From contig KZ538141.1 of NCBI GenBank assembly GCA_000934665.2, positions 1 through 64,000 of the forward strand: a stretch of DNA of 64,000 bases, in the 5' to 3' direction. Origin of the DNA: Catajapyx aquilonaris. Its lineage: Eukaryota. The position numbers and the translations under genes were made by a program. Positions 1 through 64,000 of the stretch are shown one piece after another; positions within the stretch are counted from its first letter, which is position 1; every line of letters starts with the position of its first letter. Under the pieces are notes generated by a model. That model saw only the letters and a list, made by a program, of their open reading frames with translations, searched no databases and was not told the DNA's origin.

Positions 1-793
1 ATGATGGAACCGTGTGTATTAATTATGCGGACTAATTAGGTACTGTGCTGGATTGTATTGCTGTCATTGACGAATGCACGGGTGTACAGTATACGTGGAG
101 CCCAGGTAATCCACGATAATCCCATGGAAATCGTGGAAGGGAGTGAAATCGGATAGGTTCTCACAAGTACAGTGTGTAACAGCAAAGTTAGCATATTTTT
201 CTGACATATTCACATAATTAGCCAACGACAGGTAATATTCTCCTCTACGCAATGCATAACTATGTGTTGAAACCTATTTTCTCCACCACGAAATGTGCAG
301 CTCTGGGAGACAAACAAGGAAAAAAAAATAATGAAAAAGTCGATAATAAACGGCCTCGCTCTGTGAGGTTTGCAAGAAAATAAACGTAGCTCGCAAATGC
401 AAATAGGGGTTGGGGGGTAATTATGGGGATGGGACGCAACGTTTTCCTTTTCTGCAAACGCGCGCGTCGGGATGCGACCCTGTGAATTTACTGAGCGCCG
501 ACGCCCTCGTAATATCCCTTTTGATTTAGAGCGATCAACACTATGCAATCTGAAGTATATAGGGATACCCCAGCAGATTTCTCTCTGGTCGAACTGTGGA
601 ATAGCCGCACTCGCTTCGATATACACCCCACACTGTACCGAATTAATAGCTGCACTTGTAATTAGAGGCGCACTGGGGTGGGTTCTGCTACAGTTGTTTT
701 AAGCTGATAACAAAGTAACGTGGCCTGAACGTGGCTGACCCACATAAACGTTGTGGACAAAAAATTAAAACGTTTTCCCTCACTTCTTTGCAG

Positions 794-833
794 GTTCATT
801 CGGACTCCATCTGATGGCACCGTTGGATCCCCG
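794..833 (+). other. Possible 40-nt antisense micro-exon inside a KChIP intron
   Basis: ttttccctcacttctttgcag|GTTCAT...CCCCG|gtgagt: near-consensus acceptor and donor. Confidence 0.35.
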
Positions 834-1188
834 GTGAGTTATTTTCAATGAAGCGTTGATGTTGATTAACTAAGAGCCTGGGAGTCTCTTCCACTGGCTG
901 TGCAGCCACATTGGACACAGAGCTTGGAGATCTAGATCAATATTTTACCTGAATCCGCTTCCTCCCACAACCCCTCACTTCCTCAGAGATTCTGGTTCTT
1001 AACAAGTTGGCAAAAATATATACAGAGATGCAAAAGCTGGCGTTACACTGTCGCATTTACGACTAACTCCGGGATTAACTACCGGTCTGTGCAACAGGTT
1101 GGAAAAGGAACGAAGCCTGCAGGATACTGCAGTTGATCCTGCAAATGTGGTGGCTTGGACCTTTGCTGCTTGTCGAAAATGAACTCAC

Positions 1189-1259
1189 CTCGAAGCTAAT
1201 GCACCCCGAGTGAGAGTGCTTGACGGTGTTGAATACGTAATGTGCATACTGGCTGGCGT
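1189..1259 (-). CDS. KChIP: KChIP-like core exon (71 nt, phase 1 to 0), EF-hand 2 region; later exons expected left of the window
   Basis: atttcag|AC GCC AGC...TTC GAG|gtgagt = (D)ASQYAHYVFNTVKHSHSGCISFE, after a 105-nt intron (1260-1364). Matches the KChIP DAxxYAHxxFN...GxIxFE pattern. Confidence 0.96.
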
Positions 1260-1364
1260 CTGAAATGAAGGAGCGAAAATTTTAGTAGTTGATATTATAT
1301 ATTCGTCTGGAAAGCCCTATAAGGAATAGTAATAACGCGTGTATGTTTTTGAAGCTGGGCTTAC

Positions 1365-1434
1365 CTCCTTGGGGAAAAAATTGGGAAAATATTCCTTTGA
1401 AAGCATCCTCGTCCACCAGGCCGGTTGGGCATTC
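1365..1434 (-). CDS. KChIP: KChIP-like core exon (70 nt, phase 0 to 1), EF-hand 1 region
   Basis: ttctag|GAA TGC CCA...CAA GGA G|gtaagc = ECPTGLVDEDAFKGIFSQFFPQG. Contains the NCS-family CPxG motif of the non-binding EF1 and FFPxG. Phase fits the previous exon. Confidence 0.97.
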
Positions 1435-1612
1435 CTAGAATATCAATGAGACGAGAGGTTACCACGGTTGAAAAGAAATGCCTCGGATTTTTCTGCTTAG
1501 ACCAATCAGCACGGACGTACATTTGAAGGGACAGGCAGGGATTGGCCGATGCAAGTCTGAGCACATTGCCTGCTCAATAATGCATTATTGCCGAGGCGCG
1601 ATGTTTGTCGTC

Positions 1613-1907
1613 ATGAATGTAAACAGGAATCACGTCATGCTGGTTAATTGATGGAAGGACGTGAATGGGAAATAACAGGCGAATTTAGGAATAGAGTGAG
1701 TCAGATTGGGATGTGAATTAAAATGGACAAATACCGAATTAAATGAAGCACACACCAAATTGTGAATGTGGAGTAGTGCTGGACAAATGGTGAAGTTAAT
1801 GATGGTGAATTGAATGACTAAATGAAGCGGGAATGAATTTGGAGAGAAATGAAGGGAATTGAGCCAGTGTGCAATTGCTCAGCTAATGGAAATGAATTAA
1901 TTCATGA
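1613..1907 (-). promoter_or_regulatory. Strand-asymmetric TGAAT/AAATG-rich tract, read as a YCAY cluster on the KChIP pre-mRNA
   Basis: About 22 RTGR (YCAY on the minus strand) counted by eye in ~295 nt, versus ~5 expected at 1/64. Confidence 0.35.
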
Positions 1908-4900
1908 AGGTAATGTTTTCAATACTGTACTGATATAAACATTTTACAAGTGGCCTCGTTGTAAATAATTATTGTTCTTTTAGCTTATCACGAGTGACAA
2001 ATTAGTGTGATCCCTGCTGCATTGAGCGTTAAAATAAATAGATTTCACTCTGAAAACCAGACCATTCGATGATCATTGAATATTTTATTGTTCAGTAATA
2101 ATTAACGCCTGTTACACTCCTATTTGAATTATGTACGCGTTTTGAAATGTGGCCATGTCCAACTATACTTCAAAACAAGTGCTACATTATGCGGATTTCA
2201 TTATACCAAACACTGATCTGGCTTTAACAGCACTTCCATTTTCATTTTAGTTTTTTTTTTTTTTTTGCCGACCTCTCTGCACTTGAAAAATGTATATCAA
2301 TACGTCGCTGCCAATGACAACCGATATTTAGTTNGGGGGGGGGGTCCCAAATCTGCAAAGAGTGGTCCATTGTTCCGGACTAGTGAGCAAGTGTATCAGA
2401 GAGGTTCATTGCGATTCGCGTCCAACAAATGCATGGTTAGGGTTCCTTCAGGGTGCCATCCATTGCGGGCTTCCCCAAGTGTCAAAAGGTTGGCTTTCCT
2501 GAATCGATCTCTTGGCACCAGCGCCACAAATGAGGATCCGGCCTTGCCATAGATATATAACTAAGCTCGTCCTTTTCTAAAAGAAAATAAAGCAAAAATA
2601 ATGGATGAAAAGGGCTTAACGATTTGGATTAATTCTTGCGTGGATACTACACAAAGCTGCCGAGATATATCAGTCACGCTGTCTTCCCCTCTTGGGACCA
2701 CCCTAATAGTTTTCTGCAGAAAAGAGTTTGCCACATTTTCTCTCAAAGGGTTCTTAAGAGCTGTTTTTATTTTCTTTCGTGTTTTTCCCTTGGCGTCCCG
2801 ACAGTTTCCATTTGTTTGGCGAAACGGAATTTCGGCCTCGTGGGATCCGAAAGGGAGGAAATGTAACGAAAGAATATGTCAGAAGTAAACCCCAAACAAC
2901 AGTGCATTGCGCCAAAAATATGTCCAATGACAGCTGGACGCGCCTGACTCATTACCGGACAGCGTGTCTCATTGCGGTCAGCGTTGTTTGTATAGTACTG
3001 CCTATACTCCGCTGACGATTTCCGTACTTAAGAGGGTGTGCGACAATGTTAAAAGGTGCCATTTGGCTCGTTTTGGTAAGCCGCAGCAATGTGTCTCTCC
3101 CAGTGGCACCACGCAAAAATTATGAAATGCCAGCTTCATGATGTACGGTAATGGCCCTCCATGTCACATGCAGATGAAGGCAAAAATAAATTACCTGCCG
3201 AAATGTCGGAGGAATGGCACTTTCGGTCCAATTTTTAATGTCCCTAGAGAAAACTGCCGACTTTCCGTTGGAACCATTAGGCTGGAAATCTGATTGCATT
3301 CGTCTGCAATTTGTACATGTACTGTACCGCACAAGGTGTATCGTCGATAAGAAATCCGAAATCTCGAAAATAGCATCTTACGCGTAGTTATTATAATTAG
3401 AAAAAAAAATCCATTTGCATTTGCAATTTCTCACATTATAGGCATAATATTAAAGAGACCTTACTGGTGTTTGCAAAATTGGCTTTCTTGTCGATCGCTG
3501 CGTCTACACGATGAAAGCTACCGGAAAGTATTTATACAAATTTTAATTGCGTTTTTCACTCGAGAGTGAATCTAATCATGTAACATGCGCCAAACGATTG
3601 CTTAATTGCTGTAGTGTTAAGTGCCGAGGGGTTAATTTGCAAATCTAGTCCCCCAATTTTCACATCAAGGCGAACTGTACTTTGCTTGTAGCTCGTATAG
3701 CTGGATTCCTCGCGTTCTTCGAGAGTTTAATTAGCTCCTTTTTTTTTGCCTTCATTAGATATTTTCCTTCCTTACCCGATCAATGTTTGTCCAGGGGCGA
3801 ATAAAACTCAATTAGCGCCCCCTCCCCTAACGCCTCTCCGACACAAAAAAAACCCTCTTTGGTGTGATCCCATAATTGAATTCTTTTGCTATTTCGGCAG
3901 GTTCGAATCGTGTGGGCCTGGGTGTTACATTTGAGTGTGACGCCAGTAATAACCGGGCCGCCAGAATAATCTCGTTTCCAGGCAAAAGCGTCATATTGCG
4001 CAGGCTGCCAACTCGGTTATGTCTTAATAACAAGGGGGTCAGGAGCAGTTTGGAGCGCGGTCATCTTTGTTTATGTCCCAAGTCTGACCTTGCCCCGTCC
4101 TCCAATTGTTTCCAAAGTTGCACGCATTTTCATGGCCGGATCAATTTGTGGGCGCGTAAGAAAAAAGGGAAACGTGATCTGGGTAAGATTAAAAAAAAAT
4201 TTGCGACGAACCTAATAATGTCATTAGTTACTCCAAGGACGGTGCTGATTCGGTTGCGCTTTCAACTTTTAATTTCTGCGCAACACATTGGGTGTCATTG
4301 TTGCTAATTGGTAATTTGACCGCCATTTTTGATGCTAGTTAATTAGGACTGATGAGACACCAGCTGCAGTGTTGTTATGGCCAATTCTGGAGAATTTGAT
4401 TTGATTCCAGGTCAGGGTAAGGGTCTTATCTCCACAGAACTTATTTGTTGAGTATAGACGCCGATGGCGTCGGATCCATCCCTCTTTTTTTTGTCGGATC
4501 TTTTTCTCTCTCATTCTCTGAGAATTCCATCTGGTGGTGGTGTGTGCCTGGGACGGAGTAATGTATACACAAAGCACTTTTTGGGCATTGGGTCAAGTCC
4601 AGGAGATGACTTGCCCCGCCGAATGAATTACTGCCCGTGGCGATTGCTCCTCTGCAATATTGGATTAGGCTGCCATCACATTTCCTGGGGACGATGATAA
4701 AGAAGTAGACGAAAATGGAAGTCCGATCTGAGCTCGAGAGGAAAAGTACTGGTATTGCCTGTGAATCAGAATCGAGAAGCCATGTGACTGATTGTGTAGC
4801 CCGAGATATAAAGGTCACCGACAAATCGTGGGTTTGGTGAATGTTGTTGGATTTGATAGGGCGTTAAAATCTGCCCAACAGTGCGAACGGCTCGTTTTTG

Positions 4901-5937
4901 GCGAAATGACATAAATGACTCCATTAGTTCCCAGTGATGCAATGCGGGAGAAGCACGACACTAATTTGTTCGTAAACAAACAAAACTAGCAGCCATACTT
5001 CTATACCCCCATACCCCCTACCCTCCTCCCCTGCCTTTCCACAGTAAATTTATATACCCGCCGAAACAGATGATTGTGTATTTGCAGAGAGCAGCGGAGC
5101 CCATCGATTTTGCGCCAGACGTATTAAATTTAATGTGGGCCATATTATTATGCGGGGCAGTGTACATATGAAGCAGCAGAAAAAAAAATCAATGTTTGTA
5201 CGCTGGCATACAGTATACGGTATGTTATAACATGGTTGCGTCAGCAAGTACGAACATACGTTGTTTCAACATTTACCATTGTTGCCATCAGGGATCTGCC
5301 AGATTTCAACCTTCGGGACTTTGCTCTCAGTCAAATAACTCAGTTAATATTAAGGGATATCCTATTATGTATGATGTATATAATATAACTAGCTTACATA
5401 AATTTCAATATTCAAAATATACAGAGCATGTAAATTTCATTGTTCTTTGAATAGGCCTTCAATTATTGTTATTAATTAAATTGCACCTTGCACATTGAAA
5501 TTGTGCTTAATTTATTAGTGTCATATTTAAACGAAGCTGACGGTTGCTACTGTTCATCATCATGTAGACGGAAATACTGTAGACCAGGTATTTTTAGCCT
5601 GAGGTCTTTATTTAGCCTGGAAATTTGCTGACCTAAAACAGTGTTTTTGCAACAAAGCCCGAGTGAGCACTGTGATGTAGCCTGCTATGCATTAATAATT
5701 AAAGTGGTTTTTTTCGCCCCGTCATCTTTGTTCGTTGTTTAGTGAGAGTAACGTAATAGCTTAGGGGAATCTTGTCATGGCCTCTCCTGCCCATAGACAC
5801 AGATTAGCATGAGAAAGGAAGTGTATACAGGGTACAGTGTGGGCAAATTGTTATTTCAAAGTACAGAAACGCCAACCCAGTAGAAGCTAAGAATAGCACA
5901 AAGAGACTTCTGATGTAATTCCAAAAGCCAGGCTTAC

Positions 5938-6065
5938 CTGCTTGAATCCTCGATAAATGGTCTGAATTTCCTTCCTGGTGAACTTGGTGGTTTTGGCTAA
6001 CTTGTCCAACTCTTCAGGCCGATACCGGACCACGTTGATGCTGAGGTCATCGAAGTCGTCCTCAG
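5938..6065 (-). CDS. KChIP: KChIP-like Kv channel-interacting protein, first shared core exon (128 nt, phase 1 to 0)
   Basis: Reverse complement reads ttcag|CT GAG GAC...AAG CAG|gtaagc = EDDFDDLSINVVRYRPEELDKLAKTTKFTRKEIQTIYRGFKQ. This matches the KChIP N-terminal core pattern (RPExLxxLxxxTxFxxxExQxxYRGFK). Splice sites are canonical. Confidence 0.96.
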
Positions 6066-8007
6066 CTGAAAGTCACACATCATGAGTTAATTAACAAAGC
6101 GACTGAAACGACAGCCATGCTGCTAATTATTCAGAAACGCTGTCCCAAAAACATGGTTATCCTGCAGCTGCCCTTGCAATAAGATTTTCATGCGCGTCGT
6201 TTTAAAGGGAATGTGTCCCTCGACGCTACATTGTTGTGCCGTTTAAACGTTTAGCACTCTCATGAAATCCAGTGACGTAAACTTCAGCTTACAGAGAATG
6301 CTGCAGCTCCTTTAGATAAGAAGTTACAGGTAGTTTACAACTGGTTGCAAGGTATGACCCTCATTCGCTGCAAGGTGCATGCCTTGATGGGGAATGCCAC
6401 TGCAATGCATTTCAGGGAAATGGTCTCATTTCCTCGGGGCCAGCAGAAAAGGGGGTGCGAATTTCCATCCGTGCAGCTCATTTCTTGGATTAAGAGATCG
6501 ATAAATTTTCCGACGGAATAGCCTTCCAATAGGTCCCCCTGCTTTATGCCTTTTGCGCCATAGTTGCCAGCATCCGTCCGATTTCCCAAACGCCTGCAAT
6601 TTCGCGAGTTATCAAACGCTCTCTGTGTATTGTGAAGGGCCGCGTGTAATTGGCCACATGTAACGCTGGGTGGGGGGTCTGGAATTATCAGTGGTTGGCC
6701 GACCCCCTACAAAACCACTTCAATGAATAATCCGGTAATAATAAACGACTTAACAACATATTCTGCGCCTCTCCACACCCACACCCACAACATAGATTCC
6801 GCCAGCACAAAAGGCCCTTCGGCTGAACGGGAACATTGTCAAAGGGGGTGGAAACCCTGCCGAGTTCATAATTACGCATAGTTAGGTAATTCTGAGCCGA
6901 GGCAAGTACAATGCCGACAATGAAGTGGTTTAGTCTGGCGCAAACGGCCATTTACTGGGAGTTTAATCGGGGGTTTAAAAGAAATGGGATAGACGACGAC
7001 GACGTGCTGCTGATAACCGTTCAAAGTGCTCGTGATTAGCCTCCATTTTTTTGCCACCAACAAAGCGATCCAAAAGATTAGGACGAATCAGCTCATTTCG
7101 TCTACAGACTTATTACGACTAAGCAGGTGTAACATGCATGGGGGAAAAAATATTATTACGTTCACACTTACGTGAGATATATTACACTGGAGCAGCAGAC
7201 ACGATCAAGACGTGGGACTTACATTATACAGATTGCGTCTGGCTGTTACGTAACTGCACTTTGTAACGTCTAATCTAAACGCTTTTCGTCCAACATTTTA
7301 ACTGACCGTTAAACTGCAGTTTAGGTCATTTCCATCAGCAAGCAACTCTGAACTTGAAAAGTTTGTAGTCAATTGATATCCTGCGAGTTATGCTTTGACT
7401 GCTGTGCTTTGCGGGTTGCCGTGCACTTCCAGGATGAAAGGGCAACACTCGGTTGTTGCGTCACATTCTGTGGTCCCAGCTCCAATGGCCTTTGTCCCCA
7501 ACTTCAGCGGCCTATCTGCGAAAGTAGATCCACCCCTCCTACCCACTTGTCGTGGCGGAAACCCCCCCTCTTCTCTCGAGGCTGTCGTCGAAACAGGTGG
7601 CTGAATGGACTAGGGCCCTTGAAAGTGCAGATTAATGAGTGTAGATATTTCACGCCCGAGGATCAATGTGTCCCCGCTTTGAGGACCGGTGGAAGCCGAG
7701 GCCCTTGCTGACCCCCTCCATGGTCTCCCAATTGATCCCGGTTTCGCCATTGATCTCTCTACTCTCTACTGCCTCTTTCCAAAGGACCTGAGGTTCTCTC
7801 TTTCCGATATATGCTAATTGGAGTGCACCGAGAGTTTTTTTCCCCTCTTTCCCATCCAGTCTCTTTCTCTCTGCCTCTTTCCCTCCGCATTGCATCCCTG
7901 TAGAAATTTGGTAAACGCAGCGAAAGGACCCTAATTACACGGTGGGTCTAAACTCTCAAGTGCTCTATTCTAAGAGGGTAAACGCAATATCGGGATGGCC
8001 GCTCTCG

Positions 8008-8021
8008 TATATATATATATA
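8008..8021. repeat. (TA)7 microsatellite
   Basis: tatatatatatata read directly. Confidence 0.9.
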
Positions 8022-11000
8022 GGGTCGCGCTTAATGCAGAACCGGGAATATGCAATAAAAAGAACCGGAACCAGTAACTGTTATTGCTTTTCCTCTCTTG
8101 GAAAAAAAGAGGGGAGGAAACTTAATTGGTGTTCGGCTTAATGGAATTTGGGAATCATCCGGCTCGTGTTCGCTGACTGCCACTTATCCTACATCATAGG
8201 GTCTCAGAGTGAACGAAGGAAGAGGAATCAAAACAATGGCCTCCATTAATTAATTTATAATTTTGATAGTCCTCCTTTTCATGCACATTTTGATGGGACA
8301 ATTTTCACAATTGTCCACCAGTTACACGGGACAACTTTTCCTATATGCACTCGTATACTTATTTCATTGAGAAGCAGTCTCTGCAGTATATATTACGGGA
8401 GCTTAATTAGTAGGAATGGGCAAGGAATTTCCGTCGCTTGCTTGTATTGACGAGAACTGTTATTTTGACGAGGCGGCTGTAAAATCCTGATTGATTGCTT
8501 CCCTCCTGCAGTTTGATGATGTTAAGCTCGTTTTATGCTCTGGAGGATGTCTATTCCGCCGCATTTCCCGAGGGCGTCTCGATAAGCGTTGTCTGCACTG
8601 CATTGTCTGCTCGACCAGAAGGAAAAACGAGCCAGGAAATGAGACGATTTTTGAGACCCGAAAACTGCAAAAAGGAATCTTTTATATATATATTCTCCAG
8701 TCGTCTTTATCAAAGAAAGGCTCAAAAAGGCCGAAGTGCTGAGCTGCAGACGGTTTTTGTGGAAAAAACCACAAAAACATAGTGTAAAAATTGATTACGA
8801 GAGACACGGGATACCCCGATAATGGAGTGTGGATATTCCCTTTGAACTTTATTTTTTGCTTGCCCCGGCCCACTCGTTAGATCGTCCTGTTTCGTGTTAC
8901 AGAAATAGTAAATGATCGAGTCTGTAAATTCATATGAGACCGATCATGTTTAGTTGCGAAATGACGCCCACACGAAACTAAAAATATGCTGAATATAATC
9001 TCGGTTCCGTTCGAAATGCAAATTCATCTGGGGGATCGCTGCTCCCAAATATTGTCAGTCTCTTTAGAGTGACGTCATGTTGAGTAAACAACAGCTCGCG
9101 GGGAAAATGCCATCGCAATATTTTAATTGATAACTTTTTTTGCAATAATTGGATAACGGATAAAATAAATATTTATAAGCATATTTAAAATGTCTCAACA
9201 TTCGTGACATATCGCTCGATTTGTCATGCATTATATGACACCTGTCCATTATATTGCATGTACGTGCTGTAAATTAATATTATGACTGTCTGTTTAGCAC
9301 ATTTAGGCGGTATATAGTGCTGCTGCCATCATCCATGCTAATGCTATATACGGGCAAAACCGTTTTAATTGGTAGATCCTATCCGCATGTATTGTCATCT
9401 GCAGATTAGCCCTGGTAGACTGAACTGTCTGATTGAAATAGACCCGAACCTATAAACTAATCTCTAGACCCCCTGTAATTAGTCGCTGCCAGTGCAAACG
9501 CTCCAGTCTTAAGTACGCCTTAGCCGTTAATTAAACCCGAGTACATGTATACCCTTCCGGGTACTCTCCGATAATCTCGGACATTCGCTTTACTTTGTGT
9601 AGCCGTGACGTCAGCTGCGTCGAGCAACATGCCCCTGAAAATATTCATTCCCGGTATCTTCGCGGGACAAGTTTTGAGCAGTTTCGGTGGGGGAGGAGTT
9701 TTGTTCATTATGCCACCTGTTCCGTTTTGGAAGGAGGGAGAGAGAGAGACCCTTTTCCTTTCAAGGTATAGAGAGACTCTGCATAAATGATGGAAGCCTG
9801 CACCTTCCACTCGACTCAGAGCTCGTTTACGTGGAGTCTGCCTGTTTGCAGTGGGGACATAAGACTGCCAGGTTGTTACGCCATTACACATTCCCTTTTT
9901 TGGGAAGGGGGGGGGGGGAGGATATCAAGTTCCTTGCTAATTAATCCTGGGCTCGAAAAAGGGGTTGAGGTATGGGCATGATGTCGACGGTGCCAACTCA
10001 GCTCCAAGATCACTTTACTAGGTTAGGGCTTTCACGTATTAATTGCTTGGCAGGTGGAATTTTCAGAGCCGTTTTATTGACATGCAAGGAAGGTTCTCGC
10101 CTTGGGGAAATTTGCAAGGTGGATTTAAAAAAAACTGCATTAATTTTCCGAATTTTGCTTGCTCAATTTGACAGAAATTGCAACGAGATTTCCCCTGAAT
10201 TTCTCCGCACAATCCATTTATTTTATTTTCATGCGATAGAACTTCAGCTTAATTTTACATGTAAAAATGAGCTTCTAAATTAACTTGGGCGAATGTGGTA
10301 AAGATTTCACCACATTCGATTTTTTGTGCAATTAATTTATCCAAACTTGCGTATGATTTTTCCTCCATATTTCCGCGGATATAGGAGGGGGGATATGCCA
10401 GCAACTCCTCTCTCTACGACTAAATAAAACAATACATGCCATATAGAAAAAGTAAAATTGCGTGTGTATGAAGGGGGGTTTGAAACGGATAGTGTAATAG
10501 TGTTGGACCTCAGACATACCCATGATGTTCGGTGTATAAAGTGACCCGGTCCTTATGGTGTCCTGTTTAGTGCAGTCCCAGCAACGTACTGGTTTTGCAG
10601 CCAGCAGGGGACGGGATGCCTGCCAACCAGTGCTGCACGCCTCTCACTCACTCTTTTGCCCATGCGCCTGGTCCTCTCTCCCACCCACCAAAAAGCCCAC
10701 CTCATCTGCCGTCATTACTTCAGGTGAACCTTGTGCATGACCCACACGTACCCACACTTTTTTCAAGCATCTCCGATCGGGGGGACCCTTAATCGTTCAT
10801 CCCCAGCTCGGGCAGGGCTCGTTAACTAATTAGCCTGGCAAAGTCCTCCGCGGTAATAAAGTGTCACGTCAAGGCGATAATTCTAGTCAAAACTAATGCT
10901 CGCGACGATCGTTATCATGCATGTGATTAATGCTGTCACGACGTGCACTAGACATGAGATTTTTATGCTCTTGCGTAAGTGGAATTTGACCCTATTTTTT

Positions 11001-14000
11001 TGATAACCGGAATATCTACTGTAGGTTATGGAGTAAACAGAATCCGGATAAAAACAGTGCCTGGAGAAAGCTGTGGTATACACTGTAACTTTTTTAACGT
11101 ACAGTATACCGCCAGTTTGCCTTTTGGGGAAACCCTCCTTTTAAAAAAAGACACGTGAGTGATGACATTACAGCCACATCTGCGTGCTTTACAGAACCAC
11201 TGTGTGGCCTTTCTCTACAAGCCTCAAATTAACGGAGGGGAATGCGGTCCACTAGCATATGGAGAAAGTATACTGCATAATCTACACCTTGGGAGTTACG
11301 CTGATATTGCAGTTATGGGCTTGGCTTTGGAGTAATGATAAGTTACAGTCTTGCTGGGAAGGAAGAGGGTTACAATGGTCTGAGTCGGAGCCCACAATTT
11401 GGGATAGGATTAAATTATTCTGGGAGGGTGGAAGCGGCGCAAGAAAACCGAGATTGGCGGCTTAACCAAGCCTGTAACCTATTTTGAAACACTTAGGGAA
11501 CCTACGAACTTTTTTTTCTTTTTCGTCGTCTTCGAGAGAAATACGAGGCCGTTATATAATTTTTCTTTCCCTCTTCGCTTGCGGAGAAAACCTTACAAAG
11601 AGCGAGAAATGATTGATGATCCTACATTTTTTTTTGCTATAAATAACGCCGCGTAGTTATATCGGTGGGAACATCAAGAATTCGCAATAATCCGAGCGAT
11701 TATTGTGTTAGCCAAGTGCGCTAGAATATACACCAGAGCATAAATTAGGTGTGTGTGAGAGAGAGTAGTGGGATTTAATTAAAGTGAAATCTGTACTTTG
11801 TTTCAGCCAACATACGTTTTGAATGTGTGGGTAATTGCATTTTGCTGCAGGAAATCTATTTGGTGCTCAAACAATGCTCATATATTTGAATTTTGTTGCC
11901 GGAGAGAGAGAGATAGAAAAAACGCGAGCTGGCTCACTTTGACTTTTATAAAAGAGTGCCCAAAGTGCTACATTACTCACCATGCGGTCTCCGTCGGCAT
12001 TAGCTTGATTAAATATTACACCTGTCGCTTTATCTGGCGTTTAGTTATCGGATTTGGGACCGGAGGAACTCGATTTAGCCGACTCTTGAAACGCTCGAGA
12101 AAACATTACTCGTGCGAGGCAACCCAGGAAATAATCCATCGGAAAAAGATGCTAGAAAAGTGCTACTTGGGATGGGTCCAACTTCTGCTGAATTGCCTTC
12201 TTCGCGACGTCGCTACTCTTTCATTTCTTCGCGATTTTCTCTCTCCCTATATATTTTTTTTCTTAGGAGACGGAGCAGCAGGGCGGGGGTAGAAAAGAGT
12301 ACATCATCTGTTTAAAATGTCCTTGGAAAAGCGGGGAAGAATCACATCTGTAACTTTTTGGCATATGTATATTAATCATGATGATGCAGTCTGCTTTTTG
12401 ATGTACTCAAACTTGATGGCAGCTCATTCATTTCCTACTCTTTTTCTGTCCTTGTCCTGCTCTAGTATATGTCAGGCTATAAACCCCGCAGTAAATTATT
12501 GGCTGCCAGAAATACCGGACGATTTGAAAATGAAAAGCAGCTCGATCGGCTCGCAGCTTATTATGTCCGGTCGTAAGCCGGACTCTCAGGTGACAGTCCG
12601 ACAGTCCCCCCCAAAATGTGGAAAGTGGACTTCTCAACTGGAGGCAGAATTGGTGGTGGAAAAAAGAAATCCAGTCTCCCCATTTTCACGTCCCCATAAT
12701 TGATGAGACTGTCAGGTTCATTTGGATCCGTCTCTATATACTTCCCGCTTGCCTGTCCTCCTATCCTGATTTATTCAAGCAGGATCTGGGGGGAAACCCT
12801 GGTTTGAATGCAGATAGTTCGAGCGAGAATCTAATTCCGGCGATTTGCTTCCATCACGGGGATTCCCCCCCTTCCCTTCATCCTCTCTCGCTCATGCCTA
12901 AAGTACTTATTCCTGGATCTGATGGGAGGAGGGTTTTAATTGCACTAGGTAGATAGTTTTCGACTCATCTGCCAGGGATTTTTTTTTTTGCCTGCAAATT
13001 TGTCTTCTTAGTTGAGCGAGATGGAGTCTCGTGCAGATGAAAAATTGATGGGCCTGAAGGGACGTGCGTTGAGGCATATCCCTCAGGGTATGACCCTGTA
13101 TGATTTTTGTGTTTACATGCCACATCGATCACCTTCCAGGGTTTCAAAATACGCCCGACAGCTCTCGCTGTTATTATTGAAGTGTGGGGTATTTGACACG
13201 GGACTAACTGCATTGAACGAATTGTTTCAATGCCGAATTGGATGATACCGAATTATTTTGACTAAATAGTTATTGACAGTGTTAAATGCGTGCCAATTTG
13301 TGGCCCATAGGCGATAGTGCAGGGTACAGTGAAAAATAATGATTAATTGGCTGTCTTTATACCGCAACACTGTGCAGTGAGAACCACATATTGGAAACAT
13401 GTTGTGGACATGTTTTCCGTATATTTATCTCATTCATAGCCAGCCGTAAATAGGCGACATATTGCTCTAGTGTTATTCCGTTTGAGATAAGGCAATACTC
13501 GGTGGCATATACTTTACTGTTAATGGCCATGATAGCTGCAGATATTATCCGGAAACATCGCGTATATTGCAATGTTTATACTCTGTTGAGCGAGATTCTG
13601 CTATCGCCTGCCTTTAGATGCAGGCAACCTAAATCCAAATATCAAGCGTTTGAAGCATATCCGCAATTTATAGGGTGTCTAGATAAGGCAACGTGGCTCT
13701 CTGTGAATATTTGGAACTTGTTATAGAAGGATTCCAGGATTCCCTACTGTGCCAACTATGTGTGGGGGTGAGATAAGCCTATAATACTGTTCTTGTATGG
13801 TACTATCGTGTGTGGCTCTAGCTCCTGACGGAAGTAACAAATTCTTCGAGTAAGATTTTCTGGCCTATGTATTCCACCGTGGATATGTTTCTTTCCTCGG
13901 CTTATTTTTTTTGTTAAACGGTTGCGTTACCGCCAGATTATTGGCCGCACAGATTTCCACGACGGTCTGACCACCAACATTAGCTATATTCGGAGGTCCA

Positions 14001-14842
14001 CTTTATCTGCAGGACTGGTGCAGATTTGGTGTGTTAATCCTAATGGGGAGACTACTAAAGCGGGATTTTCCTGTGCACTTAGGAAGCATATCGTGATGAC
14101 TATGGTTGTGAACGGCTGTATCGCTGATTAGCTTCCGAGTGCTGCTGGGGTCCTCCAAGTGGAATTTTTGCCATGTCCGATGCAGCCTGTGCAGATGTGG
14201 TTGAAGGAACTTGGTATATGCAAAAAAAACTGAATATTTTTGCGCATTGCTGCGGGATATGGAAACAGTATTATTGGAATAACGTTACTTCTGGCTGCCA
14301 CGAGTGCTTCAGTGCATAATATTCGGGATAACATCCGTTTAATAAGCGGATATTTCACAACGGTATATATCATGCTTTGAAAATCGTGCAAGTGCACTGT
14401 CAGAATTTCTGTTATATTTTGTGAAGAATCGTACCGAAAGTGTAGAAGTACAAACGTAGTGCAGATGTCAACATCGCTTAATTTTTTTGTCACCATGTTG
14501 ACATTTAATCGTCGGAAAGAAAGTTAGCTCAAACAAAACAGTTCCTGCCTTAGAATCACGTGCATTATTCACATAGAGCTTGGAAACTTCCATTCAATTT
14601 GGAAGCATCCGCAGAGATGTTGCGGCCAGACCTTACAGTAAACCCACCTCCTTGTCCTCCAAGGAAGTATCCAAGAGCGATTATTATTTTAAGTTTATAA
14701 TTAGGTAATGTCACATTTAGTATATACTGTTAGTATAAGGGCCTGCATTTAGTGCAGCACAGTGTAATCCACTAAAAGCTCCAGGCTCTCCGCATTAATA
14801 TTTCATCTCGATTTCGTTATTTCACCTGCCCATGCTGCTCAC

Positions 14843-14894
14843 CTGGAACCATATAACGTGTGTGCCGGGTTATGACTCGGGGGCACTTGGAAGG
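14843..14894 (-). CDS. KChIP: Candidate KChIP N-terminal linker exon (52 nt, phase 0 to 1)
   Basis: Strong acceptor ctcttttcttgtgtctattcatag| and donor CCA G|gtgagc; encodes PSKCPRVITRHTRYMVP. It bridges the phase-0 donor at 34576 to the phase-1 acceptor at 6065. Confidence 0.6.
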
Positions 14895-15150
14895 CTATGA
14901 ATAGACACAAGAAAAGAGCTACAGTGCTTCGGGAGCCCCGTAATATAAACTTTGGTATAGCCCGGAACCTCCCCAGTCATGCATTAGGGCCTATTAAGTC
15001 GGATCGTGACCCCAGCCCCTCGGTGGGCTACCCCCATTTAAAAAAAAGACACACAAGTTCACATTACTTGTGTATATGCTTTTCCAGCGAATTCCGGGTT
15101 GCAATCTGCCATATTATCCGGTCGGTTTTTAATGCGCTTCATATACTCAC

Positions 15151-15274
15151 CCCATTTCTTGAGAATGACCTTGGTTTTCCCAAGTTTTTCCTTCCCTATT
15201 CTGTATTTCAGTCTGACTTCAGCAATGAACTTTACCACGAAATTGCGAAACCGATCGCGACACTTGTTGGCCAT
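15151..15274 (-). CDS. KChIP: Candidate KChIP alternative first coding exon (41 codons + 1 nt)
   Basis: gcgATGG start; MANKCRDRFRNFVVKFIAEVRLKYRIGKEKLGKTKVILKKW; consensus donor TGG G|gtgagt in phase 1, in frame with the 6065 exon. Confidence 0.5.
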
Positions 15275-18200
15275 CGCGGGCTATCACGATACGATTCGTG
15301 CGATGCCCAACCCCATCGTTTTTTTTCCGGCTGGGAACACAATCACACACGTGAAAAGCTGTAAAGGATTCCTGGTCACGAACAAGCGCGATTTGTGCGG
15401 GAATTAATCCTTTTTGGCGAATCCCGATTGTCCCGTTCGAGTGTCTCTAATGCCCGGTACTTCAGGGAGGCTACAGATGTGTCCACACATACACAAGTTG
15501 GTGGGACACACGCACACATGCTCTCCAGCCCCCCAAGACACTAATGGGATTGAGTCGGGCTTGGCCCCCCCCTTCGAGTTAGACCAATCGAAGATATCTG
15601 ATTAGACCCTGGTTGGCCGGCTTTCCTGGAAATTACGTGACGAGCTTCGGGACGTGTTGCTTGCTCATATATGGATTATTTTTCTTTCCCCCCCCCCCCC
15701 CCCNCTTTTTTTTCGCTTCCAAAGACGGAAGTGCGACCTCTCGTAAGGTGACTGAACAGGTGGAAGTGACACGCAGGTACGCGCCCTGGAGATTTTCAGA
15801 AAGCGGTTTATATTTGGAAGCACTGCATTTTCCGGCTGGCTAATGATTTCGCGAGAAGTTACTCCCAACCATAATTGTTGCCCACTCACGTACAGTTTGC
15901 ACATGTTTCTAGGAAGTATAGCGACTACTTTGTTTGGTGTTGCTGATAGTTTACCACAAGATGATACGTTCACGCATTACGAGCTTATAAAATATTGAAT
16001 GGAGGGGTGAGAAGTTGCAATTGTTTGCCGAATGTGCTTGATGAATAATTGGGCATATGACGGTCATCCACGCCTTCTGCTGCTCTTCACTTATAAAGTA
16101 TGGAAATGCGGCGTGCAGTTTGCGCAACAGAGGTCCGTATAGAGACCAAAGCTATACTGCTGTGTAAACACCGGGTGGCGTCGCACAAGGCCCGCCGAAT
16201 CGACCCCTTGCTTTGTTATGAAAAGTCCGGAGGGCAATTCCCGCCGATATTGTAGCTCAAATTGGCCCCATTCTGGAATTGGGCTGGGGTTGGTCCCACG
16301 TCTACAGTGGTCACAAAGTACTCTGTTCAAAGACATTACAGTCCAAGATGTAAAGCTCCGGCCGTAAAGAATAAAAAAAGCGGGGTCGCACTGTTCCAAC
16401 GACACGCCCAGCGCTGTACAAATATACACCAAATGCCAGTATAGTTTAACGTCCCAGTTAATAGCATTTTGGCTGTCACATGATATGACTCATTTCTGTA
16501 AACACACGCGGATACATGTGCAAACATATTCCTTTTAAATGTTGATGACAGTTGCCTCTTAGGTAAATCAGGTTCAGCAGTGCTCATAAATTCGCCCTCG
16601 GTGACTGTACTGGGTGTCACACACAAAAAAAATCGTATCGTGACGTACGACAGGCTTAAACCCGGTTGCATCAACACTGATTAATCCAATGAATTATATA
16701 TCTAATTTACAGCATAATGTGAAGTTTTCTCGTGGATTTGCATTCATACAACCGGTCCTTAGTGGCAGCCATGTTGTCCGCAGCATACGGAACCTTTTGG
16801 TCTCTGGGTAAAACCTCGAGGCCAAGTCCGAACCACCTGCTCCACATTCATAATGGGTGTATTCTATATGCAGTGTGTAAGTTATGTCTGCGGCAGGGTT
16901 TTATATGGTTTTGCGGCAAAGTCTGCAGCGTCGGATGGAAGGGACATCTTGATAAGCCTGGTGAACGCGTCCAGAGTCATGCTGCCGAGGACTTCTGAGG
17001 CTCTTCTGATAAAGGCTTTGATGGCTCTTCTGGATTTTGGCCCCTCCATGTTATATACTGGACCCACTTTTTCGCAGACGGAATTTTCAGCATCCTTTTT
17101 TTTTCCGTTTTTCAAAAATCATTGGGGAAATCACGGAGCCGCGGCATGCTTTATGGCCACTTGTGTCTGCACTCTTGCGGAATGCTATTGTTTCAAAGTG
17201 CATTGCATGGAGTAAGACCGACCAAAATCGTGCAAACTCATTGAAAGTACAGATTGCTTGTGATTACACGTAATTTTGTAATGTGGCTCAGATTGTTGCA
17301 TACTGGCCAAATTGAGTTCGAGCAAATAAAACGGAATTGTGAGCCTGTTGCGTAACTTTTACGAACCACCCTGTCTGATGATAAGAGACGAGTATTCTTT
17401 GGGTCTGATGGATCTGAAGATGATGCAGCCGCGAGGTCAAGTATATAGTTTTGTGCGCGGCAGAATTGGAGTGCTCCCATCTTCACAACTGCTTTTTTTC
17501 TGACGAGTTCTCAGCACCTCCTTTCCCGCCAAACCACTCAATGAGGCTGGGGAGACTAAAGAGGATGGAATAGGACCAAAAAAAAAGAGAAAATGACAAT
17601 AAAAAGGGAGAGTATAAAGAGAGGAAAAAGGAAGGAGCATCCTATGCCAAGAAAGGGTTTCATCATTGTCTGTAAGATTTGGTGGGACGTTCGGCATTCT
17701 GAAAAAACCACTCCCAATTCATTTCGGAACTGGGTTTTATCTGGCTGCGTCAGCCCGATTCCATAAGGCCGGATTTAAGCGCAAGTTAGGAGCGGAATTT
17801 GGACTGGGAGGAGAGAGAGCAGATGAATAGGAAACAGGGGGATCGTGCTGCGGGTTTTCTGAGGAATAGGGGAATCCTAGTGCACAGGTAGCCCCCCCAC
17901 CCTATTGGCCCATGGCCACGCTCTACATTTCCATCCCTCCCATTCAAATGCCTCTCTCCATTGTGTACCGGGGAAATCAGAATCGATATGCACCGCTAGT
18001 TGTGGTGCTTGATGAAGATATAAAGCTCCTTGTGTTGTAAGAGCGCTCAGTCGCATGCCTTGGCGAGGACTTCCATGCAGTCACTTTTGGCTCAAAGGAA
18101 TTTAAACTCCGAAGGGGGAGCCTTTTAAAAAATATTCTATTATTGAAGAGCAGAGGCTGCCCTCTCCTTTTGCTCTGCTGTCACACGCCGTTGCCGCAGA

Positions 18201-21200
18201 TTTTGACCAACCTGCACCGAATCTGATGAAGTGCTGGTTAGTGGTCTGCTAAATAAAGGAAACTGAGAGGTACATGCATGGGGTAGTTATTTTTAATGGA
18301 AATTTGAATTCATCAAAGGTATACGGACATGGAATTTCAGCACTACATATTTAAAAATTGATAATTAATGGACACGAGTAATTAACATGCAAAATGTGCT
18401 GAATAAATGACAAGATTATATGCAGTTTTAGTCTGTGAATAATTTGTCAGGAGTGCTGCAACAAGAAAATCGTTGCTGAAAAGCGTCTGATATTGTAATT
18501 TTCAACACCAATTAAATAAAATTCCTGCATTATTAAGGACTCGGTTTGTTCAATGTCACCAATCGAAATGAACGTGTGATTAATATAAATGAATAACATA
18601 ACTTTGCATGAGCTAGATATGTCATCATTATTTATAAATTGAATGTTTCATGACAGGATGTGGTGAAGTGATTGAATAACCCAATAGAACAAGAGCTCAA
18701 GTCCAGTAATGATATTAAAATTTGAGTACTGATGTCATTGAGCGTGAATGGGCCATTCCCGCAGCACTATAAGTCGTTAATATATGAGCACGTACATTTC
18801 AATCCCATATTTATTTCCTCCCACATTGTTTCTAATCTATTGGGCCATTCAGATAATCACATTACCAGCAGCATACATTCAAGTTTCTCTGCGCAGTACT
18901 TACAGGGCATAATTAGTAAACACTGGGCAATTAGTCGTCGTAAGCAAGCCCGGAATGAATACGTCTTATCACTTATCAGATGTGACATAATTTTGGCCCC
19001 CGATTAAAACGGGGGCGCCATAAATTGCGGACCCTCAAATTGCTGCTAATAACCATAACTTTTCTGTGTGACATTTGCGATGCGATTATGAACTTGCTAA
19101 TCACTTATAAGTGGTTAGTACGACGACGATGATATGTTTGATCGATTTTACTGGATCATCTAAAACGGGGTGGAGGCTGGTTTGTCGCAACCGAATCCTC
19201 TGAGCTGCTGCCTTCATCTTTGATGTGTCCCATTTAATGAGCGCCTCGGATCAAAGGATTGCGGCTGAATGTGAGATGACTAAGACAAATGTAGATAGTA
19301 GGCGTACGTCGGCGGGCGTGCTATACCTGCATCGTGTTTATATTCGAGCCAGCTCGGCGCTGTATTGATAGCCGGGACAAAAGGGGTGACAGGCAGGACG
19401 GATTACGGGTCCCATTATCCCGGACGCTGACGGCGGTTCCCCCCCCGGTTTTTATTTTTATCGCTCATCCGGATCCCTAAACGACCATCGATCCCCGATC
19501 GAGTCGTTGCGCTAATTGCCGCAATTGTAGCCGCGTACCCACCGAGGAAGCTGCTTATGTGGAAGAGCCTGTTGGGTAAAAACAACACTCCTGACCCCGA
19601 CCTTCAAAGGTCGCGACAATAAAAAATGGGACTGGCATTTTGTCGTCATAGCAATGAGAACATTGTGTACAACAGTTGTTTGCAGACTCTTGTTCAAGGC
19701 TGTGGCTGATGAACAAAAGAGCAAAAGGTAAATTCCGCAATCAAACTTGTTTTTTTGATGTCCACTCTGCACGTGCGGTTTGCGAATAAAAACACACACG
19801 TAGTACACACACAGGATGGCAATCAACATGCCAATTACATATCGCAGTTGAGGTTTTGTAGGGCGGGGGGGGGGGGGNGGGAAATTACACGTGCAGAGAT
19901 TGTCATATCAGTACAGGTGACGCAGAGACACAAAGGTTTTATTGTGTGTAAACAAAGTTATCCATATGTAGCTCAATGGGGCGTCAGGTTGTGTCATTTC
20001 GACCCTGCGCCTTTTTTTTTATTTCTGCCCACTTTTTTGTGTGTGTCATTGGTGTTGTTCCAATTCCTGTGCGGGTTCCTTTAAAAGCCGCGGGCTTTTA
20101 AGAAAAAGAGATATGAAACATGACCTGTCGAGCTGGGAGATGCGCACTTTGACATATCCCTAAAGTGACTTGGTGGCAGCCCCACCACGCATTAGTCTTC
20201 GGCGAGCTTCTTCCTCAGTCGCTTGCAGGATTAAAACAAACGGAATAAAAAACGAAGACCCTCTCTCGGGAGGACCCACCAAAAAAAAGTGGTGCACATT
20301 TACTCTCGCGTGCTTTTGGGGTGGTGATGCTGGTTAACTGGCTTCCTGCAATTGAAATCCTGAGTCGTAAAGCGGCAGTGGGAGGTTGGCGTCGCTAGAA
20401 ATTAGCTTAACTCGGCACCGTGTGCAGCAGATGACGCTGCCAAATCAGCCTCTGTATATTATGAAAGGAGGGGGCTACAGGCGATGAGCCAAACTTTGGA
20501 GGCGGGTGTGTAAGAAACTGCTATTCCCCCCCCCCCCTCCCACCACTCTCTCGACACTTTGCAACTATTGCACTATTGCGAACTCCCGGTAGTCATTTGC
20601 GGAATAGGCGCAGTCTTCATTAAATTCAAATTCCGGGGCAGGAATTTCGGCTGGGATTGGAGCCGTAACTCGGGATGCGCTCGTCGTTTACAAATGGTGC
20701 TGCACACATCAGCCATTATATACACACAACCTTTGGCCGCTGATTATTTACCGAGCGAGTTGAGTCTTATTTGGACTTCCCATCGACTATAATAGAATCG
20801 AGGCCGGGCCAGAAAATGACAGGCGCGTAAAGTTTATTTCTTTTTTCAAGCCCTCGTCCGTTTATCGGGGGATTGCACTGCCAAGAGGTGCGCCATGAAA
20901 ACGTCGGGTGTAACTTATCACATGTTGCAGCCACAGTGTGTTTCATAACTGGACTGTTGGCAACAAAAAAAAACTGCTGCGACGAAAAAAAAAGAAGGGG
21001 GATTAGGACTTTTACAGGCTTAATGTTTTGTCCAAAATGTAGCGTCGCTTGGAAACTTAGGTGCACTAGCGGGTGGGTATATCCGGGCCGCATGCATCAC
21101 CCCCTCGAGATTCCATAAACACCGGGGCGCCTCCGGGGCCAGCCCGTCCGCATAATGCCTAATAAGGTAGGGTCTTTTGCCCCCGCCGCAGGGATTTCAA

Positions 21201-23819
21201 CTCATTTCCACATTGTGCGCTCTGCCCGGGCACGCATTTCACCTCTTCTTGTACTGCTAACTCTGTGTCTGCCTGTCAAAACCAGTTTGCACCGCCAGAG
21301 GAAAATCACTCAGACAAAAAGGGGTCTGCTACTAGGATTGTGCCTGTCATCATTAGCGACAAAAAAATGTTGCTAATTAATGGTCAACGTTGACTTCATT
21401 TTCTGGACAACTAAAGGACGACAAATGTGTCCAAAAATTGGAAGCGAAGATCCCTGGTCCGATTTATTGACGCGTCATGCAGCGTTGTTCCGGATCGGAG
21501 TCAGCAGGTCTGATATGTAGGAGCCCTCTCCAATCCGGGCTTTATCCGGAGCAGCGAGAGAGAAATAGAGACATGAAAAAGGAAAGAAAGAAAAAAATGG
21601 ATGCAGGCTCGGATGGTGTTGGAGCCTCAAAAGCTAAAGCCCCTGGATGGATCTGCACCTGTCTTGTTAGCTCTCTTTTCGGAGGCTTCCAAACTCATAT
21701 ATCGAGTTCCGGAGTTTTGCAACCTGCCCCTATACCTCCTATCGAGTCATCCATTTTCGCTCAGTGTCACCTGCGAAATGCCCGTTTTCTTTCTCTCTCT
21801 TTTTTGGCGAAATGCGGTGCCTGCAGTTTTTGCAAGTTGAATGGGCGACACATTTCGCCAGCATCTCGTTTGTCTTCGGCTCACGTTTTACTCGCAGCCT
21901 GCTCAAATGTGGAAGTAGTTGGCACTTCAACTGCGGTCATAAAAGGAACACGTCTTAACCATTTTGTCCATTTTTCCGTCCGAGTGTCTCCATCGCATTC
22001 TTGGGTGCTGGACCCGCTCTTTCACTCTTACTAAGCCTATATAGAGAGGGTTGAAACCACAGATTGGAAACGGCAAGCCTGTTGAACCATGACCTGATTC
22101 AGATTGCGCCAACAATTTCCTTTCATTTGTCATGTTAGTTAGTAGTAATTTCTAGCCGAGTCGCTGCTTAATAAGAAGCAGTTTAGTGACGAAAGTTTGG
22201 TAGCGTAATAAATCAGGTGGGTCTCTCTGCATTGCATGGCGACAAGGGACGGGCTTGGAAAGCCTTTGCCGTGCATCAAAGTTGTCTTTGGTTGTAATGA
22301 ATTCTAGGCGGGCCTTAGTACTTTGGGTCAGTGTATACTGAAGGCGTGCTGGAATTTCTGAGCAGCCTCGTCCCCTCACAACAACCGCTTCCTTCCTCCA
22401 ACCTCCAACCAGCAAAAAAATCACCGAGGCCGGTATTAGTTTATTGGCTGTCAAGTGCACCAAACTTTGCTCATAATGAATGTCCCTGATATTTCCATGT
22501 ACAAGATAGCAATAATGAAGCCCTCCTCTGAAATCGATATAGGGGCAGATCCGGGCTGCTGTTTTTTGTTTCTCTATCGCAATGGCACTTAAAAATGGTG
22601 GCTTCAAGAATGGATAATCTTGGGCTTGGAGAAGAAGACAGAAGAAGAAGCGTCGTCGTCGAGTCGCCTTAGTTTGCCCGTTTTAGATCGATGCGGCTTT
22701 GCATCTGATCGCAGCCTGTTTACGAATGGCTCTCGTAGCTCCGGATCATCTAGTGGTGCTTTCAATTTGAAGAGTAGCAGCCATGCTTACAAAGAGCCAA
22801 GGGAGCAACCCTGATAGTTCGGAAAAGGACTCGCTGCTTGCTTGGGTTCCACTCTTCTGATCGGCTTTAAAAGGGGAATGCTACGACTGCATCAACGGAT
22901 TTGAACGACAGGAATCCGACTTGGTACTTGCTGTTCAACTATACTGCTCTTCACCGTCATGAGAGTTCCGACAACGCTTCTTCATCTGGCTCTAGTTAAT
23001 GCCTCGGGTTATCCAGCTGGATTCAAGTTATCCTGACTGCTGCGCAACCCAAGGGCTTCTATTATCAGACAGGTTGCCTACTGTGCAGGCGTAAGGAAAC
23101 ACAACTGCTCGAATTTTGCCGAAGCTTCGCAGAGAAGCCAGCTGCTATTATTGTAAATAAGTGGCTGAAATCATTAATCTGCACATATCCGACTTTTATT
23201 TCTAATTTATGGTGATTTCCTTTTCTTGAAGTAGACAGCGTGTAATTCATCCTTGTAAGCAAGCTGTTCTTAAAATTTGTGCCGTAATTTTCTTCTTTGG
23301 AAGCGGGATGTTTTTACGAGTTTTGCATGCTAATACGAAAGTATCACTGAACTTCCTCTCTCCATAGACGAGCGGAAAGGGGATTCTTCTCGAAAGCCGT
23401 GCCAGAGCCTCCCACAAGAACGAAATAGTATCTGATGCAGATTTATCGCCTTCCCATGCATTTTATCCCTTCTAGTCTTGGCGAGATTCCTTCCCGCTGA
23501 CATGGGTTTGAAAACCGCGATAATGGAAGCGGCCCCCCAGCCCGAGAGGGTATCGAGTTGATAGCATGTTGACACCACACTATTTCAAGTCACGCAAATT
23601 GTTCTTCCTGCGGATATTAGGACACCTATTTTTTTTTAAAAAAAGTGGGGAGATCAAGCAGTGCCCAATCTCCACAGAATCGAAATATAACGTGCCAGCA
23701 CGTGGCCTTGACAATGTCACCAAGTAGAGACGATTTGCACTTTCGTGAGTCGATTTGGCATGGTTCCCGAGAGAGAGACGCCAAATAGTTACTCCATGTG
23801 CGACTTAATTTTTTATTAC

Positions 23820-23885
23820 CTCACACTCCGACGCTTCGTTGGGGCTGCCAGGTGCACCCGATGTACTTCTTCTTCTGGCAGGAGA
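23820..23885 (-). CDS. Possible symmetric (phase 0-0) 66-nt cassette exon
   Basis: ttatttacaattag|TCT CCT GCC...TGT GAG|gtaata = SPARRRSTSGAPGSPNEASECE. It could sit between the 34576 donor and the 14894 acceptor. Supported by splice signals and phase only. Confidence 0.25.
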
Positions 23886-26800
23886 CTAATTGTAAATAAT
23901 TTCCCCTTCGCCACAGCGGAGGCAAATTTGGGATCCAGATGCGACCCGTAGCTATCGATCTCCCCAGGAGACGACATGCAGCCAAAAGTCGCGATTCTAA
24001 ATCCGGCCAACCAAATACGACATTTCTTTTTGTACGGTATGTGTACTTTTTAGGAAAGCCACAAAGTTTTCCACTTTGCTATTTTTCTTCTGCTCCGGAA
24101 CATCAGTTAATTTGTAGACGTTTTGCTTTTACTCTTCTTTTTTTTTTTTTTTTTTGGTCGTGTTTCGGAGCTAAGCTTTCTAAATCCATTTCGGCACTCT
24201 AAAAAGGCCGTGCTATTTCTTTTCTCAAATCCAGAGTGAAGGGTCTTGGAAGTCAAATGATTATCGGAGTTGAGTTGTCGAGGCAGGGTCACTTTTTTTG
24301 TCGCCCGAGTCGCGATTAACGACGGCCATTAGGGTGGGGATGGCAGAGCCTGGAAAACGTAAATATTCCGACTGCAGGAATATAAGTTGAGAGAAGCTGG
24401 GAAGCGAGGTGGGCTTATCAACATTGCAGGCGGGAAAAAAGCCGAAAATTTCGTTTTTGGTCCTTCTTAAAGAGGTCCCCACTTTTTATGTTCAGTTAGT
24501 GGAGATGACTGGAAGGAAAGAGTTCATTTTAAAAACTAGTTACATTAAAAGGTCTTCCGATGAAATGAGTTTCATCAGACTTTGATGAAGCCAAAAAGGA
24601 AGGATTAGGAAGTGGGTATTTTCGCATCATCCAACAGCTCGAGTGGGATCTGCAGGAAATAATTAAAAGTGTGCCACTATAGAGATAAAAAAATAATAGG
24701 GTATGATCAATTTTTCATAAATGACAACGGCCATTTATGGAGTAATTTTTCTGAGACGTAATTGTAAATGAACAATTGCGGAGGAGCCAAGGCCAGGCTC
24801 ATTATTTTGGCCCAAATTAGTCGATCTGATCTGCCTGAACCCCGCCTTCTCCCCACCTCCTGGTTACGAGACTGGGAAATTAACTTTCGGAGGCAATTCC
24901 CAGAAGTCGGATCCCCTTGATGTCATAATGGGTAACGATGTCATTCATAAACGTCTGCAACGATCAGTTAATAAAATTCTCCCCTTACTTGATGAGCAAT
25001 CATGGCTCATAAGTTACTGCGAAAAAATAAGGTGGCTCCAGATTTATGCCCGGGCCATTATTACAGCCTCTTACAACCAGCTGGATTTTGCAGGGCTTTT
25101 CCAGCTCCGAATTTGTTAAATCTGGAGGATATTTGTCTCTCAATGTGCACAGAGTGCGACTCTTTTTTTTTCACGTTTCGAAGTAAGCCGGTTTTAATTT
25201 GGCCCCAATTAGCAGTTAAAATCGTCCCGGAATGAAATATGAATCCATTCCATGGCGACAGATGGCACTTGGACCTCCATGAAAACTTGGTCCTTTCATT
25301 TTCGGAGGCCCGGATTTCTCCATAAATTTTGAACGCAATGAATGCACATTGTGTTGATTGGAATGTCCGAGAGACGAGGTGGGGAGGGGTGGGGTGGGCA
25401 CAAATTTATGACTCCGTTAAATCGTGTCGCCGATTAAAATCCGGGCTGTGTTAGTTCAAAGCGTTGACTGGTGGAAACGAAATGATTATTAAGCAGTTCT
25501 TGGGTCTGTAGGACCTGCGATGGGACGTGATTCAGGTTCTAAGTGGGCTTCGGATGGAATCTTGATGCGGAGAGGAAAAAAATGTTCCAGTGAAAAACAT
25601 TGCGACTCTGCCAGGTTCAAAAGATTATCCGCTGTACACGATTTTTTGGGGGGGACATCGTTCACACATGGTGGATTCATTTCATAACCTGCTCAATAAT
25701 GTTAAAAAAGAGCAGCTGGTGCACTTGAACTATACCTTACAAGATTGTACATTTAGCTCAAGCCTTATGAAGGAAATCCGTCGAAATAAAATTTTTAAGG
25801 TTAGCCTTTTTATGCGGATACCATCATACAAAAGGGCGACTTGACGGGAAGCATGTGTTATATGAACAGCACCTTTTTTCCAGCTGCAATAAAAATATAG
25901 CAATACAGACCAGTAATGCTGAGCAAAAAAAATATTGGTGCCAGCAAATATATACGTGTATATAGGTATAGAATGAATAATGCATGAATTCTTCTGCCCT
26001 GTAATTCTATGAGCAGGAAGCAAGGAATCTCATATGCCGTATTGGGGATTCCGAAGCGAGTAATGCGAATGGATAGCCGGCGATATAAGAAGCTATCGGG
26101 GGCTTGATAGTCTCCCCCCTTCCTTTTTTTTCTCTCCCCAAAGGGTGTGAGAAAGTACTGGTGAGAAAGTGAGGAGGAAAAAAAGGGTATGCAAGTCTAA
26201 GAGAATGTCCTAGGAGACTTCTGAATCAGACCTTTCGTGCGGAGAAGGGTCCTCCACTTTCACGAGGGTCGTGAAGAAGAAAGGGGGGGGGATGCTTTAA
26301 CCCCCTTCCCAACTGTACTCAGCTTTCTTCCACTTGAAGCACATACTTACGCAAACGCTATTTTTTCCTTCCTTCCTTATCCTTCCCCCGGTCTCCACAC
26401 TCAAATTGGATTAACGAGCTGCTCCAAATGAGCTTAATCCGCCTCCCCTTTTCACTAAAAGGACAGTGTTTAAAAAAAAAAAAAAAAGGCGCTGCATTTG
26501 GTGGGACAAATTAAGTGGCGTCAGCTTTTTAAAGGCTTTGTTGGGCTTGCGGTGTTCGTAATGAGTGGCGTTGCCAAATATTTGGAAGGGTTGTTGTTTT
26601 TCTGCTAAAATAATTATGGGCGGCTAATCAGGGTGAACTGAAGTTGTCATGTTCTCTAATGATGCGAAGATGCTGCAACTATAGAGAAGGGCAGTAACTT
26701 CACAATAACAACAGTCACTCTCAGCACTGTAAATAACAATTAAAACTTGAAAATGGTTTTGTAAGTTTACAACGAACGACACTATAACACCAGACGATGT

Positions 26801-29800
26801 AAAAAAAAATCACAACCTTTTCTTTTGTGAAAGAAAAATACTGAACTAAATCAATGAACAGGTGTATACTTTGGCAATATTTCTCTCGCATGTCTACATA
26901 GATTGTGTTTTCAGGATTAATTGTGCTTCCTCGACTTTAGGCTCTTACAGATTTTCATTACTTTTTGCTTATTTGCTTTCTCGTGCTGCAATGAACAAGT
27001 TCAGAAGGATTAACCGGAATGAAAAGGCGCGTTTTCAATCTCTTTACAAAAGAAGACATGAACTTTTGTTAGCAGGAATGAAATATGCGGTATGTCCGTG
27101 TTTTTAGCGACGTTTTTCTGTAATTCCTTCAGCATGCTATAGTATAAAATATGCAAATCCCATTCTCTGATTTGCATGGCAAGAAGCTTATCCCCTCCCC
27201 CCAGCAGCATTATTCGAACCCAGCCGCGCTAAGTAGAAAATAAAAAGCAAAATATGGGCAGAATTATTTTCCGCTTGCTTTGTTTAACTCGAACCTTCTT
27301 TTTTGTTGTTGTTGTTGGGATGCGGAATCATAATTACTTTGTAGCAGTCGCAAAAAAAAAAAATGGAATTAAGTTGAGATTGGCAGTTCTTGTTGTCGGA
27401 GGAAGTCCTTGCATTTTAAATTAAATCCTCTTTTTTGGGGAGGTCTGGGTTAACGAAGCGTTTTGGGAGTTGCGACTGGGACCATGCAAATCGAAAGGAT
27501 TCTAGCCGAAAAAATGGCCGGAAAAAAGCAGCCGGCAGGGAATTGCAAGTCACGTGACCGAGTCTCATTATGCGACAAGATTTTGATGTACGCCAACTTT
27601 CCGGAATTGTCGTGTTGCTTCAACCCACAGTTATATATACCGAGTACCTGTCATTTTGACGTGAAGTGCGATCCGTCATATCAACAGACGAATTGGGCCT
27701 CCAGGATGATCAATCACGTCATGGATGCCAGGGTGCCATTGGGGTGACCGCAGGACCCGAAATTATGGCCCCCAGAGCGGAATCGCTCCCGGAAAATAAT
27801 TTCGGTTGTCGAAAACATTACACTTACCACCCGTATAATAAGTTGGCAACAATGATTTGGCGCGGACATAAATTGTGGGATTAAAAGTGCGGGCTTCGAG
27901 TTTTTTGCATTTGTGTGGGGGGGATCATGCAATTATGACATTTTAACGTGCCCCCGTTCCCTCTGTGGGCTTGATGCAAACCCCAATCGAATGCCATTCA
28001 AATTCATTTTTTTCCCACAGCCTGCTGGGGGTAATCCCCGACAAATACCCGCACAGTTGACGCACTTATTCCATCATTTTGTTCATTGGATTAATCTGCA
28101 TCCAAAAAATTATCACATTTTGCCTAAACGATTAATGCAGTGCAGGGGTGTACAAGACAGTTAGCAGCATATACATTATTGGCTGGTAATGACCGCATGA
28201 TCTCTATAGGCAAGTTGCAGAGACAAAATCTGGCAACACCGCGTCCTTTCCAGCAACGAGATAACCTATAGCGATCAATTTTCATACGTCCCAAGTGGCT
28301 TGTTACTTGTCTACCTAAACCTTCCGGCGTGAGTTTCCAAAGTGCGCCACCAATTACGTGATGGGGGTTGTTATCTGCTCGGAAAAGTGTGAAGTGTCCG
28401 CACACACACAAAAAAATGAGGGTGCGGTTGTGTAATATGTAGACACATGGTTAGAAGGAGAAAAAAAAATTACGTAAGCCATGGGACACCGATGGACCCA
28501 GCCGAATCGCCTGTCAACCTGGGATCCCAAGGGAGAAATGGATGGTAGACAGAAATGAATTCCTGCAAAACCACCAGCCTGCCATTTGTTGCGGAATATT
28601 TGCAAATTTTGCAACCTAATTTCATACATGGCCAGATTTGGCAGAGTTTTTGTTTTAAAGGCAGTAAAGACAATGCACTGGGAGTCGTTGTTGGATGTGG
28701 TGACGCGTGTTGTGGGACTAAACAGGTCTCCTTTCTCATTTCGCGCCGCCTTTCCATTAACGGCGCTAATATTATGACAAACGGCAATATTGCAATGCTC
28801 GCAATGTTCTTTCGCCAAATAAACCTGGGGACTGGGAGTATTGTATGACGCACAAACGCCAAGGTGCATATCGGTGTCATCTGTTGACTGTGGGCATCGC
28901 GACGAACGTCCGGGCAGTCCGTTGCTGAACGGACCTTGCGAAGATCAATCAGAGCAGACAAACACGACGGAGCTCAGATGTCGGTATAAAAGTGTTGTCA
29001 CAGGACTTGGGTCCAGGCGTCGTCGGCGTCGTTTGGGATGGGGAAGTATAGGGGGGAAAAGGATCTCACTTTACAATCGCGTCTTCGGCGTCTGTTTCGT
29101 CTCCTGGGGTGGGAAAACCTCCCACGCGATTGAGTGTCATCCCAGTCTTTCAAAAAGGGACGCTCCTTGACTCTGCCTTGACTATTATAGAGGATCGAGG
29201 ACGGAAGGAGCCGGAATAACTGACAAGCTCAAGGACTGAATGAAAATAGACGCTGTCGTAGTGGCTGGTAATCCACGTGGTAGAGCGGGTCTCGTTTGTG
29301 TGTTGGAAATGACCACTGTTTCCATGAGTGCAGCAGTACATCGTTTTACCCAGGTCCTTACGCTTTTCCGTCCCCAGCCATCACGCCTTTATCGACGCGA
29401 TTCAAAGCAAATTCTTGCTTTGGGAGTTCACTCTCGATCTGCTTTTGATGTCGTTCCCCATTTGTTGAGGCATCAGCGTCCGGGAGGCCCGCAAACGTAA
29501 ATCGCTCGTTTCCCTCACAGACCAGCAATAACGGTGCACGGGAAAATATGCAGATGCCACCGGGCGTACTTTTTTATCGGACTTGTTGTCTCAGTTGTGC
29601 CACGTGCTAATGATGGAAGCTTTAATTACACGCACTTTGAAGTAGCTTCCTTGCGGTCTTCTGGAAAACTGGTGAGGCGTCGTCCCACCACGTCCACCAC
29701 GTCCAGGACGAAAAGTGGCCGTTTCCAGGTCGTTAGGACGGAGTTGGACCCTCGGGGGAAGGCGCCAAACGGGTCCATTAAACTCCTGCTCATCACATTT

Positions 29801-31397
29801 ATCCGGGACTTGATAGTATACCCGGGGACACAGTTGGGCCGGATTTCAGTCGAATCTGCCTTCTTCCGGAACAGCTGGACTGGAGGCAGCACCTGACTAA
29901 AAATGTTTCTCCTCAAAACACTGTGGGTTAGGTCAGTAGGCCACACGTTAATTATTATTCAGCGAGTGCTTTTTGGGTTCCTGATCCATCCTGTATGGGG
30001 ATCATTATTCGGGCATCCTGGTGGCTTCTTGCATGTTCAAAGGGGCTTCTTCGAGAGGACTATAAGCCCGTCATCACCGCAGCAGTATTGAGCTCCGGAC
30101 CAGATCCTTGCTCCTGGAGGAGGATTCACCTGATGCTGCTGGATTCATCTCCTGCTGGGTCGCGGGATGGATCGCTTTTCACCTGGAAATGTACTGCCCT
30201 CGAGTGGCCAGTCCGGCCGGCCATGTGAAAACCCACAAAGCTGGCCAGGTGCGCAACTCCGGCCAGCAGGTTATAGATTTTCATCCAGCAGGGGCTGCAT
30301 CCTACGTGAATTCATTGTCCGAATTTACATCGCCCGCCTACCTTTCTGGTTATTAATTGTGTTTATTTGACCCGCTTTTCTGTTGGGCTTAATTATATGG
30401 AGGATGATGCAGACTCGGGGAGTGAGTGAGCCTAGCTTTGCGCTGGATGCAACACCCACATCAATACCCTACATACGGAAAGACCAGTTAATTTAAAACA
30501 ATAAGCCCATTTTAATCGACATCACTTGCGACATCATCGGTCGGAAAACTCTTAACAATCATAACCTGAACATAACCATATATGACTAGATATATGTATG
30601 CATCAGGAGTATCAGGACGTAATAACGTTGTGCATAGTTGCATGAGAATTGTAGCATCATGCTGCCAAAACGTGGGAAAGAGTTGTTTACGTGTGATGCA
30701 CACTCCGTTTGCATAATATGAGAGCATGGAAAGCATTTACGGCTGGATGAAACAAAAAAATTATGTTCTGCTTTGTAAGTAATTTACAGTATATTATTAT
30801 GCTGAATAGAACATCCAGATTAGCAGCGCTTATTGGTGAATTCAAACGTCCCAGTGGTAGTTTCAGCCTTGTATAGTCTGCATGGGATCGAACTCTGAAC
30901 CCCCCGAGGGATGACCTCAACCCAGGGTGCTACAAAATTACACAGGAGCATTTTGAGCAAGTCTGCATGAATAATTTTGTTCGAGGCTTCGAGTTACAAA
31001 AGGTCCCAAGTGCAAAACTTGCCGCTGAACTTTTGTCATAGTTCAAAGTTTCAGAGGGTAACGTCATAAAGAGAGGCCCTTTTGCATATACGCTACATTT
31101 ATAGTAGCAGTCACTGGTTTGGGTGTAAGTTTGTGACTTACTGGCACTGTGCTCATCATTTCGTTTATGCGTCGCGGTTCAGGTAACACGCGCCATTATA
31201 AGCATCGTTGTAATGCCACATTCCTGTGATAATGTCGCGTTCATATGGTTATTATACCGTGTGGCATGGAATATTGCCACCAGTATTTTGCTCTCTTTGA
31301 AAAGCACCTTGAAACTCTCTGCAACGCTTTGTACACGATCCCTTCCAAAGGCCTTTTACTATCCTGGGACTAATACTGTCAAGCAAGTGCAACTCAC

Positions 31398-31419
31398 CTT
31401 TCTTCTTTCCACCGAACAT
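31398..31419 (-). CDS. KChIP: Candidate KChIP short alternative first coding exon MFGGKKK (alternatively a 69-nt phase 0-0 cassette, 31466-31398)
   Basis: ATG TTC GGT GGA AAG AAG AAA G|gtgagt: consensus donor, phase 1, giving MFGGKKK-A-EDDFDD. Confidence 0.45.
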
Positions 31420-33031
31420 GACGTGGTGAGGATGGGGGGAAGATTCCCGGAGGACGGAAGATGAAGCTAAGCTCCCGGCACTAATTAAGACTCACATCGA
31501 TGTCTGGGCGGATTTGGGCCAAACTCTTAAAACGAGTACCTGGAGGACCAAAAAAAGACACTCAGCGCCCTTGGAGAAAAGAGAATATAAGGGTTTTGGA
31601 GGAGTCCGCCTTCACTGAAGAAACGGGGGGGCATAAATTTTAAGATATTTTACTAATCCTGCAACGTTTTCAAAATGACGTCACGTTTCTTCCCCCTGCC
31701 CATTTCCTCTTTGTAGTTTCGTGTGAGAAGATCTTGGAAAATAGGAAGAAGAGGTTGGGGAGAGGGCGAGGAAAAAATATGTGATAGGAGGCCTCGGGGC
31801 GATACGTTTTCCCAGCTTCGCATCGACTTTTATGTGGACAATCGGATGAATCTCTTTTGTTGGTGCCAAGCTAAGCGTTCAGTCTAGAGCGGGGAATCTG
31901 GCCCGCTCTTGGACCCTGCCCAAATATTGAATAATGGAAAGGGGAGGGGGGGGGGGCGATTTTTTTCCGGTTGTGCTGGACCCTACTGGAAGGGGGCAGC
32001 ATCGTGCCAGGAAATGGTAAAACGGAGAAGAAACGTCGCTCAAATCAAATTTTTTGGGAGGACCGACTGGTTTTTCATTTTTTTGTGGGAGGCACGGAGA
32101 AACTCGATTACTTTGCTGGGCCACGATGGGGCTTAGGATCGAGAAGTTACGGAAATGGGGGAGGACTGCGATTCAGTTTGTCCTGGACACTTTCAAGGAC
32201 TTACGTAACATATCTCATGAAGGTTTTACGATGCTGATCTGCTGACAGTTTGATGGGTTTGGGTGCTAATGGAGCGAATGTTGTTGCAAAGCTGGATGCT
32301 CAGTCGCAATGTGAACATTCTTATTCGCAAAGAACGAATAAGCTAGGCAAACGGTTTCCATGAACTTGCTAGACTTCCTGAATGTATCGACAACAATAGG
32401 GCTAAACATGGTGCTGAGCACTCGCTGGGTAATCAAAAAAAAAAAGTTACGTGCCATTCCATAGAATTGCACTCGTACAATAGAATGCTGCCGTGTACCA
32501 TGCCGAGCACAAAGCATTTCTGTGTTGATGCGAATTCTAATAGACAATGGCGTTCCTCTCGGGGTCTAAATGGGTTGCTGGACTTTCTCGTTGTGTCGTT
32601 ACATTATTACACAGCTCCATCTACGGATCTGTTTCCCTGCGTCTTTCGCGGATTAACCTGTCGTGCAGTTGTTACAACACTAATTTGGGTACTCAACTGG
32701 ACTCTCAGGTAATTATTGCTCACTGCATGCTGCCTTTACCTACTTAAATGGTCTACTATACGGTGGTCTATAACATTTTTGTCGTCACCATTTCTCTCAG
32801 CATGTTAACCAGAACCTGTCAATAGCACGTTTTTAACATCATAACAGCTCTGACCACAAAAGACAACTAGAACATGCAATAATTTATATTTATAATTTTC
32901 ATGGAATGTTAGATGAATCCCAATTTTTAAAGCCATGATTTATTCACTGTACTGCTGAAGTTACGTTAAATCGATGATTTCACATTGTCGCCTGAAGTGG
33001 TGTCACACTGCAACTAGTAGCATTCAATCTT

Positions 33032-33051
33032 CATTACATTACATTACATTA
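33032..33051. repeat. (CATTA)4 microsatellite
   Basis: cattacattacattacatta read directly. Confidence 0.9.
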
Positions 33052-34575
33052 AAGGTCAACGTAGTGAACAACACGGTGCCTCAAAAACAGTACACTATGT
33101 CGTTGGTAGAAATGCAGTAGGCCTATTTGCATTGTAGGCACTGTAAATGTCATTGTCATTGTACGTCCGCTGAAGGTGTTTTTTTATTATTAAGGTACAG
33201 GTTTTATTCCTGTATGCAGTATACCTGACACGGTTATGTACCTTAAGCACAAAAAAATTGTGCGAATTTTAGTTCCAAAAGCATAATTAAGCCTCCCACA
33301 AATCCTACATCTAGTTACTTCAATCCTTTGCAGGGAGTAGATCCTGCACCGCAGCATAAATATTTTACAATGAAGCTGATTCAGCACATGAGCACTGAGG
33401 TAAAGTGCAACATGATCCCTGTGGCCTTTTTTTTGCGAGAAATTCCTCTCTATCACATTCCTAAATCACGGGGGTTATATTTAGCAAGTTAAGTACGGAT
33501 ATAATTACAAAGGGATAGGAGCAGAGGAGCTTCACCTCTTCTCTATTAAAATATTGAGTGTCCCACTCGTGATCATTTTAGCACTTTGCAGACAACAACG
33601 TGAAACGCCAATCTGCATTACATGTGGGAACGAAATCAGTGCGGAACAAGTTACCTGCCTTACAATTAGATACAATGCAGGCGGTCTATTTTTAGAGTCG
33701 GGATGACAGCGCGCTGTACAGTGCACAGTGTACTGTACTGCTTCGCTAATAAGGCGCACTCATATAGCGGCAGGAAGGGACGTCAACGCCCTCGCATTAC
33801 AGTAGTCGATGCAAAATATAAGTGAACTTTGCCCTACTCAATATTGGCAATTAGTCGCTATGTATTTTAATCTCTTTTTTTCGGCCTATGCTGTTTTTTT
33901 AGAGAGAGCGACTCAAGTTTCCACTGTTTAAGCTCATTACATTATAATCTCCTTAGAGCCCCACTTGAAATTAGACAAAATGATGACACTCGCATTTCAT
34001 TCTCTCTGTGGAAGATTATATGCAAACCATTTGTCGTCTGTGCCACAGTAGGATTTATTTTCAAATTTTCTTAATGGGCCTGAACTTTCAGTTTATAACT
34101 GAACCAACCTCATGTGGCAGTCTGAATAACCTGGGGTCGACCCTTTTGACCCGAATTTAACACATTTGGTTTGTAATACGGACTGACAAGTGCACATTGG
34201 CGGGAACTGAGCATCCAGCTGTTATAACCACATGGCATGTTCCGTAAGTCCTGAAACACCGAGATCGTGAACCCTTGGGAATGACTTGCCTGAATATGCC
34301 AATTCCGGAGATAAAATATCCGGAGACACAGGCGCTGGTGGTTCTTTTGATAAGATGCTGCTGGACCACAGAAGACACAACTTCTGTGCGAGAATGGACC
34401 TATTTTGCGTGGGCGTCAGGCAGCTAGATGCAGGTAGCAGCATGCAGAGATGAGAGCGGCAAACTGTTGCTCTGGGCAGATGGGTGTCTCCTTTTCCACT
34501 CGGTTTTCGGGGGCGGGTGGGCCACTGCCTCCTTGGACATGCGCGGGGATGCCCCCCTGAACCACCAAGGGATAC

Positions 34576-34821
34576 CCCCTTCCGGATACACCACCGGAGT
34601 CCACCTAACCGGAGGCGCGTGTCTACGCCCCCCAATTTTAAAGCCAGGATGCGGTCCATATATGTACAGCACCGCCGGGCGGCAGCACACGTGCGGACGT
34701 TACCGGCATCCAGCTCCATTATCGACATAATATGCTGGGTACGTGAGAGTATGCCTGTGACGTCACTCATTTCATCCGGAATGGTCGTGCCTCGAATCCG
34801 GGGTCCGGTTATTGCCATCTT
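34576..34821 (-). CDS. KChIP: Candidate KChIP N-terminal exon (246 nt; in-frame ATGs include 34818, 34728 and 34719)
   Basis: Acceptor ctctttattgattcag|AAG ATG; GC-rich open frame ...MSIMELDAGNVRTCAAARRCCTYMDRILALKLGGVDTRLRLGGLRWCIRKG; donor GGG|gtatcc in phase 0, matching the 14894 exon. Confidence 0.55.
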
Positions 34822-35275
34822 CTGAATCAATAAAGAGTCACGAATCTTTTTGCGATGCACTCGTGTAATAGCTCCGTTTTTTTCTGGTTATCTAAACATG
34901 CCAGACTGCGGCCTGGTAGCGCGTCTCGTAAATATTTGGCTCCAGTTTCACCGCAGATGTGAATGCTTGGGCCATTATGCGCTCTTTTAGAGGTGTATGA
35001 CACGGTTTCACGCGCTCAAATTTCGTACACTCATATTGCATCTGAAGGCATCGAGGGCGGAAGGTATTGAACCGTTTAGTATAGCGGAAGGGAAGCGGAA
35101 GCTATATTTAAATCCTGTTTACGCATCGGGTTAATCTTGGCCCGGGATGCTGCAGCAGAGGGCGGCGAATGAGTCCTCCGGCACACCACACTTGTCATGC
35201 CTCCTTCTGTCTCTGGCTTCCTGACAATCCGATGAGGAGATGAGCATCGTACCGTGGTGCCAAGAAGACAGGTAC

Positions 35276-35401
35276 CCACTGGCTGCAGGTGACAGACACG
35301 GAGCGACACCCAGCCGTGTCTCCTGCCCATTTGTATTTTTCCTTTTCTTTCTTTCGCTGGAATAAATCCCTGCTGGTCCGTCGTACAGGTGGACACTTCA
35401 T
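35276..35401 (-). CDS. Possible first exon upstream of the 34.8-kb exon (coding or 5'UTR)
   Basis: MKCPPVRRTSRDLFQRKKEKEKYKWAGDTAGCRSVSVTCSQW|gtacct is phase 0 and in frame with the 34821 acceptor, but the donor is weak. TATAAAA (35414-35420) and an Inr-like TTAGTC lie just upstream on the minus strand. Confidence 0.25.
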
Positions 35402-38400
35402 TTCACTCGAATATTTTATAGGTGCAGTCCGGTGCAGACTAATAAGGTCGGATGATTTATAGCTGGACGATTAAAGCCAGTCAATGCGTCACTGGGCCAA
35501 TCCAGCCGGACTACTACTGGCCAAGTGCCTTGTGCTCAGAGCGTGTGGTTTATTTGACAGGCGAGGATTAACTGCGAGGTACCGTCACGTCAGAGGCCAT
35601 TTGTCAGCCCTCTATGAATGGAGATATCGACATGTCATAAGCTCGGACAGAGTGCTTCACACCTGCATGAACGAAGATCCACTTTATATTTTTCATATTG
35701 TCACCTCGCTTCATTGGTCTTCATTCGGCGGTGGTGCAAAATTTTAACATCGAATACCACAATATAGATATAGATTGTCGACCAATACATTGAATTGGAA
35801 ATCGATCGGGTTTGGTCTTATTTGCAAATCGGTCGGTCACATTTGTGTACTCGTATATAACAGAATTGACATATCGACAAATCGAGCATTGATAGCTGCT
35901 GTGTAGGTGTCGAGAAAACGCACACAGTGATTGCTGTACAATTACTGTAATTGAAACTATTGAGAGGGAAGACCATGGCCAGTGAATTTTAGAGAATCTG
36001 ACGAAAAATCAACGGGAATCCACTGCATGTGACGTAATCTAGTCCTATACGTTTGAATCCGGGGGGGGGGGGGGGGNNAACATGTGTAAGCCAGGAACAA
36101 GGCCTTGATAATCCCCAGGAGTCGCCAAAATTAGAAACCATGAATCAGGCTGGATGAGCTCCTCCCTTTGTAACGATGATCCCTGATGATCCGATTGAAA
36201 GCTACCCAAAATCCAGGGTCCTCCGGGATAAGATCCCAGTGTTATAGATACTGTGCTGTATATTATTTAAGCAAAGGAGTGCATATTGGCATTTTCCATC
36301 CTTCTATTAAATCTGCGAGTCCCAAAGTGGAGGTTGCACCGTCTCATGGGGAACATCCATTAAAACCGGGTTTACATTAAAACGGATGGCCCTGCGAGTT
36401 TTGGTGGTGCGGGAAGTAAAGGAGATCTTGTCTGATAGCATCAGGTTATGGGTCTCCGTTGGCCCTGGATCCGGATTATCCCAAGGACTATCCACCGAAT
36501 CTTGACTGAAGGCAAAGGATTGCGCCGGATTGCGCATTCACAGGGTGTCTCAGAGAAACTGATGCATCGAAACATTTCTGCACAGTTTGATCAGAAACTG
36601 ATGGAAGCAAAAATTAGTTGCCTGTTTCTTATATGTTTACGGGGGACATCTATGCGTACTGGAGTTTCTCGTGAATTTTTAAAGGTGAAATGCCATGGAG
36701 CAGTGGAAGGATTGAGTGAGCCATCCTGTAGCTATATAGTCTCCAGTCGATCAGGATGCATCGGGGGTGATTGATGACCGGTGGTAACGATACCGCCCTT
36801 TTCTTTTCCGATGGGATGAATAGTATGGGTGGCCTCCAACTTTTCCCTGTTTTTTTCTCCGTTTTCCTCCGCTTTCCGGCCTGCGAAATGGATGCTGTTT
36901 ATCGGCAGGTGCGCTGAAAAACTAATTAGCCGTCGTGATGAATAAAGCCGGCTTTTATGCACGGGTCCATTTCATGGCTGGAGGTATATCTATCCCAGGG
37001 ATGTATAGAGAGAATCGTGTTGATGTGATGAGCTCCAAAGTGCACGAGATATTGATTTGCGTGAATCTAACTGATGGAAGTGAATCGGCTCCATACATAC
37101 TGTATACACCAAGGGAAACCAGTTGTGTCTATACAGCCTTGGAAAGTTTCGGAGTGGGCTTTAATTAACGGAATCACCCGACACCAGCTTGCTTTTCCAG
37201 CCGAGTCAACTTTGCGGACAGTTTTGCCAATGCAACCCGAACCCCAGGGATGACATAATCCGAATGCGGCTTTCGACGTTCATTCTTGTGGCCCACTTTG
37301 ACCCCTGGAGGCCTCGACCGTGACCACAACGTCGCAAGAGCATAAAACAGGCAATTAAACCCGATTAGAGTGGTCCCATCCGCCTTGATGTAACAAAGGA
37401 CCCTTCGCAAAATTTTCATGACGGAAATTGGCTGAGTGAATTAAGCGCCATCTCTTCTGGCCCGGAACCAGCCCCTGACTTGCCCTCTGATTTACACTCA
37501 GTAAAAACCAAGTCAACGCCTTACAACTCATCTTGGATATGGTCCAGACTTGGTTCCCACTGACCTACTGACCTCTGGAGAAGGTGCGACCTTGGCCATT
37601 TCTGCGAGTTGGCCCGATCATCTCATTATTCCCCGATGTGGTGACGCTATATCAGAAGGTCCTTTTGAGACACCTGGCGACGACGTATTTTGCGCCTCTT
37701 TTTTTTTTTTTTGGAGGGAAAGCACTCAATAATCCCTGAGGTGGGTCGACCATCGGAGCTGGAGAAAAAAAAAGTCTGGCCTGTCGATACCTGTGAATAA
37801 TGGAGATGCGAAGAGGCATGGAGTCGCCCCCCGAAAATAGCAGTGGTTCAACGTCAGTGGCCATCCGGGGACCACCCCAAAATTGGGCTCGGGTCTGATG
37901 GAAAAGGGAATTGCCAGAAGCGCAGGTCAGATTCAACCGGATCCGATATGCTGACCTTTTGTTTCTCGTTATTATCAGCATGATTCCGAAGCTCTTGGAA
38001 AGGAGATGGAGGGAAAAATAATGCTGGATGCGGTTGGAAATTGAAGCGGGCTTCCTGTTTGGCCCCATTCCAGCCATTTCCGTTTTCTTTTTTCCCTGGC
38101 CAAACTGCTGGAGAGTATGAAGAAGAAGGAGGCTTTGGACCTTTGCTTTTCAGGCTCGGCCGAACCGGGAAGAAATGTGGACTGGCATGTAGCCGAATCG
38201 TTCAAATTCATTTCCGGCGCGAAAAGGAGTGTTGGCCCAGTCCTAAAATGCTGGGCGGAAAAGTAAGGTTGCAAAACGAGTGGAGTGTTTGCATTTATAA
38301 TGCTAATGCAGTTGCTGGTGTGGGTTATAATTCATAAGCCGAGGGGATTGTTCACGACGTGCAATTAATGCGGAGTAGGGCCTATCAACTCCATTCCACT

Positions 38401-41113
38401 TCACCTCTATAGTTCGCTAGTGCCGCTAGTTAATTAATCTGGCTGTGTTAACTTCAGCAGTTATTAACTGTATACACCTGCAGTTTGTGCCACCGGATTA
38501 TTTCCGGGACGTCTCCCCACTAAATAACAAACATTCCACAGCTGAAGGCATTCTTGTATACGCGACACTGGAACAGACGGGGGCGGCACCAGCAGTTGTC
38601 GGGGGACAAAAATGGGAGTCGGTCTTTTGCTCTTTATTCGTTCTTCTATTAGAAAATCGCATAACTCTGCAAGTCCAGCGGTGGACATATTGACAAGGCT
38701 CCAGTGAGAATGGGGTCACACAGCAGGCTTTTGTCTGGGTTGGAAGATAGATTAGAGCTGGTGGAGTGGGCGGGGGCACGCCTGTCACCCTGCTTATGAA
38801 AAAAAAAAGACAAAGAAATTCAGTCCCCTCCAAAAAAACTCAAAAGAGTAGGATTTGGAAAGGAAAGGGCCTTTGGTTATATATACACTCTCCTTGAAAA
38901 GATGCACGGGTGAATAGACCTGCAACGGTTTTGCCTTGATTGATTGAGACGTGTAAAAATCGACGTGTTTTTCCTGCAGATATCATTTCTCAAGCGCCTT
39001 GGCAGGATCGGTTTTTTGGCTTCTCGTCCGCTGCTGGCCCGTATATACATCGGCTTAAAAGGAAGCCCTGACGTGTATCATCAGGAAGGATGGGGATCCG
39101 GGTTGACACCGGATTCACCCGGGTAGCAAATATTGTTGCGCGTCAGACCCAGCGGTGAAAAGAGTATCACGTAACTCACGTCGTCATCTCTTCCGAAACA
39201 ATTTTGCCATTATTTCCGTCGATAACAACAGATCTATTATAGAAGCGGCTGTCATAGCTCGTTTCACGGAAGAAAATCATCTGTCTGTTTCTGAATTCCG
39301 GTCGCAGTTTCCGGAACTTGTTGGTCCACAAGGAACAATTAAAATGCAGGAAGGCCTGCGTTGGCAGTGGTCCTGATGCTGCGGCTAAAATTCATCGCGA
39401 AAGGAATGCTGCCATATCTCTTCCGGGGGGCCAGAATCCGGAGATGGCAGTCGGTTCTATATGTCTACAACACCGCCTTTTGGAGGCTGGGCTGCATGTG
39501 AGCATCAGCAGACTTGCCCCCCCTATATATGAAACTTCAGGCTGGATTTACCGGGCTCTGCTGGCTTGGTTATTCCCCAAAATTTCCTCCCCGTGGCGGA
39601 GTCAGGGTGAATAACAGGCCGGGTAATTAATTTTCACGCCTTCTGGACACCACCCCACGGACAGACTATACTCTACACCTCCCGGAGGCTGCGGTGTTAA
39701 AGAGGATATGGCCGGAGACGACTCTCTTCATTCGCAATGCAAGGGCAATGTGAATGTGCCACATTGCAAAACCATTGTGCAGAAGGAATCCGCCCAAAGT
39801 AAACTATGCTTAACCACACAAGAACGAATAATTGCAATGTCAGTATTTTCTGCTGTATGAATATTGCGATTTATGCACCTTTTTGAGAATCGTAAGATGA
39901 CCGAAAATAACTTCATTTGTTCAGCTTGAGAGTTACGGACCTTATCATCATTTTCCGGAGCTTCACTGTGCAGGTTGGCTAAACAAGATAGCCAGGTTAT
40001 ATTAATGGGGAGCCAGGTTGTCATGCACGTGTAGGAATCCGACACGAAAAGGGCCACCGGAAAAACGGCTGGTTTAGTGCCAACATTGTAGTAAAAGATA
40101 TCAGATTCTCGGGATGCCAGAGGCCAACGCTTTGATTAACTTGTCACGCGAGGAGGCCCAAACTCTCCCATCATAAGTTTTAACGCGTCACTATGATGGA
40201 TGTGAAACTGCGAATATTGCCTGGCCCGCCCACGTGTTTTGTGCACAGGGTGTTTCTGAATTTTTTCCTTAAAACGTGAAACATAGCTCCACTTCCAAGT
40301 CTTGCACAATCAGGGTTGATCTTGTAGAAAATAATGTACTGGAAGTGCACCAGTGTTATTATAAATAATCCCTTAGAGTGCGTCTTTCTTTGGGGGACAA
40401 TATCGTGCTGTATACAGGGAGGGCCGGAAGAAATTTCCAGGGAGGCATGTTCTCCGGACCGTAACGAGAGGCTGTGCTCCACTGGAGACTATCGGAGAAA
40501 AGGGAATGGTCTCTCCGAGTATACAGCCAGATTTATTTACTGCTCGGCCCTTCCATACAGCCAGCAGCAGGGCCAGAGAAATGCGCAGTTATCCTTGCCC
40601 GCAACCACTTGTATAAATCGCCGAAAAGTTGAAATGGTTCCGGCCACCACCACCGGCCTGTACTTGTCACGGGGACTCGACCTAGGGGGGCCATTTGTCC
40701 CTTTTGTGTATAGGAAGAGGGGGGGGGGGGGAAATATTGGCGACAATTCGGGCTGGAACCGACTCATTTCTCATTCCGTATTATTTGTGCTCGTACTTAC
40801 AAGAGGCGCCCAATTACGCATTGTTCATACAACCGGACCTTGGGTGTGTGACCTTGCACAAATGGGCGTGATTTGCTTATCCCGTTGAGTGCATTGGTCT
40901 GTCAAATGGTCCGCGTGTCACCTGCTTGCTCGAATTAAAATGCATCTTCCTGCTCCTCCCCCGCCCCTCCCACCTTTTCCCACCTATCTCTGCTCAACAC
41001 AGTTGTCATTGTGTAGTGAGAGTGCAAGTGCAATAGATGCAATGACCCCAGTGCCTAGTGACAACAGGTGGGGGTTCTTTAGTTTCATTGGTTTCACCAA
41101 CAGTGCATCCGGG

Positions 41114-41236
41114 ATGGATGAAGCAGCCTCATCTTCGTCCATCGAGACCACGATAGACACAAAGCCTGTGTCTCAGCTGAGCTACAAGGAGATGCAGATC
41201 GTGGCCATATCTATGCACCTGCCAGGAAATCTCAAG
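41114..41236 (+). CDS. Sina/Siah-domain gene, exon 1 (SAP-like motif, first half); alternative in-frame ATG at 41042
   Basis: gggATGG start context; MDEAASSSSIETTIDTKPVSQLSYKEMQIVAISMHLPGNLK|gtcgga, phase 0. LSYKEMQxxAxxxxLPGNLK resembles SAP/NuSAP-type N-terminal motifs and continues into exon 2. Confidence 0.7.
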
Positions 41237-42581
41237 GTCGGATCTATTTCTTTGCCTTATTTTTTTTATTTTTTTGAACCGGGCCATTTGTTTCGAGAGC
41301 CCTGTTTTGGTGATTAGCAGCAGGCGATGGCGGGTAGGGGGTGTTTGGATAGGATTATTGTAATGAGGAAAAGGGTTTCCACGTCGAGGATTTTAGGCTG
41401 ATCACCGGGTCTCAATCATCAGCCGATTTGCCTCGTTAGCACCAAGAACCTTGCTCGTTTATCATCCCATCCCGCGCAGACGCATTCACACTATTGCTAA
41501 ATAACCAAAAATACACGGCATTATTCAAATTCTCACAAATAATATCGATCGAATGTCAAATTGAGATGTCACCACAACCAGCCGGTATTGCGCAATTTAT
41601 CTCTGGCAAGAAATATCCTGAAAATATCTGGCTGGCTGCATGATGATCCCCATAAGTGGATTGCAATCAAATTATAATTTTATGCTGCATGCCTGAATTT
41701 GGTGGCCGCCGTTCTATTTTTGGTTCCCGCCAACGTGTAAACATTGGCGGTGCATGACGCATCTTGTGACATATTTTACATCAAGGGACAATAAAGGGGA
41801 TCTTTTCATACTGAGGGAGCAGGGTATCAATGGGGAATTGTTCGTCTAATCAGATATTTGACGGTATGATTTCTGTTGTGGTCCTGTTGCGCCTGCTCTT
41901 TTCCATGTGCAGGTTAAACTGATTTATTATTATTATTATAATAATTAGCACACAAATTATTACACATTTCATTATCAGTGCAATAAAACGAACATGTGGT
42001 CTGTGCTACTGATTAAGTGGTATTTTCCGCTCGTTAGAATTTACGTGGGCAGTCATAATCAGACTGATTTTATAGCTGCAGTACGCACATTTCTTCGACG
42101 GTGCAATAAAGAGTTTTATACGACGAATGCATCGCTACAGACGGGACATAAAGATATCTTGAGCTGCGGTGTCACATGAAATTATGATCATATTTATCTC
42201 GCTTTCGCCATGAACTATCGACGATTAATATTATTGATGTTATGTTATTCGATTTGAAGACAGCTCAATTTCGATAATGTGAGGATAATAATGAGAGTCT
42301 GGCCATTTGACATGTTGCAATTTTTAAGGTGGCCATATTTTATCATAATAGCAAACATTGTGCCCTTCAAGTGTCACCCGTTGGGTACTTAGCCCGTACT
42401 GATAGAGCACACGAGACAAAACAGCTCATGTTTCGCCCTGGATGGTCAGGTTTCATTCGTGGCATAAAACTGCTTGACCGTTGACCCTCCTCTCTATGGT
42501 CCGGTACTTGTCAAGTGCGCATGTGTCCTTATGCTTTGTGCTTAATTGTGACAGCATGTGTTTCTATTTATGGTGTTGCAG

Positions 42582-42737
42582 CAACAGGCTCTGGCGGACC
42601 TGATCGAGGCCCGTCGTCGCGGGGACGAGAGTCAGGTGGCAACGGTGCTCAAGTATTACAGGGAAGAGAGGGCCAAGAGGAAGGAGGAGGTCGACGCCAC
42701 CATGGGGAAGTCAGGGAGGAAAAAGAGTGGGCCAAAG
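42582..42737 (+). CDS. Sina/Siah-domain gene, exon 2 (end of SAP-like helix, basic NLS-like stretch)
   Basis: gttgcag|CAA CAG GCT...CCA AAG|gtgagt = QQALADLIEARRRGDESQVATVLKYYREERAKRKEEVDATMGKSGRKKSGPK; 156 nt, phase 0-0. Confidence 0.88.
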
Positions 42738-42798
42738 GTGAGTACTGCTGCTGGAGTTGTGTCATAACCGGGTGGTATCTCTCTGGAATGTTTTCCAG

Positions 42799-43701
42799 AG
42801 GGCCACTAGTGGCAGCAGCGTGTCAGCACCTCGTCGGAAGCACCGACGGCAGGTAGAGTACGACATGACCCCGGACATTGCGCAGAACCTGAGCTTCCTC
42901 CAACAGACGGCCCAGCAGCATCAGGTCGACGCTACACCTGAGCTGCAGGTGCCACCTCCGCCGATGCCTCTTCAGGAGCCGCAGCAAACGTTCGAGCAGC
43001 TTCAGCAGCAACTTAGGTACCAGTACGACCAGATGAACCACGGGTACCAGTTTGATGCCATGTACCCGTACATGCCTCCGTCGCCTGCCCCAACCCAGCA
43101 GACATACCAAGACCCGTCGCCGCCCACTTCGGGTCCGGTCCAGTACGAGTACCAACAGGGTCAGCCGTTTTACCCGATGCCCGAACCAGCCTACATCACC
43201 CCTGATCTCAACTCCATCCAGCAGCAGTGCTCTCCAGCCCCTGTGGACTCCGGGTTCGGGTCGCCATCCGTGACCGACCCGGAAGAGGAGATGATGAGAC
43301 GCCTGTCGCTGGAGGTACGACCACCACCACCAGCCTCCTCCCTGCAGTACCTGTACACCCTGATGCCGATACAGAGCGCCTTCCCTATCCCGGCACTGAC
43401 CACATCGACGTACTCGCTGCACGGGAGCATCACCAGCGTGATTCCGATGCAGCCGTGCAACCACCAGCAGCAGCCAGCAGCACACAGCAGCCATCTTCCA
43501 GCAGCACACAGCCTTCTGCCAGCCGCACTCCCTCCTCCGCCTCAGATCCTGCAGCCAGAGTACATCCCCAGCTTCCAGTGGTCCGGCAACTTCAGTGAGA
43601 ACCGCCAGCAGCAGGAAGGATACATCCCGGATGACATACAGGGGATGGACCAGCTGCCGGTCGACGACGCCACGCTGGCTGCATGGTACGAGGAGAACAA
43701 G
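42799..43701 (+). CDS. Sina/Siah-domain gene, exon 3 (301-codon Pro/Gln/Tyr-rich low-complexity region)
   Basis: ttttccag|AGG GCC...AAC AAG|gtgcgt after a 61-nt intron. Part of the longest ORF in the window (42757-43737), with strong G/C bias at third codon positions. Confidence 0.9.
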
Positions 43702-43763
43702 GTGCGTGTTTCTGTGCGGGATTTAGCGAGTGTCTGATGTGCATTGTTTGGTTATTGCTCCAG

Positions 43764-43934
43764 GACCTGCTGCAGACACCTGAGGATCCGTCTGATGAGC
43801 GCAGTGGCACCACGGAGGAGGCTCCTCAGGTGGTCGAATCGGTGGCGCCACCGCCCCCCACGTGCCCGTGCCCAATGTCGATATGCGGCTGGATGGGCTA
43901 CTCCAACTCGGAGCTGCTGGGCCATCTGTCCGAG
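43764..43934 (+). CDS. Sina/Siah-domain gene, exon 4 (Siah-type zinc finger)
   Basis: ttgctccag|GAC CTG...TCC GAG|gtgagc after a 62-nt intron. CPCPMSICGWMGYSNSELLGHLSE(AH) parallels the SIAH finger [25 protein letters not shown]. Confidence 0.9.
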
Positions 43935-44055
43935 GTGAGCTGAACCCACTTGTTAGTTCCGACGCTGCCGACGCCTCCGACGCCACTGTTATATCGATCG
44001 GACGGCGCCAGGTTTAACTGGACCCGGCAATTTCGCATGATTTTGGTTGTTGCAG

Positions 44056-44217
44056 GCCCATGTGGACCAACTGGGCAACAGGAACCGACGCTGCAAGATC
44101 ATAGACCTGCACTACCTCAGGGCCCACCAGCAGCTGGAGTACCTGCACTATTCCGCAGACAACATCTTCCTGCTGGTGCTGCGTTGTCACGGAAATCTCT
44201 TTTACACCACCTTGCAG
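44056..44217 (+). CDS. Sina/Siah-domain gene, exon 5 (substrate-binding TRAF-like domain, first part)
   Basis: ttgttgcag|GCC CAT...TTG CAG|gtacag = AHVDQLGNRNRRCKIIDLHYLRAHQQLEYLHYSADNIFLLVLRCHGNLFYTTLQ. FLLVL and FYTTLQ correspond to Siah FMLVL and FFAIVQ. Confidence 0.88.
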
Positions 44218-44826
44218 GTACAGGAGCGGATTCGTTCTGAGAGTGACTGTCAAAAGCGAATCACCTTTAGCCGTTACGTTCCAGCAGTTGAGGTCTTATC
44301 AAAATAATCGCCGCTCATAATTATTATGTTAATCTCGGAGAGCCCATTTGCAAAGCCTGAAGTATACTTAAGAATTATGCAGCCACTCAGCGTTAGCTAA
44401 TGCTTTTGATAGCCTCTAAAAGTAACGGTTCAGTGCTTCATGAAAAGAAACTTGATGCCAAAAAGCTGCTGTTAACTGCACTGGGCAATGGGGAATTATC
44501 AATTTTGCCATCCATGAAAGGCGACAGGTTTTTTGACAAAAGGTGACAATGAGCATTCTTTAACAAATCAAAAAGTGGCACCATTCTGGTGCATTACAGT
44601 GAGATTTTTTTTTTGCCATGACATTTGGACCTCCCAACCTCATTTCGAAGTCGGTCTGAAAATGAGCAATAACAGACCACGGTTGGCAAATTACCCACCA
44701 ATGCAGCTCTGATTAGTGTGGATGATGGCTTCATAAAACATGGAGGAATGATTTGCCAAATGATAACGAGGCGCGGTTCAACAGTGATAACACGGTCAAT
44801 GTCTCTTTTATTTTCCATGATGACAG

Positions 44827-45054
44827 TACGTGACGAACAAGGATGAAGGCGGCAATAGGATCCAGTACGAGGGTCAGCTGACCATGCACGGCATGAACAA
44901 CCGGCTGAGCTCGTGGCGTGGACCTTTGGAGTACTACTCGATGCCCCTTCCGGTCATCTGGGAGGCCAAGAACTGCCTGGTGGTGGACGCAGCCGCCATC
45001 GGCGCCTGCGTCGGAGCCAGCTTCCGGCTCGACGTCGACGTCTCTCCCATGTAG
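44827..45054 (+). CDS. Sina/Siah-domain gene, terminal coding exon
   Basis: gatgacag|TAC GTG...ATG TAG = YVTNKDEGGNRIQYEGQLTMHGMNNRLSSWRGPLEYYSMPLPVIWEAKNCLVVDAAAIGACVGASFRLDVDVSPM*. Aligns by eye with the Siah C-terminus (RRLTWEATP...DCLVFD...LGINVTIS). Confidence 0.9.
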   Translation, partial: YVTNKDEGGNRIQYEGQLTMHGMNNRLSSWRGPLEYYSMPLPVIWEAKNCLVVDAAAIGACVGASFRLDVDVSPM

Positions 45055-45347
45055 TTAAGCTAAGTGCCTTTGAAATGTATTTATTCGGTGCCAAAAGTTG
45101 TGTTCAGCAATAGATCGCTTGTGTTCCAATCATTTTTATACGGCCGATATTGTTTTTTTGTTTGCTCAAAGATAAGGATCTTTTCCAAAAAAAAAGGGCC
45201 ACTTTCAGACGGTTGTGTACCTCTTTTTTCCGTTTCCATGTTATTATTGGCGTGTTAAGGAATCAAAACGCCACTCAGTAATTATTCAGATTGTTCAGAA
45301 ATGTGTTCAGTATTATCACGTTGTACCACAATGTGCCTTTGAGGATT

Positions 45348-45353
45348 AATAAA
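45348..45353 (+). terminator. Probable polyadenylation signal of the Sina-like gene
   Basis: AATAAA ~295 nt after the stop codon. Confidence 0.45.
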
Positions 45354-46916
45354 GAGCTATTAATCAAACATATTCTACTTCCTCTCATAGGGTCTATCGA
45401 TAGGTTGACCCCTTCTTCAGGGACTGGCCTTACTATATATGGCGCATTATGGATTAAAGCCTGCATAAAATTTACGTAGCATAAATATGCGTGCCTAGAG
45501 AACTCAAGTAGCGTTTTATCTTGGCCTGAAGTCACGTGCAGTCTATAGTCTACTATAGTTGGGATGGTCTTAAACGCACTGTTGTGCTCAGTTCCGCAGC
45601 ACTAATCTGGCTTAGGAAGTTTTGGCGATTAGTCCCGTCCGTTATTTTGATAATCACACGTTTGTTGAGCCAGCCCAGATTAATTACCTGCAATTTGCTG
45701 CTGTTGTTTTTTCCTCTCATAAGATGTTGCGTGCAGGTGTTGCACACACTCAACCTATTTTCACTCAAGTGGCTCGCATAAATTTGCAAAAATCTCTGTG
45801 GTTTATTTTTCATGCAAATGGTCATCCCAAGTCGGATGCTTATGCGGACATTAGCCTATGCCATTACCGGCTGGTCATTTTTTTTGTGGCAAATATATTC
45901 AGCTGGCATCCCCAGGCCATTTCTGAAGTTAGTTGTCCGAAAAGGAAGGCTTATGAAAAGCAGAGGGGACAGTATAAAGCGGACTAGTGTGTGTGTGATG
46001 CGCATAATGAGAGTTGGGGTTGCAATGGGGTTGAGTTGCGCGCGTGTTTGCGGCTTTTTGGCCAAGCATTTTGTTTAATTGCGCGTTGATTGAAACCTCT
46101 GGTACATCGCCGGCGCGGAATCCAATTGAATCATCGTTTGTTTTAACACGCTGTAATGACATCAATAGGCCAAAAATAATTTTAAAAAGATTGGTCATAT
46201 GGCTGGGTACACTGCTGCATTGCCGAACTTTTTAATGATGTTGCGAACTTTTTTGCACGTTTGGATTATTATGCGCGCTGGCTTCCCCGACACGTGTTAC
46301 GCGATGGGCTACTGTAGTTGAACCCTTTTTGTGACGTTTTTTTGGGTCCTCTGATGCAATCACATTTTGACGCGTGTTTCACGGTTAGGAGATACCGCAT
46401 TACTGCAGTTGTACTATTTCGATGATGTTACGAACTTTGACACTCGTTTCGGGGAATAGCGGTCCTGTAATAGAGTGGAGCCTTTTTAATAAAATCCCTG
46501 TATCTTGTGTAAGTGAAGACATGTTGTGTTAAGTGACAGCAGGTGTTGTTGGGCAATTTGCACGTAGGTGGGTTTGATGGCGGGGAAAAAGAGGCGTGCT
46601 TATCCGGGGCTTATTATCGAGCTGCCTTTGGTTCCGGAGTTAATCCCGGGGCACTGCAGCACCATGATGTTTGATGGTCCGTGAACCCGATAAAACCGAA
46701 ACTGTTTCCGACTGCTCATTACGTGTATTGCGTATATATACACCGAAAGGAAACACTCCTGCGACATGCCCTTTAAATGATGCAGTCATCCGCAGGGCAT
46801 CAAACATGCACCAACTTTGATCGGTGAAGTTGACTGAAACCGAGCATAACTTATGCTCCTCAGACTCCGGAGTGCACCTGTCTGGGACAGACTGATTAAG
46901 TTGAAGTGTACGGTAC

Positions 46917-47055
46917 CTTTCTTGGGATGAAACTGTCTCTTGACGTAGTTGATAAGGCGGGTGGTGAAGGAGGCGTTGCTTGAGTGTGACCTCCTGTTGG
47001 ACGGACGGCTTCGAGGTCGGGATGCTTCAGAGACGTTGGTCACCACGCCGTACAT
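46917..47055 (-). CDS. KChIP: Candidate KChIP distal alternative first coding exon (46 codons + 1 nt; exon begins at acceptor 47094)
   Basis: Acceptor aattttgcag| at 47095-47096; in-frame TGA TGA before the ATG; MYGVVTNVSEASRPRSRPSNRRSHSSNASFTTRLINYVKRQFHPKK; donor AAA G|gtaccg in phase 1, in frame with the 6065 exon. Codon usage looks coding. Confidence 0.6.
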
Positions 47056-47866
47056 TGCCAGAGGTCATCAGGGATGCGGAGGCATAGCACGGACCTGCAA
47101 AATTTCGCGGTTTCACATTAGCCGGCTCGCACTCTACCGCGGTTTTCTGCAAAAGTTTTATCGGTCCTGAAACCGTGGCAGTACTCATATGTTCCGGCTA
47201 TAGGCAGACGGGAAGACGCGCCAAAAAAAAATTCTCATCTCGGATAGTCTACCAGCAGTGTAATGAACATCCGACAGCTCAGATTGGCGCATTGTCATCC
47301 AATTGGCAGTGTGCGGGCAAGCTCTGCATGTAACTGGCTTGAAAATGCGAGTGTGTATCTATATACACACATTCCGCAGTTGAACATCCAGGCGTTGGAC
47401 CGCGTACAGAGCAGACATGCACTCTGCATTATTTGACAATTGTCCAGATCGATATACGCTCTACACACACGGTTTGACATATCCGAGCGAGAGAGCAAAG
47501 CGTGGACCAGCCCCGATTGTGCGATTACTTGGCCGAATGACGACAGCTTATAGGACCGCCTTTCAATTTGTCCGGGACTCCTATTAACTCCGATTTAGTG
47601 AGAAATGATGGCCCAGGATGGGAGGGCCATTTGTCAAACAATATATATAAAAGAGGAGAGAGCGATAGGGGGATATGCTGTTGGGCTTGAGTGCCTGCGA
47701 CGATTTATCTCCAGCTGAGGTGAGAGCTTTAGTAGTTGTACACTACCCTAAATCCTCAGGGATAATAGTCCAAACCCGGAATTCCCACGTACTTGCCTGG
47801 CGAAAAAGGAATGCGGGGGCCATGTTGCTCCAACTTTGACACATTCTTGCGCAACCCGTCACTCAC

Positions 47867-47913
47867 CTGCTGGGGTCCAATAGAAGAACAACACTGTTCA
47901 AGTGCAGCAGCAT
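47867..47913 (-). other. Candidate 47-nt 5'UTR exon of the distal KChIP transcript
   Basis: attatag|ATGCTG...CAGCAG|gtgagt with a consensus donor, ~770 nt upstream of the 47094 acceptor. Confidence 0.35.
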
Positions 47914-50900
47914 CTATAATATTGCGATAAAGCAGTTAATTGCGGTTAATCTGGCTTTTGAACTAAGGTGTTTCTGTGGGATCTCTATTGATTTGCCATA
48001 TAATCACCAGGCTGGAAATTATCCAATCCAACCCGTCCAAAATCCCGGAAATGATATTTTCGGGGGTTTTACGGGGCTGCATTTTGCCCCCTCCTTTTGT
48101 TTTTTTAGTTGGCTACTCCCCCACCCATTCATAAATATTCCTTTGTTGCCATAATCACGCGCGCGTAAATTCAGATTGAGCGGCGTCTGAAAGGGCCCGG
48201 CCCGTAAAGTGTCTCCCCATCAGAATCCGGGCTCGATTCCGGCCAGATTTACCGAGGGGCCCCGTAAAAAGCAAATCAACCGGGACCCCGCCAGATGATG
48301 ATGCCAATAACATAGACTCTTGTCCCAAAGTGTCGCTTTGTCGCTACTTTGGAGACACTTTTCTCTCTCTCTCTCTCTGAACCGGTGAAAGCGATGCGGA
48401 TTTTGTACTGCTGTATCAACCGATGCTTACTAATTAATGGCCGTAAACTGGTACATCCTACTGCGACGATTAGTGCACTAATGGCCCTCCACTTATCTTG
48501 GGACCGGAGATTAATTACGGCGATTGCACCGCCGGCCAAAAAAAATAAAATCTTTTCAAAAAAAGATAGAGATTTTAGAAATTGAGCCATAATTCATGGG
48601 GCATTCAAATTTTTTTGGCGGCAAAAGTTCCTTCTTTTTTTTTTTTCAAAAAAAGAAGAAGCGCGGAGGATTTCCTTCTGGCATAAATCCAAACGAGCAA
48701 GTTCATTTCCCATCCGCAGCAAAGAGGAAATTACCAGGGCAGTTTTTGAAAACGGTTCCATCTTAGAGGTTTGACTTGGCCGATCCAGAAAGGAAATTTC
48801 GTTTCTGCGGCCCTATCCGAACCCCAAGAGATACAATAATAAGCGCCCACCTTATTTTTTTTGGACCATTGTTGTTTTCTATAGGACGCCTTTCTCTGCA
48901 AAAAAGGAGGTTTATTTTCAATATGCGCCGAGACTATTTGCGCGGCACTTATGTTATTTGTAGTGTGCAGGTCCGGGAGCTGTTTCTATAACTAGTGTCT
49001 GCGTATGTGCGTTGCATTATTAAGCGATTACAATCAAATATACATCAGGGTGGAAGTGAGGATTACGACTATAGCACAGAATAGTTTATTTAGGAAAGGT
49101 CGTAGCACGCTTTGGAGAGCGCAGGAAGCGGCTCGAGAGCAACAATTTGTTTTTGTTTTTCCTGAGATAACATTACGTTTGCAATAGAATAAGGTGAAGC
49201 CTGCAGACATTACTATAGAAAAATAGTGCCAAAGACACAGTTGGTCGGTGATGATCATTTGAGGGAGAAGATTAATATAAATGTCAACCGAATAATGGAG
49301 AGTGATTGGGCAGAGCGATGAACAGTTATTAAATGTAATTGCTATGTTGTAAATTGAGTCAGTCTGTCGTCTGAAGTTGACAGTGATGATTAACTACTTC
49401 AGACTGTTCTTTCTTTATTTTAGTTAGCGAGGAGAATCACTAGTGCAAAATATTATGACTGAAACTTGACAGAAAGTAATATAAGGCGCGCCTGTATCAA
49501 TCATGATCACTGTATTAACAGTGTGTGCAACTCGTTTAATGGCATTAATATAGGATCGCAAATGCATGTGCGTCATTATTATAATATTAATTTGGCAAGG
49601 TGTAAATATATGTTGTCCATATTAATCAGTGTGTGCAACTTGCTCTGGTGGTATAAAGTGCGAAAGTGTGTCAACCCACATATAAATAGCTTTGTAATAT
49701 TTAACGAACCGTGGCATATTATAATTCGCAGGATGTTAAAGTCGCGCACCGCTTTGCATATTTTACATTGCAGATCCGGCGTATTCTTGTGTTACTGAAA
49801 TTTTTTTGTATAAATATTTCTCGTCTTGAATCACTGTAATTGTCTCATTTGCATAGTATCCTGCTCTTGAGTGGTCCTACACGGGAGACGTTAATGTGTT
49901 TTTACAATGCCAACACTTCCGTTTCCCCTCCTATATCGAGAGGCTCTTGCACTATTATTATCGGATGAACCTCGTTCAAATCATTTAGAACTAAGCGGTC
50001 GATAGTTCAGTTTTGAGAATATTGTTTCCTTCATTCCGCCTTGTTTTCCATTTCCCTGCTTTTCCTCTCTGGAGAGATAGCTCCGGTGGCTGCGTGATAC
50101 TCATATTTATGGAGCGATAAATTATTCTGAGCCTTTCTATTAACGGAAAAGCCATTTGGTCCCTTCACGTGAAAGGATTTCTGTTGGGTGTATGGCAGGG
50201 AAGAACCCCGTAGGAATTTACCCAAATTCGTGGCCGTACGGAGAGGCTTGTACCATTTTATCTTCATGGCCCGTGTGTTTTTGCCCAGCAACAGTGTACG
50301 TATATTATGCTTCTTACCGCAATCAGAGACGATGGGAATCCGATCCACGAAAGGTGTCCAGCAGGGCTGGACACAGAAGGAACACGAACATGTGCGTGAA
50401 GGAACCAGATTAAGTCTAGGCTCCGGGAAGCCATAACGGGCCTCCGGTTGAACCTTTGACCGGAAGCCCCGTATCTCCTTGAACACAACAAAATGCAAGG
50501 TTCCACCCAAGTGTTCAAAAGTGAATTAAAGACTCCTCACACCCTCGGGCCTATACAACTCCGGAACTGGATTCCTCCACGCAACTCCGGAGAAAAAAGT
50601 TCTGCAGGATTCCGCAAGATGCCTACGTCATTACCGTCGTTGTTATTCCGTACCTCTTGTGTGTGTACATGCTGCCTGCAAATTCTCTCACTTAAAAAGA
50701 AATCACCGTCGTACAGTGTTGGCGGTTTTTCGCACTGGTATACGATTGTGCGGTGAAATCTGCCTAACGAGGCAGCAACAGTGGGCCAATGGGCACAGTC
50801 CCAGGGAGGATTTCCGCACTCTCTAGAAAATAAAGAGCAACACCAGCACCGCACTGTACCGACCTTATTTTATTCTCTGGCTGTTTTTATTTTTCCCCTG

Positions 50901-53900
50901 GTGTCACTCAAACGCCCCGGGTTTGGACCGCGAGTCACGTCAGATCAGCCAGAAGGATCTTTTACGCATCTAAATTCGGGATTTCTGGAACTTACGCAGG
51001 TATATTCTTGCTCGAGTTTAGACTGGTTGCCAGTTTGATTCGGGTCCATTTCGAATATTGTGTGGGTGTCTGTTCAGCCGAATTGCCTTCTTCTTTGCTG
51101 GATTCACCCAGATATGGGAGTTGTTGCAAGAAAAGTTGGGTCGTCAGCATAAGATATAGGCGAGGGAAAAGTATACTGCAGACATTTTCTCGGGCAGGCT
51201 GTGGGTATATTGTACGTGTATCTTGTGGGTAGAGCCTCATCAAGATGCTGCAAGTTTGGAAAAGTTACTCCGTTACTGCATTTATAGATCATGACGTGAC
51301 AATACTGTTTGCTTTACCCATAAAGCCATATCGGATAATTCCGGAGTGGTTTCACTCTCAGAATAGCCATAGCGTGTAATTCGCAATCATTACACAATGA
51401 TATGTAGGTCTTGTCCTGTAATGGATTGATTCTTGCCGTGTATTGCCACAATTTGTACCGAATATGCTGGTCGAAAATAAACGTTCTGGTGAAAGTGGAA
51501 TCCTTCATTCATAGAATTGCGATGTTGTGAATAAATTGTAGTAATCTGGCATTTCCATCAGGCACTGTAAATGTGTATATGCCAATTTTTAATGCGCTTT
51601 CATCCTTCATTACGTGACGGTTGCACAGTTTGCATCAATTTTAAATGCTGTCCAAATATTTTATGCGAGCTGCACGCAACCATCACTAAATATTTCGCTC
51701 AAATTGTAATTCATATCATTCGAATACACCAGCACGCGATGCGCTCCTATAGCAACTAATAAAATACGATATTAAAATTTTCGCACATATTTCATTTTAT
51801 TATGAGAGGATAAAATTTGTCAATCGCGCTCATCATAAATGGTTTTTCACAATTTGGGTAAGGATATAGAAAAAAGTGATACTTTCATAAGATACCGCCC
51901 TCCCTATTTAACTTAATTTAAATTTATCGTGAATTAATAGTCTGCATGTTTTCATATCACGGGCTATTAATTACGTCATAAATTATACTGCAATAGTACG
52001 ACTGATTCCATTGCAATAACATTGTTTATTCCACTATTATGGACTAAATTATTAACGATTTATTGCCCTTGACACAACAGCATTCTGTCAACCAGAATAC
52101 CTTGTTTTTATTCTTTCACCTGCCAATCATGATTTACTGGCAACAACAAAGTGAAAAAAACTACTATAAATTACTACCCATAACGTGAGTGCCCCCCGTC
52201 AGACGTCGGCGATAGTACCTGATGCGGTTGTTCCCCAGGGTATGCGGTTTTGAGAAATTAATTCGAAACGACATGAACTTCCCCATTCCGCTCTGCGCTT
52301 ATTTTATCGTCGGTCACGAAGGCCTCAATGGCTACCGTCAATATAGAGCAGCCCTCCCAGTTTGTATTACTTTTACCACGCTATTTGTGCCGATAAAAGA
52401 GTTGGGAAGGTTCAGGTCGTTACGACTAAGCCCCCCCTGCCCTTCCAGCATAAATAACGGTGGTAATGGCTATACGCATTGTCATCCCCCACAATGGTGA
52501 CTCCCTGATCTATTCCCTGATTCAATTGATTTTCAGAGCCAGAAGATGATGGCTTAAACCCTCCAGAGAATCAGTCCCTGAAAAGAGAAGGATCCACGTG
52601 GATATAACCACTGATAGAATCGCAACTTACTTATTGAATCATTGAATCCCAAGTACAGCCCCAGCAAAATTGCTTTTATAGTCCTCCATTGTGATGCGTC
52701 ATTGATACATTATTTTTAAAAACGCAGGTTCGCAAATAAGAGTTTGGTGGCGGGGTATAAAAAAAGCTGCATAATACGTAAAACAAGACAGGATATAATT
52801 TCAGGGTGCAAAAAAAATTGCATGCAAATCTCCATTGCAGCTCCCTGGTGGTGACAGTTGAGTCCTGAAGTTTTTTTTTTTCCGGGGGGTTGGGGGCCAG
52901 CCCAAGTAATTCGCGCAGAATTTAAGGATGCACTAGGGATGCAACCCTCGGAGCTTGCTAACTGTCACGCAGATGACAAAATATGCAAACGACGACCTGG
53001 GACGTCTTGCTCCGGGACGCCATAGATCACCCGACCATTTTTTTTCTTTTTCTTCGGAGGGTAGGTTCAATGAGAATAATAACAGCATCAACGCAGCCAA
53101 CGTTCATAAATGAAGTTTCAGGGAAGCCATCAGACGCGCACAAAAATATATGACCCCAGTCACGGAGACGCTAATGAATTATTTAAAACTAGCCCCCGGA
53201 TTTTCATATCAAACGTAATATGGCGACGACAGAGAGTTAAAAGTGATGAAGCTTTTGGCTCACCTTGTGCTATACTCTACATTTAAAAAAAAAATCCATT
53301 CGAACTCTTGGAGAGTATATTGGACATGGTCAGTTTACCTTTTGAGCATAGCTTCCCACACTACATTGGAGCATATGCGCTTTTTCTCCCAGTTCTTCGA
53401 CCATTGCTTTTTTTTCGCAGAACCGTTGCTTTTTCTCTCTTTTTTTTTGAAAGGGGCACGTGAGAGGCCAATAAGGGCGCGATGGGCCTTTAAGCGTGCG
53501 GCTGGCTCCGAATTGCCCCAGATCCAATCGGAAACGCCGTCTTTATCGGGTGCATGGGGCTTTCGGAGTATGTGGCTGTTGGGTGTGGGGGTTGCTTCAA
53601 TACAACCCTCCAGATGACAAACCTCTACTGCATAAAAAGTGGACCGATTTCTTCCTGTTCCACCGACATACTGTTAGCGTAACAATTTTAATGTGCCCAA
53701 CAAAATTGGTTTATTTGGGTACCCTACCCGCCAGTATTGCGTTAGTGTGACCCGATTGATGTATGCAGATTTTATTTTTTTAAAGTGTAATTCGATCACG
53801 ATTGGTGATGGGGCTGTTGTAGTGTGATATCTAATTATGTCCACATCACTGTTCGCAGAACCCTGAGCCCGTCTGTTTTTGTTGCCGTGTGTTATTACTT

Positions 53901-56900
53901 TTGACGAGAGGCCATGTATTCCCAAGCAATGGCAGGCCATTAAGGCATTAATGAAGCGATGGTAAATATTTATTTGGGCAGCGAGTGCGTCCCTCTGTTT
54001 TTTTGATATCTGATTGCTAAATGGCACGAAACAGGGTTACTTGTATATCCAAAATATTTACACGAGGGTAGAATAGCGAAGTGGGGAAATGCTGCATTTT
54101 TTGGGCGTGGTATATTTTCTGCCCAGGTCACGGATTTTGTAAATTGCATGTCCATCCATAAAAGAGGCGCCCCACCATTCTACATACGCAGATGCACGTA
54201 ATACGTATAAGGAAAAAAAAAGAGCTGCAGTGCATGTTGCACATCCGTATGCCCCCCCTTTGAATTTTACAGTAGGCCTAACAGTCGTAGTGACCTAGAG
54301 TGCGGACTTGCTTATTTACGAGGCTCTTGAGACCTGTTTCCAAGTCTTTGCATCGGAGGTTGGTGATGGCGGGGCTTGAGAGCGCGAATCTATGAGTCCC
54401 CAGAAGCGCCAAATATTTCGCACTGGTCACTCCATTAAGCGGCCGGAGAAGCGCAACAAAAGGCATAAACCCCAAACCCCTGCGACGACACGTCCAGAAA
54501 ATGACCTTGGCAGCATTTGTAAGACGTTCGGCAGTGGGCCCGAAATTGCGAGCAGTCGCAGCAGGTTTTAGACTCTGGAGAGCTGATGACGAGCAGAAGC
54601 TTGCGAATTTTCGTACTTTTTCGCAGGATCAACTTTTGGTCCAAGAGCCACTTGAGAAGCTGTAAAGCCCACATGGCATGTACGTTTCTCTCAGTGCTAA
54701 CGTGGGTTTTCTCGGTGTTGCCTCCTTGCAACAAGCCAAAGCCGAATTTTCCGACGCAGTTGTTCGATTAGACCTGACCCGATAATTGCCCAGAGAGGAT
54801 AGCGACCCGAACAATTGCTTGGCGGGAAATAAGTAAATTATTCACACGAATTGTGCTCGCTGGGGCTCAGTGGCGGCTAAGCTCGCTCGTATAGCTCGCC
54901 GATAATCGCGGCAAGAGTGCTGCGACTTCTGCCACTTAGTCAAAATTCAGGTTTTGTAGCTAATTACCCAACTAAATACGAGGGATTATACTATTTGCAT
55001 TGAACTAGAATGTCACTAGTGCATGACGCTTTTAACGGGGAATGTCGATTTATGAACGAGAATTAATGATATGTGGGATCCTAAATCATATGTTGAGAAA
55101 AAAAGTCATGATCAGCGGCCATAAAATACACGTTGGTTGCTAATTTGAGCATCAAAACATTAGTGGGCGGCTGTTGGGAGTGCTGTTTCCGTTTAACTCA
55201 ATCTGACAGGTTAATGTTGCGCAAGCTTTTATCACACACGCTGGACGCTTTTGGAGTGAAGTGAGGGGCACAGGGTGTTACACTGACCATATTGGGAATG
55301 TTGCCCAGAATTGGGGGAACTTCACCCTGAACTTGGATAGTGCACCACCCTGTGGTAATAAGCACTTTGAATTCGAAATAACGAGCACTGAAAGCCTTCA
55401 CACACTCTTAAAACTAACTGAGCAAAAATGGGTGCTAGGAATGGGAAAGAAGGCAACAGGTTTTTAGTTGTCTGGCCACGTCCTAGTTTAGATGCGATGA
55501 AAATTGAGCTCCTATCGATTAAGTCGGCTCAGTCATGTTGTTTCCACTTATCAAAAAGGCATCGGCTGTTTGCGACACGACCCAGTTTCGAGCTAATTCC
55601 TTATCCTGCGCGTCATGCAACCCTAGCTACACGTGAATTCTCCTTTTTTTCCCTCGTTACGCACGCAATGAGTAATTACGCCACTTGAAATTCCCTGGAC
55701 TAATCACTGTAAGTTATGCGGCTGTACTGAGAATGTCTGCTTACTTGAAGAGTCATATCGAATGCATTGTGTGACGATTTGTGCGTGACAAATAGAGACT
55801 GGAAAAGTAAAAGCTCGGAATATCGGCTGGCAGTGTTCCCCCCTCGATGTTTGGCCCTTGCTGTGATGGCAGCTGCCAAAATTCTCACCGAAAGACCGCG
55901 GCGGGGCTTTTGCATTACACGCGATGTGTGTATCCTCCTCCGGGCCAAGCAGACAAATCAGGCCCCAGTTTCCCACTAGGAATGTCATCCACCACCGGTC
56001 CGGATATGCCGCCCTTTCCCGGTTCAAACCCAGGGTCCGGATTTGCTGGGTGGATTTGCATAGATAAGGCCAGTGTTGGTCAAAGTCGCGGCCAAAATAC
56101 ACGCAGGTTTGCGGGTTCACGCGGGTTTCAAACCTTGACAGCGAGCGCCTGGATTCCAACAACAACTGTTAATGTTAATTTGACAAATGTTCATTTATTT
56201 GCCCTCGGTTCGTCCCTTGGCATCAAAAATGTTCCTCTAGCCATGGCGTGCATATAGTCTGGTGGCGACATTCTGTCCGTTTCGTTGGCCACCCTAGTCA
56301 ACATGTGATGATGCTGTCCACTGCTGTACTGGGCTGCCAACAATGCCTTGTTAAGCAATGGCGTGTTCTGCATACAAGGCTTGGACTTATCCATGTAATT
56401 AGCACGTTTCTGCGCCTGCATCCCTCTGTTGTGGAGTCATTCCCGTCTCTAATAATATCGCAGGAGGCCCAATTTGAGCCAGGGCAACAATATGGAGGAG
56501 GAGGCCTAATTGTTCCTCTGGCTTAATCAGGTCGCGGAGGGGGTGACAGTGCGACATTCCTGAAGCCTCGTGTTATACTCTAGGCCTGGCTCGCAAATTA
56601 GTCCGGATTTGTCCCCCTGTTTTGTGGAGCCTAATTGGCTCTTGGGAGTGATTGTGGCCCGAGGTGGGGGTGGAGATGAGGTAATATTACGCCCTGTAAT
56701 TATTGTTGTTGCAGTGTTGTCCGCAAACACAACAAGGTGCATTGCAGGTGTGGCGCAGAGTGAATTTGCGATTGAATGGGTTGGCGAAATAGCAGAGAGG
56801 TTAGGTCGTTAGAGGGGTTGGGAGGGGGGGAGAGATGCACATGAATTTTTGCGGGTAACGGTTTCGCTGCCGGCTGTTTGCGAAATTCCTATCCGCCTTT

Positions 56901-57325
56901 TGCGTCAATGCGGGAAGGGTCCGTAACTGGTCCGGATTAAAGCGGATGCTGCTCGCCAAATACCCAGCACGTGCCAACTGATGGCTACTTGAAGCTGCTT
57001 TCCAATAACAGCTACAATGAACCTGTCGCAAAAAAAATGTGCCATAATTTTTAATTTCCATAAATAATTGCGACTGCAACGTGCTTTTTTAAAACGCTTA
57101 TTTGCGCTGAAATCACGCGGTAATTACGTTTAGCCTGCGTGGAAACGCCATTTTACAGCAAAACTGCTGGTATAAAGTGATTATCCTGAAAGTTACCGCC
57201 TTCACGTGGAAGCGTTTTTATCGCTTAGAAATATGTCGCAATAAAGCAAGCCGCCTAATGGACGCGAGATATGCGCGGATATCCGGGGCACACTCATTGC
57301 TGCAGTGCAACTTTCGGACCCCCCC

Positions 57326-57385
57326 NNNNNNNNNNNNNNNNNNNNNNNNNNNNNNNNNNNNNNNNNNNNNNNNNNNNNNNNNNNN
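57326..57385. other. Assembly gap (60 N) between poly-C and poly-T runs
   Basis: N run in the sequence. Confidence 0.99.
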
Positions 57386-59617
57386 TTTTTTTTTAAACGG
57401 CGCGAAAATTTATTCGCAAGGAAAATGGCCTAATCTGTGCAAAATTGTCCCGGCCATTTCCGCAGGTCAGCACGTGACCCTAGACCTGATGGTGGTCCAG
57501 CAGCAGTTTGGAGCAAACTTCCAACCAGACCACGTAAACCTGGGCTATGAATCAAGCCCGATGAGAGATGAAAAACGAGCAGCAATCCGCAAAGATATAC
57601 CTCACAGCCATGTAATCCAATCCGGCCATCTTTTTCCAGAGGGAACGTCTTTTGAAAAAGGGGGAAAAAAGGGAGGGTGGATCTTTTCGATATGTGTTGA
57701 GATAAGTGGGATCATATTTCAAGTATTCATGAGCTTGATAAAAGCTGATCAATTTTTTGTGTGCAGATTGGAATAAAAAGTTTGAGGTAATCATGGAACT
57801 GCTCATCTCGAGCTGGAGATAAAAATTGGTGAAAAACTATCACGCGTTTGCTACACCAGATAAAACCGTCCCTTTTTTTTGAATTTTTAAGATTCTTTCG
57901 TGATTAAAAAATGGGTCCTGAAGGAAATGGCGCGATGAAAAATGGGACAGTAACTTTCGGGATCGCATTTCTTGCTCATTAATGGAGTATTTTAATAAGG
58001 CGGTGTTCCTGCCAACTGGATTATTCCGGGGAAGAAAAAAAAAGTGAAAATTTTTTCGGCTCCGTTGGTTCTTCATGCGAGCACGAGTTTTTTTAAAAAA
58101 GGAAAATAGTGGAAGGAATAAGATGTGGTAATGTTACGTTGCGACCATGGTACAATATTAATCTAATTGAAGGCAGCCGAAGTCATTGTGTAGGTTGATT
58201 TAGGCTGAAAATGGAACCTCCTAACCGTCGAGGCACTGCAGGGGACACGTTTCTCCCAGGACTATATTAGATTTTGGGAGCTGGTGGGCGCATCTCCACA
58301 GCACCCTCTTTCAACTTCAAGTGCACCGAATTATGCTGTGCTATCATGCAATCCAGCTGCCTTCAGAAAGGTCTGGCTGCGAGAAAGCCTTTCAATGTTT
58401 ATTTCAACAGTATAAACGGGAGTGAATGATGAGAAATATCCTGCTGGTCAGGCAACCTTTCAATCTCTCGTGATGTCGGGGTGGTCTATCTAGCAGGATA
58501 GTTGAAACTCGCCATACTTGATGTCTGTTAAGGAATAGTTTAACATGCCTGTTATGACCACCCTGTACACACCGCCAATTTAGCACCGAGTGAACCTTTT
58601 GTATGAAAGACACAAAAAAAAGTTGTTTGCGCCAACAACAGAAAGATTGCACATGGACCACAAACCTTTTGTTAACAAGTACAAAAGTAGAGGATTCTGT
58701 TTAAATCGTTTGTTGTGGGAACCCGAGGGTTTCGATGTTGTAATCAAATATGTGTGGCGGAAACAAAAACTATATACCCGTTTTGCTTGAATTTCGAGCC
58801 ATAATATACACTGTGTACACAGGCACACAGCGTAAGGAATTCTGCACATTGGCTGCATAATATGATGCGAAATTTCAGAACTTGCGAGCGTCTGGATAGC
58901 GGCGTTTAACTATCATAGTCCATAATTGTATAATTTAAACTTGTTTATAAAATGAGGGGGAAATACCGGGTAGACCTTATCAGATTAATAGAGAAAATGA
59001 TGAAAAGAATGTTTTCACTAACGTTGTCCTATAACAATTCAGAATAATTTTCATGATCTACTTTACAATTCGATCTAGCTCATTTCCTCAAACACTCCGA
59101 TACCGGTACCGCAACAACGTGCTAGTGTAACAATAGCGTAATTAACGAAACTATACAGTATATTCACAATCTGATTTTGCTTCGATTAGTCTACTAACAG
59201 GTACTGTATACATTGAACGCACTTTGCGGAAATGTGCTTTACCACAATGCATAACGTCACAATGGAAATAATGACTTTCAACAATGCTGGTGACATGAGC
59301 AGCCCAAATTTGATTGCCAGGCACGTGCGATGAAATGGCATGAAGCGATGACAGCTTTTTGCGTAAAACGCGGTTCACACCCCCCACAAAAGACCCATCA
59401 TAATGCGCAGAAATATTCGGCGTGTCCCAATGTCAAGGTTCACATCGGCAATAATGGGCCGCATCAGCATATCCCGCCCTGGGAAAAAGGAAGCTGGGAG
59501 CGTGGTCCAGGGAGAGTCGTTTGGCCAAAAAAAAATCCTTCCCAGCGGCCAAGAAATTGCGATGGACGTCGCAAACGACCCTCTCTGTAAGTGCCCCCCA
59601 AAATTTAATTAGCTTAC

Positions 59618-59840
59618 CGTGATGTGATGACGGCTGTAACTATTGCAGTACAAACGTCGCGGCACGTCAACAGGCACATTCACTTTTACAGTCTGTCATT
59701 GCATACACACACTACAAAATAAAACCGGTCCTACAAAACAGATAGAAACGATATGTATTGTGTGCACTGCACCAAGTCACGTGTCGGGTGTAAACAGTGC
59801 GGAGTTTTGTGTCGGAGGCACCTGCGCCGACGACTTACTC
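59618..59840 (-). other. Candidate distal non-coding first exon (5' end approximate)
   Basis: Strong donor ACG|gtaagc (59612-59617) preceded on the minus strand by CpG-rich leader-like sequence. Assignment to KChIP is inference. Confidence 0.25.
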
Positions 59841-62800
59841 CAAAGCGTTTGGCGAATGGCTAACATTGCACGCGGGAACTACCCTCTCTATAGCCCCCCT
59901 TCTCTCAGTCCCCCCCCCCCCCAACCCTTCAGTACAGTACGCATGCACACCCACCTTCTGATGTACCCAAAAGGCGTCTTGGAAAAGGACACTATAGGCT
60001 GGAGACATTTTGCAGAAAAAAGGGAGCCATGTCGCAAAATCTTGGAAATTTTTAAAAGTGTATGCAGTTTTAGCCAACGGGGCTGAATGAGCATTGCGGG
60101 CATGGATAGGACCAAGAGCAATTTGCAGTGCAAACAAGCCAATGGACTATTTGCGTAAAGTACATGAACAGTTGTGATAACACCCGTGAGACCGGTCAAG
60201 CCCAACGCCAGCTCGCATATCATGTGCTGAAAGTAGATGTGTTTTTTTAAAGCTGTGCTACGAGTTATGTTGGAACATCCTAGTGCTTTGCGTTTCATGA
60301 AATGAGGAAAGTTCTGGAATCGGCAAAGTGTGCGAGGAAGAGTGTCGCATTGCCTGCATGAAAACCTTATAGTCAGCATGGTTTCCCAGCGAGTCCTGGA
60401 ATGAAAGGAAGAAACGGCATGCTTCTTACCATTATAGTTTATGCCGAAGAAAAGGAGCAAAAATGTGTGTGTGTGGGGGGGGGGGGGGNNNNNCACCAAT
60501 CGAAAATGCTTTTGCAGGCAACAAGCCAAGGGCTGCTTTGTATTCTTCTGGGCCTATGGTAAAGGAGCCTTTTGTGCTGTGGATGTGTAAAGCTAACAGG
60601 TGCCAAGAATATTGTCCCGCGCTGCGAAAAAGGAATCGAAGCAAAAGGCGGAGAATTATTTATACCGTGATTCCGGATTTCCTGGAAGGAGACCCTTGGG
60701 AAAGGAAGGCACTGATAAATAACTTAAAACCAGGCTTATATACCAGACCTAAAGATAAGATCAAAGGCGTAAGTACAATGTGTATACCCGCATGTGTATA
60801 TGCGCCGGGCATATTTTGCGGTTCGAGAGGCTCCTTGGCAAAAACAACTTTGGCCAAAGTATTTTATTGTATCATTACACCATGCGTCCCTTTTGTTGTT
60901 GCGGTGCTGGGACTGCGCATTAAATATTAAAAGGAGATTGTTATCTAACCAGCACTTTTTCATTCATGATACGATGCTTTGGAAGCTACACAGCTGCCCG
61001 TATATGCACACTCGTGATTAAATTCTTCATATAAGACCGGCTTGGAAAATGTGCAATGAAGTGCGGGTGCTCCTCAGAAGCAATTATTGGCCCTGAAATT
61101 GCCTTCAATCTAGGTCCTATTGTTCAGAAACCGGAGGCTTTATGGGGAACGATTAAATACTTCAACGGGAGACCCTCTTGAATTTTTAGACGCGACATAT
61201 ATGCATTTTAATAATGTCCCTCGCAACATCGCGTGAAAACGAGCGGTTTCGAAGAGTTATGTAACATTATTTGCCCGACTTTATATAAACATGAAGTGGA
61301 TTGAACTTGCTTGTATTTCTCTGGGAATCGTACATGCGTTTCCTCAGAATTGGGAGCGTGATCTTGGCTCGCAACTCGGGCAACGTGACGATTACCACTT
61401 GAGCGATATCAGATTCGCGTGTTATATATGGGCAACCCGCAAAAGATGCAGGCTATTCAACCCGTTCTGCCGGAATTTTTTGATCCGGAAAAAAAATCGT
61501 ATATGTTGACCCGTGAAACATCCAACAGGTGTTGACGCTCGATTTTTTAAAATATTTTTTTATTGGACGCCCAGCAGCAGTTAGATTAGCACGTTCCGAA
61601 CATTTTTCCGGTGTAAATCGCGAGCGGAGGACAAGCCTAGCAGACCCAGACCACTTAAGTGGCGTCCCATACCCAAATGAACCATTTTCAGGATCTAACT
61701 CCGCATAATTTTGCAGCACCCTGTAGACTCCGAGCCCTGCAAACTCCGAAGCGATAAATGATGCAAATTCGAATCGGATTCCTTGTCACTTAAAATCCAG
61801 GCAGTGCATCCATGTAAATAATGAAATCCGAGTTGTTCGTCCCCATGAGATGCGTAACGATTTCACCTAATTTATAGGAAGGGCGGCCCCCGGTGTCTGC
61901 CCCCAGTGTGCGTGCGACACCGATAAAAACCGAGGATAAAACTTTGCCATCATGCGACTTCAGAGAAATAATCACTGATATACGCCCGACTGTTGACGAA
62001 TTGCCCAACAATGGACGAGTGCACGCCCCGACGATTTTTTTTTCTCCCAAAAAACTGCTTTTTCCGCTCCATTCACGCCTGCCAATTGAGGTAATTGTTG
62101 GCGCCGGTTTCCCGCTCCAATAGTGGGATTGCCGTAATTGTGATGTTTATGTCCTCGGGCCTTCTTGCAAAATTCAAGTGTTTTAGCTCGATATCGCACC
62201 GAGAATAGGTATGTTTGCAGTGCGTTCACCTCCACGAGGTGTACTGCTCTTATAATAGAATGAGAGTGCTGTGTACTTTTGGTTCGATGGCCACGTACAG
62301 AGAAACACATGACTGGGTCATTCTGAACCAGTAATAAGTTGACCTCTGAACCGTTCCAGAGATTGTGCCTTTCAAAAAAAAAAAAACTGGATGAAAAAGT
62401 CTGATGCAAATGTCCCCAGTCGAAAATAAGGGGGGACCGTTTTGCAAGTGCTTGTCCGGACAACTAGATTCGGTTATGATAATGACCTCATTAGCATCGT
62501 TTCGTCCTTTTCTTGCTCGGAGTTGGCCATGGAAGCAACTTGGGAGGGTAAATGAAGCGGAAACAGAAGAGAGAGACGAGCCATAACACAGCTTATGACT
62601 CTGTCTCCCCATTCCGCACGATTAGTTCTGATTCTTCTGTTGCTTCGTAATGATTCAGACTTTTTGTGGAGGTGTCCACCTCTTGTTTTTCCATGGCGTG
62701 TAACTGAGTAGGCGTCCCTATGAGAGGTCACGGCGCGAACAGCGGGGCACAGGAGACTGATAAAAAAGTGTCCTAGATGAGAAGTAAGGCAGGGTCCGAG

Positions 62801-64000
62801 ATGACAGTTGTGTCCCCGCCCGGCCCAGCTGAACACACCATTGGCCATGCATTACGAAAGGAGCCTCGTTCCCTAGAGCATTAAGCCTCTGCCATCATCT
62901 GCCCCTCCATTATCTTTGATTGAACCCACACACACACAACAGCACTCGGGGATGGAAACCGTGTCCGAACATGAGAATACTTTTCGGCTGGATATATTCA
63001 AACCAGTGACTTACATGCGGGCTGACAAATTTTGTCAGGCGGTACAGCTGCAGAAGGGCCATTTGTCCCCTGGCGCCTGCAGCAGTCACTGGAACGGACA
63101 TCTGAAATATGGAAGCAGCCTCCTGTGGGGGGACAAAAAAACAACAACCAAACACACATCATTCGATCCCCCTTTTTTTTTGTCTGGAGGCTGTGGAGTA
63201 GCAGTAGAAAACTTTTGTGGTCTGTATCTGCTAAGTGCAACTGGTTTATGTTTTATAGAAGAGACGTCCATCGTCCTCCGGGTGCTTCGAGCAGGAGACC
63301 CTTCTCACGTCGCATTTTGTCGGTGCGGACATCTATTATTTAAACTCGGGTTTTACCTGGGGAAGGTTCATAGTGGCGAAAATCACCAGGAGAGTACCAA
63401 ATTAAACCAAGTTTTTTTTTTACAACAACACGCTAGATACAGATATAAAACAGAAGGAAAAACACTGATCGCGACTACCCGTATATCTCTGTACATTTCA
63501 CACGCGTACCGACTTTGTGCAGTGGTCCAACTCGCCTCGTATCTGTCACATAAATGTGGCCACAACAACTATAAGCACAATATCCATAGGAGTCCGTGTG
63601 ATCACAGCTCTTCTGCAATAGCAGCTTCTCTCAACACATCATCTGCGTCGTTGGGGCTACACCTGAAAGTATATGACACGGTCGGCTGTTGAACTGTGGA
63701 CAATTCCTCGACAATTAATGAGACACTTTACCTGGGGAACATTCTGTCGCAAGGAAGTCCGTCCCATCCGAGTAAAGAGCGGATCAGCATGTTCATGGTT
63801 AATTCAGTCGGGATCTGCTGCATGATGAGGCGTAAACCGATACTAGAATGGTCCAACAGTACATTGTTATGTAGGGTGGGGGGGGGGGNGGGGGCTTGTT
63901 TTAAAATATGATCGGTTCCCCCAAAATAATGGTTAGGGGGGGGCTGTCATAAATTACCCTAAGCGATCAAATCACTGCCACGCTTTTGGGAGAGATGCAC

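Follow-up and report, generated by a model that had tools for sequence, protein, structure and literature searches.

A spliced six-exon gene of Catajapyx aquilonaris encoding a putative RING-less Sina-derived protein

The window, that is, the whole 64,000-nucleotide stretch of DNA analysed (positions 1 to 64,000 of contig KZ538141.1, Catajapyx aquilonaris assembly GCA_000934665.2), contained a genuine, expressed and spliced six-exon animal gene at 41114-45054 on the + strand. The reading favoured here, with a probability of about 0.55, is that the encoded protein derives from Sina but is non-catalytic, is restricted to its lineage and probably nuclear, and serves as an adaptor or decoy, by analogy with vertebrate SIAH3. 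The assignment to the Sina family rests on sub-threshold signals, and the function is a proposal drawn from sequence. A preliminary description of the same DNA had read the gene as a RING-less Sina/Siah-family protein with a SAP-like N-terminus; its gene model, splicing, RING loss, linker, basic clusters and zinc finger were borne out, but its SAP head was not.

Gene model and transcript support

The six exons joined into an open reading frame (ORF) of 580 amino acids with no internal stops, which agreed with the ~580 residues in six phase-0 exons predicted earlier. All exon lengths were divisible by 3, and all introns were therefore in phase 0; GT..AG borders were found at all of the introns (5/5). 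The GC3 of the coding sequence was 0.76 (0.66-0.85 per exon), against a GC of 0.41-0.55 in the introns and 0.45 in the window. The features of the locus were as follows.

40988..41113, + strand: 5' region, transcript-supported; contig 4 of run X5 is unbroken from 40988 to 41234
41114..41236, + strand: exon 1, residues 1-41; Ser-rich start and helix 1 of a putative helix-turn-helix (L22-K41, 41177-41236)
42582..42737, + strand: exon 2, residues 42-93; predicted to form two helices; basic clusters RRR, KRK and RKK
42799..43701, + strand: exon 3, residues 94-394; RRKHRR first, then an acidic Pro/Gln/Ser-rich low-complexity linker
43764..43934, + strand: exon 4, residues 395-451; last part of the linker, then the larger share of the zinc-finger-like motif, with C428 at 43863
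43863..44061, + strand: Sina ZnF2-like finger, C428-x6-C435-x12-H448-x4-H453, split by intron 4 (43935-44055)
44056..44217, + strand: exon 5, residues 452-505; first half of the C-terminal globular region
44827..45054, + strand: exon 6, residues 506-580 and stop; second half of the C-terminal region
45055..45353, + strand: 3' UTR, covered by contig 8 and depth to at least about 45200; AATAAA at 45348-45353

Within the 5' region covered by transcripts, the ATG at 41042 is in frame and offers an alternative start, which would add 24 residues and give a protein of 604 amino acids. Another ATG at 41037 opens an out-of-frame upstream ORF of 2 codons. The nearest upstream in-frame stop was at 40886, 5' of the start of the X5 contig at 40988. 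Scans of the window for tRNAs and Rfam families returned 0 and 0 matches, respectively.

Transcript support was obtained from X5, a run of the same organism from another sample and another study, with the kind of library unrecorded. The X5 contigs covered exons only, and the predicted joints were all seen (5/5), with skips of 1345, 61, 62, 121 and 609 bases, each bordered by GT..AG. Three of the joints had sides of 118, 157 and 161 letters; the first of these was the exon 1/2 joint (41234/42580), and the other two were the joints of exon 4. For introns 2 and 5, the shorter side of the joint was just 29 and 28 letters long, respectively, against a threshold of 31. Exon 1 was thus spliced to exon 2, as the preliminary gene model had supposed. 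Contig 8 of X5 spanned 44895-45200, and the DNA run X1 contained the stretch unspliced.

Parts of the predicted protein

The protein would consist of three parts. Its N-terminal segment, about 110 residues long, would be helical and carries three or four basic clusters. A linker of about 310 residues, acidic and rich in Pro, Gln and Ser, comes next, and the protein ends in a C-terminal module of ~153 residues that probably represents a strongly diverged Sina/Siah second zinc finger followed by a TRAF-like substrate-binding/dimerisation domain.

The single C-x6-C...H-x4-H finger claimed earlier was present, and all the leads that it gave, each of them sub-threshold, pointed to the second Sina/Siah finger. 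The string CPCPMSICGWMGYSNSELLGHLSE, continued by AH across the exon 4/5 joint, forms C-x6-C-x12-H-x4-H (C428, C435, H448 and H453), with one residue more than the second SIAH-type finger (C-x6-C-x11-H-x4-H). A search of exon 4 against 24,736 Pfam models gave Sina_ZnF as the sole lead (E 0.14, 13 bits against a cut-off of 32 bits), and the match covered positions 38-61 of the 77 in the profile, the second-finger half. In the PDB sequence search with exon 4, SIAH1/2 accounted for 10 of the 11 weak, sub-threshold matches (E 0.39-0.92), with matching Cys and His residues aligned over CPCP..C.W.G and HL. The columns shared with SIAH (C.C....C.W.G) appeared in 0 of 200,000 shuffled copies of the protein and the generic pattern C-x6-C-x10-13-H-x4-H in 80 of 200,000, an estimate that is rough since the motif was picked after being seen.

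Cysteines of the whole ORF were located at residues 237, 313, 428, 430, 435, 464, 495, 555 and 566. Only two of them precede residue 428, and therefore neither a RING nor a first Sina finger is contained in the ORF, as the preliminary description had stated. Regexes for a full and for a half RING found nothing (0 matches) in six-frame translations of the 64-kb window, although so crude a pattern would overlook a RING interrupted by introns; Pfam showed no RING match in any of the 6 exons. No Cys/His cluster that could form the first SIAH-type finger was found before C428, and the Pfam match was confined to profile positions 38-61/77. With neither RING nor first finger, the protein would have no means of recruiting an E2 in the way that Sina does, and a non-catalytic mode is therefore most likely.

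The Siah substrate-binding domain that had been placed at the C-terminus is putative: position and length favour it, and the per-exon searches gave no match. The finger sits 131-134 residues from the C-terminus, compared with 133-137 residues in SIAH crystal chains (192 and 190 residues). Searched one at a time, exons 5 and 6 retrieved neither a Pfam Sina model (E<=10) nor a SIAH chain from the PDB, and exon 5 had no relative there among Pfam families or PDB chains. The strings F-x-L-V-L, R-L-x(1,2)-W and C-L-V-x-D in exons 5-6 are what we take to be the best-conserved motifs of the Siah domain, and all three are presumably collinear with human SIAH1, with spacings within 0-2 residues. AlphaFold2 modelled exon 6 alone at pLDDT 48, mostly as strands with one short helix, and a Foldseek comparison of this low-confidence model with PDB structures yielded nothing at E<=0.001; the 24 weak rows included no SIAH or TRAF chain. 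A two-chain prediction with exons 5 and 6 gave no verdict (score 0.00). The protein itself contained no PxAxVxP or AxVxP string. Position, length and these motifs together suggest a Sina ancestry of exons 5-6.

The Pro/Gln-rich linker, given as ~300 residues in the preliminary description, was recovered by composition at residues 94-420 (Pro 15%, Gln 13%, Ser 9%). Residues 116-420 are acidic, with 35 D+E against 7 K+R, and Pfam assigned 0 families to exon 3. This Pro/Gln/Ser-rich acidic linker of about 310 residues is very likely disordered. A 21-nt tandem repeat was also seen inside exon 3 (43478-43528).

The SAP-like N-terminus proposed earlier was present as a string but did not match SAP in Pfam or the PDB, where its two halves were searched singly. 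In the exon translations, the string LSYKEMQ...DLIEA straddles the exon 1/2 joint, and the helix, Pro-Gly turn and helix across this joint have a SAP-reminiscent hydrophobic spacing. With the motif split by intron 1, exons 1 and 2 each alone gave no SAP match in Pfam at E<=10, and the two exons searched singly against PDB sequences, with the motif halves apart, gave no SAP-containing chain; as tests of the whole motif these searches are weak. The SAP motif comprises ~35 residues in two helices with a Gly-containing turn, and a plain SAP has no third long helix. The Gly-to-Lys and Gly-to-Leu spacings of the string differ by 1-2 residues from what we assume to be the SAP consensus. A single-sequence AlphaFold2 model of exon 2 alone contained only helices H2-13 and H16-40, and its first 30 residues were modelled at pLDDT 84-93. 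The basic clusters RAKRK, GRKKSGPK and PRRKHRR, all noted before, were found in the exon translations. The basic patterns start at residues 52, 73 and 87 and are bipartite-NLS-like, with clusters spanning residues 52-110; the clusters of the N-terminal ~110 residues may serve as nuclear localisation signals.

Exon-wise searches recovered no true homologue and no orthologue. The word-index search among longer proteins gave 8 candidates for exon 4 (E<=10), 31 for exon 6 and 6402 for exon 3, with 0 scored in each case. Among 1.84 billion representatives searched by phmmer with exon 6, neither a Sina-family protein nor an orthologue turned up; the 9 matches were spurious, being repeat proteins of 1617-7088 amino acids whose single stretches reached no more than about 7 bits, through the repeat G-C-x-G...V-x-V-x-V-x-P. 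A metagenome locus, one among 223 pattern matches to exon 6, was set aside as a chance match of 14 residues in AT-rich, non-coding-looking DNA. The ESM Atlas gave no usable match for exon 6 and just unnamed clusters at 0.82 for exon 5. In the open-access papers searched, no SAP+Sina architecture and no RING-less invertebrate Sina protein was found described.

Related systems and rival explanations

According to PMC5547486, SIAH3 has no functional RING, carries one of the two Sina zinc fingers and a family-unique N-terminal sequence, and continues with the substrate-binding and dimer regions. The same paper presents it as fast-evolving, known from jawed vertebrates only, with a Sina identity of 45% overall and 60% in the substrate-binding site, and as a proposed non-catalytic inhibitor of SIAH1/2 acting through the dimer region. 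Going by this description, the present protein resembles SIAH3 in outline, with finger 2, a C-terminal domain and no RING. SIAH3 is readily alignable to Sina, whereas the present protein is not detectably so beyond the finger, has no detectable relatives and bears about 425 helical-basic and P/Q-rich residues in front. It also carries NLS-like clusters, while SIAH3 is linked to mitochondrial metabolism in PMC11578079.

Compared with Sina, SIAH1 and SIAH2, the present protein shares C-x6-C...H-x4-H with CPCP..C.W.G and a similar length from the finger to the C-terminus, but it differs in the lack of a RING and of a first finger, in the long N-terminal extension, and in exons 5-6, which the Sina TRAF-like model misses when they are searched singly. 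Invertebrates carry a single sina gene, as stated in PMC5547486, which would make the present gene an additional and aberrant one. Arabidopsis SINA2 and plant SINA-like proteins, compared here by description, are likewise Sina-family members without a canonical RING, but of plants; SINA2 is ligase-active in vitro according to PMC6048857, and the absence of a RING is therefore not by itself proof of inactivity. Proteins with SAP domains (SAF-A/B, Acinus and PIAS type) resemble the present protein in a short helix, a Gly-containing turn and a helix beside basic residues, and differ in that the present protein, searched exon by exon, matches no SAP model or structure, has another spacing and possesses a third long helix.

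In the Sina-derived adaptor or decoy favoured here, the C-terminal module would bind a partner, either a degron-bearing protein or canonical Sina via the dimer interface, and the N-terminus would direct the protein to the nucleus. There it may serve as an adaptor or decoy or have a dominant-negative effect, as has been proposed for vertebrate SIAH3. The gene could instead encode an orphan nuclear low-complexity protein, for example a transcriptional co-regulator working through the acidic Q/P-rich region, with a non-Sina Cys/His domain and a CPCP..C.W.G that arose by convergence or chance. The absence of a significant match to Sina models or SIAH chains, the 0 homologues in the exon-wise searches and the acidic P/Q-rich region of about 310 residues behind NLS-like clusters all fit such an orphan. 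It is nonetheless considered unlikely, because the sole leads of two independent libraries fell on the same finger of the same family, the distance from finger to C-terminus is Siah-typical, the shared columns arose in 0/200,000 shuffles, and the putative Siah motifs of exons 5-6 are presumably collinear. A protein whose SAP domain anchors a Siah-type substrate-binding domain on DNA, RNA or chromatin would account for the helix, Pro-Gly turn and helix over the exon 1/2 joint, the second helix predicted at pLDDT 84-93 and the basic clusters that adjoin this helical string. Yet with no Pfam SAP match (exons 1 and 2, E<=10), no SAP-containing PDB chain, spacings 1-2 residues off the assumed consensus and a third helix of 25 residues following, this tether appears quite improbable.

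Extreme divergence, the absence of relatives in the homologue searches and the loss of RING and first finger could describe a young or decaying Sina paralogue, transcribed and spliced but with no maintained protein function. A frame open for 580 codons over six phase-0 exons, a GC3 strongly raised in all exons and the retention of all putative zinc ligands (4/4) argue against decay and make it very improbable. Least credible is a canonical-type E3 with its RING and first finger on unseen upstream exons. No stop interrupts the frame between 40889 and the ATG, and the X5 contig merely begins at 40988, which does not fix the 5' end of the transcript; however, 0 RING-like matches were obtained in the 41 kb upstream or the rest of the window, whichever frame was read, the bases before 40988 are not AG, and X5 has no loose end there. 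In addition, about 425 unrelated residues precede finger 2, whereas Sina proteins have the RING and both fingers in one uninterrupted block (PMC5547486).

A bolder form of the Sina-derived reading, put forward as a long shot, is that a counterpart of SIAH3 arose independently in an invertebrate lineage. The protein would then be a pseudo-ligase of the nucleus that has kept, of Sina, just the second finger and the substrate-binding/dimer domain, joined through a long, disordered acidic linker to a nucleic-acid- or chromatin-binding helical head. It would dock or sequester Sina or its substrates on chromatin, and would have diverged fast enough to pass beyond the reach of sequence searches.

Meaning for the Sina family

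If the tail is a Sina domain, the gene would provide a second, independent RING-less single-finger Sina-derived protein beside vertebrate SIAH3, with a front part unlike that of SIAH3 and probably nuclear. A member of the family could then drift beyond the reach of sequence searches and yet keep its zinc ligands. Pseudo-ligases of this kind are candidates for natural inhibitors or adaptors of a ligase that gates RAS signalling, and an invertebrate one would be genetically tractable to test.

Gene model, coding signal and spliced contigs

The six exons of the Sina-like gene, with script-fixed borders showing GT..AG, are as follows:

41114-41236, + strand, exon 1 of the Sina-like gene
42582-42737, + strand, exon 2 of the Sina-like gene
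42799-43701, + strand, exon 3 of the Sina-like gene
43764-43934, + strand, exon 4 of the Sina-like gene
44056-44217, + strand, exon 5 of the Sina-like gene
44827-45054, + strand, exon 6 of the Sina-like gene

All exons (6/6) had lengths divisible by three and joined into 580 stop-free codons, as in the preliminary description, whose quoted sequence strings were all found in the exon translations. The coding signal was strong, with a GC3 of 0.76 overall (0.66-0.85 in single exons) against a GC of 0.41-0.55 in the introns and 0.45 in the window. The GT..AG joints assign the gene to the + strand. A 299-aa stop-free frame antisense to exon 3 (42823-43722, - strand) is backed by no splicing or transcript evidence of its own and seems to be a side effect of GC-rich codon choice in that exon. 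Exon 3 also contained a 21-nt unit repeated 2.4 times (43478-43528) that encodes a repeated PAAHS-containing stretch, a hint that the linker has recently undergone slippage.

Five sequencing runs of one coded organism were available; four were DNA of the probable source sample, while the fifth, X5, came from a different sample and study, contained 0.38 of the sampled words, and has no library kind on record. Across 40300-45900, the X5 contigs covered the exons and UTRs and nothing else. All five predicted joints, which the preliminary description had proposed for checking, were carried by these contigs, with 1345, 61, 62, 121, and 609 bases skipped, each at GT..AG. Three joints were bridged by 118-161 letters, and those of introns 2 and 5 had short sides of 29 and 28 letters, respectively, just below the 31-letter rule. 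The unspliced stretch lay within a single 20-kb contig of the DNA run X1. Spliced copies in X5 are most simply explained if it is a cDNA library, the formal alternative being a processed DNA copy carried by another individual.

On the 5' side, the first X5 contig begins at 40988 without a loose end, and on the 3' side cover reaches about 45200, with an AATAAA at 45348. The start codon is ambiguous because the covered 5' region includes a second in-frame ATG, at 41042, whose use would add 24 residues (604 versus 580 aa). This ATG is overlapped by a two-codon uORF (ATG CAA TGA, 41037-41045) that opens at an out-of-frame ATG at 41037. The first transcript-supported base is preceded, 270 bases upstream, by a run of about 13 G (40714-40727); one X1 contig had an extra G at 40718 and other X1 contigs break there, which probably reflects uncertainty in the sequencing or in the assembled length.

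Two exons of a neighbouring gene were found:

5890-6072, - strand, Kv-channel-interacting-protein / neuronal-calcium-sensor-like exon (PDB: calsenilin, E 5.4e-9; KChIP2, E 1.1e-8)
1366-1431, - strand, second exon of the KChIP-like gene (23-residue translation)

From these exons the Sina-like gene is 35 kb away, to the right and on the opposite strand, and so it may be upstream of the KChIP-like gene or within one of its large introns.

The finger and the C-terminal domain

The RING and first finger, which define Sina proteins, were both absent from the predicted protein, in agreement with the preliminary description. Only two cysteines (C237 and C313) precede residue 428, and 7 of the 9 fall in the last 153 residues. 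The Pfam scan of each of the six exons gave no RING, and RING and half-RING regular expressions gave 0 matches in six frames of the 64 kb, a search that an intron-split RING would escape. These blank results, together with the roughly 425 unrelated residues ahead of the finger, make a RING encoded in hidden upstream exons very improbable, since the RING and two fingers are contiguous in Sina proteins in the part of PMC5547486 available.

The single Sina-like finger (C428/C435/H448/H453) was seen as a pattern, and its sole leads, all sub-threshold, were to Sina. Exon 4 gave one Pfam lead, Sina_ZnF (E 0.14, 13 bits against a 32-bit cut-off), with residues 32-56 of the exon aligned on profile positions 38-61 of 77, the second finger. 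Against PDB sequences (phmmer, E<=10), 10 of 11 matches of exon 4 were SIAH1, SIAH1A or SIAH2 (E 0.39-0.92), aligned over CPCP..C.W.G plus the first His; being one family, the ten chains were counted as a single lead. Among 200,000 shuffled versions of the protein, 0 carried the SIAH-shared columns and 80 carried the bare C-x6-C-x10-13-H-x4-H, the motif having been picked post hoc.

The Siah substrate-binding domain proposed for the C-terminus is a candidate: the aligned finger lies 131-134 residues from the C-terminus, compared to 133 and 137 in SIAH chains of 192 and 190 residues, and exons 5 and 6, searched singly, gave no Sina or SIAH match. Each alone produced no match to Pfam Sina models, no SIAH chain in PDB, and no named cluster in the ESM Atlas. 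The predicted structure of exon 6 alone was unreliable (pLDDT 48), and a fold search with it returned nothing meaningful. Exons 5-6 contain F-x-L-V-L, R-L-x(1,2)-W, and C-L-V-x-D, which we take to be the most conserved Siah-domain motifs, in what is presumably the Siah order and at nearly the presumed Siah spacing; this lead raises the odds of a Sina origin but is not evidence.

The N-terminal half and the search for relatives

Exon 1 (residues 1-41) has a Ser-rich start and is then hydrophobic-helical. AlphaFold2 on exon 2 alone predicted two helices, at residues 2-13 and 16-40 of the exon, with pLDDT 84-93 across its first 30 residues. The basic clusters already described were confirmed by 20 K+R in residues 46-115, in clusters at 52, 73, 87, and 105 with a bipartite-NLS-like spacing. 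The Pro/Gln-rich linker was likewise borne out (15% Pro and 13% Gln in residues 94-420); residues 116-420 are acidic (35 D+E versus 7 K+R), and no Pfam family matched this region.

For relatives, the sensitive full phmmer scan took exon 6 as its only query, while exons 3 and 4 were covered by a word-limited search; word-index searches with exons 3, 4 and 6 returned none. Nine phmmer matches of exon 6 (P0001-P0009) were rejected as spurious: the last 30 residues (…GACVGASFRLDVDVSP) weakly resemble a repeat, G-C-x-G-x-x-F-x-V-x-V-x-V-x-P, present in up to 24 copies in these giant proteins of 1.6-7 kaa, and E-values to 1.9e-23 are misleading as repeat scores are summed. One metagenome match was rejected as chance. 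Orthologues of the same architecture were thus not found in the collections searched, and as far as these show, the gene is lineage-restricted or very fast-evolving.

Interpretation and comparison with RING-less Sina proteins

The reading given the greatest weight (probability about 0.55) has the gene expressed and its product, which lacks a RING, probably nuclear; the tail would descend from the second Sina finger and the substrate-binding/dimer domain, and the protein would serve as a non-catalytic adaptor, decoy or dominant-negative. That the tail is an orphan domain unrelated to Sina is unlikely, given that the Sina_ZnF and SIAH leads fall on one finger. More doubtful still is the SAP-type tether earlier suggested for the N-terminus. 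The SAP-like string is interrupted by intron 1, and its exon 1 and exon 2 halves, searched separately, gave no SAP in Pfam at E<=10; exon 1 had no match among PDB sequences and exon 2 only HEAT-like repeat chains, all at E>1. A helical and basic N-terminus, partly as modelled, is all that is shown. A young or decaying paralogue with no function is less probable again.

Membership of the Sina family is not established, the RING and first finger being absent and the second finger and C-terminal domain being candidates. For the favoured non-catalytic, Sina-derived protein, the nearest known parallel, on the available part of PMC5547486, is vertebrate SIAH3, which is RING-less and fast-evolving, with one finger and an N-terminus of its own, and for which an inhibitor role via the dimer region was proposed. 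Plant SINA2, which is RING-poor, is reportedly still active (PMC6048857), a warning that lack of a RING need not mean inactivity. RING-less Sina relatives are already known, and the protein would be at most a variant of these, with its front half as the unusual part.
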